Part shown: piece after piece, positions 1 through 64,000 of the stretch
Layout: each line of letters starts with the position of its first letter
How positions within the stretch are numbered: the stretch's first letter is position 1
Assembly (NCBI GenBank): GCA_963817955.1
Contig: CAWFQK010000003.1
Coordinates: 96,001-160,000, forward strand
Source: an uncultured Gemmatimonadaceae bacterium
Lineage (GTDB): Bacteria > Gemmatimonadota > Gemmatimonadetes > Gemmatimonadales > Gemmatimonadaceae
Reading direction: 5' to 3'
DNA: 64,000 nt
Notes under the pieces: model-generated
What the model saw: the letters and a program-made list of their open reading frames with translations, nothing else
Told to the model about the DNA's origin: nothing
Databases searched by the model: none
Position numbers and translations under genes: made by a program

Positions 1-1
1 T

Positions 2-1417
2 TCACTTGCCTACGCAAAATCGCCGAAAGACCTCGTCCAGCACCTGCTCCACGTCCACGGCTCCGATCAGATCTTCGAGCGACGTCACGGCCTCTCGCAA
101 GTGCACGGCCGCAACCGGCGCCGGCACGTCGCCGCTCTGCCAACGGTCACGAAATGCGCGCACTTCTTCGAGCGCCTTCGCCACTGCGTAGCGGTGTCGC
201 TCCTGCGTCAGCAATGACACGTTCTGCTCCACCGGTTCGCCGTCTCGCAGCGCCACCGTTGCCACCGTTGCCACCGCGGCGAGCAATGCTTCGAGGCCTT
301 CCCCTGTTTCGGCGCTGACGGCAAGCGCCACAGCGGCCGCATGGCTTGTGCGAAGTTCTAAGAGTTCGGCCGGCGTGACCGGCGAAACATCACACTTCGT
401 GCGCACCGCAATCACCGGCGCCGAGGTGCGCCCGACGAGCGACCGGCGGATGGCCTCGAATGCGGAGTTGCTGTCGCCACAGGCCAGCACTACGGCGGCG
501 CGAGTGACGTAGGACTCGCTCATCTCGACGCCGAGCTTCTCCACCGGATCCAGTGCGTCATGTATGCCGGCGGTGTCCACCAGGCGGAGGGGAACGGTGG
601 GCGTGTCGACCACCGCCTCGATCGCATCGCGCGTCGTGCCCGGGATATTCGTGACGATCGCGCGGCTCTCGCCGAGCAGCGCATTGAACAACGATGACTT
701 GCCGACGTTGGGGGCGCCGGCGAGAACGACAAGTGCGCCCTCTCGCACCAGTTGGCCGGCGCGTGCCGTGGCCAGCAGTTGTTCGAGTCTGGCGATCGCC
801 CCATCCGTGGCCGACAGAATGCGCGCCGGTGCGATCGGCCCGTCGTCCTCCTCGGGGAAATCAATGTCGTAGGCGATGAGGGCTTCGAGGCCGATCAAGT
901 CGTCGCGTAACGCCAGCACTCTGCGGCTCAGTCCACCATCGAGTTGACGGATGGCGGCGCCCTGGGCGGCTCGCGAGGTGGCATTCACCAGGTCGCCCGC
1001 CGCTTCGGCCTGGAGGATATCGAGCTTGCCGTTGAGAACGGCACGCCTGGTGAACTCGCCAGGGAGCGCCTGGCGCGCACCACGGGCGATCAGGGCAGCA
1101 ACGATCGTGGTGGGCACGACGAGCCCGCCGTGGGAGATCAACTCGACGGCGTCCTCTCCGGTGAACGACGCCGGCGCGTCATAGCGAAACACCAACGCCT
1201 GATCGAGCTCGGCGCCGGTCGCATCGTGGACGTGTGTCAGCAGTGCGGTGCGCGGAACCGCCGGCCAGCGAGTGAGCGCCGCGCGCGCGATGTCATGGGC
1301 GTCTGGTCCCGACAGACGCACGACGGCCAGCGCACCGCGACCGGGGGCGGTCGCCAGCGCGACGATCGTATCAGAGAAGTAGAATGGGCTGCCCGGTGTC
1401 GGGCGGGGTCCGATCAT
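2..1417 (-). CDS. mnmE: tRNA modification GTPase MnmE (TrmE)
   Basis: [23 protein letters not shown]-terminus, [19 protein letters not shown]-terminal FCVGK. Start set at ATG 1417 (ATGA overlap with upstream stop). Confidence 0.97.
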
Positions 1418-2202
1418 GTCGTTCGCGTCTGCGTCGTCAGCTCGAGGGATTCCCCTGGTTCGACAATCTTGACCGACGTCGCCAGGTGGTGCGACTCCAG
1501 CCGCTCGCGCAGGCGCCGGATGGCATCGTGCGCGGTGGCCGTCACGTGACGGAAAGTACCCCAGTGATAGGGTACGAGCACTCGCGCGTGCAGACGCTCG
1601 AACAGCGTGAGCGCGTCTTCGTGGGTCAGGTGTCCTTTTCGAAACCCTGGCTTCCACCAGGGCGCATAGCCAATCGGCAACAGCGCGAGATCGAGCTGGC
1701 GTCCGGTTTGCCAGAGCACACGTTTCACGAGGTAGTGCGTGTCCTCGGCAAGCGCCGTGTCGCCGGCGAAGAAGATCGTTTCGCCGGCGTCGAGCAGATA
1801 CATGTTGGCGGCGCGGCGCCACCGGTCAAATCCGTATCGGTTGCCGTGGTGCGTGGCGCTCGCCGCGTAGATCTCCACGTCGCACACGCTGGTGCTTTCC
1901 CCCGGCGGCAGATCCACAGCGTGCGCGAAGCCGAGCCGGCGCAGCCACTTGGCGATCACTGGCGGCGCGAACAACGGGCTCGTGCTCGGCAGACGCTCGA
2001 GCGTCTCAAACGACAGATGGTCAGCGTGCGCGTGTGTCAACAGGATGGCGTCGAGCGACGGCAGCTTCTCGAGCGCGATTCCAGGCGCCGCCACGCGCGG
2101 CAAGATCCCCCCGAGCTTCGGATCGAAGTTCGGATCGGTGAGGATCCTTGCGCCGCCGATCTCCAAGAGCAGCGTCGCATGGCCGATGTACGTGACCTTC
2201 AT
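1414..2202 (-). CDS. MBL-fold metallo-hydrolase (UlaG-like)
   Basis: YIGHAT, TDP, THAHADH (HxHxDH), FAGDT and PYHWGTF motifs. Start ATG 2202. Confidence 0.9.
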
Positions 2203-2205
2203 GGG

Positions 2206-2252
2206 GACACGAGACACGAGACACGAGACACGGGACACGGGTCCCGTGTCCC
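2206..2252. repeat. Heptamer tandem repeat (GACACGR)x5 followed by an inverted copy forming a hairpin
   Basis: gacacga x3, gacacgg x2, then gggacacggg-t-cccgtgtccc, read directly. Confidence 0.9.
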
Positions 2253-2257
2253 CTTAC

Positions 2258-3952
2258 CTATCCCTTCTTCGCAGTTCGCGTTCCCGTCGCGGCAATCCCG
2301 GCTTTGGCCCGTTCTCGCGTCACCATCCACTGCTGCGGCAGCGCCGCGAAATTCTGGACGGCGTAATAGAGATTCAAACCGGAGGCGAAGTTGAGGAACA
2401 TGACCGTGAACATCACTGGCATCATGTAGCTCATCATCTTGGTCTGCGGATTCGGCGGCATGGAGCGCATGCCGATCCACGAGAGGAGGAACATGGAGGC
2501 GCCCATCACCAGCGGCGTGATGTAGGTCGGGTCGCGAAGTGCCAGATCCGGAAGCCAGAGGAAGGACACGCCTCGGAACTCGATCGTGTTCTGGAACACG
2601 TAGTAGAGCGCGTAGAGCACCGGCATCGGCAACAGCATTGGAAGGCACCCGAGCATGGGACTCAGCGGGCTCATGCCGTGTGCCTGATACAGCTTGACGA
2701 GCGCATCACGCTGCTTGTCCGGATCGCTCTTGTACTTCTTCTGCACTTCCTGCAACTCCGGCTGCAGACGCTGCATGGCCATGCTCGTGCGCATTGCCTT
2801 CTGGTTGAGCGGCCAGAGCAACAGACGGATGACGACACCGAAGATGATGAGCACCCATCCGTAGTTCACGTGCAGGGTCGCCTTCATCCACAGCAGCAGA
2901 CGCATGACGATGGTCGCCAACGGCTGCACCACCGGACGCATGAAGCTCGCGTACGGATTGACGTTCTCGAGATCGTTGCCGTAGGTGTGGAGCACTTGCC
3001 ACGACTGCGGCCCAATGTAGAGGTCGAACGCGAACTGACCGTTGGTGAGCGGCTGCATGGTCGTCGCCGACGCTGTTCGCGTGATGCGTCCGAGCTTCTC
3101 GCCGCCGCGCATCGTGAGCCCAAAGAAGACGCCCGCCGCCTTCTGCCCCACCGGCTGCATCAGTGCCACGAGAAAATACTTGTCGTGCGCGGCTATCCAC
3201 TGGAATGAGCCGGTGTCAGAACGCACGGTGTTGGAGTCGAGCTTGGAGAACGGAACGCTCGTGACGTCGCGCAGGGGGATCTTGTACGCGTACGCCAGGT
3301 GACGCTGGTCGTCGAGCGTGTCTGCCTCAGCCGAGCGGAACGCATGAGGTAGGTCAACGAGCAACGCGGATCCGGCAGGCGCGTTGGCGACCGTGCCGCG
3401 CACCGCGCTGCGAAACCCATCGCTGTCTGCTTGGTAGCTGATCGTGATTGCCGGCGACACCGACGTAAACGTCGTCGTCCGGCCAGAGGTGCTGATCGCG
3501 AAAGGAACGGTGTTCAGGTCGACCGTGTCGGCACCGAGCGCGAGCCGGTAGTGGAGCAATGGGCCGCGGGGCTGCTCGATGACAACCGTGTCGCGGTGAC
3601 CGGGACGGAGATTGCGGAAGCCGATCGGCTGGACGGTGGACGGCACGGCGCCCGGACTGACATAGGTGACCTTTACGCGCGGAGCGGCAACCACCACCGA
3701 CTCGGCAACGAGGGGCTTGGCCGTTGCGGCGCCGATGGCTGGCTGCACCGTAGATGTGCCCGGCGCGGGGGCGGGGGAGCCTGGCTGCAGGCTAGCTGCT
3801 GATGATACGGCCGTGGGCGTTGGCGCAGCGGTGCGGGCAATCGCGCTATCGGTGGTGGGGCTCGGCTGGCGTCGCGACGTTGGAAAGAGAAACGGCGTGA
3901 CGACGATGACGGCCGCCATGAGCACGAGCGCGAGGAGAGTGCGTCTATCCAT
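2258..3952 (-). CDS. yidC: Membrane protein insertase YidC
   Basis: N-terminal TM, periplasmic domain, NYGWVLII...RLLLWPL, GCLPMLL, FLWLPDL..DP, GLNLYY; canonical position. Confidence 0.97.
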   Translation of the reverse strand: MDRRTLLALVLMAAVIVVTPFLFPTSRRQPSPTTDSAIARTAAPTPTAVSSAASLQPGSPAPAPGTSTVQPAIGAATAKPLVAESVVVAAPRVKVTYVSPGAVPSTVQPIGFRNLRPGHRDTVVIEQPRGPLLHYRLALGADTVDLNTVPFAISTSGRTTTFTSVSPAITISYQADSDGFRSAVRGTVANAPAGSALLVDLPHAFRSAEADTLDDQRHLAYAYKIPLRDVTSVPFSKLDSNTVRSDTGSFQWIAAHDKYFLVALMQPVGQKAAGVFFGLTMRGGEKLGRITRTASATTMQPLTNGQFAFDLYIGPQSWQVLHTYGNDLENVNPYASFMRPVVQPLATIVMRLLLWMKATLHVNYGWVLIIFGVVIRLLLWPLNQKAMRTSMAMQRLQPELQEVQKKYKSDPDKQRDALVKLYQAHGMSPLSPMLGCLPMLLPMPVLYALYYVFQNTIEFRGVSFLWLPDLALRDPTYITPLVMGASMFLLSWIGMRSMPPNPQTKMMSYMMPVMFTVMFLNFASGLNLYYAVQNFAALPQQWMVTRERAKAGIAATGTRTAKKG

Positions 3953-3968
3953 TCAGGCTGAAGCGTCG

Positions 3969-4178
3969 CTAGGGAACAGGGTCATAGCCGCCTGGCCGAA
4001 AGGGATGGCAGCGGGCAATACGACGAACGGCAAGCCAACCGCCGCGCATCGCTCCATGTTTCTGGAGCGCTTCGACGGCGTATGCAGAGCAGCTTGGATA
4101 ATAGCGGCATGAAGCAGGCAGAAGCGGCGAAATGCTCACCTGGTAGCCGCGCACGAGAAGGATCAACAGCGTGCGCAT
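3969..4178 (-). CDS. yidD: Membrane protein insertion efficiency factor YidD
   Basis: [16 protein letters not shown]...HG...RCHPF..GGYDPVP. Confidence 0.96.
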
Positions 4179-4184
4179 GGAGCC

Positions 4185-4658
4185 CTACGGGCGCGACGCG
4201 TCGCTGGTGACACGCGACAGAATAGTCTGGACGTCCGCCCTGAGCATGTCCAGTCCGACGGCGTAGGCTTCGCGGCGAGCGCGAATGGAAACGTCCAACG
4301 ACGGCCTCTCTCGCAGCGACGGCAACAGTTCCACTCGCACGAGCTCGCGGAGCCGGCGCTTGAGCCGATTGCGATCGACCGCAGAGTGTTGATGACGAGG
4401 CACAACGATCCCGATACGGGGAGAACCAAGAGGGGAAGCGAGAATCCGAACATCGAGATGTCCGGTTCGAATTCGCTTCCCCTCTCGAATGACGGTTTGT
4501 AGCTCGAGACTCCGCGTCAGCCTGTTCGGCCGCGGGAATCCAAGTTCGTCGTTACGCGCCTGCGTACTTACTCGGGAGTCTAACGGTGAGGCTCTTGCGT
4601 CCCTTTTTGCGACGACGGCTGAGGATTGCACGCCCCCACTTGGTTTCCATGCGCGCAC
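4185..4658 (-). CDS. rnpA: Ribonuclease P protein component (start uncertain)
   Basis: RIGIVV...[17 protein letters not shown] motif; synteny. The only ATG/GTG/TTG starts upstream of the domain are GTG 4658 and GTG 4631, both inside rpmH. Confidence 0.92.
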
Positions 4659-4716
4659 GAAATCCGTGAGTCTTGATACGGCGCTTGTTGCGGGGACGAT
4701 AAGTCGGCTTACCCAT
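4552..4716 (-). CDS. rpmH: 50S ribosomal protein L34
   Basis: [23 protein letters not shown]...[17 protein letters not shown] upstream. Confidence 0.97.
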
Positions 4717-4868
4717 AGACCACTCCAAATACGGTACGAACGAAGCTGCGATGCAGTCGTTAAACCTATTCAGGAAAGGAGGATAGAGCAAGGCGCGGAG
4801 CGCGCGCGTGGGTGAGTGGTAGACCGGGTGAGCGCCACAGGGCTCGCGCGACCGCTCCTCCGCTCCCT

Positions 4869-4897
4869 TTGACTTTTCCACATCGGATCTCTAGCTT
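4869..4897 (+). promoter_or_regulatory. sigma70-type dnaA promoter with an overlapping DnaA box
   Basis: TTGACT (4869-4874), 17 bp, TAGCTT (4892-4897); TTTTCCACA at 4874-4882. Confidence 0.75.
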
Positions 4898-4929
4898 CGC
4901 TCGCCCGCCTCGTTTTCTCTTCCCACGCA

Positions 4930-6318
4930 ATGACGCTGACAGCCCACGAAGCTTGGAGCCGGCTACTCGATCGCGCTCGTTTAGAGCTGCCCGAGCAGAC
5001 CTTCAGGACATGGCTCGAGCCAACTGAGGCACTGTCGCTCGCCGACGGAACGATCTTCGTTGGCGCGCCCGATCAGTTCGCGGCCGACTGGAACGAGTCC
5101 AAGCACGCTGAGCTCCTGTCCAGCCTTGCGCCAGTCGCGCTGGGACACCCATTGGCCGTGATCTTCAAGGTCACTGAGGAGCGCAGGGCGCGCCCACAGA
5201 TGGACTTGTTTGTGGCTCCTCCCGCCCAAAAGGCTCTGGGCCAGGTTCGGAACGGCGGCATCATCTCGCCACCATTAAGTGATCGGTACACGTTCGACTA
5301 CTTTGTCATCGGCAAGTCGAATGAGCTGGCGGCCGCCGCAGCGCACGCCGTTGGCCAGGCGCCGGGCAAGGTCTACAACCCACTCTTCATCTACGGTGAC
5401 ACCGGACTGGGCAAGACGCACCTCATGCAGGCTATCGCGCATGAGATCGTGCAGCGCAAGCCGGAGACGCGGATCACGTTTATCGGAACCGAGCAGTTCA
5501 CCAACGAGCTCGTTGCCGCCATTCAGAACCGAACCACCGCTGATTTCCGTCGGCGCTTTCGTGAGACGGACCTCCTGCTCGTTGATGACGTCCACTTCCT
5601 GAAAGGGAAGGAGGCCATGCAGGAGGAGTTCTTCCACACCTTCAACGCACTGTACGAAGGTGGCCGACAGATTGTGCTCACGAGCGACCGCCCGCCGTCT
5701 GAGATCCCCGGTCTCGAGGCGCGACTCGTGTCGCGCTTTCAATGGGGCATGGTTGCCGACATCGAGCTGCCCGACCTCGAACACCGCATTGCGATCCTAC
5801 GGCAGAAGGCGCATCTCGACCATCTCGAGCTCACGATCCCGGAAGACGTCATCCGGTTCATCGCCGAGAACGTCCGGTCGAGCGTCCGTGAGCTGGAGGG
5901 GTCGATCATCAAGCTCCTGGCGTACGCCTCGCTCAAACACCGCGAGATTACGGTGGACATCGCTCGCGAGGCGCTGCGGGACAAGCTCAAGGCCGTGGAA
6001 GGACAACCCGCCGGCGGCCCGGCAATCAATACCTACGTCATTCAGCAGGCCGTCGCGAAGGAGTGGGGCGTCACGACCGATGGCCTCCGCTCAAAAACGC
6101 GTACCAAGAACCTCACCGTGCCACGTCAGGTGGCCATGTTCATGATGCGCGAGCTACTCGGCATGCAGCTCGTAGAGATTGGGAGCGCATTCGGCGGCCG
6201 CGATCACTCCACGGTCATCCACAGTCTGGAGCGCGTAGCGGCAATGACGAAGGAAGATCCTGCGTTCGGGCAACGGGTGGCGAGGGTTCAGGCAGCGTTG
6301 GAAAGCCTGCGGACTTGA
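4930..6318 (+). CDS. dnaA: Chromosomal replication initiator DnaA
   Basis: YNPLFIYGDTGLGKTHL, LLLVDDVHFL, QEEFFHTFN, FGGRDHSTVIH. Confidence 0.99.
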   Translation: MTLTAHEAWSRLLDRARLELPEQTFRTWLEPTEALSLADGTIFVGAPDQFAADWNESKHAELLSSLAPVALGHPLAVIFKVTEERRARPQMDLFVAPPAQKALGQVRNGGIISPPLSDRYTFDYFVIGKSNELAAAAAHAVGQAPGKVYNPLFIYGDTGLGKTHLMQAIAHEIVQRKPETRITFIGTEQFTNELVAAIQNRTTADFRRRFRETDLLLVDDVHFLKGKEAMQEEFFHTFNALYEGGRQIVLTSDRPPSEIPGLEARLVSRFQWGMVADIELPDLEHRIAILRQKAHLDHLELTIPEDVIRFIAENVRSSVRELEGSIIKLLAYASLKHREITVDIAREALRDKLKAVEGQPAGGPAINTYVIQQAVAKEWGVTTDGLRSKTRTKNLTVPRQVAMFMMRELLGMQLVEIGSAFGGRDHSTVIHSLERVAAMTKEDPAFGQRVARVQAALESLRT

Positions 6319-6557
6319 ACAAAACATCTACCCTTTTCCACAGGTTGTTCGTCGGAAAGGTCGTCGGTGGAGGGGGATTTCTGGGAAACTCGGGTTGCGC
6401 ACGTCGAATCAACAACGCGAGGGATAGTCGAACTGCTTGAATTGGTGTAACTTCCAGCGATTTTCCACGCCTCAACAGTCACTACTACGACTACTAGTTA
6501 ATTGCTCTTAATAGAGAACTACTAGTACCACGCCGTTTTGCACAACCAGGAGCCGTG
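6319..6557. other. Replication origin oriC (dnaA-dnaN intergenic)
   Basis: DnaA boxes TTTTCCACA 6334-6342, TTTTCCACG 6461-6469, TTTTGCACA 6536-6544; CTA trinucleotide run (DnaA-trio-like) 6482-6496; AT-rich patch about 6497-6525. Confidence 0.85.
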
Positions 6558-7670
6558 ATGCGGTTTACGATCTCCCGTGAGAAGCTGCAGGAAGGTCTTG
6601 CCGCGGTAACCGCAAGCATCCCAGCGAAGACGACGCTGCCGATTCTCGCCAATATCATGGTCGAGGCCACCGAAAAAGGCATTCGCCTCTCGGGAACTGA
6701 CCTCGATATCGCCGTGACCACAGAGGTTGCGGCCGACGTCGAGACGCCCGGCGCAATCACGATTCCCGCCAAGAAGCTGAGTGAGATCGCCCGGGAGCTC
6801 CCGCCCGCGCCCGTGCGCATGGCCGCGGTAGGCGAACAACGCGTGTCGATCGACTGCGGTCGCTCGCACTTCAAGATCCTCGGATTGCCGCGCGACGAGT
6901 TTCCTGCGTTTCCAAACGTCAGATTCACCGAGAGCTGGCGCATTCGCTCTGGGGACCTGCAGAAGTTGATCTCGCATACCTCCTTCGCCGTCTCCACGGA
7001 AGAGAGCCGACCCATCCTCAACGGGGTGCTGTGGGAGTTCAAGCCGGACATGATGCGCATGGTGGCCACCAACGGCCATCGCTTGGCGAAAATGGAAATG
7101 CCAATCAAGTCCGCCGGCGCGCCGCCCTGTGATCTGATCGTGCCACCGAAGGCGCTGGAGCAGATCCGGCGACTCTTTCCCGAAGACGAAGAGCTCGAGA
7201 TCGCCAAGGGCGAGAACCATCTCGGTTTCCGCTCACCCTTTACCGCGGTGTTTACGCGGCTCATCGAGGGGCCGTACCCGCCATACGACCAGGTCATCCC
7301 GCGCGATAATAACCGCGTGGCGATCGCTGACCGTACCGCGCTCACCAGCGCGCTACGGCGTATGTCGATCATCGCGTCGGATCAGACACACCGGATTCGC
7401 CTGTCGTTCAACGCGGGCATGCTCAAGTTCAGCGTCCAGACGCCGGACTTGGGCGAGGCGACAGACGAGCTCGCAGTGCGTTATACCGGCGATCCGCTCG
7501 ACATCGGGTTCAACGCCAACTATCTACTCGAGATCCTGCGCTACATTCCCACGGACGAGGTGCGGTTGACGTTCAAGGCGCCGGAGCGCGCGGCGACCTT
7601 GGAGCCGGAAGGCTGGGCAGATCCGGCGCAGTACCTGTGTCTCGTCATGCCCCTGCGCTTGCTCGACTGA
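6558..7670 (+). CDS. dnaN: DNA polymerase III beta sliding clamp
   Basis: LPILANI, GTDLDI, SRPILNGV, VATNGHRL, RLIEGPYP, IGFNANYL, LVMPLRL; AGGAG RBS. Confidence 0.99.
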   Translation: MRFTISREKLQEGLAAVTASIPAKTTLPILANIMVEATEKGIRLSGTDLDIAVTTEVAADVETPGAITIPAKKLSEIARELPPAPVRMAAVGEQRVSIDCGRSHFKILGLPRDEFPAFPNVRFTESWRIRSGDLQKLISHTSFAVSTEESRPILNGVLWEFKPDMMRMVATNGHRLAKMEMPIKSAGAPPCDLIVPPKALEQIRRLFPEDEELEIAKGENHLGFRSPFTAVFTRLIEGPYPPYDQVIPRDNNRVAIADRTALTSALRRMSIIASDQTHRIRLSFNAGMLKFSVQTPDLGEATDELAVRYTGDPLDIGFNANYLLEILRYIPTDEVRLTFKAPERAATLEPEGWADPAQYLCLVMPLRLLD

Positions 7671-7704
7671 GCGTCGCCCCTCCACCGTAGGAGGCCGGTC
7701 GCAC

Positions 7705-8370
7705 GTGTTCAGCTTCATCACGCTCGTCCAGGGAATTGGACTGGCATACGCGGCCGGACTCAACCTGTACGCGGCAATGGCCGTCACCGGCATTGCCATT
7801 CGTCTGGGCTGGGTGCACAACGTGCCCACGACCATCGAGCCACTGGGTGGCGGCATCATCATCACCCTGGCCGTCCTGCTTTACGCGATCGAATTCGTAG
7901 CAACGCTCATCCCGGGCGTTGCGTCGGCTTGGGAGACCCTGCATAGCCTGATCAGGCCTCCAGCCGCGGCAGTGCTCGCCGCCGCCACAGCGTGGCACGC
8001 AGACCCGGTGATCGTGCTCGTGGCGGCGTTGCTCGGCGGTGGGGTTGCGATCACGACGCACACCACCAAACTCGGGCTTCGGTACGCCATCGACGCGTCT
8101 CCCGAACCGGTGACGAACGCGGTTGTGAACCTCACGGAGCTCGGCTTGGTGAGCGCCGTGGCGATCGCCATTTGGCAACACCCATTCGTCACGCTGGCGG
8201 TGGCATTCGTCGTGCTCGTCGCACTCGTGATGCTCGTGCGTTTCATCTGGCGCGCGCTGGGACAGGTCTTTTCCGGCCGGTGGATGCCCGGCCCCGGTCT
8301 CATGCAGGCGCCACGCGTGATGGAGCACCACCACGGGCACGCGCACTTCCACGAGAACGACAACAGTTAG
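7705..8370 (+). CDS. DUF4126-like membrane protein
   Basis: GLAYAAGLNLYA, EF....IPGV.SAW..LHSLIRP, SPEP..N; hydrophobic. Confidence 0.8.
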   Translation: MFSFITLVQGIGLAYAAGLNLYAAMAVTGIAIRLGWVHNVPTTIEPLGGGIIITLAVLLYAIEFVATLIPGVASAWETLHSLIRPPAAAVLAAATAWHADPVIVLVAALLGGGVAITTHTTKLGLRYAIDASPEPVTNAVVNLTELGLVSAVAIAIWQHPFVTLAVAFVVLVALVMLVRFIWRALGQVFSGRWMPGPGLMQAPRVMEHHHGHAHFHENDNS

Positions 8371-8384
8371 ACACGGGACACGGG

Positions 8385-8417
8385 AAATAAAAACGGCGCA
8401 TCTTTCGATGCGCCGTT
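8385..8417 (-). terminator. Intrinsic terminator of rnpB (possibly bidirectional)
   Basis: 11-bp stem aacggcgcatc/gatgcgccgtt followed by a T-rich tail on the minus strand. Confidence 0.8.
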
Positions 8418-8418
8418 C

Positions 8419-8804
8419 GTCGCGAGTCTATAAGCCGGGTTCTGTGAGACGAATTGCTTCGTCCCGGTGATCATTCCTCTCCGAGCGTAGTCGCCTACGC
8501 TCTCTAGCAGCCTACCCGCAGCGTCTTGGTCGAGGTGGGCACCTCTCGCTGCCTATTTGGCCTTGCTCCCGCTGGGGTTTACCCTGCCGCGGCTGTTGCC
8601 AACCGCGCGGTGAGCTCTTACCTCACCATTTCACCCTTACCGAATCCGAGGATTCGGCGGTGTATTTTCTGTGGCACTTTCCGTCGTCACTCGGCCGAAG
8701 CCGACAACGCCCAGGCGTTACCTGGCAGCGCGCCCAATGGAGCCCGGACTTTCCTCGAGCGGTGTTCCCAAGAGATCACCGATCGCGATCACCCGACTGG
8801 CGAC
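8419..8804 (-). ncRNA. rnpB: RNase P RNA (bacterial type A)
   Basis: Minus strand has GAGGAAAGTCCGGGCTCC near the 5' end, AGTGCCACAGAAA, GGTAAACCCC, and ACAGAACCCGGCTTAT at the 3' end; termini pair as P1. Confidence 0.97.
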
Positions 8805-8925
8805 TCTCTGAAAGATAGCGTTTCTCCGTGACGCTCGCCTGACGTCCCGCCGATAGGTTGCGCCCGCTTCGAGCCGAGGACGGCTCGATACTGTTGGTTC
8901 CGCTCCCTGGGGGGCAAGCGTTTCC

Positions 8926-9810
8926 ATGCAAATTGATCATGCAGGTGCAAGACAACCGTTGCCAATCGCAACGATGCTCACGCCGCACGAACGTATTCGT
9001 GTCGATGCGGCGGGCGAAGGATCGTATCGCGCATTTCACCGCAGTTCGCTCGCGGAAGTCGTGCAGGACCTCAAATTGAATCGGGCAAGTGCCGTGCTGC
9101 TCTCGGTCACGTGCTGTGATCAGCGGGCCCGGTCGGGGGTTGCCGCGCTCGTGCGCGAGTTTCCACGCGTGCCGACGGTCGCACTCCTCACGCAGATCGA
9201 CCATGCCACGCCGCGCATCGTGTTGTCGCTCGGTTCCACCGGCGTGCGGCAGGTGGTCGACGTCCGTGACGCCGATGGCTGGCGGGAGCTCCGCAACTAC
9301 TTGTTGGCCTCACGCGGCGAAGAGATCCAGCGCCAGGCGCTCGGGGAGCTGGCCCTGGATCTGGGTGGGGTGCCACAGGACTGCTGGCGGTTCTTCGAGG
9401 CGCTGTTTCTCGCCTCGCCGCAGGTCTCCACGGTTCGCATTTTCGCGCGCCGGCTCGACGTGTTGCCGAGCACGTTGATGAGTCGATTCTTTCGCGCGCA
9501 TCTGCCGGCGCCAAAACAATACCTGGCCTGCGCGCGACTGGTGCGTGCCGCCCGGTTGTTCGAGAATCCGGGCTTCTCCGTCGCCAATGTCGCGAACCAT
9601 CTCGACTACTCGTCACCTCAAAGCTTTGGACGACACATCCGTACGATCATGCGCCTCACCGCAGTGCAGTTCCGCGCGCAATACGACGGAGAGGGAATGT
9701 TACAGCACTTCCGTCACTCGCTCGTGCTACCGCACCTCGATCGGCTGCGGCACCTTCGGCCGCTCGATCCGACTTGGGGTGGTGCCTACGGGCAAACGGT
9801 GGTGCAGTAA
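8926..9810 (+). CDS. AraC-family transcriptional regulator
   Basis: C-terminal double HTH (STLMSRF...RLVRAARL...VANHLDYSSPQSFGRH). Confidence 0.88.
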   Translation: MQIDHAGARQPLPIATMLTPHERIRVDAAGEGSYRAFHRSSLAEVVQDLKLNRASAVLLSVTCCDQRARSGVAALVREFPRVPTVALLTQIDHATPRIVLSLGSTGVRQVVDVRDADGWRELRNYLLASRGEEIQRQALGELALDLGGVPQDCWRFFEALFLASPQVSTVRIFARRLDVLPSTLMSRFFRAHLPAPKQYLACARLVRAARLFENPGFSVANVANHLDYSSPQSFGRHIRTIMRLTAVQFRAQYDGEGMLQHFRHSLVLPHLDRLRHLRPLDPTWGGAYGQTVVQ

Positions 9811-9895
9811 GGCCGAAACCGGCTGGCAGGTTTGCTGCATACACAAATGGGTGGCGCGCCGGCCGAACATTGTGCGCCACCCTTACTCGAGCCAA

Positions 9896-10807
9896 ATGGC
9901 CGACGACGCACGGACTTTCGACGACCTCGAGCAATTGCTTCGCGACGCAGCGAATGGCGACGCCGAGCCGACCATTCGCCTGGCGACGACGTCCGCTGCC
10001 ATCGGGGGCGCCGCGGCACGCGCCGGCACCACGATGGACGAGCTGATTGGCGCGTTCGATGTGCGGTTCGGCGCTGTTTTGAACGAGATCACGGCTCGTT
10101 CGGCGTCCGCTGCGTCCATTCCTGACGCGCTCTCCACTGTCCAGTCGTTGCACGGAGCTGGCGCAATGGCACGGCGCGCCATGATCGCCGGCTACGGACA
10201 AGCGGCAAGCGTCGAGGCACGACATCGCGCACGCATCGCGCGCCACGACGTAGCGAACGCCGTTGGAGCGGTCCACAACGCACTGGTCCTTCTCGAGGAC
10301 GAGACCGTGCAGCTGTCGCGCGAACAGATCACGGCAATGGCCAAACGGAATTCGCGCAGCTCGGAGATCCTCATGCGCGGGCACCTCTCCGACCAAGCGG
10401 CGTTGAGCCCAGCCCTCGGTTGGCGCGAGCTTCGACTGCCGACCAACGGCGCGGGCGGCGAGACCACTCACGCCTTGGTGGTCACCAACATCGCGGCGCT
10501 GCACGTCCTGCTCGATGTCCTGCGCGACGCCATCGGTGACGAACGGACGCGATTGGCGCTATCGCTTGGCGAGATAGGGAGGACCTCGGCCGTGGTGCAG
10601 GTGCATGCCGATGGGCGCGCCGCCCGCCCGTGGACCGGCACTGCGCTCGACTCGCTCCAAGGCCTCGCGTCCATGCTGGGGCTCGAGCTTCACCCCGAGC
10701 CCAACGCGGACGGCGTGCGTGTGGTCGTTCCGCTGTCACCCCGGGATGAGCGGAACGATCTCCGACGCGAGCGCGAGCGACACGACGCAGACACCCTCAG
10801 CCTCTAG
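9896..10807 (+). CDS. Hypothetical protein with a degenerate HisKA-like segment
   Basis: RHDVANAVGAVHNALVLL resembles an H-box; no clear G1/G2 boxes; 3' end overlaps pyrE. Confidence 0.55.
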   Translation: MADDARTFDDLEQLLRDAANGDAEPTIRLATTSAAIGGAAARAGTTMDELIGAFDVRFGAVLNEITARSASAASIPDALSTVQSLHGAGAMARRAMIAGYGQAASVEARHRARIARHDVANAVGAVHNALVLLEDETVQLSREQITAMAKRNSRSSEILMRGHLSDQAALSPALGWRELRLPTNGAGGETTHALVVTNIAALHVLLDVLRDAIGDERTRLALSLGEIGRTSAVVQVHADGRAARPWTGTALDSLQGLASMLGLELHPEPNADGVRVVVPLSPRDERNDLRRERERHDADTLSL

Positions 10808-11293
10808 TGCCTCGCGTCCTCCTTCCTCGCGATCCACCAGCGCCAGGACGCCCACGACAATGCCGCCCGCGGCCCGGACGGCGGAGATCGCCTTTTTCGC
10901 GGATCCTCCGGTGGTGATTGTGTCCTCGATCACAACGACACGGTCGCCCTCGGCGAAAGGTCCCTCGATCAACTTGCCAGTGCCGTGCGTCTTCGGTTCT
11001 TTCCGAACAGTGAAAGCGCGCAGCGGTGTAACACTGGTGGCGCTGGCGTAGCTGATGGCGCAGGCAATGGGGTCGGCGCCCATGGTCAATCCGCCGATCG
11101 AGTCGGCGGTCCACCCCGCGGAATGGATCGCCGTCAATCCGAGCGGACCAATGAGCGCCAGGCCATCAGGGCTCATGGTGGTGATCCGCGCGTCGATGTA
11201 TAGCGAGGACTGTCGTCCCGAGGCTAATGTGAAGATTCCTCGTTTCGCGGAGCGAGTGGCGAGGAGCGCGAGCAGGTCGTGGTTGCGGGTCAT
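10736..11293 (-). CDS. pyrE: Orotate phosphoribosyltransferase
   Basis: FTLASGRQS..YID, VRKEPKTHG, VVVIEDTITTGGS. Confidence 0.96.
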   Translation of the reverse strand: MTRNHDLLALLATRSAKRGIFTLASGRQSSLYIDARITTMSPDGLALIGPLGLTAIHSAGWTADSIGGLTMGADPIACAISYASATSVTPLRAFTVRKEPKTHGTGKLIEGPFAEGDRVVVIEDTITTGGSAKKAISAVRAAGGIVVGVLALVDREEGGREALEAEGVCVVSLALASEIVPLIPG

Positions 11294-11353
11294 GGCGGCG
11301 TAGAAGGAGACGTCGTCGCGAAGAAATAACATCAATCGGTTCTCGAACAGAAT

Positions 11354-12481
11354 ATGGTTCGTTCGTCGCTCGCGCGGATCTTTGCCCACGGGACATTCGC
11401 GCTTCTGACGCTGGCGCTGCTACTCATGATGGGTGGCCTCATCGCCGGTGATCGGGCGTTGGTGCGTCTCGCGGTGCAGGAGGAGCGAGTCCACGATGTG
11501 CGCGTTCGTGACCTGCGGATTGCGTTTTGGGGCATGAGCATGAGCGCCGTGGTGCTGATCGCCATTGCCGTGATTCGCGAACGGCGTCAGGCCTCGCGGA
11601 TCGCGGGCCGATCGGCGGAGTTGGAGCGCCTGTACAGCGAGGTGGCGCGGGCGAATACCGCGAAGAGCGAGTTTCTGGCGAACATTTCGCATGAGCTGCG
11701 CACCCCGCTCAATGCAATCGTCGGTTTTGTGGAGCTGTTGAAGGACGGCGTGTACGGCGACCTGAGTCCGCGGCAGGGTCCGCCGGTGGACCGGATCGCC
11801 GCGTCGGCGACCCATCTGCGGCATCTGGTCGATCAGGTGCTCGATATCGCGAAGATCGCGGCTGGCCGCCTCGAGGTGCATCCGGAGACGCTGGCACTGC
11901 GGTCGTTCGTGCTGAACGTCGCGAGCGAGCTCGAACCGCTGGTCAACGAACGTGGGCTCAGCTTGTCGATCTCCATCGGTGCATCGCTGCCGCGCGTGCG
12001 CACCGACCCGACGCATCTGCGGCAGATCCTCGTGAATTTGATCGGCAATGCGGTGAAGTACACGCAGAGTGGCGGCATTGCCGTCCGGGCGCGGCTCGTC
12101 GGCGCCCCACTGCCCGGCATGCCGCCGCACCGCGAGACGCCGGAGGATCCGGCGCTCTCCGCCCAATCGCCCGATCCGCGGCGCACGTGGGTGGCGCTGC
12201 AGGTGGTGGACACAGGCCTCGGCATCGCGCCGGCGGACCAAGCCCGAATTTTTGACGAGTTCGAGCAGGTGAATGCCGGTCCGCGTGGCGAGTCGATGCA
12301 GCGCGGCACGGGATTGGGTCTCGCGATCTCGCGCCGGCTCGCCGTGCTCCTCGACGGCGACATTCGCGTCGACAGCCAGGTGGGCAAGGGCTCCACGTTC
12401 ACCCTCTGGCTCCCGGTGCAGCCGCCGGATCTCGATCCAAGCGCGACACCGAGCCAGGGCCACGTGAAAGCTGCCGTGTAG
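11354..12481 (+). CDS. Membrane sensor histidine kinase
   Basis: Two TM segments; SHELRTPLN, NLIGNAVKYT, DTGLGI, GTGLGL. Confidence 0.93.
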   Translation: MVRSSLARIFAHGTFALLTLALLLMMGGLIAGDRALVRLAVQEERVHDVRVRDLRIAFWGMSMSAVVLIAIAVIRERRQASRIAGRSAELERLYSEVARANTAKSEFLANISHELRTPLNAIVGFVELLKDGVYGDLSPRQGPPVDRIAASATHLRHLVDQVLDIAKIAAGRLEVHPETLALRSFVLNVASELEPLVNERGLSLSISIGASLPRVRTDPTHLRQILVNLIGNAVKYTQSGGIAVRARLVGAPLPGMPPHRETPEDPALSAQSPDPRRTWVALQVVDTGLGIAPADQARIFDEFEQVNAGPRGESMQRGTGLGLAISRRLAVLLDGDIRVDSQVGKGSTFTLWLPVQPPDLDPSATPSQGHVKAAV

Positions 12482-12482
12482 G

Positions 12483-13400
12483 TCAGCTCTTCTTGGAGCG
12501 TCCGAAGAGGGAAGCGATCTTCGCTCCGAACCCTGCTCTTGCCACGTCGTCCGGCTTGTCGGCGGCGTCCCGGAAGTCCTCGGCGAAGGCGAGCACGTCG
12601 GGATAACGCTTTCCCGGCTCCTTGCTCAGCGCGCGCATCAACACGGCCTCGACAGCGGGCGAAAAACGCAGGCCCGGCTTGGCTTGGTTGAGCGGAATTG
12701 GTGGTTGCGACAGCAACTGCGAGAACATCTCACGCGGGGTTTTCGCGGGAAACGGCAGGGAGCCGGTGAGCAGGAAATACGCGATCGTCGCCAGGCTGTA
12801 CTGATCGGCGAGCGGACCAACCAGTTCGCCGGACAGGGCCTCAGGTGCGACGTACATCAAGGTGCCGACAAAAAACCCAGCGCGCGTGAGCCGTTGTTCG
12901 GGCGCGAGATCCGTGTCGGTGGCGATGCCAAAATCGAGCAATTTCACCTGACGCGTGGCCGGATCGTACATGACGTTGTCCGGCTTGAGATCGCGATGGA
13001 CGATGCCGACGGCGTGAGCGGCGTGCACCGCGTCAGCGATCTGACTGACGATCGCGCACACCTCGTCGAGCGGCAACGGCCCTTGCTTCTTGGCGTACTT
13101 CTCGAGGATCTCGCCAGCGGCCCACTCAATGGCGAGAAAGTGCATGCCGGGGCCGGCCTCGCCGATCTCAATCGTGCGAACCACGTTGGGGTGCTGCACG
13201 CGTTCGCCATACCGCGCTTCGCGGAGAAAGCGCGCGACCGCGGTGCGGTCTTGTCGCAGCTTTTCGCGTAACACCTTCACGGCAACGGTGCCGTGTTGGG
13301 GGTGATCGGCGCGGAAGACGGCGGAGGTTCCGCCCTCTCCCACTTCGCTTTGCAGCGTATATCCGGCGATCGTCTGTCCGACGAGATTTTCGCGTGGCAC
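12483..13400 (-). CDS. Hanks-type Ser/Thr protein kinase (catalytic domain only)
   Basis: GEGG, VAVK, HRDLKPDN, DFG, GTLMYVAPE. Confidence 0.95.
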   Translation of the reverse strand: MPRENLVGQTIAGYTLQSEVGEGGTSAVFRADHPQHGTVAVKVLREKLRQDRTAVARFLREARYGERVQHPNVVRTIEIGEAGPGMHFLAIEWAAGEILEKYAKKQGPLPLDEVCAIVSQIADAVHAAHAVGIVHRDLKPDNVMYDPATRQVKLLDFGIATDTDLAPEQRLTRAGFFVGTLMYVAPEALSGELVGPLADQYSLATIAYFLLTGSLPFPAKTPREMFSQLLSQPPIPLNQAKPGLRFSPAVEAVLMRALSKEPGKRYPDVLAFAEDFRDAADKPDDVARAGFGAKIASLFGRSKKS

Positions 13401-13585
13401 GCGCCGAACCTAACTGCCGCCGAGAGGCGAAGCAAGCGAACGGCGCGTCTCGGATACGCGCTGGATGCAGAGTGTTGTCAGGGAATCCGCGATTGCAACC
13501 GGGACGTGAAAGGCCTGGTCGTTTCGCGTACGTAAATCAGTGTCCTGATTGTTGATACCGGAACTACGAGCCCGTCTGGCCTTGC

Positions 13586-13614
13586 TTGACAATTTCGCAA
13601 CCTGTTCCTATATA
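13586..13614 (+). promoter_or_regulatory. sigma70-type promoter of the cold-shock gene
   Basis: TTGACA, 17 bp, TATATA. Confidence 0.7.
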
Positions 13615-13686
13615 GGGCCGCGCAAGCTCGGCGGCTTGTCCAGCACTGCAATGCACCCTCGATTCACCTTGCAGGAGGCAGCGCGA

Positions 13687-13890
13687 ATGGCCAGAGGGAA
13701 GGTGAAATGGTTCAACGACGCCAAGGGGTACGGCTTCCTTGAACAGGACAGCGGTGAAGACGTATTCGTACACTTCTCCGCGATCAGCATGGAAGGGTTC
13801 AAAACGCTCGCCGAAGGTCAAGAAGTGGAGTTCGAGATCAAGACTGGCGAGAAAGGGCTCCATGCCGCGAACGTGACCCGGGTGGTCTGA
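13687..13890 (+). CDS. Cold-shock protein (CspA family)
   Basis: [32 protein letters not shown]. Confidence 0.97.
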
Positions 13891-14064
13891 CACCCGCCTC
13901 CACGAAGCGAGCTCCCCTGCACCCGCCCACCCCCATGGCGGGCGGTGCTGTTTTCGCGATGGGGAGATGGGGGCGGCGAATCAGAGGGTTGAGGGTTGAC
14001 CGTGTGCGGTGGAGCTTTCGGCATGGGCACAATGCCCATCGCCAAACGTCCATCGCCTATCGCA

Positions 14065-17007
14065 TTGTCCTCGCCCGTCGCTCTTCCTCCGTCTCCCCGG
14101 CTGTTCCTCGTCGACGGATACGCGCTCATCTATCGCGCGTTCTTCGCGCTCATCTCGCGTCCGCTCACCACGAGTCGTGGCGAGAATACGTCTGCCGCGT
14201 GGGGCATCGTCAACTTCCTGCAGCGACTGACACAGGCGCACAAGCCCGACTATCTCGGCTGGGTGCATGACTCCGGGCTGTCGTTCCGCCACGAGCGCTA
14301 CCCAGCGTACAAGGCCACGCGCGAGAAGCTCACCGAAGAGCTGCAGTCGGATTTCGATCGCGGCATGGAGCGGATCTGCGACGTCCTGGACGCGCACCAC
14401 ATTCCAATTCTCGCATTGCCGGGCTACGAAGCAGACGACGTGATCGGCACCCTCGCGCGCCAGGGCGTCGAGGCCGGCGTCAATGTGATCATCGTGTCGG
14501 GCGACAAGGATTTCCAGCAACTCGTCCGCCCGGGTATCTGGCTGCTCAATCCCGGCCGCGGAGGACCGGCGAGCGTCGAAGAGCAGTGGGTTGGCGTCGA
14601 GAATGGCAGTGAACGACTGGGTGTGCCGCCGGCGCTCGTGACGGACTATCTGTCGCTGCTCGGCGACTCGTCGGACAATGTGCCAGGCGTCAAAGGCATT
14701 GGCGAGAAGACGGCGCAGGAGCTGGTGAACTCTTTTGGCAACATCGAGAACATTCTCGCGCACGCAGCGGAGCTCACCAAGAAACGTCCGCGCGAGGCGC
14801 TGCTTGCCCAGAGCGACATGGCGCTCCTGTCAAAGGAGCTGGTTACCATCCGCGAAGATCTGCCGGTGACGCTCGACCTCGAGGCCATGCGCCTGTCGCC
14901 GCCCGACTACAATCGCCTGCGTGGGCTGTATGTCGAGCTCGAGTTCCATACACTTGCCAAGAATGCCGCTGCGGCTGCCCTCGCCGTCGCCCCGCCGGCC
15001 GCGGTCGATGCAATCGAGGTCGCCGCGGCCACGGCGCCGCACGCAACTCACTATGTCACGATCGACACGGTGGCGGCACTCCAGGAGGCAGTTGCGCGGG
15101 CACGGCGTGCACCACATATCGCCGTCGATACTGAAACGGTCATCGACTCCACGGCGCCACAGGCGGTGGATCCGCTGCGCTCGGAACTCGTCGGCGTCAC
15201 CATCGCGGTCGCACCGGGCGAGGCGTACTACTTTCCCCTCGCGCACCGTCATCGGGCCGATAGCCAGGTCGATCTCGGATTGGGCCACGCGCCGCCAACA
15301 GAACCGGCGAAGCCGACACGCGCGAAGAAGACGGTTCAGCCGTCGAGCATCGCTGCGCTCGCGTTGACGCGCGGGGATCAGCAGGTGACGAACCTGCCGC
15401 CCATCGATAGCGCGGAGACCGCGCCACTCAAGGCGCTGCTCGAGGATCCCGCCGTGAAGAAGACTGCCCAGAACGCCAAGTACGACATGCTGGCGCTTCG
15501 GGTGGCCGGCGTCACGCTGCGCGGTCTGGATTTCGATACGATGATCGCCAGCTACGTCCTCGATCCTGGCCGCCGTTCACACGGACTCGATCTGCTCGCG
15601 CTCGAATTCCTCAACCACAAGATGACGTCGTTCGAGGAGCTGTGTGGCAAGGGGAAGGACATGGTGCCGTTCGATCAGGTGCCGATTGCGTGCGCGCGGG
15701 ACTATTCGTGCGAAGACGCCGACATGACCTGGCAGCTCCGCGCGTTGTTCGAACCGCAGCTCGATGCGCTCCAACTCACGCCCTTGTTCCGCGATGTCGA
15801 GATGCCGCTCGTCGAGGTCCTCGCCGAGATGGAATGGAACGGAATCACGATCAACACCGAGTGGTTCACCGTACTCAAGGAGCGGTTCGAGCGCGAACGC
15901 AAACGCGTCGAGCAGGAGATCTACGTCACCGCCGGCGAGGAGTTCAACATCAACTCCAATCCGCAGCTTCGCGAAATCCTGTTCGACAAGCTGAAGCTGC
16001 CCATGTTGAAGAAGACGGCAACCGGAGCCTCCACCGACGCGAGCGTCCTACAGCAGCTCGCGGACGAGGGACATCCGCTTCCCGTGCTCCTCATGGAGTA
16101 TCGCGAGCTGTCGAAGCTCGAGAGTACGTACATCGACGCGCTGCCATCGTACGTCCATCCGAAAACGGGGCGCGTGCACACGTCGTTCAGCCAGACCGTC
16201 GCCGCCACGGGACGTCTGTCGTCGAGCGAACCGAATCTCCAGAACATTCCCATTCGTCGCGAGCTCGGGCGCGATATCCGCCGCGGGTTCGTTGCGCGGA
16301 ACGGTTGGATGCTCCTCGCCGCCGACTATTCGCAGATCGAGCTCCGGTTGCTCGCCCACCTCTCGGGCGACCCGGCGTTCGTGCAGGCCTTTCAGTCGGG
16401 CGGTGACATTCATCGCCAAACGGCGGCCCTCATCTTTGACGTTCCGCTGGACCTGGTGTCAAAGGAGATGCGCGGTCGCGCCAAGACGATCAACTTTGCC
16501 ACGATCTACGGGCAGGGACCGCACGCGCTGTCGAGACAGCTCAAGATCAGCCACGCCGAGGCGAAGGAGTTCATCGAGCGATACTTTCAGCGCTTCCACC
16601 GCGTGCGCGAGTATCTCGATTCCATGGTGGAGTTCGCGCGCGAGCACGGGTACGTGCAGACCATCTTCAACCGCCGTCGCTACATACCCGAGCTGCGCGA
16701 TCGCAACTTCAATATTCGAGCGTTCGGTGAACGGACGGCGGCAAATTCGCCTATCCAGGGGTCGGCGGCCGACCTGATCAAGGTTGCCATGATTCACATT
16801 CACGACGCGCTCGCGGAGCGCAGGCTGACCACCCGGATGCTGCTCCAGGTGCATGACGAACTGGTGTTCGACGTGCCGCGCCCCGAGCTCGACGAAGTGA
16901 CGGCGTTGGTGAAGCACGAGATGGAACACGCGACCACGCTTGCTGTGCCGCTCGTGGTGGACATCGGTGTTGGAGAAAACTGGCTCGCCACGAAGATGGA
17001 TGGGTGA
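14065..17007 (+). CDS. polA: DNA polymerase I (start approximate)
   Basis: 5' nuclease (LVDG, EADDVI, GDKD), 3'-5' exonuclease DTET, polymerase motifs DYSQIELR, KTINFATIYG, QVHDEL. Confidence 0.98.
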   Translation: MSSPVALPPSPRLFLVDGYALIYRAFFALISRPLTTSRGENTSAAWGIVNFLQRLTQAHKPDYLGWVHDSGLSFRHERYPAYKATREKLTEELQSDFDRGMERICDVLDAHHIPILALPGYEADDVIGTLARQGVEAGVNVIIVSGDKDFQQLVRPGIWLLNPGRGGPASVEEQWVGVENGSERLGVPPALVTDYLSLLGDSSDNVPGVKGIGEKTAQELVNSFGNIENILAHAAELTKKRPREALLAQSDMALLSKELVTIREDLPVTLDLEAMRLSPPDYNRLRGLYVELEFHTLAKNAAAAALAVAPPAAVDAIEVAAATAPHATHYVTIDTVAALQEAVARARRAPHIAVDTETVIDSTAPQAVDPLRSELVGVTIAVAPGEAYYFPLAHRHRADSQVDLGLGHAPPTEPAKPTRAKKTVQPSSIAALALTRGDQQVTNLPPIDSAETAPLKALLEDPAVKKTAQNAKYDMLALRVAGVTLRGLDFDTMIASYVLDPGRRSHGLDLLALEFLNHKMTSFEELCGKGKDMVPFDQVPIACARDYSCEDADMTWQLRALFEPQLDALQLTPLFRDVEMPLVEVLAEMEWNGITINTEWFTVLKERFERERKRVEQEIYVTAGEEFNINSNPQLREILFDKLKLPMLKKTATGASTDASVLQQLADEGHPLPVLLMEYRELSKLESTYIDALPSYVHPKTGRVHTSFSQTVAATGRLSSSEPNLQNIPIRRELGRDIRRGFVARNGWMLLAADYSQIELRLLAHLSGDPAFVQAFQSGGDIHRQTAALIFDVPLDLVSKEMRGRAKTINFATIYGQGPHALSRQLKISHAEAKEFIERYFQRFHRVREYLDSMVEFAREHGYVQTIFNRRRYIPELRDRNFNIRAFGERTAANSPIQGSAADLIKVAMIHIHDALAERRLTTRMLLQVHDELVFDVPRPELDEVTALVKHEMEHATTLAVPLVVDIGVGENWLATKMDG

Positions 17008-17251
17008 TCATCGGTCATTTCGTCTTCGCCGCACCTTGCGAGGTCTTTCGCAAATCGACGTGGTCCAAGGGCGTCGACCACGGCGCTGTGCTGGCTTTGT
17101 TTGCCACTAAGTAGTTGTCCCTACGCAGGTTGTGCGATTGGCCAAAGCCCGGCCCCTGCTTTGCCTTATTGCTAAGCCTCAGCAAAGGACGACATCGTCC
17201 AAGATGACCGAACCCCCCTCGGGTTCCATCCCTCCAACCGGTTGCCCAGCC

Positions 17252-17635
17252 ATGCATCCCTTCCGACGCGGCTTCACGCTCATCGAGCTGTTGATCGTCG
17301 TCGTGATCATTGGGGTTCTTGCGGCCATCGCCATTCCGAAATTTGCGAGCACCAAGGGCAAGGCATACTTCGCCGGCATGAAGAGCGACTTGCACAACCT
17401 CACGACCTCCGAGGAGTCGTTCTTCTACGATCACGCGGTGTACAGTCTCTCGATCGATTCCCTTCAGATGAGTACGTCGCACGGCGACGTCGTGACGATT
17501 GTCGAAGCGTCACCCGTCGGTTGGTCGGCAACCGCGACCAATCCGGAATCGTATCCGCATTTCTGCGCGATGTTCATGGGATCTGCGGCCGCCATTGCGC
17601 CCGCCACGGCGGCCGGAGTCGTGGCCTGTCAGTGA
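17252..17635 (+). CDS. Type IV pilin-like protein
   Basis: RRG/FTLIELLIVVVIIGVLAAIAIP prepilin motif; C-terminal Cys pair. Confidence 0.93.
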   Translation: MHPFRRGFTLIELLIVVVIIGVLAAIAIPKFASTKGKAYFAGMKSDLHNLTTSEESFFYDHAVYSLSIDSLQMSTSHGDVVTIVEASPVGWSATATNPESYPHFCAMFMGSAAAIAPATAAGVVACQ

Positions 17636-17648
17636 CGCTGGCGCGCCC

Positions 17649-17933
17649 ATGACGTGCGGACCACTGACGCTCAGAGAATTCGAAAAACGGCGCGACGGGA
17701 TGATTCACGCCATGGATGGCGGGCTCTGGCTGCACTTCCACACGTGGAAAGGTCGGCCCATGGCGCACCTCGTATCGACCAACAAACAGCTGCTGCTCGA
17801 CTACGGCGCCATAGTTGGCGTTCCCGCCGAGCGCCTGCAGTACAAGCCGCTCAAGGATCCGCGCACCGGCATTCGCCGCGCCGCGTGGCACTGGGACCTC
17901 GGCGGCCCCTTTCTGCCGCCGCGGCGAGCATAA
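17649..17933 (+). CDS. Small hypothetical protein, DUF4031-like
   Basis: MAHLVS...LL.YG..VG....LQ....HWDL pattern. Confidence 0.6.
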   Translation: MTCGPLTLREFEKRRDGMIHAMDGGLWLHFHTWKGRPMAHLVSTNKQLLLDYGAIVGVPAERLQYKPLKDPRTGIRRAAWHWDLGGPFLPPRRA

Positions 17934-19367
17934 TCACACCTCGCGGAACCGGTCGGGGACACCCCGCAAAATGGACGCGGCGATCACGAACATGATCGCC
18001 ACCGTGACGACGGCAGCACGATAGGCGATTGCCGTCCCAAGTCTGGGCTCGAGTCCGTCCACGGTCAGACCCCAGACCAACGGACCGAGGATCGCCGCGG
18101 CGCGGGACGAGAGCAGCATCAGACTGAAGTAGCGTCCGGCTTCGACGTCGGGCACCAACCCGAGGAGCACGGGGCGCTCGGCGGTAGGCACGCCGCCAAA
18201 GTTCAAGCCGATCATCAGACCAACCAGCCAGAACGCGTTCTTGCCCGGCACCGCGATCATCAACGCCAGCAGCGCAATCCACAGCAGCAGGGTCGTCATC
18301 AGGCTGCGCTTTGCGCCGAACCGATCGACGAGGTGTCCGTAGATATAGCTGCCGAAGATGGAGGGAATCGTGAGCACGAGAAAGAGCGTGACCTCCGATC
18401 CCTTGTCGAACCCCACCGCCTTCACCGCATACAACGTCATGAATCCGACAATCGTGCCAATCGCGTCCTGATACACGAACGCCGCGATGATGAAGCGCAA
18501 CGTTCCCGGGTGCTGCTTCGCGTCGCGAATGGTGTGACCCACTTCGCGGATTGCGCGCCGCCAACTCACCGGGGTTCCCGGCGGCGCCGGGTTGTGATCG
18601 CGGCAGACGAGGAACAGCGGCAGCGAAAACAGCAGGAACAGGAGACCTGTGGGCACGAACGCCGATACGCGGCCGCCGTGGGATGTGAACGGCACGATCG
18701 CGTGCAACGCGGACATCACGCCAGCGCTCAGCTTTCCAACCCCCGGGAGCGCACCGTTGAAGAAGGGCGCGACGAGCAGGACGCCGAAAATGGAACCGAC
18801 ATATCCGACGGCCGTGCCGAATCCGGAAAGTCGTCCCTGCTCCTGGATTGGCACGAGCTCCGGAAGCATCGCGTTGTAGAACGGCTGCGCCGCCTGATAC
18901 GCGAAGTTGGCGAGAACGAACGCCGCGAGCACCCAGAACAGCGGAGCCCCGGATGCGTGCCACCCGGCCGGCAGCACCGCCGGCGTATCCACCTCCGCAC
19001 CGGTAAGCGGCAGCAGGCGTTGTCCCGCGATTCCCATCAGTGCGCAGGCCGCGCACGACAGGACGGTAAAGCCGATCACCCACGGCTTGCGCCGGCGCCG
19101 CACGTCGGACAACGCGCCGAGAAAGGGAATGGAGACCACGACGAGCGCCGACGCCACCGCGTTCGCGGCGGCATCGAGCGTGTTCGACACGCCGAGATCG
19201 CTCACGAGCCACACCGTGAAATACAGGGTGGCCACGTTCATTGAGAAAATAGTGTTGGAAAAATCGTAAAGCGCCCAACTCATGCGTTCCACAACCGGCG
19301 CGCGTTCTACCGGCCGGATCTCGCCGTCGCTGCGGACCACGGGTCTCGCGTGATGCGGGTGTGCCAT
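17934..19367 (-). CDS. MFS transporter (UMF1/Atg22-like)
   Basis: WALYDFSN, FYNAMLPEL, GRLSGFG..VGYVG; about 12 TM. Confidence 0.9.
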   Translation of the reverse strand: MAHPHHARPVVRSDGEIRPVERAPVVERMSWALYDFSNTIFSMNVATLYFTVWLVSDLGVSNTLDAAANAVASALVVVSIPFLGALSDVRRRRKPWVIGFTVLSCAACALMGIAGQRLLPLTGAEVDTPAVLPAGWHASGAPLFWVLAAFVLANFAYQAAQPFYNAMLPELVPIQEQGRLSGFGTAVGYVGSIFGVLLVAPFFNGALPGVGKLSAGVMSALHAIVPFTSHGGRVSAFVPTGLLFLLFSLPLFLVCRDHNPAPPGTPVSWRRAIREVGHTIRDAKQHPGTLRFIIAAFVYQDAIGTIVGFMTLYAVKAVGFDKGSEVTLFLVLTIPSIFGSYIYGHLVDRFGAKRSLMTTLLLWIALLALMIAVPGKNAFWLVGLMIGLNFGGVPTAERPVLLGLVPDVEAGRYFSLMLLSSRAAAILGPLVWGLTVDGLEPRLGTAIAYRAAVVTVAIMFVIAASILRGVPDRFREV

Positions 19368-19438
19368 GAACGAGCTCCAGTGGAAGCGGTCACGCGCCGC
19401 GCCGTTGACGCCGGGGCCGGGCGGTTCAAATTACGAGC

Positions 19439-20326
19439 ATGAAGATGTTTCGTTGGTCCTGGTTCGTGCTAGGCACACTGGTCCTTGCCGCGTGCGAACG
19501 TTCCAAATCGTCGATCCTCGCGGACTCGGCTGCTCCCCAAGGCGCGGTGCGCGCCGATTCTAACGTCGCGGCTGTCGCGGCGGCAACCTGGGATCCGAAT
19601 GCCGGGCCGGTGCTCCTCGTCGCAGGAGAGAATCCAACGCGGGCGATTGTCATCGCACCGGAGAATGCGGCATCGCTCGCCACCCTGCCGCGTCCGGCGT
19701 CGGTGACATTGTTCAGTCGTAGCGGAACGGTCCAGACGGCGGAGCTGCCTGGCATTTCAGACGCCGGCACTTGCATTGTCGCCACGCTCAATGCTACGCC
19801 ACCGCCGCGACCATGGAACGTGGGATTTGTTGGCGGTGTCGTGGCGCCACTTCCCATGGATTCCACCGAGTCTCTGTCGCAAGCGGACTCAGTCTCACTC
19901 GTCGCCGACGTGACGCGGCTGGCGTCGGCGCTACCGAACGATTCCGCCGGCCGGTTCTCCGGCTTGCCATTTGTGGTGCGTGCGATCTGGCGAATGACTC
20001 TCCCGGACGGACCGCAGGTGGTGGTCGCCAAGCTCGTTCGACAAATCAATCAAGAGGCGACGCCGCTGCAGGAGGACACCTTCATCATTGCCGAGCACGC
20101 GACGGCCACGGCGGAGCTCACGACCGCCTACACGGAACGGTCGTATGGCGCCGAGGAGACGATCGAGAGCCGTGACGTGCTCGCCGCGGCACTGCTCGGC
20201 GCCTCGCGGAATCCGGCGATCATCTTGTCGCGCGATTTCGGCAATGCAACGGCGTACGGCTTGGTGGAGCGTGGTGACGACGGACATTGGCGCTCGCGCT
20301 GGTCGAGCGCGCCTCGGAGCTGCTGA
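19439..20326 (+). CDS. Hypothetical lipoprotein
   Basis: Signal peptide with lipobox LAAC. Confidence 0.75.
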   Translation: MKMFRWSWFVLGTLVLAACERSKSSILADSAAPQGAVRADSNVAAVAAATWDPNAGPVLLVAGENPTRAIVIAPENAASLATLPRPASVTLFSRSGTVQTAELPGISDAGTCIVATLNATPPPRPWNVGFVGGVVAPLPMDSTESLSQADSVSLVADVTRLASALPNDSAGRFSGLPFVVRAIWRMTLPDGPQVVVAKLVRQINQEATPLQEDTFIIAEHATATAELTTAYTERSYGAEETIESRDVLAAALLGASRNPAIILSRDFGNATAYGLVERGDDGHWRSRWSSAPRSC

Positions 20327-20329
20327 ACG

Positions 20330-21244
20330 TCAGAAATCGTCGGCGCGCGCCAGCGCGGCTGGTGCACGAACGCGGCCGGCCACGCCCCCAAGCGCGGCGA
20401 GCGTGAGCAGGTAGGGCAGCGCGAGAAAGAGCTGGTACGGCAGCGCCAACCCGAGCGCCTGTAGCAAGTATTGCAGTGCGCTCGCTGCGCCAAAGACGAG
20501 CGCGGCGAGCGCGATGCCGCCGGGGTGCCAGCGACCAAGCACCACGATGGCGATAGCGATGAAGCCGCGCCCGGCCGACATGCCCTCGGCGAACGTACCA
20601 GCCTGGGCCAACACCAGCGTTCCGCCGGCGAGGCCGCCCATCAATCCACCGAACGCAATTGCCAGGACGCGAACCCGGCCGACGCGGATTCCGGCGGCAG
20701 ATGCTGCGGCCGGCGATTCGCCAACCGCGTGCAACGCGAGCCCGGCATGTGTGCGATACATCCACCACCACACCATGGCGACTGCGACGTACGCGACGTA
20801 CGTGATCGTCGGTTGTTGGAACAGCGCCGAACCGACGATCGGGATGGACGCAAGCAGCGGAACGGCGCGCGGGCCGCTCGTCGCGATCGAAAGCGCGGCA
20901 CCCGTCGTTCCATACAACGCGCGGTACAGTGTGCCGGTGAGGCCGAGCGCCAGTAACGTGACTGCGGTGCCGGTGATGATCTGATCGGCGCGCAGCCAGA
21001 CGGTGAACAGAGCGAAGACGAGCGCCAGCGCGACGCCGAATAATGCCGATGCCGCGTAGCCACCGCTCACGCCGAAATGCGTTGCTCCGACGAGTGCGCC
21101 GAACGATCCGGCAAGGACTACACCTTCCAGGCTGATGTTGATGACGCCTGCCCGCTCCACGACCATCTCACCGAGCGCGGCCAGTGCGAGCGGCGTCGCG
21201 GTTCGAACGGTGGCCTCGAGGAAGGCCGACGTCACCGAGCTCAC
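20330..21244 (-). CDS. Nucleoside/sugar ABC transporter permease
   Basis: ERAGVINISLEG, VGESPAAA..AGI, GRGFIAIA, LPYLLT. Confidence 0.92.
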   Translation of the reverse strand: MSSVTSAFLEATVRTATPLALAALGEMVVERAGVINISLEGVVLAGSFGALVGATHFGVSGGYAASALFGVALALVFALFTVWLRADQIITGTAVTLLALGLTGTLYRALYGTTGAALSIATSGPRAVPLLASIPIVGSALFQQPTITYVAYVAVAMVWWWMYRTHAGLALHAVGESPAAASAAGIRVGRVRVLAIAFGGLMGGLAGGTLVLAQAGTFAEGMSAGRGFIAIAIVVLGRWHPGGIALAALVFGAASALQYLLQALGLALPYQLFLALPYLLTLAALGGVAGRVRAPAALARADDF

Positions 21245-22272
21245 GTGCCCCTTCCGTTCGCAGAGGGTATACGTGCGCGCTCTATGGCCACGAGTGCGAG
21301 AATGATTGCTGCCTCGATCACAGCCACGGCAGCGGACGGCACACCGGCGTCGCGCTGCATGGCAGTGGCGCCGGCTTCCAGGGCGCCGAACAGAATGCCG
21401 GACACGATGACGGCGCCCGCGTCGAGGCGTGCCAGCAAGGCGACGGCGATGGCGGTGTAGCCATAGCCCGGCGAGATGTTCTCATACATCGCGTACGTCA
21501 CGCCGGTGACTTCGATGGCGCCGGCGAGTCCCGCGAACGCACCACTGGCGAGAAAAGCGCGGAGCGTCACGCGCTCGACATCGATCAGGCCCGCCGAGCG
21601 CGCGGCGGTTGGATTCGCCCCGACGACGCGCAACCGGAACCCGCCGGCCGTGTAGCGAATGACCCACCAGGAAAGCAGGCACGCGACAACTGCGATCGCG
21701 AAACCAGCGTGCAGTCGCGTGGTGTCGCCGAATCGCGGCAGATGCGCGGAGGCGGCGAAGGTCAGCGTTTGCGGATAGACGTGTGTGGGTTCCTGGAGCG
21801 GTCCCCGCACGAGATACGAGACCAGGTACGCGGCGACGAAGTTCAGCATGATGGTGCTGATCACTTCGAGCACGTGCAAGCGAAGCCGAAGCACTGCAGC
21901 GATCCAGGCCCACGCAGCCCCGGCGATCGAGCCGGCCAGCAGCACCGCCGGGATTACGATCACGCCTGGGGCTGCGGGCAGGCGCAGGGCGAGAGCCGCG
22001 GCAGCCGCGGCGCCCACGAGAAACTGGCCCTCGGCGCCAATGTTGAATACGCCGGCGCGAAACGCGACTGCCACCGCCAGGCCGGTGAGGATGAGCGGCG
22101 TGGCCCGAACGAGCGTGCCCGATCCGAACGCGTACCAGGAGCCGAGCGCGCCGCGAACGAGCGCGGCGAGCGCCTGAGAGATGTCGAACCCGCTCGCGGC
22201 GAGCAGCACACCGGTCCCGATTACGAGCGCCGCGATCAGCCACAGCGCGGCGAGGGTGCTCCGCTGCGGCAT
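21241..22272 (-). CDS. Nucleoside/sugar ABC transporter permease (start approximate)
   Basis: FRAGVFNIGAEGQ, EVISTIMLN, GYGYTAIAVALL. Confidence 0.92.
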   Translation of the reverse strand: MPQRSTLAALWLIAALVIGTGVLLAASGFDISQALAALVRGALGSWYAFGSGTLVRATPLILTGLAVAVAFRAGVFNIGAEGQFLVGAAAAAALALRLPAAPGVIVIPAVLLAGSIAGAAWAWIAAVLRLRLHVLEVISTIMLNFVAAYLVSYLVRGPLQEPTHVYPQTLTFAASAHLPRFGDTTRLHAGFAIAVVACLLSWWVIRYTAGGFRLRVVGANPTAARSAGLIDVERVTLRAFLASGAFAGLAGAIEVTGVTYAMYENISPGYGYTAIAVALLARLDAGAVIVSGILFGALEAGATAMQRDAGVPSAAVAVIEAAIILALVAIERARIPSANGRGT

Positions 22273-22424
22273 GCGGTTGGAGGAGATCCGAGGCGAAAAC
22301 CTCATCGCGGCGTGGGCCAGGTAGGGTTCAACGACTCGACATTCATGAGAGTATATTGATCGGTGCGGTGGCAAGAATAGTCGAGGCGGGTCGGCACAGA
22401 GTGGTCAAATTGACTGGTTTTAAG

Positions 22425-22860
22425 GCCGCGATGAAGTGTTCAAATGCCGCGATGAAGTGGATGAATGCCGCGGTCGACTGAGCAAATGCCGCAGTCGACT
22501 AATCATTTGCCGCAGTGAAGTGGACGATTGCCGCGGTCAAGCAGGCGCGTGCCGCTGTTAAGCAAACGTTTGCCGCGATCAAGTGGGCGGGTGCCGCTGT
22601 CGAGTGAGCGTTTGCCGAGGTCGATTGATCGAATGCCGCAGTCGACTGAGCGTTTGCCGCAGTCAAGTAGACAATTGCCGCGGTTAAGCAAACGTTTACC
22701 GCGGTCAAGTGGACGATTGCCGCGGTCGCCTGAGCGCTCGCCGAGGTCCCCTGAATGTTTGCCGAGGTCGAGTGGACGCTCTCCCAGGCCAAGTGGACGG
22801 TCTCCCAAGCCAAGTGGACGGTCTCCCAAGCCAAGTGAGCGCTCTCCCAAGCCAGCTGGA
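22425..22860. repeat. Degenerate tandem array, exact 21-bp period, 20 full units plus one partial
   Basis: Units start every 21 bp from 22425 (GCCGCGGTCAAGTGGACGATT-like); the last four shift to TCCCARGCCA. Confidence 0.95.
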
Positions 22861-22904
22861 CTGAATCTCACGTACCGTGGCGAAAGTCATTAGTATCTCG
22901 CGAC

Positions 22905-24161
22905 ATGGGGACTGTCGCGAAACAGGCATTCAAGCCGGGTGCGGACCTGACCATAGTCGCTGATCACGATCCTCGGCGGTGGCGAACGCTCGGATTGCTC
23001 GCGACCGCTGAGCTCTTGGGCATGTCGCTCTGGTTTGCGGCGAGTGCCGTCGCCCCGCAGCTTGGCGCGCGTTGGGACCTCTCGACATCCGAGATTGGCT
23101 GGCTCACGGCGATCGTGCAACTCGGGTTCGTGATTGGCACCGCGACGTCAGCGGTCTTGAACCTGGCCGATATCGTCCCGTCACGATGGCTGTTCGCGAC
23201 GTCTGCAGCACTGGGCGCCGCCGCCAATGCGGCGCTGCTGCTTGCCCCCAGCTTTGCCGGCGCGCTGGCGTGTCGCTTTGCCACAGGCTTCGCTCTGGCC
23301 GGAGTGTATCCGCCGGCGATGAAAATGATCTCGACCTGGTTTCGCTCCCAGCGCGGTCTGGCTGTGGGGACCATTGTCGGGGCGTTGACCGTCGGCAAGG
23401 CAGGCCCGTACCTGGTTCATGCCATTCCTGGAGCCGGCGAGGCGCCGGTCGTTTGGTCCGCGACAGTGGCCGCGCTGGTGGCCGCGCTGATCGTCGGACT
23501 GTGGTACGAGGAAGGCCCCTATCCATTTCCGCCGCGACCGTTCTCGTGGGGGCTCGTGGGCGAAGTGTTCCGGGAACGACGGTGGCGGCTGGCGACGGCT
23601 GGCTATCTGGGCCACATGTTCGAGCTCTACAGCGCGTGGACCTGGCTTCCGGTGTTCGTAGCCGCGAGCGCTGCGGCGGCAGGAGTACCGGCAGGGCCGG
23701 CGCGCGTCTCACTTTCGTCCGCGATAGCGTTCGCGGCAATCGCGATCGGGGGTATTGGTTGCGTGTGGGGGGGCCGAGTCGCTGATCGCCGCGGTCGTGA
23801 GTGGCTCGTCACGGTTTCCATGGCGGCGAGTGGCCTGTGCGCGCTGGCGATCGGGTTCACCTTTGGCCAGAGCTTCCTGCTCCTCGTGCCGGTGGCGCTC
23901 GCCTGGGGGTTCTTCGTCATCGCCGACTCGGCGCAATTCAGCGTTCTCGCAACAGAGGCGGCACCGCCCCATGCCGTTGGAACCGCGCTGACGGTGCAGA
24001 CGTCCCTGGGCTTTCTGTTGACCATGATCTCGATTCAACTCGTTCCACCGGTCCAGCACATTGTTGGCTGGAGGTGGGCGTTCATGATGCTGGCGATCGG
24101 GCCAGCATCTGGAATCGCGGCCATTCGTCGGTTGGCCGAGGGGGCGCGAACGACGCGGTAG
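22905..24161 (+). CDS. MFS transporter
   Basis: SLWFAASAV, GVYPPAMK, GHMFELY, IADSAQFS. Confidence 0.92.
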   Translation: MGTVAKQAFKPGADLTIVADHDPRRWRTLGLLATAELLGMSLWFAASAVAPQLGARWDLSTSEIGWLTAIVQLGFVIGTATSAVLNLADIVPSRWLFATSAALGAAANAALLLAPSFAGALACRFATGFALAGVYPPAMKMISTWFRSQRGLAVGTIVGALTVGKAGPYLVHAIPGAGEAPVVWSATVAALVAALIVGLWYEEGPYPFPPRPFSWGLVGEVFRERRWRLATAGYLGHMFELYSAWTWLPVFVAASAAAAGVPAGPARVSLSSAIAFAAIAIGGIGCVWGGRVADRRGREWLVTVSMAASGLCALAIGFTFGQSFLLLVPVALAWGFFVIADSAQFSVLATEAAPPHAVGTALTVQTSLGFLLTMISIQLVPPVQHIVGWRWAFMMLAIGPASGIAAIRRLAEGARTTR

Positions 24162-24169
24162 GCTCTGAT

Positions 24170-24350
24170 GGAAGGGTGTGTGCCGACGGGTGACGATCCC
24201 AGAAGCATCCGTGTACGAAGGCGGCGCGCGAGTGATCGGCCGAGACGATGTTTAGCGATCCGGGGATGCCGTGTACGTCGATCGGGAATTCGTGTGCGCT
24301 GTCGCGGGGCGGCAACCCATCCTGAGCACGCTCATGAGTTTTCTGTCCGT
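24170..24350 (-). pseudogene. Remnant of very-short-patch repair endonuclease Vsr
   Basis: IPGSLNIV.....AAFVHGCFWDRH matches the Vsr signature (LPG.PD.V...FVHGCFWH.H); both ends lost. Confidence 0.6.
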
Positions 24351-24654
24351 TTCTGCATGCTACGCTGCGAGCGCACGCAGCGTAGCGACGGAGGTGCCAT
24401 TGCACATCGAGGGGTAAGCGGTTCGGGCTGCGCAACTTCCAATACTGCGATCTCATCTGTCGTCGGTGCTACGCTGCAAGCGTCGCGATTGTTTTGTGCG
24501 CACCTGCAGCGTATAGTGACCACCCACTTAGCGTTGAACTCAATCCGCCTGCGGCGGATAGCCCCGGCGTAGATTCCGCCGTGCCTCTCACGGGGTGATT
24601 GCCCGTCGAGACTGCGTGCTGTCAAGTCCTCTCGACCTTTTCAGAGAGGATTGT

Positions 24655-25062
24655 ATGACAGCCCTTCGCCGCCGGATGACCGAGGATCTCCAGCTTCGCG
24701 GCTACGCCGACCGCACGGTCGCGGCGTACCTACTGGCGGTCTCGCAGGTCGCCAAGTTCTACCGGACCGCGCCCGATCAGCTCACCGAGGAACAGCTCCG
24801 CGACTATCTGCTCCACCTCACCACCGTTCGGAAGATCGCCGCGAGCAGCTTCACGCAGACCCTGTGTGGCCTCAAGTTCTTCTATGAGGACACGCTTGGC
24901 CGCCATTGGCCCGTGCTCGACGTGGCGCGCCCGAAGCGCGAGGCCCGACTGCCAGTCGTCCTGAGTCAGGAGGAAGTCCGGCGGGCGCTCGCGGCGGTGC
25001 GGACGCTCCAGTACCGCGTCTGTCTGACCCTCATCTACGCCTGGGGCCTCCGGCTGCTCGAT
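24655..25062 (+). pseudogene. Tyrosine recombinase, N-terminal part only
   Basis: MTALRRRMTEDLQLRGY..RT..AY SAM-like domain, LPVVLSQEEV, IYAWGLR; HxxR and catalytic Tyr region absent. Confidence 0.88.
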
Positions 25063-25742
25063 GGCCATCCGCATATGCACCTCCTCGCGACCGCGGCGGC
25101 CTCGCGCCCGACGGGCAGGCGTGGGTCAAGCCTGCCCATGCACGATTCCTCATGCCCGGCTACATGCTGTCGGAACTCTTCCGCGCGAAGATGCGGGACG
25201 CCCGGACGCAGGCCGGCTTCGCGGACCAGATCGCGCCCACGGTGTGGGACCGCCGATGGGTGGTCCATCTCCAACAGATCGGGCGCGGCGACCATGCCCT
25301 GCGCTATTTGGCCCGCTACGTCTTTCACGTCGCCCTCACCAACACGCAGCTCGAGCGGTTCGACCACGGGCGCGTCACCTTCCGCTACACCCACGCGCGC
25401 ACGCAGGAGACACGGCATCTCACCCTCCCGGTCGACGCCTTCATCGCGCGCTTTCTCCAACATGTGCTGCCGCGCGGCTTCACGAAAATTCGCTACTACG
25501 GACTCCTGAGCCCCGGTTGCCGAGCGAAGCGCGACCGCGCCCGCCTCCTCCTCGAGCTCCACACCGCGCCGGCCCCTCGCCCAGAGCCAGGGCCGGCGGA
25601 CGCGCGCATCACCAGGACTCCGCTCATCAGGACTCCGCCCACCAGTGCCGTCCCGCGCCCGACGCGACTCCAGTGTCGCGCCTGTCAGCACGGCCACCTC
25701 TACCTCATCGAGCGCGTCGACCGACCGCGCGCCCCGCCATGA
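25063..25742 (+). pseudogene. IS91-family rolling-circle transposase, C-terminal part, frameshifted near 25093
   Basis: HPHMH (HUH), then in another frame WVV, YLARY, FLQHVLP.GF.KIRYYGLL, CxxC, terminal RAPP; N-terminal zinc domain missing. Confidence 0.88.
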
Positions 25743-26037
25743 CGCGCTTGGTTCGGTCAACAGGCTCGGATCAGGGATCGGCAACGGTGTCGCTCGCGCC
25801 GCCGTCCAGCCATGCTGCACCCTGCCCCGACGTACCACGTCTTGCACCGGGTACATCGGCACGGACCCGCGCTCACCCGCCGCCACTCGGCGCCTTCGCC
25901 GAGTCGCGCGCCCCCCTCGGCTTACGATATTCGCGTCGCGCGCGCATTCTGGCTCCGTAGATCCTCGCGGCGGCGGTCCCCATCTCGCTTGAAAGTCCAA
26001 AGGGCTGGGTCACTCCCGCCCGTCACGCGCGGATCGA

Positions 26038-26094
26038 GTTCAACTGGAGATTTTGCCGCGGCTTCGCGCGGCACGAATCTCTACTGCGTTATAT
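26038..26094 (+). other. attC-like site fused to the right end of the IS91-like element
   Basis: GTTCAAC then stem tggagattttgccgcg/cgcggcacgaatctcta, then ctgc GTTATAT; left spacer missing. Confidence 0.6.
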
Positions 26095-26159
26095 GGCCAT
26101 CGAGTTCCTCGAAAAACGCCGCGCTTGCAGGGAACTGCGAACCGGAGCAACTTTCAGCT

Positions 26160-26363
26160 ATGACTGATCGGCCCAATATCAAGGCTGACGCCCGCGACCT
26201 CGTTGACCATCTCCCGGAGTCGGCCACGTGGGACGACCTCGCCTATGAGGTCTACGTCCGGCAAGCGATCGAGGCCGGGCTCGCAGACTCGGACGCAGGA
26301 CGGACTCTCTCGCACGACGAGGCGATGGCCCGCATTCGTAGTCGGATTCGTCGCGCGTCATGA
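26160..26363 (+). CDS. Antitoxin of a RelE/ParE pair (cassette-borne)
   Basis: LPESATWDDL.YE.YV.Q.IE.GLAD..AGR..SH.E; ATGA overlap with the toxin. Confidence 0.85.
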   Translation: MTDRPNIKADARDLVDHLPESATWDDLAYEVYVRQAIEAGLADSDAGRTLSHDEAMARIRSRIRRAS

Positions 26364-26659
26364 CCCTTCCGCTCCGGTGGACGGAGCGCGCGACCGAGCA
26401 GCTCGGCGCCATCGCGGAGTACATCAGTATCAGCTCACCGGTTTATGCCGATCAAACGGTCGAGCGGATTGTATCGCGGCTTCGCCAGGCGCAGGCGTTC
26501 CCCGAGTCCGGCCGTCGCGTGCCGGAGATTGCCGCGGTCGACGTGCGCGAACTGATCGAGCCACCCTATCACCTCGTGTATCGCGTGCGCGACACGGCGA
26601 TCGAAGTTCTTGTCGTCATTCACAGTCGTCAGAACCTCACTGACATCGTGCCAGGCTAG
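26360..26659 (+). CDS. RelE/ParE family toxin
   Basis: WTERA..QL..I.EYI, FPESGR.VPE, RELI..PY.LVYRV, V.HSRQ. Confidence 0.92.
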   Translation: MTLPLRWTERATEQLGAIAEYISISSPVYADQTVERIVSRLRQAQAFPESGRRVPEIAAVDVRELIEPPYHLVYRVRDTAIEVLVVIHSRQNLTDIVPG

Positions 26660-26674
26660 TTCCGTGTGGTGGCC

Positions 26675-26796
26675 ATATAACGAACGCTGAACTTGACGAG
26701 TTCTGCATTCGGCCGGTCGTGGCGCCCGTTGGCATCGCGCACTAGTCTTTTGGTATCGAGCCTAATCGGGCTCGCAAGTTAGCTGGGGCGTTCGCC
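26675..26796 (+). other. attC site (122 bp)
   Basis: ATATAAC gaacg CTGAACTTGACGAG ... CTCGCAAGTTAG ctggggc GTTCGCC; arms pair with two unpaired bases; cassette ends 26088-26099 and 26670-26681 are 12/12 complementary. Confidence 0.88.
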
Positions 26797-26851
26797 AGCG
26801 ATTAGCGCCGTACGATGCTATGCGATCTCACCGACCGAGAGAACAACAGTA

Positions 26852-27345
26852 GTGTCTGAACAGCCAAGCGTTGAGAAACCTGCGGATCACCAGCTATTTC
26901 ACCGGAAGCATGTTGTAGGCCTAGCTTGGGCGGTGGTCGGCGGTTTGATCACGGCCACTGTTGTGACGGCATACCAAGCGACGCAGCATTCGGTCCTTGA
27001 ACGCCGGACTGTATTGCGGCATGACACTACCCACCTGTGACCCCCGAGGATGGTGTACGTTTGACCGCTTAAGCTACTGCGATCGTACGACAACTATCCT
27101 GACACCGGGGGTTCGGACCTCTCGCGCCCGATACCACGAATAGGGATCGGCCTTGCCGTATCGCTCGTTGTGCATGCGATACTGCGGCATTGATCACCTT
27201 GTTCGCTGTCATTACCCTTCTGAGCGACACCAGACCAATGCCCGTCGACCGGAAGGAATGGGGCGGGCGGGCTGTCGCGGCGCTCGCGGCCGGCGTCGTT
27301 TGTGCCCTCGCCTGGAGACTGCTGACGCGATTCCCGCACATGTGA
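26852..27345 (+). pseudogene. Possible decayed membrane-protein cassette gene(s)
   Basis: 62-aa ORF with one TM directly after attC and a second hydrophobic fragment ending near 27345; no continuous frame. Confidence 0.3.
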
Positions 27346-27639
27346 TCCGGGCGAATCAGGCGCGATTCGGACGGCTCGCGACAACTTTACGTTGGTCGTT
27401 CGAACCGGATCAGGAGTCGGCTGGCGAGTCATTGCCGAGATAGTCCATGCCACAACGCGGCAAGCTTCGTGTTCCGGCTGGCGCGCGAAGGTACTGGCAT
27501 GACGGAAGCATCATACACGACGTGGGGTTCTCGGCCCGCACTTGGCGATGACCCTGAGTTCATGCGGTCGTTTGGTGAGGCGAAGAGATTCTTCTCCGCT
27601 CGACTCAGCCAGCAACCGACCACTCGGCGCAAGGAGATC

Positions 27640-28680
27640 ATGCTTCTGACATTTCAGCGCGCCTGCTGCGCCCTTCTTATCGGCCTGGCTGTGTCTTGGC
27701 CAGTGGCAGCCCAAAGCGTCATAGAGACGCCCGAGGGACACGTCGAGGTGATCGGATTGAAACGCTGGACCGCGGCGATGCTCGCCGACTCCCTCGGCGT
27801 CCACGCTCCGGGCGTCTCATTGTTTCAGACCAAAGAGTGCACGAAGGCACTCACCAGTCGACTGCACTTCAGCAGCGTTTACATCGAGAAGCTCGTCGTG
27901 GGCCGCCCCGGCGACAACGCCCAATCTGTTGTTATCCGGCTCGTGGAACCCCAAGACTCGGCGCAAATCCGCTGGCGGCGCGGACTACGCGACACCCTTC
28001 CCGCTCGCAGCGAATGGGCCGACCTCTTCCGGGTGCTCTCCAGCCCCGCCGGAAGACTCCAAGAAGGAGATCTCGTCAGCCGCTTGGGGCTGTACGGGCT
28101 ATTTCTTCGTGATTCCACGGCGGCCCGCCAACTCGCGAACGCATTTGGCTTCGATGCGGATCGCGCGGTTTCCTTCTGGCGTGTGCTCCGCACACACCGG
28201 AGCGAACGCGATCGAGTTCTGGCCCTCAGCGCTGTCTCCACGGATGGCAATCCGCAGAATCGAATGGTGGCGGCGGCGGTTCTCGTGAACTTCCCGGGGT
28301 CGGATGAGACATGGCGCGCGCTGGCAGACGCCCTTCGTGATCCTTACCCCGGCGTCAACTCAGCTGCACTGGCAAGTCTTGCGCTACTCGGAAGCGATTT
28401 TGCTCGACACGTCGATTGGCGACCAGCGGCCTCGACCCTTCGCGCCATACTCGATGGAACGAATCTGCAGGCGTTTCTCCAGACCATGGTTGTGCTGCAT
28501 CAGACATCTATCTCACCAGCACTGGCAAGGCCATTGCTACGGCGGGGCGGTGAGCTGGTGCTCGCGAACGTTGTCGCAGCAGACGAGCGTTCGCGGCGCG
28601 CAGCCGAGGCGCTGCTGCTAGACCTCAGCGGGCGAGCCACGGCGCTGGATGATTGGGGCAAGTGGATCAGGAGTCTGTGA
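27640..28680 (+). CDS. Secreted hypothetical protein with HEAT-like repeats (cassette-borne)
   Basis: AAGGAG RBS, signal peptide ending VAA/Q, ALADALRDPYPGVNSAAL; followed by attC. Confidence 0.75.
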   Translation: MLLTFQRACCALLIGLAVSWPVAAQSVIETPEGHVEVIGLKRWTAAMLADSLGVHAPGVSLFQTKECTKALTSRLHFSSVYIEKLVVGRPGDNAQSVVIRLVEPQDSAQIRWRRGLRDTLPARSEWADLFRVLSSPAGRLQEGDLVSRLGLYGLFLRDSTAARQLANAFGFDADRAVSFWRVLRTHRSERDRVLALSAVSTDGNPQNRMVAAAVLVNFPGSDETWRALADALRDPYPGVNSAALASLALLGSDFARHVDWRPAASTLRAILDGTNLQAFLQTMVVLHQTSISPALARPLLRRGGELVLANVVAADERSRRAAEALLLDLSGRATALDDWGKWIRSL

Positions 28681-28708
28681 CGCGCCTATCGGGTTCATCG
28701 CGCCTGCT

Positions 28709-28802
28709 GGCTAACAACCATTGGAGCAACCGGGCGATTTAAGGATTGCGCATGCTGCGCGCTCTGATTTGGTTCGCGCGCAGCTCAATTCGGACGTTCT
28801 AT
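28709..28802 (+). other. attC site (94 bp)
   Basis: GGCTAAC aacc ATTGGAGC ... GCTCAAT tcggac GTTCTAT with an extra G in the left arm; GCTGGCTAAC is 9/10 complementary to GTTCGCCAGC at 26790. Confidence 0.8.
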
Positions 28803-28859
28803 GAGAGTGATCGTCAAGAGCGCACTTTGTGCCCGCTGATCGTTTTCCCTTTTGCTTCT

Positions 28860-29060
28860 CGGCGATTGGCCCCGAAACAACGCCTTGAGCCGCTGCATCA
28901 CGCGAAACGCGACGTGGACGGAGCCACGCATGCCGCGGAACCAGTCCACGATCGGCGCGGCCTCGGTGGGCAAGATGGTTCGCGCGAGCACGCGTCCTGT
29001 CTCCTCTCGCACCGTCTTCACCGTCGTTGCCCGGTGCACATCGAGCCCGACATACTTCAC
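28860..29060 (-). pseudogene. IS110-family recombinase remnant
   Basis: KYVGLDVH N-terminal DEDD motif; jumps after VAF to R.MQRLKALFR.G, then ends. Confidence 0.75.
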
Positions 29061-29141
29061 CGTCCGTTTCGTGAGAGCGCCTCCTGGCCGGCACGTCGAG
29101 CTCCTTTGTCAATCGGCGTTCCACAGCACATATTTCGGCTC

Positions 29142-29375
29142 ATGGGTGATCCGGCGTTCAATTACCACGACCTTCCAATCCCCGAGCGGGTGAAGCTCGT
29201 TGAGGACATCTGGGACAGCATCGCCGACGAGGCCAACGCTCGACCAGACTCGCTCCCCATCTCACCGGCCCAGCGCGCGGAACTGGAGCGTCGGGCTGTG
29301 GACGCTGACGCGCATCCGGACGAGGCGATTCCTTGGGAGCAGGTGCGCGATGAGTTGTTTCGGCGCGGCGGGTGA
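29142..29375 (+). CDS. Addiction-module antitoxin (TIGR02574-like)
   Basis: L...ER..LVE.IWDSI...Q.AEL.RR......P....PWEQVR. Confidence 0.88.
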   Translation: MGDPAFNYHDLPIPERVKLVEDIWDSIADEANARPDSLPISPAQRAELERRAVDADAHPDEAIPWEQVRDELFRRGG

Positions 29376-29584
29376 CGCCGCGCTTCGTCTTTCATCCCGC
29401 GGCGCGCGCCGATCTACGCGACGCGCGCGACTGGTATGAGGCGCAGCGGACGGGCCTCGGCCGTGAGTTTGGCGACGTGATCGCCGCTACGCTCGACCGG
29501 ATCGCCCCACATCCCGAGGCCTATCCGGATGTTTTGGGCTCGCTGCGCCGCGCCGTGCTCGCGTCCGAATGGGCGTCGCGCTGA
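29372..29584 (+). pseudogene. RelE/ParE toxin, C-terminally truncated
   Basis: FHPAA..DL..A.DWYE....GLG.EF; homology stops after RRAVL, before the FPY..Y segment. Confidence 0.8.
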
Positions 29585-29678
29585 GCACGCCGCATTCCGG
29601 CGGCGGCGCTGACCTCGGGCGCTACTCTTGCGAGTCGTCATCATGCGAGCGGTTCATGCGCGCTGACCGGAGGCTCTC

Positions 29679-29831
29679 ATGATTCGAAAACTCAAAGACG
29701 GACAGTATCGCTTGTACTCGCGCAAGAAGAACCCGAAGACCGGCAAGCGGCGGAACCTCGGAACCTTCTCCTCTCGCGCCGCGGCGGAGAAGCACGAGCG
29801 CGCGGTGCAGTTCTTCAAGCGCGGCGGCTGA
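29679..29831 (+). CDS. Small basic hypothetical protein (50 aa, below the ORF-track cutoff)
   Basis: GGAGG RBS; MIRKLKDGQYRLYSRKKNPKTGKRRNLGTFSSRAAAEKHERAVQFFKRGG. Confidence 0.8.
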   Translation: MIRKLKDGQYRLYSRKKNPKTGKRRNLGTFSSRAAAEKHERAVQFFKRGG

Positions 29832-29846
29832 GCCGGTTTCAAGGCA

Positions 29847-31058
29847 TCACTCGTAGCGCAACGCCTCGATCGGATCGAGCGCCGCCGCGCGCCGCGCCGG
29901 CCACACGCCAAAGAGGAGGCCCACTGCGCTCGCGAACAGGAACGCCATCGCGATCGAGGACGCGCCGATCGCCGTCGTCCATCCGAACGCATCGCGCATG
30001 ATCGTCGCGCCGCCCACGCCCGCGACGACGCCGATCGCACCGCCCGCCAGGCAGAGCGTCACTGCCTCGGCGAGAAACTGCACGAGAATGTTGCGCTTGG
30101 TCGCGCCGAGCGCCTTGCGCACGCCAATCTCCCGCGTGCGCTCCGTGACCGACACGAGCATGATGTTCATGATGCCGATGCCGCCCACGAGCAGCGACAC
30201 AGCCGCGATGCCGGCGAGCAGCGAGGTGAACACCTGCGTCGTCTCGTTCAGCGTCACGAGAAAGTCGGCCTGGTTGCGCACCCGGAAATCGTCCGGCTGG
30301 TCGGGGGACAACCCGTGGGCGCGGCGCATCGCGATCCCGATCTCCGCCGTCGCGTCGGGCAGATCGGCCTCGCTCGTCGCCAGCGCGAAGATGTCGTCCA
30401 CCCAATCCGTCTTGAAGAGACGGAAGCGTCCCGTGTAGAATGGTATGAGCACCTGGTCGTCCCGGCTCTCCCCGCCGCCGACGCCCTTCTCCTTCAGCGT
30501 GCCGATCACGCGAAACTGAATGCCGCCAATGCGAATGATCTGCCCGACGATGGCATCGGGATTGACGACGTTCAGTTCGTGCAGCACGCCGTAGCCGAGC
30601 ACGGCCACGCGCTGCATACCGAGGTTCTCGCCGGAATCGAACATCCGCCCGCGGTCGATGTCGAAGCCGCGTACCGCCAGGAAGTTGGGCGTGACGCCGA
30701 GAATCGTCATGTTAGTGTTCTGATCGCCCCAGACGATCTGGAAATTCTTGTCCTGCTGCGGCTCCACCGCGAGCACGTGCGGCGAGCGCTCCTCGATCGT
30801 CGTGGCGTCGATCATCGTCATGCGGCGCCGCGTGCCCAGCTGCACGCCGTTCTGCCGCATCGGCGCCGCGTCGACCTGCAAGATGGTGGTGCCGAGCCGC
30901 TGGATCCGGTCCTTCACCGATTGCTGGGCGCCGTTGCCGAGGGCGATCATCGCGATCACCGCGCCCACGCCGATGACGATGCCGAGCATCGTGAGAAGCG
31001 AGCGCAGCAGGTTCGCACGCAGGGCGCTGAATGCGATGCCGAGAATTTCGAGCTTCAC
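29847..31058 (-). CDS. MacB-type ABC transporter permease
   Basis: RSLLTMLGIVIGV, GGIGIMNIMLVSVTERTREIG, DPIEALRYE. Confidence 0.95.
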   Translation of the reverse strand: MKLEILGIAFSALRANLLRSLLTMLGIVIGVGAVIAMIALGNGAQQSVKDRIQRLGTTILQVDAAPMRQNGVQLGTRRRMTMIDATTIEERSPHVLAVEPQQDKNFQIVWGDQNTNMTILGVTPNFLAVRGFDIDRGRMFDSGENLGMQRVAVLGYGVLHELNVVNPDAIVGQIIRIGGIQFRVIGTLKEKGVGGGESRDDQVLIPFYTGRFRLFKTDWVDDIFALATSEADLPDATAEIGIAMRRAHGLSPDQPDDFRVRNQADFLVTLNETTQVFTSLLAGIAAVSLLVGGIGIMNIMLVSVTERTREIGVRKALGATKRNILVQFLAEAVTLCLAGGAIGVVAGVGGATIMRDAFGWTTAIGASSIAMAFLFASAVGLLFGVWPARRAAALDPIEALRYE

Positions 31059-31240
31059 CCGCTAACCACTCCTCGAGAGAGACGCGTTCGCAAGTGCGTG
31101 CGTCTGCGCGACGACCGAGCCCATGCCGGCCACCAACGTAGCCTAACCAGCAACACCTGTCGGGCCGATGACAAGGGCCGGCTAACCGACGACCCACTCA
31201 GTCTGTTCTTGACGACAAAATGGGCCGTGGTATCATGGCT

Positions 31241-31948
31241 ATGGCGCAGCTCATGAAATTTCTCGCACCTTGGCGACGCGTCGTCGCGACCGGTTTCATT
31301 GCTGCCTCGTGGGCCTGCGGCGCCTCGACGGCGCCCGGTTCGGACGAGGGTTCGACGTCGCCCCCGGCGAGCCCACCAGGCTCGTTCGCGAACGGAATTC
31401 CGGCATTCTTCTTCGCCGTGGGGGTGCAGCATCCCACGATGGCATTTCCGCTTTCTACCTCGCTTGGAACGGCTCCGGCTACAGGCCTTCGACTCTGGGA
31501 CAGCGGGGTCAACTGGTCACAGCTCGAGGTGTGCAATGCGGCGACGAGTGGATGTCGAAGGATGTCGCGGCGGTGATCCGGGCCGTCGATCCGAACGCGA
31601 AGACACTGAGTCCGTCGTTACACGGATCAAGTGCTGGGAGTTGGTTTCAGAACCAGTATCTCGCCAACGGGGGCGCTGCGTACTTCCGGCTGGCTCACCG
31701 GCGCTCTCCTGTCACCGTGCATTCAGTCGGGAACGCGATGGACCTGCGCGCTCACGCGACCGAATGGATACGCTGCCCAACTGATCTGGGACACGTCCAG
31801 GGGTTGCTCGAACGGAGCGTGCACGACAGTGCCGGCGACCGTCGACGCACAGTACGTGCGGTACTCCGACCTGACGGGGACATCATTCACGGTCGCGAAC
31901 CACGAGGTCCCGGTGGGGATCAAGCCGGTGCTGCTGCAGAATCGATGA
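31241..31948 (+). pseudogene. Fragmented glycoside hydrolase lipoprotein (GH39/GH5-like)
   Basis: Signal with WAC, LRLWDSGVNWSQLE; other frames give IRAVDPNAKTLSP and WTC.LTRPNGY..QLIWD...PVLL; large parts missing. Confidence 0.6.
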
Positions 31949-32107
31949 GCGATCGATGTGCTCGGGCGCTCCCGGGCAAGCACAGCGCGGACGATAAGCC
32001 GCAAGCTGTCGTCGAACAGCCTGCAGATCGTGGGTGACGTGGCGGCTACGCTCACCTTCGACGTTGCCGGCGGCCTCATTCGGAGAACGGGTTCCATGGG
32101 GTGGTGG

Positions 32108-32416
32108 CTAGAACGCCATGTCCTCATCACTCGCCGTCTGGCGGTCCTCCTGCCGACCGTGGCGCACGGTCAGAATCAGGATGCGCGCGCGTTCGACACG
32201 ATAGATGATCCGATACGGCGGATATGGGACTTGCCGAATCTCAGGCCGAGCGAGATCTGGCGCGACGCGCCCCGACAGTGGGTATTGCCGCAATTGGTGA
32301 ACGCGGGCGAAGATCTCCCGGACCCACCGAGCCGCGGTGGTGGGCCGTTCCCCCGCGATCTCCTGCGCGATCGCGTGCACGCGCTCCAGCGCGAGCGGCG
32401 ACCACACAACGCGCAT
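32108..32416 (-). CDS. RelE/ParE family toxin
   Basis: VVWSPLA, YPLSGRVAPD, PPYRIIYRV, VRHGRQ. Confidence 0.92.
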   Translation of the reverse strand: MRVVWSPLALERVHAIAQEIAGERPTTAARWVREIFARVHQLRQYPLSGRVAPDLARPEIRQVPYPPYRIIYRVERARILILTVRHGRQEDRQTASDEDMAF

Positions 32417-32443
32417 GCGAGGGCTCAAAACGCCAGCGCCGGA

Positions 32444-32752
32444 TCAGGCAGTGCGCTTTCGCGCGTTCCCCGGCGCGCGCAACCGCGCCAACACCAGCGC
32501 CTGGGCCTTGCCGTGCGCGACGCCCTGGCCGGCGGCGAGTTGGGCTTCAGCCACGCGGACATCCTCGGCCAATTCGGCGCGCTCCACGAGCGCCTCGTAG
32601 GCATCGACGGCCAAGAGAATGGCGGCGCTGCGGCCGTGCTGCGTCAACACCAACGGGCGCTGGGTGGCCTGCACCTGCTCAACGAAGGTGGCCACACTGG
32701 CGCGGAACTCGGAGAGGGGGCGGATATCCTGACTGGGTCGGCCGTTGCGCAT
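32444..32752 (-). CDS. Phd/YefM family antitoxin
   Basis: DIRPLSEFRA...RPLVLTQHGRSAAILL..DAYE. Confidence 0.92.
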   Translation of the reverse strand: MRNGRPSQDIRPLSEFRASVATFVEQVQATQRPLVLTQHGRSAAILLAVDAYEALVERAELAEDVRVAEAQLAAGQGVAHGKAQALVLARLRAPGNARKRTA

Positions 32753-32767
32753 GAAGCCTCGATGCAT

Positions 32768-32787
32768 ATTGTACAAGGGAATGTACA
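32768..32787 (-). promoter_or_regulatory. YefM-type operator overlapping the -10 element
   Basis: TGTACA at 32770-32775 and 32782-32787 (12 bp centre to centre); TACAAT on the minus strand at 32768-32773. Confidence 0.75.
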
Positions 32788-32878
32788 AGTGGCGCGCACC
32801 GCTGTCCAGCGTGCGAAGAGGCAACGGCCTGCGCGAGCGCCGACGCATGGGTTGGTCCGTCCGTGGCGACCCCTCGCG

Positions 32879-34966
32879 TCAGTTCGCGACGGGCAACGTG
32901 AGGGTGAACGTACTTCCGACACCGAGCTCGCTCTCCGCCACGAGATCCCCGCCCATGCCACGCGCCAGATCACGGCTGATCGCCAGTCCCAAACCGGTGC
33001 CCTCCTTGGTCCGCGTGAGTCTGACGTCGATCTGCACGAACGGCTGGAATACGCGCTCCAACTGGTCACTGGATATTCCACGCCCCGTGTCCCGGACGCG
33101 TATGCGAACGTACGCGCCCTCGATGCTGCATTCCATCGTGATGCGGCCATACGGCTCCGTGAAGCTGATCGCATTCGAGAGGAGGTTCAACAAGATCTGT
33201 TGAACTTTCTCGGCGTCGGCGCAGGCCGCGATGCCTTCGCACCGGTCCAACTCAAAGGCGAGGTGCTTCGCGCTCATCTGTGGGGCGGTGAGTGCTTCGC
33301 ACGTCGCAAAAACATCGCCCAGCCGTACGACGCCGACATTATACCGGACCGCTCCAGCATCAACCTTGGCAAAGTTGAGCACACCATTGATGAGGCCCAG
33401 TAGATGCCGTTGGCTCCGCTGGAGCCGTTCGAGTGATTGACGTTGTTCCTCCGTGACCGGCCCGTGAATGCCCATCTCGATCAGCTGCGCGTAGCCGCCG
33501 ATGGCGTTCAGAGGCGTGCGCAGTTCATGGCTCATGATGGCCAGGAAATCGCTCTTCGCCCGGTTGGCGCTCTGAGCCTCCTTCCGCAGCCGTTGCTCAA
33601 CTTCGACGTCGGTATTCGTGCCGAACCAACGCTGCACGCATCCGTCGGCGTCGTGCACGGGGATGATGCGCGTGAGGAATGGACGAAACTGGCCATCGGC
33701 TCCCCGGAGCGGGAAGGTCATCTCGAAGCGTTGCCCTGTTGCAATCGATCTCTTCCAGCGCTCGAGTACTTCGGGGAGGCCGACGGGGTCGTGCACCGAC
33801 ATCCAGCCCCAACCTTCCATCTGCTCCGGGGTCGTGCCGGTATACTCATACCAACGCGCATTGTACCAGTCGATGTAACCGTCCGCCCGAGCCGTCCAGG
33901 CAAGCGTCGGGATGGCATCGGCGAGCGTGCGAAATTGTCTCTCCGCCTGCAGAGCTGCCGCTCGCGCGGCTTCGGCCTCCGCTCGAGCGGTCTCGCTCTC
34001 GGCCAGAAGACGCTCGACCTCGCGTCGCGCCGCGACATGATCGGTGACGTCCACGCCGTGCACGATCACACCAGAGCGACTCCCGTCGGCTTCGATCAGG
34101 GGGTAATACCCAAAGTCGAGCATCCGCTGTTCTGGCGGGGCGCCCGGCGTGCGAGCAAGTCGAGTCGGCACCTCGCGGCCGACGAACGGCTTACCTGACG
34201 TCACGACATCGTTCAGCAACGCCTCGAAGCCCTGGCCTCGTGCTTCGGGCAGCGCGTCAAACAGGGGCCATCCCACTACCTCGCGGTGTCCGACGAGTTG
34301 ATAGAATGCCTCATTCACGAACTCGATCAGGAATGATCCTCCGCGCAGGATGGCGAAGAAGGCCGGCGAATGCTGGATCGCGTACGCGAGATGCGCACGT
34401 TCGAGATCCAGCGCGCGGTTAGTGGCCTCGAGCCGGCGTTCGGTGAGCACGCGTGCCGTCGTCTCCTGGCAGACCACCAGAACCCCAGCCACCGCCCCAT
34501 TGTCGTCGAATGCCGGGCTATGGCTGTACGTCCACCACTCGTCCTCGATCTTTCCGTTGCGCTCGATCGGGATGAGCTGGTCCTCGTTCCAGGTCGCGTC
34601 GCCGCCGGCCATCACCTGCGCGATCTGCGGGCCGATGATCTGCCAGACATCCGTCCAGAATTCTGCGCCACGCATGCCGAGGGCGCGCGGATGGCGCCCG
34701 TCGGCACCGAAGCTCGGGCGATACGCATCGTTGTAGATCTGAACGAGCTCGGGCCCCCACCACAGGAACATGGGCTGGCGGGAGGCGAGGATCGTGGCAA
34801 CGATGGTCCGCAGGCTGAGCGGCCACCCGGCGACAGGACCAAGGGGAGTGGCGGACCAATCAAAGGCACGGCACAGTGCCCGCATTTCGCCTGCGCCGGC
34901 GAACGGACTGTTGGCCGGCGCAGCGCGCTCGACTTGCTGGTTTTCGAGCGGGACTCCTGTTGTCAT
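32879..34966 (-). CDS. Cytoplasmic multi-PAS histidine kinase
   Basis: FDWSATPLG..WP..L N-terminus, three PAS domains, SHELRTPLN, DTGRGI, GTGLGL. Confidence 0.94.
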   Translation of the reverse strand: MTTGVPLENQQVERAAPANSPFAGAGEMRALCRAFDWSATPLGPVAGWPLSLRTIVATILASRQPMFLWWGPELVQIYNDAYRPSFGADGRHPRALGMRGAEFWTDVWQIIGPQIAQVMAGGDATWNEDQLIPIERNGKIEDEWWTYSHSPAFDDNGAVAGVLVVCQETTARVLTERRLEATNRALDLERAHLAYAIQHSPAFFAILRGGSFLIEFVNEAFYQLVGHREVVGWPLFDALPEARGQGFEALLNDVVTSGKPFVGREVPTRLARTPGAPPEQRMLDFGYYPLIEADGSRSGVIVHGVDVTDHVAARREVERLLAESETARAEAEAARAAALQAERQFRTLADAIPTLAWTARADGYIDWYNARWYEYTGTTPEQMEGWGWMSVHDPVGLPEVLERWKRSIATGQRFEMTFPLRGADGQFRPFLTRIIPVHDADGCVQRWFGTNTDVEVEQRLRKEAQSANRAKSDFLAIMSHELRTPLNAIGGYAQLIEMGIHGPVTEEQRQSLERLQRSQRHLLGLINGVLNFAKVDAGAVRYNVGVVRLGDVFATCEALTAPQMSAKHLAFELDRCEGIAACADAEKVQQILLNLLSNAISFTEPYGRITMECSIEGAYVRIRVRDTGRGISSDQLERVFQPFVQIDVRLTRTKEGTGLGLAISRDLARGMGGDLVAESELGVGSTFTLTLPVAN

Positions 34967-35049
34967 GGCAATGCCCTCCACTCGAGCTCGACGTGTTCAA
35001 TCGACCCTGCAGAATCTTTTCCCTGGCCGACATCGTATCTTACTACATC

Positions 35050-38000
35050 GTGAACATACGCATATGGACTCGCCTCGTCGCCGCGGCCGCGGGGCTCGCT
35101 ATTTTTGCGGCCCCGACCGCCGCACAGCAACAAACCGACATCATTCGCGGCCGCGTTCTGGGCCCCGATACGCTCCCCATCCAAGGCGCGCGCGTCACCG
35201 CGACCTCCTATCAGGGGAGCATCACCAAGTCGGCCGCGACAGACAAAAACGGCCGGTTCCAGATCATCTTCGTCAACGGCGAAGGGGACTACTGGATCGA
35301 TATCGCGAAGATCGGTTTCAACCGGAGGCGGTTCGAGATCAAAAAGGTCGGCGACGAACAGGTCATGCTTGCTGACGCACGGCTCACGTCGGCCATCGCC
35401 CGGCTCGACGCGGTCATCATCAACAGCGACAACCGGGCGCTGGTCAACCGCAACTCAAAGCCTACCGATGTGAGCGGTGGCGACAAGTCCTTGTCATCGA
35501 CATCGCCGCTGCTCCCGCCCGATCAAGCCGGCAATCTGGCCGCGATGGCTTCAACCACGCCGGGCGTTCAGCTCGTTCCCGGCATGGATGGCGCCGCAGA
35601 CATGTTTTCCGCGCTCGGCCTGTCGGGCGATCAGAACGCCACCACCTTCAACGGCCTTGGCTCCGGCGTCAGCTCGCTGCCGCCCGATGCGCAGGTTCGC
35701 ATCACGTTCAATCAGTTTCCCGCCGACCCCGCGCGCGGCGGCTTCTCCGGCGCGCAGATCAGCGTGGCCTCGATCCCGGGATCCAACTATTCCTTCCGGG
35801 GCTTGAGCGGCTATGGTACGGGTCCCGATCTCGAATGGACCGACCAGAGCGCCGATTCGTCGGGACAGAAGTCTACGACGCTCCGCGTCGGCGGCAACCT
35901 CCGCGGCCCGATCCAGATGGATCAGGCATTCTACAACGCCTCCTATTCGGCCCAGCGGAACTTCGCCGACATGCTGACCCTGTTGAATACCAGCCCTGTC
36001 GGACTGCAGTCGGCCGGTGTCGCCGCGGACTCCGCGGCCCGGTTGCTCGGCATTTTGCGCAACAAGCAGGTGCCGGTGTCGCTGGCCAATGGCCCAACAC
36101 TGCGGGCGACCGACAATTTGAATTACCAGGCGAACTTCGACTTCACGCCCAGTTCGTCCGGCACGGGCAATTCGCTCACGCTCGGTGTGTTCGGCGGGTA
36201 TGTGCACGTCCTGCCGACGGGCGGTGGTGTCTCACTGCTGACGAGAACTCCGGCACAGACCGGAGAGGCACGCGGCTATTCCACGTCGGCGTCGCTCCTG
36301 CACTCGAACTACTTCGGGTTCGGCGTGCTGTCACAGACCACGTTCGGTCTCGCGGTGTCGCAGCAGTCCCAAACGCCATTCCTGGATTATCCCACAGGCA
36401 CCGTTCGGGTCGCGTCGAACCTGCCCGACGGCTCGACCTCGATCAAGTCGCTCTCCTTTGGCGGCGGCGCGCCGCCGGCCGATGTCGCGAGTCAGACGGT
36501 GCAGCTCCAGAACCAGCTCCAGTGGTTCAGCGCCAACAACAAGCACACCATCAAGATCACATCGAGCGTTTCGCGCGAGCACACCGCCTCCGACGTCAGC
36601 GCATCACTCGGATCGTTCTCGTTCAATTCGCTCGCCGATCTCGAAGCCGGAGCGCCCGCGTCGTACACCCGTACGTTATCGTCGATTCATTTTCCGAGCG
36701 ATCAGGTCACGGCCGGCCTATCGATCGGTGACGCCTGGCGGCCGGCGAGCACGCTGCAGGTGCAGTACGGCGTGCGCGCCGACGGCAACCGCTTTCTCTT
36801 CAAACCCGACTTCAACGCCGCGCTGCGCGACACCCTGGGCGTCCGCAACGATGTCGTACCGAATCGCGTGAACGTCAGTCCTCGCGTCGGCGTCCAGTGG
36901 ACGTATGGGACCGCACCCACCATCGCGTACGTTCCCGGTGCCGCGCGTCCGCCGCTGGCGGTGATTCACGCCGTCGCCGGCGTCTATCAGAACGTCGGCC
37001 CGGCGAATCAGCTCAACTCAGCGGTGAGTCAGACCGGGTTGCCCGGTTCGACCCAAACGATCGCCTGTGTCGGCCCAGCGGCGCCGGTACCCGATTGGAG
37101 CGCATACCAGAATCCGGGTGCGGTTCCAGGTGCCTGCGCCGACGGCAGCACCGGAAGCATCTTCTCGAACGTCGCCCCGAGTGTGTTCGCGTTCGACCCG
37201 CGGTTCGAGCAGCCGCGCGCGTTGCGCACCGCGGGCGATTGGTCGAGCCCGATCCTCGACAATCGCATCGTGCTCGGACTCCAGGGGATTTACTCCTGGA
37301 ACATGAATCAGCCTGGCATGGTCGACGCCAATCTGAATTCCGGGCGAGGCTTTGGGCTTGAATCGGAAGGCGGCCGGCCGGTGTTCGTCGATCCGTCATC
37401 TATCGTTCCCGCGACGGGCACGATTGCGATCGCGAATTCCCGCGTCTCGCCGGCGTTCCGGAACGTGGCCATCAACCGATCCGACCTGCACTCGGCGTCG
37501 ACGCAGATGGTCGTGCGACTCGTGCCGGTCACGGCCAGCAAATACCTGCGCTGGGACTTCAGCTATTCGCTGCTCGACGTTCGCGATCAGTTCTATGGGT
37601 TCGGCGGCGCGGGGAACACCGCCGGCAATCCGTTCGACCGCCAATGGGGTGCGCATGCCGCGGAGGGCAAGCACCAGTTCACGCTGAACTGGAACAGCAT
37701 TCCGGTGGCCGACCTGTTCTACGTCACGATTGGCACGACGATCAAGTCGGGCACGCCATTCACGCCGATGGTGGCCGGCGACGTCAATGGCGACGGGTAC
37801 TGGAACGACCGCGCGTTCGTGTTCGACCCGGCGCGCACCGCCGACACGGCGTTGGCAGGCGCGATGCGATCGCTGCTCGCCACTGGCGCTCCGGCGGCGC
37901 GGGCCTGTCTCTCGAAAGAGCTGAACCAGCTTGCCGCCCGCGCGACCTGCCAGGCGCCGTGGGTGACGACGGCCAATCTCGTCATCAATCTGAATCCGCA

Positions 38001-38748
38001 GAAGATTGGCCTGCCCAAGCGCGCGAATCTGGTGATCAGCTTCACCAACCCGCTCGCCATCGCCGATCTCATTGCGCATGGCAACCAGAACACACGCGGG
38101 TGGGGGCAGGACATCCAGCCAGATCAGAATTTGCTCTTCGTGCGCGGCTTCGATCCCGTGTCCAAGCAGTTCAAGTATTCTGTGAACGACCGGTTCGGGT
38201 CCACGCGGCCGCAACAGTCGGCCTCACGGTCGGCGGCATTCGTCAGCATCAATGTCAGCTACGACATCGGCTTCACGCGCGAGCGACAGATTCTGACGCA
38301 ACGGCTCGACATGGGCCGGGGCCGCCCGGGGACGAAGCAGACGGCGCAAGCGATGAAGTCGTTCGGCACGAGCTCGATTCCGAACCCGATGACGATGATC
38401 CTGCAGCAGCCCGATTCACTGAAGCTGACCCGCAAGCAAGCCGACAGCCTGGCGACGCTCAGCACCAGGTTCGCGCTGCACGCCGATTCGGTTTGGACGC
38501 CGATCGCGAAAGTTCTTGAAGTGGAGCCCGACCATTACAGCCACGGCGAGGCGTACCAGCAGTACGTGCACGCGCGCGAGCAGACGGTGGACTATCTCAT
38601 TCAGATCGCGCCGGACGTGCGGGGCCTGCTCACCCCGGCGCAGAAGCGGAAGTTGCCGCCGATCATCCTGAATTTTCTCGATGACAGAGTGTTGAAGTTC
38701 CTGCGGTCGTCGAGTGCCGGTGATGGTGGAAATTTCTTCCTCCGCTAG
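35050..38748 (+). CDS. Oar/TonB-dependent-receptor-like outer membrane protein with carboxypeptidase-regulatory-like N-domain
   Basis: Signal peptide, IRGRV..PI.GA.V..TD.NGRF, GGFSGAQI, SPRVGV.W, GDVNGDG..ND.AFVF. Confidence 0.8.
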   Translation: MNIRIWTRLVAAAAGLAIFAAPTAAQQQTDIIRGRVLGPDTLPIQGARVTATSYQGSITKSAATDKNGRFQIIFVNGEGDYWIDIAKIGFNRRRFEIKKVGDEQVMLADARLTSAIARLDAVIINSDNRALVNRNSKPTDVSGGDKSLSSTSPLLPPDQAGNLAAMASTTPGVQLVPGMDGAADMFSALGLSGDQNATTFNGLGSGVSSLPPDAQVRITFNQFPADPARGGFSGAQISVASIPGSNYSFRGLSGYGTGPDLEWTDQSADSSGQKSTTLRVGGNLRGPIQMDQAFYNASYSAQRNFADMLTLLNTSPVGLQSAGVAADSAARLLGILRNKQVPVSLANGPTLRATDNLNYQANFDFTPSSSGTGNSLTLGVFGGYVHVLPTGGGVSLLTRTPAQTGEARGYSTSASLLHSNYFGFGVLSQTTFGLAVSQQSQTPFLDYPTGTVRVASNLPDGSTSIKSLSFGGGAPPADVASQTVQLQNQLQWFSANNKHTIKITSSVSREHTASDVSASLGSFSFNSLADLEAGAPASYTRTLSSIHFPSDQVTAGLSIGDAWRPASTLQVQYGVRADGNRFLFKPDFNAALRDTLGVRNDVVPNRVNVSPRVGVQWTYGTAPTIAYVPGAARPPLAVIHAVAGVYQNVGPANQLNSAVSQTGLPGSTQTIACVGPAAPVPDWSAYQNPGAVPGACADGSTGSIFSNVAPSVFAFDPRFEQPRALRTAGDWSSPILDNRIVLGLQGIYSWNMNQPGMVDANLNSGRGFGLESEGGRPVFVDPSSIVPATGTIAIANSRVSPAFRNVAINRSDLHSASTQMVVRLVPVTASKYLRWDFSYSLLDVRDQFYGFGGAGNTAGNPFDRQWGAHAAEGKHQFTLNWNSIPVADLFYVTIGTTIKSGTPFTPMVAGDVNGDGYWNDRAFVFDPARTADTALAGAMRSLLATGAPAARACLSKELNQLAARATCQAPWVTTANLVINLNPQKIGLPKRANLVISFTNPLAIADLIAHGNQNTRGWGQDIQPDQNLLFVRGFDPVSKQFKYSVNDRFGSTRPQQSASRSAAFVSINVSYDIGFTRERQILTQRLDMGRGRPGTKQTAQAMKSFGTSSIPNPMTMILQQPDSLKLTRKQADSLATLSTRFALHADSVWTPIAKVLEVEPDHYSHGEAYQQYVHAREQTVDYLIQIAPDVRGLLTPAQKRKLPPIILNFLDDRVLKFLRSSSAGDGGNFFLR

Positions 38749-38775
38749 CCCGGAAAATCTTACTAGACCTATCAA

Positions 38776-40038
38776 ATGACTTTCTTCATGCGCAATGCAC
38801 ATCGCTCGACGATCCTCACAGGCACCCTGTTGTTCGCCGCCGTCACGACGGCCGGCGCGCAAGACAAGATCCCGATCCGAGCGATCGGCCCGATCCTGGC
38901 GACCAGCACGGAGAACGTCGGGCTGGCCGTGACCGTGCGCGGGACGTCCGACGGGCACGTGCTCGTCGGCGCCGGCGGCCGCCAGCGCGTCTACGCCTTT
39001 GATTCGACGCTGCTCAAATTCACGATCGTGGCCGATTCCGGTACCGGTACTGGTGTGGTCCCTATCCGCACTACAGGCCTCATTCCGTATACGGGCGATA
39101 CGACGCTCCTGCCCGACTTCGGGGCGAATGCGCTGCAGGTGCTCGACGCGACCGGGAAGACAGTGCGCTCCATCGCGCCGCCACACGCGGCGGATTTGAT
39201 GTACCTTGGTATCCCTGCGGCGTTCGGCCGGCCCGGGATCGATGCCAAGGGGCGCTTGATCTATCGTTCGCTACTACGGCCAAACTTCCGCCCAGCGCCC
39301 ACGCCGTCGGGGAGTCAGAAGACGGAGATGACACCGATCAACGCCGACTCGGCGCCGATCTTGCGCGGCGACTTCGACACGCGAGGCGTGGACACGCTCG
39401 CCTGGATGAAGACGCCGAGTCAGGGTCGAATGGCCATGGAGATGAAGGAGAACCTCGCCGGTGGCCCGCCGACGGTCACGATGCGGATGATGATGAATCC
39501 GTTCCAGATGTCCGATGAATGGGCGCTGCTGAGCGATGGCACGATCGCGATCGTTCGGGTTCAGGATTATCACATCGATTGGATCGATCCTGATGGCGCG
39601 CACCGATCGAGCGCCAAGATGCCGATGGATTGGCGGCGGTACACCGACGCGGAGAGAACGCAACGCGTCGATTCCATCAAGAAGTTGATCGATCAGCAGC
39701 TCCAGAGCGCTCTCAAGGCGCAGTCCGGCGCGGGCGCGCCGCAGATGAAGATGGACGTGAGCGTGGTGCCGGACAGCGAGTTCCCCCAGTTTTGGCCACC
39801 GATCGAGCCAGGGTCGGTCCTCCCTGATCTCGACGCGCATCTCTGGATTCTGCCGACCACGTCGGTGAATTCGGCGGGCGGGTTCACGTACGATGTGGTC
39901 AATCGGAACGGCGAAGTGTTCGAGCGGGTGCAGCTGCCGAAAGGCCATGTGCTGGTGGGGTTCGGGGCGCATGGCGTCGTGTACCTGACGAAGAGCGACG
40001 GCAAGGCAACGTTTCTCGAGCGGGCGCTGCTGAACTGA
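38776..40038 (+). CDS. Secreted hypothetical protein, probable beta-propeller
   Basis: Signal peptide AGA/Q; DEWALLSDG.IAIVR..DYHIDW, YDVVNR.G. Confidence 0.75.
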   Translation: MTFFMRNAHRSTILTGTLLFAAVTTAGAQDKIPIRAIGPILATSTENVGLAVTVRGTSDGHVLVGAGGRQRVYAFDSTLLKFTIVADSGTGTGVVPIRTTGLIPYTGDTTLLPDFGANALQVLDATGKTVRSIAPPHAADLMYLGIPAAFGRPGIDAKGRLIYRSLLRPNFRPAPTPSGSQKTEMTPINADSAPILRGDFDTRGVDTLAWMKTPSQGRMAMEMKENLAGGPPTVTMRMMMNPFQMSDEWALLSDGTIAIVRVQDYHIDWIDPDGAHRSSAKMPMDWRRYTDAERTQRVDSIKKLIDQQLQSALKAQSGAGAPQMKMDVSVVPDSEFPQFWPPIEPGSVLPDLDAHLWILPTTSVNSAGGFTYDVVNRNGEVFERVQLPKGHVLVGFGAHGVVYLTKSDGKATFLERALLN

Positions 40039-40088
40039 GGGCGCTGGTGGGGGCCGCGCTGATGCCCCCATCAGCCTGCGCCACCCGT

Positions 40089-40859
40089 CTAGAAGAGTCC
40101 CGCGTGGTGCACGGCCAGGACGTCCATCGTCAGGGCGACCAAGGCGTGCAGGACTACTCCTCCCCAGAAGGATCTGAAAGTCAGCGCGAGCGCGCCGAGA
40201 GTAATTCCGGCCGCGATGGCCCCGAGGCATTCGGGCCACGGTTTGTGGAAATGGATCATCGTATACGGCACGATCATCACGAAGACGCTGAGCCAGCCGA
40301 TACGTGCTTCGCAGGTGAACAGCAGGTAGCCGCGAAAAAACGCTTCGAGGGCGAGAAACGACACCGTGTACGCACATTCCCAGAGCAGGAATGTGGAGAG
40401 GTCCGTGCGAGCGCCGGCGACGAAGGGATATGTCCTGGCAAAGTCCGGGCGATGCGATGCGAAGGCGACGATGGGCACGACAAGGGCATACAGCGGCAAG
40501 TACGCGCGGAGATGCCGAACGAGCCCACGCGTGTCCCAGCCTATGGAACTGAGCGGTTCTCGATGCGCCAGCCGCACGACTAGCGCCGGGATGGCCAGGT
40601 AAAGCACGAGCAGTGAGGCGACCCAGACGAGGCCCGCGCCGAGGTCCTGGTCGAGGAATCCGATGCCGCGCAGCCATCCATGACGTTTGACCGCGGCGAA
40701 CGTGAAGAAATACTCTTCGAGTGCGAGAACGAGCGCCGTGTAGACAAGAGCGACGGCGACGCGTTTGTCGGCGCTGCTGAGGCCCGAGCGGAGGCGGGTT
40801 AGTTCGGATTCCGAAACGAGCCAGCGCAGAACGCTGGGGGTCACGGAGGATTGCGCCAT
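40089..40859 (-). CDS. CPBP (Abi/CAAX) intramembrane metalloprotease
   Basis: LEAFFRG, IHFHKP..E, LH motif; multiple TM. Confidence 0.88.
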   Translation of the reverse strand: MAQSSVTPSVLRWLVSESELTRLRSGLSSADKRVAVALVYTALVLALEEYFFTFAAVKRHGWLRGIGFLDQDLGAGLVWVASLLVLYLAIPALVVRLAHREPLSSIGWDTRGLVRHLRAYLPLYALVVPIVAFASHRPDFARTYPFVAGARTDLSTFLLWECAYTVSFLALEAFFRGYLLFTCEARIGWLSVFVMIVPYTMIHFHKPWPECLGAIAAGITLGALALTFRSFWGGVVLHALVALTMDVLAVHHAGLF

Positions 40860-40902
40860 GCGGGAAGAACTCCCCGACTCAGAACCGAGAATGGGACCTT
40901 AT

Positions 40903-42845
40903 CTATCGGAAGTTCACAGTAAATGTTGTCGTTCCCCCTCCGAGCACCGATTGCGTGGCGGAGGGCGTCACGCTAAAAAACGTCGCGCCGGGAGGCCCAC
41001 CGGATAGGATGTTTATCAGCGTATAGGAGCCGACTGGTACACCGACAAACGTCTGGGACGCTGACGTGCCATTGATTTGCTGCGGTCCGATTAGAGTGTA
41101 GCTCATCGGCCCCGTCCAGGGAGAACTCCCGCCCGCACCTGCGAGCGTAACGTTCACGACGATCGTGCCGAGCGCGACCCTCGCATTTTCGAAGGTGCAA
41201 ATGACGTTGCCCCCAGACCCTATCGTCACCGTGATGCCTGGGACGTTGCCGGTCACGTTCGAGTTCTGCGCGCCGGTTTGGGTGCAGTTGATCGCGCTCA
41301 CGGCCCACCCGGTTACCGCGGTCTCGGTAACGGTGTAGGGCCCGCCAGCCGGCAGGGTGAACGTCCTGGAGTTGGACAGTGTGTCCGTATTGTTCCCATT
41401 ATCGTCCAGATCGAAGGCAACCAGGCCCCCTCCTCCCGTGGTTGCGAAGTGGAAGACCTGCGGGTCGAACGACTGGGCGTGCTTTACGATGGTGAGAGTG
41501 CCGGTTGGCGGCACGACGGTGTTCGTGGCACACGCGCGATTGTTGGCGAGGTTGGCTTCGTCGGGCGTCGCCACATTGCTGGCCTGCGTTACCGACGCGC
41601 AGTTGGTCACCGTGCCCCCGCCTGGTCCGCCGGCTCCGCCCGACGGCACAGTGAGCGTGATGGTGTAGATCAGCTGTGCGCCGGCGGCCAGTGAGGCGCC
41701 AGAGGTGCAGACGATGGGCCCGGCGCCCACCCCGGTGCAGGTGCCGCTGGACCCGGTGGCCCCGGAGAACAGCACGCCGGCGGGAGCCGACGGCAACGAG
41801 TCCTGCATGACGATCGGGCCTGGCGCTGACACTGCGCCATTGTTCGTTGCGGTGATCGTATACGTCACCGTGTTCCCGCTCACGACGCCCACCTTCGTGA
41901 TGGACAGGTCGGGCGCGGGGGCGGCGGCCGCCACGGAATTGGTGGCACACGCGCGATTGTTGGCGAGGTTGGTTTCGTCGGGAATTACAGCGTCGCTCCC
42001 CCGCTTCACCGACGCGCAGTTGGTCACAGTGCCTCCGCTCGCCGGCGCAGTCAGAGTGACGGTATAGGTCAGCTGTGCGCCTGCAGCCAGTGCACTGCTC
42101 GAGGTGCAGACGATTGGCCCCGCGCCCACCCCGGTACAGGTCCCGCTGGACCCGAGGGCCCCAGAGAACTGCACGCCGGCGGGAGCCGACGGCAACGAGT
42201 CCTGCATGACGATCGGGCCTGGCGCTGACACCGTTCCGTTGTTCGTCGCGGTAATGGTGTACGTCACCGTGTTCCCACTGACCACGCCCACCTTCGTGAT
42301 GGACATGTCGGGCGAAGTCACTGGCGGCGGCACTGTGTTCGTGGCACAGGCGCGATTGTTGGCGAGGTTGGATTCGCCGGTTGTCCCCGCGTTGCTCCCC
42401 TGCGTCACCGATGCGCAGTTGGTCACTGTGCCTCCGCTCGCCGGCACCGTAAGCGCGACGGTTACGGCAAGCTGCCCGCCGGCGGCCAGCGCGCTGCTCG
42501 AGGTGCACACGATCGGCCCTGCCAACCCCCCTGAGCAGGTTCCGCTGGTCCCTGCGAACTGTACGCCGGCCGGAGCCGATGGCAACGAGTCCTGAATGAC
42601 GATCGGACCTGTCGCTGGCACCGTGCCGTTGTTCGTAACAGTGATGGTATACGTTACCGTGTTCCCGCTGACCACGCCCACCTTCGTGATCGATATGTCG
42701 GGCGCAGGAGTCGGCGGCGTTATGATGTCGGTACTACCCCCCCCCCACACGCGGGAAGGATCACCGCGCAGGCCACCACGATTCCGAACAGCGAAAGGCC
42801 GATATGGTGACGCTTCGCGAGCGCGCCGAGAGATATTCGTTGCAT
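40903..42845 (-). CDS. DUF11-repeat surface lipoprotein, frameshifted at a G10 tract after the lipobox
   Basis: ATG 42845 gives MQRISL...VVACAVILPAC then G10 and an early TAA; with G11 or G8 it reads into three PDxSITK...VTYTIT..N.G..D.LP...NN.A repeats and two further beta domains. Confidence 0.85.
41515..42700. repeat. Three near-identical intragenic repeats (about 390-400 bp) encoding DUF11 domains
   Basis: Recurring cgcgattgttggcgaggttgg and ggagccgayggcaacgagtcctg blocks. Confidence 0.9.
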
Positions 42846-42942
42846 GGGCGCGCTCCATCTGGGTTGACAAGGGAGAACTGCTCCGCAGAATAGCTCGGAC
42901 GCAGAGCACGACTATCATAAGGTACGGTTCTCCCCGGGGCAA

Positions 42943-43800
42943 ATGTCTCACCCGATTGTCTGGAACGTCGACCCGGTTCTCGTTCGCCTCGGACCGCTGA
43001 CAGTTCGCTACTATGGGATCTGCTTCGGTCTCGCCATCGTCACGGGGTTCGCCGTCTGGTTCAGCCGGGTGCGGCGATTTGGCGAGTCCACGGCGTTCGC
43101 CGAGCAGATGCTGTATGGGGGAGTGCCCGCGGTAATCATTGGCGGGAGGCTCGGCTACTGCTTCTTCTATACACCCAGACTCTACCTCGCCAATCCGCTT
43201 CGTGTCCTTGCGGTGTGGCAAGGCGGGTTCGCCTCTCATGGAGTCGCCGCGGGACTCGTCGTCTGGCTGTGGGTGTTCAGTCGGCGGGAACACATCACCT
43301 GGACCCGTTTGGCCGATTACTTCGCTCCCGCAGTCGCGCTTGCGGTCGGGTGGATTCGGGTCGGCAACTTCTTCAACTCCGAGGTCCTCGGTCGGCCCGC
43401 GTCGGTGCCGTGGGCGATCGTCTTTGCGCGTCACGACCAGGTGCCCCGACACCCGGCACAGTTGTACGATTTGCTGATCGGCCCCATCACCTACCTGGTG
43501 TTGACCGTCATCGAGCGTCGCAACGTTCGGCCGATCGGCTCGGGGCTCATTGCCGGCACCTTTCTCACTGTCTACTTCGGGCTCCGCATCTTCGTGGAGC
43601 AGTACAAGGATTTCTATGTCGAGCAGTTGCGCGACATGTCGCCATTCAGGAACATCGAGCAATGGCTCGGCGTGCCAATCCACACGGGGCAATGGCTGAG
43701 CATTCTCCCGTTCCTCGCCGGAATGCTCCTCATTGGACGCGCAATGTGCTCGCGTGAACGGCCGTGCGAGATCCACGCCGCGCCCAGCGTGCCAGGCTGA
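42943..43800 (+). CDS. lgt: Prolipoprotein diacylglyceryl transferase
   Basis: VRYYG, IGGRLGY, WQGGFASHG, RVGNFFNSE..G, RHPAQLY. Confidence 0.95.
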   Translation: MSHPIVWNVDPVLVRLGPLTVRYYGICFGLAIVTGFAVWFSRVRRFGESTAFAEQMLYGGVPAVIIGGRLGYCFFYTPRLYLANPLRVLAVWQGGFASHGVAAGLVVWLWVFSRREHITWTRLADYFAPAVALAVGWIRVGNFFNSEVLGRPASVPWAIVFARHDQVPRHPAQLYDLLIGPITYLVLTVIERRNVRPIGSGLIAGTFLTVYFGLRIFVEQYKDFYVEQLRDMSPFRNIEQWLGVPIHTGQWLSILPFLAGMLLIGRAMCSRERPCEIHAAPSVPG

Positions 43801-43802
43801 TA

Positions 43803-45482
43803 GTGGAGTCCGGACTCCGCACGACGCCGATCTTGCATTTCCGTCGTCCGAGTGAGCGACCGGTGATGCGCGCCGAGCGTGACCGAGTCACGATCTGGTT
43901 CGGCGGGCTCACCATGCGACACGAACAGCTCATCCTTGCTTCGCTTCAGGGGCTCGGCTACAAGGCCGGCGTGATCGCGACTCCGGACAAAGCTGACTTT
44001 CAGGCGGGCAAGGAGTTTGGCAACAACGGGCAGTGCAATCCCACGCACTTCATGGTGGGCGCACTCGTGAACCACCTTCGCCGCATGCGTGATGTGGACG
44101 GCATCCCACTCGGTGAGATTCTCGATAACAACGTCTTTATGACGGCGGGTGCATGCGGCCCATGCCGGTTCGGCATGTACGAGGCGGAGTTTCGTCTCGC
44201 CTTGCGCAACTCAGGGTTCGACGGCTTTCGGGTGGTGCTGTTCGAACAGAAGGGAGGGTTGGACCAGTCGAGCGAGACAGCCGGAGTGGACTTCAACCTG
44301 AACTTCTTCATCTCGCTCCTCAATAGCTTCATCATGGGCGACTTGCTCAACGCAGTCGCCTATGCCATCCGCCCCTATGCGGTCGATCGCGGACAGGCTG
44401 AGGCCGTGTTCGCGCGTTGCCTCGCCCTTTGCGCAGACGCCATACGTGAGAAGGACTACGACGCGATCCGTGCCGGCCCTTTGATTGCGCTGCTCTCCAG
44501 CGTCACACCCGTGAATGGTCGTGCGGCCGCCGCGAAGTACGTGGATCAGCTCTGCGGGACGTACTATGCCGACGTGATCTCGAGATGCCGCACGATGATC
44601 GCGGACGACATCGAGGTCGATTATCTGCGCCCAAAGCCCATCTGCAAGATCACCGGCGAATTCTGGGCGCAGACCACCGAAGGCGATGGCAACTTTCGCA
44701 TGTTCCGCTTTCTCGAAAGCGAAGGCGCCGAAGTGCTCGTCGAGCCGGTGACAACGTGGCTCACGTACATGCTCAACCAGGCGATGACCGCGGCGAGGGA
44801 CCGCGCCGGACTCCACGTCGATGGCGTGGCCACCCCGGCAAGCGGCATCCGTGCTCGCGCGGCGGCCGCACTGGCGCTCAGCAAGAAGCTGTTCACTCTC
44901 GCTCTTGCCCAGCGGATGTTGAGACGAGAATACGAGCGATTTCGTACGGCGCTCGGTGGTACCGCGCATCGACTCGTCGATCAACCCGAACTGCAACGGC
45001 TCGGGCATGCGTACTACAACAGTCGTGCGGGTGGAGGAGAAGGCCACCTCGAGGTCGCCAACAACATCTACTACAACCGCGAGGGACTCTGTCACATGGT
45101 CCTCAGCGTGAAGCCATTCGGCTGCATGCCGAGCACGCAGTCCGATGGCGCGCAGGCGGCGGTCACGTCGCACTTCAAGAACATGACGTACCTCCCCATC
45201 GAAACGTCAGGTGAAGGCGACATCAGTGCGCACAGTCGCGTGCAGATGGCGCTCGGCGAAGCAAAGACAAAGTGCAAGGAAGAATTCCGTCGCGCGGTGG
45301 ACCAGACCGGCTATACGCTCGACGACATCCGGGCATTCGTCGCCATGCGGCGCGACCTTCGGAATCCATTGCAGAACATGCCGTCCTGTCCAGGGTTCGT
45401 TGGGCGCGCGGCGATATTCGCGCTTCACGTTGGTGCGTTGATGCGACGCGAGGGTGTCGAGCCTGGCGCAGGCGCACCATGA
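43803..45482 (+). CDS. 2-hydroxyacyl-CoA dehydratase-like subunit (PlsR-like)
   Basis: GKEFGNNGQCNP, AGACGPCRFGMY, GEFWAQTTEGDGN, GGEGHLE, KPFGCMPS. Confidence 0.8.
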   Translation: MESGLRTTPILHFRRPSERPVMRAERDRVTIWFGGLTMRHEQLILASLQGLGYKAGVIATPDKADFQAGKEFGNNGQCNPTHFMVGALVNHLRRMRDVDGIPLGEILDNNVFMTAGACGPCRFGMYEAEFRLALRNSGFDGFRVVLFEQKGGLDQSSETAGVDFNLNFFISLLNSFIMGDLLNAVAYAIRPYAVDRGQAEAVFARCLALCADAIREKDYDAIRAGPLIALLSSVTPVNGRAAAAKYVDQLCGTYYADVISRCRTMIADDIEVDYLRPKPICKITGEFWAQTTEGDGNFRMFRFLESEGAEVLVEPVTTWLTYMLNQAMTAARDRAGLHVDGVATPASGIRARAAAALALSKKLFTLALAQRMLRREYERFRTALGGTAHRLVDQPELQRLGHAYYNSRAGGGEGHLEVANNIYYNREGLCHMVLSVKPFGCMPSTQSDGAQAAVTSHFKNMTYLPIETSGEGDISAHSRVQMALGEAKTKCKEEFRRAVDQTGYTLDDIRAFVAMRRDLRNPLQNMPSCPGFVGRAAIFALHVGALMRREGVEPGAGAP

Positions 45483-45507
45483 GTGAGCAGGACGGCAGGG
45501 TGTGACC

Positions 45508-48500
45508 ATGCAACCACCCGTGTTCGCCGGTACGGCGGCGTACCCGCAAGGGCTGCTGGTGGGACTCGATGTCGGCAGCACGACGGTCAAGTTCGTCGTG
45601 GTGGACCCGGCGACTGATCGAATCCTGTGCAAGGATTATCAGCGCCACGAGACGCGGCAGCCCGAGAAGTGCCTCGAGATGCTCAATGCGATCCTCGCGC
45701 GATTTCCCGCTGTTCCAGCCCATGCTCTTCGTGTTTTCGCGACCGGAACCGGGGGCGCCACGATCGGCGAGCGCATCGGCGCAAAGTTCGTGCAGGAGGT
45801 GACTGCGGTGAGTCTTGCCGTCGAGCGGCTGTATCCCGATGTGCACAGCGTGGTGGAACTCGGCGGACAGGACGCGAAGATCATCGTCTTCACGACCGAC
45901 GAGAGCACGGGGCGCAAGAAGGCAAGTCCCTCGATGAACGACAAGTGCGCCGGTGGGACGGGTGCCGTGATCGACAAGGTGACGGCGAAGCTTGGCATCG
46001 CCTCGTCCGATCTGCGCACGATGCGTTATGACGGTCTCAGACTTCATCCTGTCGCGGGCAAGTGCGGGGTGTTCGCCGAAACCGACATCAACGGCTTGCA
46101 GAAGCAGGGCGTTCCTGCTCCTGAGCTCATGGCGTCGTTGTTCGAGTCGATCGTCCAGCAGAACCTCGCGGTCCTCACGCGCGGGCACACGCTGCGTCCC
46201 GGCGTCCTTCTGCTTGGCGGCCCTAACTGCTACATCAGCGGCCTGCAGGAGTGCTGGCGTCGCAACCTGCTGATCGTGTGGGACGAGCGCGACGTCGAAT
46301 ACGACAGGAACACGCCGCTCGAAGAACTGGTGATCGTTCCGGAGGATGCGCAGTACTTCGCCGCGATCGGCGCCGTGGAGTTCGCGAAGGGCGAACTCGC
46401 CGACACGCCAGATATCGGTGTCTTTACCGGTGTCGCAGCGCTCGAGTGGTATCTCATGGAAGGGCGCGCCAGGGAGAGACAAGCCGCGGGTGGCAGGGGA
46501 CTCTGGTCGTCGCGCGAAGAACTCGATGCGTTCCGCGCTCGATACACTCCAGTGCCGTGGGTCACACGGCTCGTCGCGCAGGGGTCCGTCGTACGCGCAT
46601 TCATGGGGGTCGACGGCGGTAGCACGAGCACGAAGGCGGTCTTGCTCGACGAAGACAAGAACGTCATCGCCACGTCGTACCGGCTCTCGAAGGGAAATCC
46701 CATCGAAGACGCGATGGAGGTGGTCGGCGACCTGCGGTGCGCCATCGAGGACCAGGGCGCCACGCTCGCACTCCTTGGTGTCGGCACGACCGGTTACGCC
46801 AAGGACGTGCTGAGGGATGTGTTCCGCGCGGATGTTGCACTCGTCGAGACAGTCGCCCACACGCAGGCGGGGTTGCACTTCTACCCGGATGCGGATGTGA
46901 TCGTGGATGTCGGCGGCCAGGACATCAAGTTGATCATACTCCAGAACGGCCAGGTCAAGGACTTCAAGCTCAACACGCAGTGCTCCGCTGGGAATGGCTA
47001 CTTCCTGCAGAGCACCGCGCAGGCATTTGGATACTCGGTCACGGAGTTCGCCGAGACCGCGTTCAGCGCGCAAGCGATGCCGCGCTTCGGGTACGGGTGC
47101 GCGGTGTTCATGCAATCGGACATCGTGGACTTCCAGCGCCAAGGCTGGGCGCCGAACGAGATCATGGCGGCACTCTGCGACGTGCTCCCGAAGAACATCT
47201 GGCTTTATATCTCGCAGATCCCCAATCTCGCGCAACTGGGACGCCGGTTCGTGTTGCAGGGTGGCACGCAGCACAACCTTGCGGCGGTCAAGGCACAGGT
47301 GGATTTCATCGAAGCCCGTTTTCGCGGATTTGCGGTCCGACCCGACGTGGTGGTGCACCGTTTCTGCGGTGAAGCGGGCGCCATTGGCTGCGCGGTGGAA
47401 GCCCATCGCCTGTATGTGGAAGGCGGGCACCGCACCACGTTCATCGGGCTCGATCGCGTGCAGGCGATCGTCTACAGGAGCACGCGCTCCGAGGCGACGC
47501 GGTGCTTCTTCTGCAGGAACAAGTGCCTGCGCACCTTCATCGACGTGCACACCGGCGGCGACGAACACGCAGGATCGAGCGCCAGGATGCGCGCGACCTC
47601 GAAGGTTGCCATGCAGCCGGGCGAGCAGCGTCTGATCATCGCGACGTGTGAAAAGGGCAGCGTCGAGGACGTGGAAGCGATGAAGGAGATCAGGGCGGGG
47701 ATCGAGTCCGTCGGCGATGCGAATCCCAACTTCGCTTCGCTGGCGTCCCGCGCCGCGTTCATGCCGGCGGGCGTCGCGCTGGTCAGCGATCCCAGACTCG
47801 CACACGCGCCGCGATTCTGGTCGCGTCGCCGACGAGCTGACAGCCGCGCCGCTTCGGTGGCTCGGCGTGGACAGATTCGTGTGGGAATGCCGCGCGCGCT
47901 AGCGATGTACTCGGTAGGCCCATGGTTCATGGCCTATTTCGAGTCGCTGGGCCTCCTCGCGCGCAACCTCGTGTGGAGTGACTATACCAGCGACGGACTG
48001 TACAGAGCTGGCGCGAAGCGCGGCGCGATCGATCCATGCTTCCCGAGCAAGATCGGGATTCCGCACGTGCACAATCTGTTGTACAGCAAGCACACGGTGG
48101 AGCATCCGCTCGACTTCATCTTCTTTCCGATGATCGACAGTCTGCCCACCTTCCTCGAAGGGGTCATCGACAGCCGTTCCTGCCCGACGGTGACCACTAC
48201 GCCCGAGGCCGTCAAGGCGGCGTTCACGAAGGAACGCGATGTGTTCGCCGAACGCCGTGTACGGTATCTCGACACATTCCTCAACTTTGCCGAGCCTGCC
48301 CTGCTCGCTCGGCAAATGTATGGTGAATTCCGCGAGACGCTGGGACTGTCCGTCGAAGAAAACGACCTTGCGTGCCAGGCAGCATGGACCCACCTGGATG
48401 CGGTCGAAACGCGGCTGCGACGCCATGCGCGGCTCGTGCTCGATCGACTCGAAGCGACCGGGCGGATCGGCCTGGTGCTCCTGTCACGCCCATATCATGA

Positions 48501-48963
48501 CGATCCCGGCGTATGCCAGGAGATACCAGCGGAGTTCCAGAAACTCGGTATTCCGGTGTTCACCGCCGACGTTCTTCCACGCGACCCCGACCTGCTCGAG
48601 CGGTTGTTCGGCGACGAAGTGCGCGCCGGCGCGATGCGCAGCGCGCTCTCGATCGACGACGCGTGGAAGAATGCCTACAGCGAGAATTCGAATCGTAAAG
48701 TGTGGGCCGCGAAGTATGCGGCGCGGCATCCCAACCTCGTCGCGCTCGAGCTATCCAGCTTCAAATGCGGCCAGGATGCGCCGATATGTTCCGTGGTCGA
48801 GGAGATCGTCGAGCGATCGGGCACACCGTACTTCTGCTGCAAGGACATCGACGAGAACAAGCCCACGGGTTCGATACGGCTTCGCGTCGAGACCATCGCC
48901 TATTGCCTTCGCCGGCACCGCGAGAACCTTGTTGCGTGCGAGAGAGGGGACGCGAACCCCTAG
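45508..48963 (+). CDS. BadF/BadG/BcrA/BcrD-type double-ATPase activase with DUF2229-like domain (PlsA-like)
   Basis: Two ASKHA modules (GLDVGSTTVK..GGQDAK..MNDKCAGGTG..CGVFAE; GVDGGSTSTK..GGQDIK..CSAGNG..CAVFM), CxxCxxxC, CFPSK, SFKCGQD. Confidence 0.9.
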   Translation: MQPPVFAGTAAYPQGLLVGLDVGSTTVKFVVVDPATDRILCKDYQRHETRQPEKCLEMLNAILARFPAVPAHALRVFATGTGGATIGERIGAKFVQEVTAVSLAVERLYPDVHSVVELGGQDAKIIVFTTDESTGRKKASPSMNDKCAGGTGAVIDKVTAKLGIASSDLRTMRYDGLRLHPVAGKCGVFAETDINGLQKQGVPAPELMASLFESIVQQNLAVLTRGHTLRPGVLLLGGPNCYISGLQECWRRNLLIVWDERDVEYDRNTPLEELVIVPEDAQYFAAIGAVEFAKGELADTPDIGVFTGVAALEWYLMEGRARERQAAGGRGLWSSREELDAFRARYTPVPWVTRLVAQGSVVRAFMGVDGGSTSTKAVLLDEDKNVIATSYRLSKGNPIEDAMEVVGDLRCAIEDQGATLALLGVGTTGYAKDVLRDVFRADVALVETVAHTQAGLHFYPDADVIVDVGGQDIKLIILQNGQVKDFKLNTQCSAGNGYFLQSTAQAFGYSVTEFAETAFSAQAMPRFGYGCAVFMQSDIVDFQRQGWAPNEIMAALCDVLPKNIWLYISQIPNLAQLGRRFVLQGGTQHNLAAVKAQVDFIEARFRGFAVRPDVVVHRFCGEAGAIGCAVEAHRLYVEGGHRTTFIGLDRVQAIVYRSTRSEATRCFFCRNKCLRTFIDVHTGGDEHAGSSARMRATSKVAMQPGEQRLIIATCEKGSVEDVEAMKEIRAGIESVGDANPNFASLASRAAFMPAGVALVSDPRLAHAPRFWSRRRRADSRAASVARRGQIRVGMPRALAMYSVGPWFMAYFESLGLLARNLVWSDYTSDGLYRAGAKRGAIDPCFPSKIGIPHVHNLLYSKHTVEHPLDFIFFPMIDSLPTFLEGVIDSRSCPTVTTTPEAVKAAFTKERDVFAERRVRYLDTFLNFAEPALLARQMYGEFRETLGLSVEENDLACQAAWTHLDAVETRLRRHARLVLDRLEATGRIGLVLLSRPYHDDPGVCQEIPAEFQKLGIPVFTADVLPRDPDLLERLFGDEVRAGAMRSALSIDDAWKNAYSENSNRKVWAAKYAARHPNLVALELSSFKCGQDAPICSVVEEIVERSGTPYFCCKDIDENKPTGSIRLRVETIAYCLRRHRENLVACERGDANP

Positions 48964-48981
48964 TTACGCGACAGCGGATTT

Positions 48982-51126
48982 TCACTTCATCTCAAACTGC
49001 GCCGCCAAGCCGCTCAGCGTCATGTTCTCAGCGACAGCGTCGTGGGGAATGAGGAGGTACGTCCACGGCTTACCGTGATACGTTCTCGTGTGGTCACTTG
49101 CCCGCTCGCACCACCTCACCGCCACGTCGCGTTTAGCAATGACCATTGGGTCCTGCATTTCACTTCGGGCTTTGGGCTCCAGCATGTAAATCGTGGCCTC
49201 CGTTTCGGCCACGAAGTCGGGTTGGTACTCGAGATGATCCGCACCAGATTTGTAGTAGATCTGGAACTGGCCCTTGGCGGGCTTGAACCACTTCGACGCC
49301 TCGCGTTCCAAAATAACGGATAACTTGCGCTCGGTATCGGATTGAAATTTCTGCACTGGGTACAGACAGCGATTGAAACCGCCGAAGAGATACTTCGCCA
49401 TGTTGCTCTTGTCTGAAGGCGGCTTTCGGTAATCGAGCGCCGGCCCACCCGCCAGTGTGGTGTAGGCACTCGGCTTCAACTGGGTGAAGCCCTTACTGAT
49501 TTTCACCTCGTAGCCCGTCGCCTTTTCCCAAGAATGTTCCTGCATTTGAGCGTGAACGAACTCGGCAATGGTTCGCTGGTAGGAACTGAGCACCTTGCGC
49601 ACCTCGTGCTCGTCGGGGAGGTAGCTACGCAGGCGATTCACAACCTGGCCAGAGAGATCGTAAAGCAGGTCGGCATGTGCGTCGTACGATACATCGTCGA
49701 AATCAACAAGTCCGCTGACGACGTAATCCTCCAGGCGTAATTCCTGGGTGCCACCCTTTCCCATCGCGATCACATCCACTTGATCCGTGCGCAGGTGCTT
49801 GGCCCATAGCTCCTCCGATACCGGCGGATAGTTGAGCGTATCCAGTTTGAGAGTGAACGGATTGAATCCGGATTGAATGTTGCCGGTGGGCACAACGAGA
49901 ATGCGCGGAATATCGATCGTTTGCTGAATCACCAGATCGGTGGTCTTCGCCACAATGGCCGCGATATCGGGCCGGGGCGTTACACCGTCCATCTCGAGCT
50001 GTGACGGGCGATACTGGGCGACCACTTCTTTTGCCACCTTGTCCTGCATATCCGCTTTCGCCAGGTAAGAGACACTGGGCAGCAACTGAGGTTGATTCTC
50101 AAGTGTCCGGATCACCTGATAGACAAGCTGAGCTACGCTTTCATCTACCGGTGTATTGAACGCAGACGGCTCGGTGCATTTCGACAGTTGTGTGCCGGCA
50201 GTCATCCGTTCGGGCTGCAAGCCCAACTTGCTCGCCAATTGGGACTGCGACACCACGGTCACCGTCTTCTCGCCGAGCTCTTCGGGCTCCAGAATCACCT
50301 GTTGCAAGCGGATCGCTGAATCCGGCTTCTTCGCCTCGTCCACGATTTCCTGAAACTTGTCGTGCGCGATAATGTTGAGTCGGTCCACCGCGGTGACGCC
50401 GGTGCGCTTACCGTACGGCAGACGCAGTCCGCGACCAATGGACTGTTCGATGAGCGTACGCGCATTCGCCGCTCGCAATGGCACAATGGTGTAGAGGTTG
50501 GTTACGTCCCAGCCTTCCTTGAGCATGTTGACGTGGATCACGATCTCGGTGGGCTCATCGGTGTGCTCGACCTTGAGCAGCCGCTCGACCATCTCGTCCT
50601 CTTCCGCGCCGCTCTTGCTGGAATCCACCTGGATGACCTTGGTCATGTAGCGCCCATCGAAGAACGCGTCGGACTGGATCAAATCGATTAACTGTTTTGC
50701 GTGCGTCGTGTCCCGTGCAATGACGAGAACGAATGGCTTCACAATTACCTTGCCGCTTTCCCGAGCGTAGGTCTCCAGTTCGACCTTCACCTGCTCATGC
50801 AATCGGACGCCGTCCTGAAGCTTCATCAACTCGAGGGCATCTGCCGTCATACCGGCGGGACTGAAATTCTTACGCGTCACGACGGCAGGCTCTTTCACGA
50901 AGCCATCGGCCATCGCCTTACCCAGCGGGTAGTCGAGGATGACGTTCTTGAACGGCACCGGGCCCTTGGTAGTCTCCACGAACGGCGTGGCCGTGAGTTC
51001 GAGGCCGATGATCGGTTTCAGCTCGTTGATCGCTCGCACACCGGCGCTGGCCCGATAGCGGTGCGCCTCGTCCATGATCAGCACGAGGTCAGGCAGGGCA
51101 GCCAGGTACTCGAAGTAACTCTCGCC
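48982..51126 (-). pseudogene. Type III restriction enzyme Res subunit, 5'-truncated
   Basis: DEAH, LTATP, MLKEGWDV, EQSIGRGLRLP, YQPDFV...LEPK nuclease; in-frame TAA directly upstream of GESYFEYL; motif I and mod gene absent. Confidence 0.88.
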
Positions 51127-51128
51127 TT

Positions 51129-51986
51129 ATGACGGCACCCAGAATGGCGAGTGTGCGTCCGATGAGTGTCGGCTTCAACGGAGTGCAAGCGCGACTGCAA
51201 CGCGAACGCGAAACCGGTTGGCTTCGAGGACGTACTGAGCCATCTGGAGCAAAGCTGAAGATCGCGAACGCGTTCGCCGCGCCGTCGCCAAGCCGACGCG
51301 CGGAGAGTACGACGTCGAGTTTCGCGTCGTGCGGCCGAGCGGAGACGAGCGACGGGTGGGCCCGCAGCATCCCCGGGCTCGACTCGAACGGCGAGATATA
51401 CCGCATCGCGACGATCACCGAGGACATCACGGAGAGGAACCAGATCGCCGCGAGCCACGAGCGCCTCATTCGCGGGGTTTCGCACGACGTGAAGAACCCT
51501 CTTGGCGCCGCCGCCGGGTTCCTCTCGCTCTTGGAGAGCGGCGTGTTCGGCGGAATGACGGCGCCGCAGCTGGCGAGCGTGAAGCACGCACGGCGATCGA
51601 TTCATCACGCACGGGATCTCGTGTCGCAGCTCCTCGAGATCGAGCGCGCGGACGCGGGACAGTTGAAGATCGAGCGAGAACCCGTGGACCTCGGCGCTTC
51701 GGCGCGCGAGATCGTCGCGGAGTTCAGCGCCGCCGCCGCCGAGAAGCGGCTGAGCCTCGCGCCACTGTGTCCCGGCGAGGGCGACTCGCTCGTCCTCGAG
51801 TCGTATCGCGCGCGCGTCCGTCGGGTTTTGGCGAACCTCGTTTCCAACGCGGTCAAATACACGCAGCCCGACGGAAGCGTCACGGTCGTGCCGCGCCTCG
51901 CCGATGAGGACGAGCGTCCGTGGCACGGACGCTGGGCGGCCGTTTCTGTGGTGGACGACGGACCGGGAATTGAAGCGTTCGCTTGA
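51129..51986 (+). pseudogene. PAS histidine kinase fragment
   Basis: SHDVKNPL, NLVSNAVKYT, DDGPGI then stop before the F/G2 boxes; PAS part (EYDVEFRVVRPSG) out of frame. Confidence 0.8.
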
Positions 51987-52248
51987 TCCGCGGCGGACAG
52001 CGGCTCCTTACCTGGTGTCCGGGGTATCCGTTAGTAGAGGTAGACAACGATTCGGGGCCGTGCTCGCCGCGCGCGATGTGGGCCCATTCTTGCCGTACTC
52101 ATTAGTAAGGATACCTCTCAATCACGTCGGCTACGGCCTATATGCCGCCGACTAGGCTTTCGAGCCACTTGTCCCCCTCAATTGACGCTCTTTTAATGCG
52201 AACGGGCTCGAGAGCGCCGAGATCTGGATATGGTGGAACCGGGGACAC

Positions 52249-55173
52249 ATGCAAATTCACCCAAGTATCGGCGACGCGGACGAGCTCACGGTAGACGTTC
52301 GACACTCTGAGGCCCTGCTGAACATCGGGGCGCTTCAGAACGCGATCTTCAACAGCGCGAATTTCTCGAGCATCGCCACCGACGCCGCTGGCGTCATCCA
52401 GATCTTCAACGTGGGCGCCGAGCGGATGCTCGGCTACACGGCCGCGGAAGTGATGAACAAGATCACGCCCGCGGACATCTCCGATCCGCAAGAGCTGATC
52501 GTGCGTGCCAAGGCGCTCAGCGCCGAGCTGGGCACCACGATCCTGCCCGGGTTTGAGGCGCTCGTGTTCAAGGCGTCGCGCGGTATCGAGGATATCTACG
52601 AGCTCACGTACATCCGGAAAGATCGGAGCCGTTTTCCGGCCGTCGTCTCCGTCACGGCGCTTCGCGACGCGCAGGATGCGATCATCGGCTATTTGCTGAT
52701 CGGCACCGACAATACGGCGCGCAAGCAAGCGGAAGAAGCGTTGCTCAAGGCGGCCGCGTTGCAAAACGCGATCTTCAACAGCGCGAACTTCTCGAGCATT
52801 GCCACCGACGCCAACGGCGTCATCCAGATCTTCAACGTGGGCGCCGAGCGGATGCTCGGCTACACGGCCGCGGAAGTGATGAACAAGATCACGCCCGCGG
52901 ATATCTCCGATCCGCAAGAGCTGATCGTGCGTGCCAAGGCGCTCAGCGCCGAGCTGGGCACGGCGATCCTGCCCGGCTTCGAGGCGCTCGTGTTCAAGGC
53001 GTCGCGCGGCATCGAAGACATTTACGAGCTCACGTATTTCAGAAAGGACGGCAGCCGTTTTCCGGCCGTCGTCTCGGTCACGGCGCTTCGTGACGCACAG
53101 GATGCGATCATCGGCTACTTGCTGATCGGCACCGACAACACGGCGCGCAAGCAAGTGGAAGAGGAACGTCAGAAGCTCGATCAGCGGCTGCGCGATCAAC
53201 ATTTCTACACGCGCTCGCTCATCGAGTCCAATATCGACGCGCTCATGACGACCGATCCGCGCGGCATTCTCACCGACGTCAACAAGCAGATGGAAGCGTT
53301 GACGGGGTGCACGCGCGACGAATTGATCGGCGCGCCGTTCAAGAACTACTTCACCGAGCCGGCGCGAGCGGAAGCGGCGATCAACGCGGTGCTGAGCGCA
53401 GGCAAGGCCACCAATTACGAGCTCACGGCGCGAGCCAGAGACGGCACGCTCACCGTGGTGTCGTACAACGCGACGACGTTCCACGATCGCGACAGGAACT
53501 TGCAAGGCGTGCTCGCCGCCGCGCGCGACATGACGGAGCTCAAACGCTTCGAGCACGCGCTGCAGCAGAAGAACGCCGAGCTCGAGGACGCGAGCCGGTT
53601 GAAGTCGGAGTTCCTCGCCAACATGTCGCACGAGTTGCGCACGCCGCTCAACGCGATCATCGGCTTTTCCGAAGTGCTGCGCGACGGCTTGATGGGCGAG
53701 TTGACCGTGAAGCAGCGCGGGTCCATCGGCAACATCTTCGAGAGCGGCAAGCATCTGCTGTCGCTGATCAATGACATTCTCGACCTCTCCAAGGTCGAAG
53801 CGGGCAAGATGACGATCGACCTCGAGTCGGTCGAGATCCCGCCCCTCTTCAAGAACAGCTTTTCCATTATCAGGGAAAAGGCCGCGCAGCGCCACATCCG
53901 GTTGACCATGGACGTTCCCAAAGATCTCGGATCCATCCCGGCGGATGCGCGCAAGGTCAAGCAGATCGTGTACAACCTGCTGTCGAACGCCGTGAAGTTC
54001 AGTGTCGACTCGGGCGAGGTGATTCTGAGTGCGGGCAGGGTGCCGCGCGCCGACGTCGGCCAACTGGCCGACGAGCAGCACGGGCGCAGCTTCCCGTTGG
54101 CGGAAAACGAGTTCGAGGAGTTCTTCAAGATCAGCGTCAGCGATGACGGCATCGGCATCTCGGCGGATGGGTTGCAGCGGCTGTTCACGCCCTTCACGCA
54201 GGTCGACGGCGGATTGGGGCGCAAGTTCGAGGGCACGGGACTCGGGCTCGCGATGGTCAAGTTGCTCGCCGAGTTGCATGGCGGTTCCGTGGCGGTGGAG
54301 AGCACCGTGGGCGAGGGCTCGACCTTCACGGTCTGGCTGCCGATTCGCGCCGCTGAGAAGCCCGCGGTCGCGTCGCCCAAGGCTGCCGTCATCTCGCGGG
54401 CCGAGGCATTGGACGGCGCAGGCACCGCGCTCGTCATCGAGGACGATCCGCGATCCGCTGAGTTGATCCGCGTTCAACTGGAAGCAGAGGGATTCACCGT
54501 GCTCGTCGCCACGTCCGGAGAAGCGGGACTCGAGCTGGCGCGGCAAAACGAACTGTCGCTGATCACGCTCGACGTCCTCCTCCCGGGGATGGACGGGTGG
54601 GGTTTCCTTGGGCGCCTGAAGCGGATTCCCACGCTCAAACGCATCCCCGTCGTGATCATCTCGATCGTGGCGGAGCGCGATAGAGGGTTCGCGCTTGGCG
54701 CGGCGGCGGTGATGCAAAAACCAATATCGCGCCGCGAGCTGAGTGACGCCCTCATCGAGCTTGGACTCTTGCCGCTCAGGCCGGGCGAAGCGCTTCGCGT
54801 GCTCGTCGTGGACGACGACCCCAAGGCGGTGGACTTGATGACCACGCGGCTGGCCGGCTTGGCTACCGAGGTCCTCTGCGCGCACGGCGGGGCCGAGGCG
54901 ATCACGGTGGCTCGGCGAGAGATGCCGGACTTAATCGTGCTCGACCTCCTGATGCCCGACGTCAACGGGTTCGACGTGGTGGACGCGCTGAACGAAGACG
55001 CGGAAACTGCTCGCATTCCGATCATGGTCGTGACCTCGAAGAACATCACGGACGCCGACCGCGACCGGCTGGACGGCCACGTGTCATCGATCATGGAAAA
55101 AACCCCGTTCAGTCCCGACCGATTCCTGGCGCAAGTGCGCCGGGCAATGTCTGTTCGGCATACGGTGGCGTAA
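52249..55173 (+). CDS. Hybrid histidine kinase (3 PAS, HisKA, HATPase, 2 receivers)
   Basis: SHELRTPLN, NLLSNAVKF, DDGIGI, GTGLGL; two REC domains. Confidence 0.96.
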   Translation: MQIHPSIGDADELTVDVRHSEALLNIGALQNAIFNSANFSSIATDAAGVIQIFNVGAERMLGYTAAEVMNKITPADISDPQELIVRAKALSAELGTTILPGFEALVFKASRGIEDIYELTYIRKDRSRFPAVVSVTALRDAQDAIIGYLLIGTDNTARKQAEEALLKAAALQNAIFNSANFSSIATDANGVIQIFNVGAERMLGYTAAEVMNKITPADISDPQELIVRAKALSAELGTAILPGFEALVFKASRGIEDIYELTYFRKDGSRFPAVVSVTALRDAQDAIIGYLLIGTDNTARKQVEEERQKLDQRLRDQHFYTRSLIESNIDALMTTDPRGILTDVNKQMEALTGCTRDELIGAPFKNYFTEPARAEAAINAVLSAGKATNYELTARARDGTLTVVSYNATTFHDRDRNLQGVLAAARDMTELKRFEHALQQKNAELEDASRLKSEFLANMSHELRTPLNAIIGFSEVLRDGLMGELTVKQRGSIGNIFESGKHLLSLINDILDLSKVEAGKMTIDLESVEIPPLFKNSFSIIREKAAQRHIRLTMDVPKDLGSIPADARKVKQIVYNLLSNAVKFSVDSGEVILSAGRVPRADVGQLADEQHGRSFPLAENEFEEFFKISVSDDGIGISADGLQRLFTPFTQVDGGLGRKFEGTGLGLAMVKLLAELHGGSVAVESTVGEGSTFTVWLPIRAAEKPAVASPKAAVISRAEALDGAGTALVIEDDPRSAELIRVQLEAEGFTVLVATSGEAGLELARQNELSLITLDVLLPGMDGWGFLGRLKRIPTLKRIPVVIISIVAERDRGFALGAAAVMQKPISRRELSDALIELGLLPLRPGEALRVLVVDDDPKAVDLMTTRLAGLATEVLCAHGGAEAITVARREMPDLIVLDLLMPDVNGFDVVDALNEDAETARIPIMVVTSKNITDADRDRLDGHVSSIMEKTPFSPDRFLAQVRRAMSVRHTVA
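52330..53155. repeat. Tandem 426-bp intragenic duplication of a PAS domain
   Basis: aacgcgatcttcaacagcgcgaa at 52339 and 52765; 142-aa units almost identical. Confidence 0.93.
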
Positions 55174-55174
55174 C

Positions 55175-55543
55175 ATGACACGAGTGCTTGTCATCGAAGA
55201 CAACGCCGCGAACATGACGCTGGCGACATTCCTGCTGGAGTCGTCGGGATACGCCGTGCTCAGCGCGTCGGACGCCGAGACCGGGCTCACACTGGCTCGC
55301 GAACAGCAACCCGACTTGATCCTGATGGACATCCAGCTGCCTGGTATGGACGGGCTCCAGGCGACGACGCTTCTCAAGGCGGACAAAGCGACGCGCGCGA
55401 TTCCAGTCGTCGCGCTCACGGCGCTCGCGATGAAGGGCGACGAGGAGCGCATTCGCGCCGCGGGCTGCGACGCCTACATCGCCAAGCCGATGCGTTACAA
55501 GGAATTTCTCGCGGTCGTCGAGGCGCAGCTGGCGCCGGCATGA
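55175..55543 (+). CDS. Single-domain response regulator (DivK-like)
   Basis: VIEDN, LILMDIQLPGMDG, ALTA.AM.GD, YIAKP. Confidence 0.95.
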   Translation: MTRVLVIEDNAANMTLATFLLESSGYAVLSASDAETGLTLAREQQPDLILMDIQLPGMDGLQATTLLKADKATRAIPVVALTALAMKGDEERIRAAGCDAYIAKPMRYKEFLAVVEAQLAPA

Positions 55544-55638
55544 CCGACGTCGGGATTCCCGTGCCTGGAATGGACGGCAACGCGGTGACGGCCGCGATCA
55601 ATGGCCGCACTCGGACCGCCGCACGAGACGCCTCTCAC

Positions 55639-56925
55639 ATGAGCCGAAACAAGAAGATCGTGATCGCGGCCGCGGCGCTGATGGCCGTCGTTGCCGCGTT
55701 CTGGTTCGTTCGCCGCGCTCGCGCGGGGGACGAAACGAGCTATCGGCTCGCCCCCGTGACACTCGGAAGCGTGCAGCAGACCGTATCGTCGACCGGCGCG
55801 TTGAGCGCAGTGAAGACCGTGCAAGTCGGGACGCAGGTCTCCGGGCAAGTCGCGCAAATTCTCACCGACTTCAATAGCCGGGTGGCGAAAGGCCAACTGC
55901 TCGCCCGCATCGATCCGGTGCTCCAGGAGCAGGCGGTACGAGACGCCCAAGCGCAGCTCGAGAAGGCGCAGGCGCAGGTGCTTCAAGCGCAGCAAGAATA
56001 CAATCGCAACCAACCGCTGTTCAAGCAGCAGTTCATCAGCGCGACTGAATTCGGGACGATGCAGGTCAACCTGTCCGTCGCGCAGGCTGGCGTAAAGTCG
56101 GCGCAGGTCGCGCTCGACAAAGCCAAACAGAATCTCTCGTACACGAACATCTACGCGCCGATCAACGGCGTGATCGTCGAGCGCGACGTCGACGTCGGCC
56201 AAACCGTCGCGGCCAGCCTGTCGGCGCCTCAGCTCTTTCTCATCGCGCAGGATCTCGCACAGATGCAGATCCTCGCCGCAGTCGACGAGAGCGACATCAG
56301 CGCCATCAAAGACGGGCAAGCGGCGCAATTCACGGTCCAGTCGTTTCCCGGAAGCACGTTCGACGGCGTCGTGCAGCAGGTGCGCTTGCAATCGAAGCTC
56401 ACCGACAACGTGGTCAGCTACACGGTCGTCGTCACGCTCGACAACGCCGACGCGAAGCTGCTTCCCGGCATGACGGCGACGGTCCAGTTCATCACCGGTT
56501 CGGCGACGAACGTGCTGACCGTTCCCAACGCCGCGTTGCGCTTCACGCCGACGTCGGACGAGCGCGCGGCATCGGGTCTGCCGCTCTCCGCCGCGACGAC
56601 CGATTCCACGCGCGGCCCGCGCGGCGCGGGCGGAACGTCATCTGCGCCCATTGCGGGAACAGCCGCCACGCGGCCACGAAGGGCGAACGGATCACCCGGA
56701 GGCGCGGGCAGTCTTTGGACGCTCGATGCCGACAAGAAGCTCAAACGCATTCCGGTGCGCGTCGGGCTGAGCGACGGCCAGCGCTCGCAGGTGAGTGGAA
56801 CCGGGCTCGCCGCGGGAACGCAAGTGATCATCGGCACGAGTTCGGCGAGTTCGACGGCTCCGACGGCTCCGACGGCCAATCCGCTCACGCCGCAAGGCGG
56901 CGGCGGACGCCGGGGCGGCGGTTGA
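55639..56925 (+). CDS. MacA-like efflux periplasmic adaptor
   Basis: VQVGTQVSG, IYAPINGVI, GQTVAASL, LLPGMTA. Confidence 0.93.
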   Translation: MSRNKKIVIAAAALMAVVAAFWFVRRARAGDETSYRLAPVTLGSVQQTVSSTGALSAVKTVQVGTQVSGQVAQILTDFNSRVAKGQLLARIDPVLQEQAVRDAQAQLEKAQAQVLQAQQEYNRNQPLFKQQFISATEFGTMQVNLSVAQAGVKSAQVALDKAKQNLSYTNIYAPINGVIVERDVDVGQTVAASLSAPQLFLIAQDLAQMQILAAVDESDISAIKDGQAAQFTVQSFPGSTFDGVVQQVRLQSKLTDNVVSYTVVVTLDNADAKLLPGMTATVQFITGSATNVLTVPNAALRFTPTSDERAASGLPLSAATTDSTRGPRGAGGTSSAPIAGTAATRPRRANGSPGGAGSLWTLDADKKLKRIPVRVGLSDGQRSQVSGTGLAAGTQVIIGTSSASSTAPTAPTANPLTPQGGGGRRGGG

Positions 56926-57715
56926 TGACGACGCGTGTGGTGGCGAGCGAATCGCGCCCCGTGATCGACGTCGCCAAGGTGACGAAGATCTATCGAATGG
57001 GCGACAACAAGGTGTTCGCGCTGCGCGGCATCGATCTCACCGTGTTTCCCAATGAGTTGTTGGCCGTGATGGGTTCGTCGGGCTCCGGCAAGTCGACGCT
57101 GATGAACATCCTTGGCTGCCTCGACGTGCCGACGACGGGACAATACGCGCTGGACGGCGTTCGCGTCGACGACTTGTCGAGGAACCAACTAGCCGACCTG
57201 AGAAATCAAAAGCTCGGATTCGTGTTTCAGGGCTTCAACCTGCTCGCGCGTACGTCGGCGATCGAAAACGTCGAGCTGCCGCTGCTGTACGATCGCACGG
57301 GCCGGTTCAAGGATCCGCGGGCCGCTGCCGCCGAGGCGCTCGAGCGCGTTGGGCTTGGCGAACGATTGGACCACCAGCCGAGCGAATTGAGCGGCGGCCA
57401 GCAGCAGCGCGTTGCGATCGCGCGAGCATTGGTGACCCACCCCACGCTGCTGCTCGCCGACGAACCGACGGGGAATCTCGACAGTCGCACGACCGTCAGC
57501 GTGATGGCGTTGCTCCAGGAGCTGAACGATCAAGGCGTCACGATCGTGATCGTGACCCACGAGCCGGATGTGGCGCGGTATGCCAAACGCATTGTCGAGC
57601 TGCGCGACGGCCAGATCCTTCGCGATCATCCCGTGGACGATCGCCGAAACGCCGCGACGGATCTCGCGGGACTCGGTGACGAGGTCATCGCGATGCCCGG
57701 CGAGGCGACGGCCGC

Positions 57716-57719
<4 letters not shown>
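56925..57719 (+). CDS. MacB/LolD-type ABC ATPase
   Basis: [36 protein letters not shown]. Confidence 0.96.
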
Positions 57720-58929
<1,210 letters not shown>

Positions 58930-58933
<4 letters not shown>

Positions 58934-60285
58934 GACACGTCCGCCTGAGACTCGCGCTCTTTCCGCTCGCGCTCGCCGCGAGCGCACCGGCGATTCGCGC
59001 GCAAGACACCGCGACGACGCGGCGCGCCAACGGCGGACCCATCACGCTCGCCGAAGCAATTCGCATCGCGCTCGCGCAGAGCAGCTCGGTGCGGCTCGCG
59101 CGTAGCTCGACCCTGCTCGATTCCCTCACGGTCCGCCAATTGCGCAACGCGTTCCTCCCGACGCTGTCGGTGAGCTCGCAGTCGTCACAGGCATTTGGAG
59201 ACGGGTCGAATTCGCGGAACACGTTCTCCACGAGCGGCGGTGTGTCGAGTGGAATCACGCTGTACAACGGGCGGCAGAACACCAATTCGCTCCGCGAATC
59301 GGAGCTATTCCTGCGCGCCGGCGGGCAGGACCTCAGCCGCGCCCGGCAAACCGTGGTCTTCACCGTGGCATCGGACTTTCTGAATCTCATCACGCAGCAG
59401 GAGCAGGTGCGGGTGCAGGCGGAGAACCTCGTGGCACAGCAGGAGGAGCTCACCCAACTCGAGGCGTTTACCAAAGCGGGGACGCGCCCGATCGGGGATT
59501 TCTATCAGCAGCAGGCAGCGGTGGCGGCGACGCGGCTCGCGGCGGCGAACGCGCGCCACGCGACGGAGCTCGCCAAGGTCGACCTCATCCAGGATCTCCT
59601 GCTCGACCCGCGCGCGAATTATACGTTCGCCGCACCGTCGCCACGTGACACCACGAGGTCAGGGCCGGCGTTCGATCTCGACAGCCTGATCACCGTCGCT
59701 GTCGCTCAGCGCGCCGACGTGCAGGCGCAGCGGTTCCGCGTCGACGCGGCAAAGCGCGAGATTCTGGTCGCGGAGGGCGGGCGCTTGCCCGTCATCTCAG
59801 CGAGCGGCGGCTACAGCAGCGGATTCAACAGCGCCACCGACGGCAGCTTCGCCAGTCAGCTCGACCAGCGGCGAGGCGGCTCGCTCGGCGTTGGCATCTC
59901 GGTGCCGGTCTTCGACCGCGGCGCGGTGTCGATCGCGCGTCAGCGCGCGCAGATCCAGCTCGAGAACGAGACGCTCCTCCTGCGCGACGTCGAGCAAACG
60001 GTCGCGCTCGAGGTGCGCCGCGCGTTGCTCGACTATCAAGTCGCCCAGGAGCAGCTCGTCGAATCGACGGCGCAACAGCGCGCGGCAGCGCTCGCGTTGG
60101 AGGCGGCCCAGGCACGCTACCGCGACGGCGTCTCCACGTTCGTGGAAGTCGCGATCGCGCGTGCGACCCTCATTCAGGCGCAAAGCTCGGTGGTGAACGC
60201 GCGTTCGAGCCTGGCGTTCCAGCAAGCGCTGATGTCGTACTACACCGGCGTGCTCGGCCCCGGTAATGCGCGGCTCGAGCGGTGA
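58930..60285 (+). CDS. TolC-family outer membrane efflux protein
   Basis: Signal peptide, ITLAEAI..AL, two OEP repeats, ARYRDG; operon context. Confidence 0.92.
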
Positions 60286-60388
60286 TCACATCCCGGACGC
60301 GAGCGCCGCGCCGGGCAACGTTCGCGGCCGTGCCAATTCCGGCACGGCCGCAAGTAGGAAGCAACCAAGACACAGTGAGGCACGACGG

Positions 60389-61111
60389 ATGAAGCACATC
60401 AAAGTGTTGGGCGCGGCGATCGCGCTCCTGACCATTGGCGGAAGCAGCGTCGCGTTCGCGCAGGGCCGCGGACGCGGGCGAGGTGAAGTTCAGAATCAAC
60501 AGCAACCGGTCGTTCCCCCCGCCGAGCAGCAGCGGCGCATCAAGGAGGAGCAGCAGCGCGCGGCGGTCTACCAGAAGCAGCTCGACCAGCAAGTGCGCGT
60601 GGTCCAGCAGAAGACCGCGGTGCTGGAGAAACAGCGGCGCCAGGCCGCGCTCAAAGCTCAGCAAGACTACGCGCGGCAGCTGGCGGAGCAGCAGCAGCAC
60701 CTACAGACTCGGCGCGACTACGAGAACGATCCCTACATCAGGACACCGGTCCAGTATCGCTACGTCGTGGCGGGCAGCTCGCGCCAAACCAACGACTACG
60801 GCGCACAGGTGCTGCGCGATGCGGTGAACCGTGGCTACCAGCAGGGCTACGTCGCGGGCGAGGCCGACCGGCAGGACCGCTGGAGGTCGAATTATCAAAA
60901 CTCCCCGGCATATCAGGACGCGAACTATGGATACACCGGTCAGTACGTCGCCCAGGGCGATTACAACTACTACTTCCGCCAAGGGTTCAAGCGCGGGTAT
61001 CAGGACGGGTATGCGGCACGGCACCAGTATGGAACCAGTGCGGCCAACGGGAGCCCGTCCATTCTGAGCAACGTGCTCACGGCGATCCTGGGACTCGTGA
61101 AGATCCCGTAA
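60389..61111 (+). CDS. Secreted Gln-rich, Tyr/Gly-rich hypothetical protein
   Basis: Signal peptide AFA/Q, coiled-coil Q-rich stretch, GYQQGY..G..D repeats. Confidence 0.75.
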   Translation: MKHIKVLGAAIALLTIGGSSVAFAQGRGRGRGEVQNQQQPVVPPAEQQRRIKEEQQRAAVYQKQLDQQVRVVQQKTAVLEKQRRQAALKAQQDYARQLAEQQQHLQTRRDYENDPYIRTPVQYRYVVAGSSRQTNDYGAQVLRDAVNRGYQQGYVAGEADRQDRWRSNYQNSPAYQDANYGYTGQYVAQGDYNYYFRQGFKRGYQDGYAARHQYGTSAANGSPSILSNVLTAILGLVKIP

Positions 61112-61200
61112 CTCGCGCGTTCACGAGCATAGTGTAAATCGTGGCGACCGGCGACGGCCTGTATCGCTCGTCCTGACATCGGTGGCTCAGTCCTGTTGTG

Positions 61201-62076
61201 CTAACGCTCAGGCCGTACGCCCAGGACGCAGCGCAGGGCCGCCGCCTGCGCCGGGATATGATCTCGGCCCACTTCGGCAAAGACCCGTGCACCCGAGGCC
61301 TGCAGGGCAGCGGCGAGTTGATCGTACATGTATTCGTCACGGAACAGCGAGCTGGCGCGATTCACGTCGTTGAAGAACACGCTGCCCGTCTCGGCGGAAG
61401 TATGATTGGGATCAAACCATTGATCGGGTACGAGGATCGGATCCATGCGTGGGAACACCCGACCGAACGCCGCCCGCAGCGCGCTCGTGTCCGGGAGAAC
61501 GTCCGCCAGTTGGGGAGCGCGCTTGCGTGTGTCGGCCACGGCCTGGGCGAACGCCGTGTCGAGCGCGCGACCGGTCGGATGAAGCCGGGTTCGCACCTCG
61601 TTGACAATCCGTAGCGAGAAGAACAGCATCACCTGTTCGGGCGGGAACTGGCCCAACAGATGATCGACTTCCGCCGCCCGCGATGGTTCGAGCGAACGCG
61701 CCGGCACGCCGCTCTTCCGCGCCAGAAACCGCAGGAGCCCCGGCTCACCACCGCGACGGATCGCCACGTCGGCCGAATCGGCCGTGGACCCGATTGGCCC
61801 TTCGTAAAACGCGATCGTAGGCTGGAGCTTCTCCCACGCCGATGTCATCGTGGCCCACTGCTCATCGGTCGGGTCGTACGTGTGTCGCACGCCGACATAT
61901 GCAAGGCGCGCCCCTCCCGCGCTCTGCAGATCGAGACCAAACGGCCGCTTCCGATTGCGCGCCGCCTCCATTTGCGATACCACGAGTGTCTTACAGCGCG
62001 CGACGCTATCCGCCGACGATTGGGCTGCGCAGACCGAGGAGACACCGGCCAGGATGATGAGGAGGAGCTTGCGCAT
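61201..62076 (-). CDS. Secreted hypothetical protein
   Basis: MRKLLLIILAG signal peptide; 291-aa open frame; G.RH, EG, RD, G.DH residues suggest a TraB/EreA-like fold (weak). Confidence 0.7.
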   Translation of the reverse strand: MRKLLLIILAGVSSVCAAQSSADSVARCKTLVVSQMEAARNRKRPFGLDLQSAGGARLAYVGVRHTYDPTDEQWATMTSAWEKLQPTIAFYEGPIGSTADSADVAIRRGGEPGLLRFLARKSGVPARSLEPSRAAEVDHLLGQFPPEQVMLFFSLRIVNEVRTRLHPTGRALDTAFAQAVADTRKRAPQLADVLPDTSALRAAFGRVFPRMDPILVPDQWFDPNHTSAETGSVFFNDVNRASSLFRDEYMYDQLAAALQASGARVFAEVGRDHIPAQAAALRCVLGVRPER

Positions 62077-62363
62077 AACCGCCCTTGATAGTTGATCGCA
62101 GAGTTTGACACCGTCCCGTCCATTTTGGTTCAGGCCAGCCCAGTCGTTGATTGCGCAGAACAGGAACTCTCCGAGGCCGCACAATCGCGCGAGTTCGCGC
62201 ATTCCGCCGCCGCGGGTTGGCCAGGGCTGTAGGTTGCCCACCATGCGTCTTGTTCTTGACCGGTAAGGGGTGTTCCCCGACTCTCGCCGGCGACCTGCTT
62301 GATGGGAAGCGTCGTCGCCATTGGGGGTGACCGATGGCCCTTTCAGCCTGAGCCGCAATCCGA

Positions 62364-62392
62364 TTGCCACGAATAACGGTATGCGTCATAAT
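62364..62392 (+). promoter_or_regulatory. sigma70-type promoter of higBA
   Basis: TTGCCA, 17 bp, CATAAT. Confidence 0.6.
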
Positions 62393-62422
62393 TGCGGCAT
62401 GCCTCCGTCGTCCGCCTGACCC

Positions 62423-62707
62423 GTGATCCGCTCGTTTGCCGACCGCGGGACTGAAGACATCTACAATGGCATCGATTCCCGTGTCGCGCGGCGGACCTGC
62501 CCGACCTCGCTGTGGCCTGTCGTCCAACCGAAGTTTGACTACCTCGATGCCGCCGTGTCGCTGCGGATGCCGCCCGCCAATCAGTTAGAGGCGCTCAAGG
62601 GCAATCGAAAAGGCCAGCACAGTATTCGAATCAACCGACAGTTTCGGATGTGCTTCGTCTGGACACCGGATGGTCCGCAACATGTCACTATTGTCGACTA
62701 TCACTGA
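62423..62707 (+). CDS. higB: HigB toxin
   Basis: IRSFAD..TE, PP.N.LEALKG.RKGQHSIRIN.Q.R.CF.W, IVDYH. Confidence 0.92.
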   Translation: MIRSFADRGTEDIYNGIDSRVARRTCPTSLWPVVQPKFDYLDAAVSLRMPPANQLEALKGNRKGQHSIRINRQFRMCFVWTPDGPQHVTIVDYH

Positions 62708-62714
62708 GGGCGCC

Positions 62715-63026
62715 ATGGTTCGCATTCCCACCCACCGACCGCCGACACATCCCGGCGAGATGCTGCTCGAAGAGTTTCTGAAGCCCTTAGCGCTCACGCA
62801 GACCGAACTCGCCGAGCGACTCGGGGTCTCGTATCCCCGGGTTAATGAGCTGGTGCACGGCAAGCGGGATATGACGCCGGATACGGCTCTCCGGCTTGAG
62901 CGCCTGCTCGGCGTTGAGGCGCAGGCGTGGCTCAACCTCCAGCTCGCATGGGATCTGTATCACGCCACGCATTCCAAGGCTGCGCAGCAAATCCAGCAGA
63001 TCAAGCCCCTCAAGCGCGCCGGCTGA
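62715..63026 (+). CDS. higA: HigA antitoxin
   Basis: HPGEMLLEEFLKPL..TQ.ELA, NELV.GKR..TPDTALRL, WLNLQ..WDL. Confidence 0.95.
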   Translation: MVRIPTHRPPTHPGEMLLEEFLKPLALTQTELAERLGVSYPRVNELVHGKRDMTPDTALRLERLLGVEAQAWLNLQLAWDLYHATHSKAAQQIQQIKPLKRAG

Positions 63027-63052
63027 CCCACATGCATCACTTGGCCGCTGTA

Positions 63053-63134
63053 TTACAACGAACGCTAAAGCTGACGAGGCAACAAGAGAGCGGTTAACGT
63101 CTCCACTGTTGGTGGTGTCTATCGTTCGTTGCCA
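63053..63134 (+). other. Decayed attC-like site
   Basis: AACGAACGCTAAAGCTGACGAG is 19/22 identical to the left arm of the attC at 26675; expected right arm absent, but CAACGAACG pairs with CGTTCGTTG. Confidence 0.5.
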
Positions 63135-63158
63135 TTCCAGCCACCAACGAGGATCCTG

Positions 63159-64000
63159 ATGACCAACCGAGTTGCATGCGCGATGATTCTGGCGAACCTG
63201 GTGGTGTGGGGCTCTCCCGCTCGCGGCCAAGCGACGAAGGCCGCCGCGCCGGCGACGAGGGCGGCAGTCGGACCGTTCGACGTGGAAATCGTCCAACGGG
63301 CCGCAGCGTTGCTTTCGTCTCCGCAGCGCTGGAATCGCGTCGACAACGGGAAGTGCCCGCGCACGGACACGACATACAGCGTTCGGTGTGCCTTGCGCCG
63401 CGCCGCGCCGTGGTCGAGGGCGCGGGGCTGGTGTGGAATCCCAATCCCGTTGCGGCGAGCACACGGTTATCGGCGGCGCGGATCGATTGCTCGATAGATG
63501 TTTCTGCTGACCATCCGGGCGGATCGTGCGGCACGCTGTGGGACGAGGTTCCCGTGGTCATCCTCTCGCGTGCCAAAGCGAACACCAGCGGCGCGTGGCG
63601 TAAGGACACGCGGCCGACCGAAGTGTGGGCCGGCACGATGGCCGACGCGGAGGGTCCGGTGGACTACGAGAGCCTCCACGGCGTCGAGATGGTGGCTCGG
63701 CGGCAAGCGTCCGACCAGCGCATCGACTTCAACAACGACTCGACGACTGGATTTGATGACGTGCGGGCGTACTTCCCGCGTTGGAAGGGCGTGTGCTTCT
63801 GGAGGGCGCGGCGGATCTCGAACACGCGACGGACAGGGTGGAGATCGAGATCTACGAGGGCGGCAATGGCGTGATCAGGACGTACAACGGCTGGTTCGCG
63901 GTCTCCGGCTTCAGTCTGCGCGGCTCCACCATGCGGTTTCAGATCGATACGACGAAAGAGATTGTGCCGAATGCGCTCGACCGCGAGATCGTGGACGAGC
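63159..64000 (+). pseudogene. Secreted hypothetical protein with two apparent frameshifts, runs off the window
   Basis: Signal peptide; D.EIV.RA..LLSS...WNR.D...C...YS..CAL; continues in other frames near 63405 and 63780; a second LDREIV unit begins at the window end. Confidence 0.55.

Follow-up and report, generated by a model that had tools for sequence, protein, structure and literature searches.

A defective IS91-like element with cassette-like ends at the head of an integron cassette array, and the likely role of a recombinase in the movement of its relatives

Background

We take the elements of this study to be the catalogued members of the IS91 family that carry an integrase gene upstream of the transposase gene (ISShvi3, ISWz1 and others, following the ISfinder grouping). 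ISShvi3 has been seen beside an attC in one paper, and circles flanked by ISWz1 are reported without a mechanism in the available part of PMC11322121. The role of the recombinase in these two-gene elements appears to be undescribed. In the literature outside ISfinder and the subscription journals we found no description of it or of the ends discussed below, and the available parts of PMC7923331, PMC11023631, PMC6563490, PMC10288648, PMC5737581, PMC8876359 and bioRxiv 10.1101/2023.11.06.565760 hold nothing on either.

Two described systems are close enough to serve as references. In IS91 itself the ori and ter cuts have fixed positions, next to a tetranucleotide that is also fixed, according to the accessible part of PMC13181058. 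For the attC sites of integrons, the accessible part of PMC5027507 gives spacers of 5-6 nt and extrahelical bases on the L'' arm. The insertion in the catalytic domain of IntI is described, in what is available of PMC8138268, as not fully conserved in an integron-like subgroup yet essential for integron function.

Results

Extent and decay of the element

The window, which denotes the whole 64,000-nt stretch of DNA analysed, contains a two-gene mobile element (tyrosine recombinase and IS91-type HUH transposase) at 24534-26088, present as a deleted and frameshifted copy. Its features are as follows. Crossovers are marked by a slash throughout.

24533..24548, + strand: left end, terminal arm of an asymmetric inverted repeat (GTT and GAAC box), with the same start in relatives
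24543..24559, + strand: short left-end hairpin (fold z -2.4), by analogy a terIS-like subterminal palindrome
24655..25056, + strand: IntI-like tyrosine recombinase, N-terminal 134 codons, catalytic C-terminal half deleted (PF13495; 67% to an intact relative)
25057..25742, + strand: IS91-type HUH (Y2) transposase, C-terminal part, zinc domain deleted (PF04986, NF033538)
25066-25080, + strand: HUH motif of this transposase fragment
25989..26002, + strand: conserved motif 5' of the inner repeat, candidate rolling-circle origin, with a related motif in relatives
26029..26044, + strand: inner (subterminal) repeat arm ending GTTCAAC, from repeat comparison
26045..26088, + strand: the element's own terminal stem-loop and spacer, with the right crossover G/TT at 26088/26089, from copy comparison

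An initial annotation had described 16-bp terminal inverted repeats. The repeat is real (GTTGAAC at 24533 against the inner right arm ending GTTCAAC at 26044, 15/16 with 1 mismatch, also found as a 20/25 match), but it is asymmetric, with a terminal left arm, a subterminal right arm and a hairpin beyond the latter. The right end had accordingly been placed too early at GTTCAAC: the last base of the element is 26088, beyond the stem-loop. The candidate origin at 25989..26002 presumably resembles the oriIS of IS91.

Between the arms, Pfam finds a Phage_int_SAM_4 (PF13495) fragment and a Y2_Tnp (PF04986) fragment. Compared with the intact relative L011, about 970 bp are gone near 25056, which fuses recombinase codon 134 to approximately transposase codon 152; 3' of the deletion, near 25093-25100, there is also a frameshift. 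The copy is unable to encode either enzyme and is dead, as the annotation's description of it as defective had it. With NF033538 (cut-off 125) the transposase fragment scores 134.1 bits and an intact relative 356.5. Internally deleted derivatives are also found at L009, L048 and L049, all with the right end kept and L009 with both ends; like the window copy, these are possible non-autonomous elements.

The attI-like site and the cassette array

The surroundings of the element have the following features.

24317..24533, + strand: attI-like site with upstream spacer, crossover G/TT at 24533/24534, no intI adjoining; copies align to G/TT
C4:1374576-1374800, C4:479730-479949, C1:48750-48868 and C3:192037-192108: other attI-like copies, each heading an array
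26089..26796, + strand: next cassette, with an antitoxin-like ORF (26160-26363), a ParE toxin (26360-26659) and a host-type attC (26675-26796)
28709..28802, + strand: another host-type attC in this array (model R1, 55.9 bits; outside the training set of R1)

The 131 nt 5' of the element share 86% identity with the sequence that immediately follows the intI of this genome, whose only full IntI is encoded on another contig, C4 (TIGR02249, 414.6 bits). The five attI-like copies of the genome can be aligned up to G/TT and diverge beyond it, and host-type attC sites lie behind each; the element is therefore the first unit at an attI-like site, with the integrase in trans. A conserved segment that stands beside intI, ends at G/TT and is followed by cassettes can be regarded as a putative attI, here with intI absent at the window locus. 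GTTGAAC at 24533, previously read as an attC core site, is thus present at the named position but belongs to the crossover of an attI-like site. The two attC sites downstream confirm that the element heads a cassette array.

Several other observations were made in this region and genome. There is one intI to five attI-like copies, the orientation of intI is that of its cassettes, and multiple attI copies also occur in genome G141. Three toxin-antitoxin pairs lie together in a 7-kb part of the window (26160-26659, 29142-29584 and 32108-32848; ParE with addiction-module, Phd/YefM and unnamed partners), the second ParE being truncated. Right behind the attC at 28709-28802 is a remnant similar to the start of a transposase (28785-29060, - strand, and 28795-28810), with no Pfam match, which we take to be of the IS110/IS1111 type; the same downstream start stands behind an attC at C4:1397077. 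The main array has 32-nt attC-like sites lacking the inner stem (L220:4018-4049 and 13915-13946). About 20 tandem 21-bp repeats, with low-complexity ORFs on both strands, are located at 22404-22860, 5' of an MFS gene. An Rfam scan of the window returned RNase P only (RNA of class A, 8415-8804, - strand).

The right-end hairpin belongs to the element

The stem-loop is followed by GTTATAT (26088-26094), and the initial annotation had noted this layout as a right end running into an attC that lacks its 4-5 nt spacer. If so, the element would end at GTTCAAC, and its insertion would have hit an attC of the host, with the spacer deleted or displaced. GTTCAAC does fit RYYYAAC, and what comes next is a hairpin whose core is GTT. 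However, in order to define the end we compared copies, and the hairpin is identical behind every copy, with different sequence past G/TT. A second remnant in the same genome (C4:488326-488831, 85.6% over 542 nt) has the same stem-loop and then a different cassette; a third remnant is degenerate. Copies in class-mates (4 in G240, 7 in G141) all have their own shared stem-loop and diverge after G/TT or G/AT. As the stem-loop is common to all copies while the flank changes, the hairpin is part of the element, which ends at G/TT (26088). The copy comparison thus refutes an end at GTTCAAC inside a host attC, and we give insertion of this kind hardly any credence. The layout that had been noted is there, but it is not a host attC minus its spacer.

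The hairpin is also unlike the attC family of the host. We built covariance models R1 and R2 from 15, then 40, attC matches of this genome and its class-mates, training R2 without element-adjacent sites; given this origin, misses in other phyla are weak evidence. With R2 the hairpin scores 5.8 bits (E 8.5), and neighbouring attC sites score 47 and 67 bits. Its spacers are 0-3 nt on the 5' side versus 4-7 nt on the 3' side, and it has an unpaired base on the arm opposite L''. It is not a canonical attC but a structure of the element itself. GTTCAAC pairs with the GTTGAAC of the element's own start, and such R''/R' boxes are found in this clade and not in many relatives. Extended complementarity by itself does not single out the element: a perfect 12-bp repeat (26088-26099 / 26670-26681) belongs to the cassette that comes next.

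Distribution and enzymes of the family

Relatives were found in 22 of 401 genomes of the class, and at no fewer than 24 metagenome loci, at least 80 genome loci and 27 viral loci; the viral contigs gave no exact left-end match. The right-end pattern, searched phylum-wide, occurs in 7/401 genomes; in G521, G108 and probably G137 it seems to be a chance match. One member of the integron-associated clade, L057, is in an archaeal (Methanoperedens) assembly.

The intact transposase has about 390 aa and the domains Zn_Tnp_IS91 and Y2_Tnp only, and no match for it was found in the PDB. A recombinase gene lies directly 5' of 93 of the 100 transposase starts with enough flank, and its catalytic motifs are complete in 80/87. 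Its best matches are TIGR02249 and IntI4 (2A3V), with 209 and 213 bits against TIGR02249, below the cut-off of 265. The IntI-specific insertion in the catalytic domain is absent, as seen from an alignment gap and from a motif distance of 61-82 aa in 51 element enzymes versus 102-104 in two IntI. Since this insertion has been called essential for integron function, hairpin recombination by the element enzyme is putative. In a tree with 3 IntI rows and 4-6 outgroup rows, from which the long row L145 was left out, IntI and the element recombinases stand together against the Xer/RIT outgroup (99 SH-aLRT); the support for IntI being sister to or inside the element enzymes is 25.

Architecture of the ends

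We collected 91 elements with the left-end motif, of which 68 passed the end-quality thresholds and 23 were dropped, leaving 58 distinct right ends. The inverted layout is kept family-wide among these 58, contrary to one of the refuting conditions that the initial annotation had named. The repeat arms co-vary: positions 1-3, which were unused in site selection, pair at 0.84/0.76/0.71 within the same element versus 0.39/0.41/0.44 in foreign pairs, positions 4-16 being biased by selection. When the ends are joined, the bottom strand is the better-folding one in 54/58, and the left hairpin is present in 55 of the 58 relatives. A motif 10-70 nt 5' of the inner arm occurs in 50/58, versus 13/58 in a control interval. 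At each core position 29-38/58 have the base of GTT, and many proteobacterial members have other bases. The suggestion that the element mimics a cassette is well borne out, as it runs from G/TT through its own hairpin to G/TT, with co-varying ends conserved across the family.

A variable left dinucleotide

In genome G424, 11 copies with 0.0000 internal differences per site have 7 different left dinucleotides, that is, the two bases before the GAAC/GGAC box. There are 7 kinds among 9 copies in G438, 3 among 4 in G420, and 2 each in G413 and G437; the dinucleotide is constant (TT) in G240, G141, G433, G418 and G414. This count leaves out G427 (2 loci), L033 (no left end), L195 and 7 of the 15 G438 loci. 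Two of these seven do not align to the left end, and the other five (L183, L185, L191, L192 and L193) have another element, which we take to be IS110-like, inserted at one position within the left end. Variation of the left dinucleotide among otherwise identical copies is a new observation.

The base or bases before the left dinucleotide are identical on both sides in 57/62 copies (in G420 only 1/4). Past these shared bases, both sides vary in G424, G438, G420, G413 and G437. Where one side alone is variable (G240, G418, G433), it is the right one in every case, which suggests that the right dinucleotide is probably the target's own and the left one carried. The left dinucleotides are found among the right ones in 16/21 cases (null mean 13.4, p 0.06). 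No empty target site was found for G424; three candidates in G438 are compatible with either dinucleotide being the target's. Locus L054 has the left end both at its start and at its finish, and folds well (z -3.9). The end-to-end junction was seen in none of 4 runs examined out of 24 listed, so that it may be an assembly overlap.

These results bear on the possibility that, like its counterparts in IS91 and Helitron2, the HUH transposase needs no partner for cutting and joining and recognises the repeats and hairpins as its signals; the recombinase would then be an accessory for multimer resolution, regulation or excision. On its bottom strand the left end has GTTC next to a palindrome, like the terIS of IS801 and IS1294, and the HUH and Y2 residues (two tyrosines) are invariant in 18 aligned transposases. 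In the available text of PMC13181058, IS91 moves via a circle of the bottom strand and causes no duplication, and Helitron2, with HUH only, has short asymmetric terminal repeats and two hairpins in that of PMC3627910. However, fixed ori/ter cutting predicts an invariant left end. The two varying bases among identical copies are not explained by such cutting of the IS91 kind and fit a strand exchange. The right end, moreover, has no constant tetranucleotide behind it in G424 or G438, and none of the 7 exceptions among the 100 transposase starts is an intact recombinase-free element with a left end. We consider a transposase acting alone rather unlikely.

Targets and the relation to IntI

In order to assess whether the element targets attC hairpins, as had been proposed together with a search of homologue flanks by attC models, we searched the left flanks with R2. 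An attC ends at the left end in L009, L011, L015, L053, L055 and L056, which is 6/49 of the searched GTT-class copies and 0/33 of the copies with non-GTT ends. All six copies are inserted backwards at R'', an orientation disfavoured by IntI according to the available part of PMC5027507. They fall in or close to one 14-row clade (97 support) that includes the nearest relatives of the window element. There, 7/11 copies with flank are at integron sites: the window copy at attI, and the six just named, backwards in attC. The exceptions are L059 and three copies in G240. A heuristic score of at least 7 was reached by 10/50 GTT-class and 5/34 other left flanks versus 9.7% of 1574 controls, and a score of at least 8 by 3/50 and 3/34 versus 4% of controls, with a finder that overlooked evident attC sites (L011, L015) and was noisy in its genome-wide version. 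The heuristic gives no clear family-wide enrichment. Targeting of attC thus holds for one clade only.

Other members have other surroundings. In G433, 8/12 copies (L161-L165, L167, L170, L171) share a single insertion point within another IS-like element, together with which they may spread. Alphaproteobacterial members (L200-L209, L180-L194, L060-L133) are inserted in short GGGTC/GGCC...GCGG palindromic repeats, often found several times nearby; the repeats may represent a hairpin-target or cassette-like system, as yet undescribed, of hosts that lack IntI. Head-to-tail tandems occur at L096, L186, L206 and L207; at L206 two different element families form an exact tandem in which the end of one family is the target of the other.

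IntI was matched in 13 of the 59 element-bearing genomes, with no match in the other 46. Genomes with no IntI match include G240 (closest clade, 100% complete) and G424, G433 and G438, with 14-50 element matches each; a completeness figure is given for G240 alone. Spread in such genomes argues that IntI is not required. The initial proposal that the recombinase may act in arrays without IntI thus appears sound for the movement of the element itself, but the window array has an IntI in trans.

The same counts bear on the alternative of a passive gene cassette, with the host IntI as the enzyme that moves it and a hairpin that is no more than an odd attC. This may explain the one placement in the window, first behind attI in a genome with an intact IntI. 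In G141, 4/7 copies are behind attI-like sequence (by inspection), one of them 207 nt behind an intI fragment, and IntI tolerates the loss of extrahelical bases at some sites in the available part of PMC5027507. Yet the hairpin scores at background with the attC models, has spacers of 1-3 and 6-8 nt instead of 5-6 nt, and keeps the same layout with non-GTT cores, with as many as 50 matches in single genomes that gave no IntI match. A passive cassette is quite improbable as a general account.

Discussion

The explanation that we favour, with some confidence, is that the window holds a defective copy of a cassette-like element whose intact relatives likely copy themselves out by HUH and integrate with their own IntI-related recombinase at a G/TT-type site. 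The HUH protein would make a single-stranded circle of the element, and the recombinase would integrate it, in the window at an attI. The joined ends would form a bottom-strand hairpin acting as the recombination site, with an outer stem from both repeat arms, an asymmetric bulge, and an inner stem. One strand exchange would take place between the shared base or bases and the next two, as at the AA/C of IntI, leaving the target's two bases on the right and the carried bases on the left. For circle formation the cut would fall at another place, behind the GTTC that the left end has on the bottom strand (the tetranucleotide found at terIS in IS801 and IS1294), so that flank bases are sometimes picked up. 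Two distinct positions, one for leaving (HUH) and one for entering (recombinase, at the IntI position), fit two enzymes. With GTT as the core of this clade, the integron simple sites (attI, attC R' and R'') are usable as targets. Under the explanation we favour, the element would be a parasite of the arrays and not their integrase.

A further-reaching reading is that the IS91-like elements with a recombinase form a class of their own, very widespread and consisting of self-copying cassettes (an HUH initiator with its own hairpin-integrating recombinase) and that IntI/attC arose from one of them by domestication, the enzyme gaining its insertion and the end hairpin becoming attC. We hold this to be unlikely.

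The element family is known; its cassette-like ends and its probable recombinase-driven integration are probably undescribed in the literature searched. The window copy is dead, and it is the family that is of value. With ends known exactly, a junction fold that is defined and a scar of strand exchange, the proposal can be put directly to the test by assays already in use for integrons and IS91. If true, it would explain a parasite of integron arrays, add a second hairpin-recombining tyrosine recombinase that lacks the insertion of IntI, offer a candidate sister or source of the integron system, and link two known mobility systems (IS91-type and integron).

Comparison with known systems

With the IS91 family (IS91, IS801, IS1294) the element shares a Y2 HUH transposase above the NF033538 cut-off, a GTTC-type tetranucleotide and palindrome at the upstream end, a favoured bottom strand and no long target duplication. 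Unlike IS91, which has no terminal inverted repeats, its distinct ends share a co-varying 15-16-bp repeat. It also differs in a long terminal hairpin beyond the ori-like motif, a conserved catalytic tyrosine recombinase, and a variable end dinucleotide with 1-2 shared bases and no fixed tetranucleotide behind the right end.

Compared to integron cassettes, this clade has the same anatomy of G/TT, AAC, hairpin and G/TT, a bottom strand that folds better, and insertion at the attI crossover, and the recombinase is nearest to IntI. Spacers of 1-3 and 6-8 nt, a hairpin without an extrahelical base in L'' that scores at background as attC, and the non-GTT core of many relatives set the ends apart from attC. 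The enzyme differs from IntI in lacking the insertion and in being carried inside the unit.

Helitron2, in the available part of PMC3627910, likewise has an HUH enzyme, a terminal left arm with its own hairpin and a subterminal right arm just 5' of a hairpin. The present element is prokaryotic, has no fused helicase (Helitron2 being a RepHel) and has a tyrosine recombinase. In CTX phage and IMEX, and with the coupling sequences of Tn916-type elements, an HUH-made single strand, a tyrosine recombinase acting via a folded site, tandems, and short non-matching bases that are carried along are also met. Here the recombinase is the element's own and not host XerCD, the targets are many and not dif, there are two genes, and the carried stretch is 2 nt and not about 6. 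Single-exchange integration of CTX is mentioned in the available part of bioRxiv 10.1101/2023.11.06.565760. Finally, IS1111-attC elements and group IIC-attC introns are likewise parasites inserting at attC, often backwards, as described in the accessible part of PMC9229058; they use other enzymes and bring no attC-like end with them.
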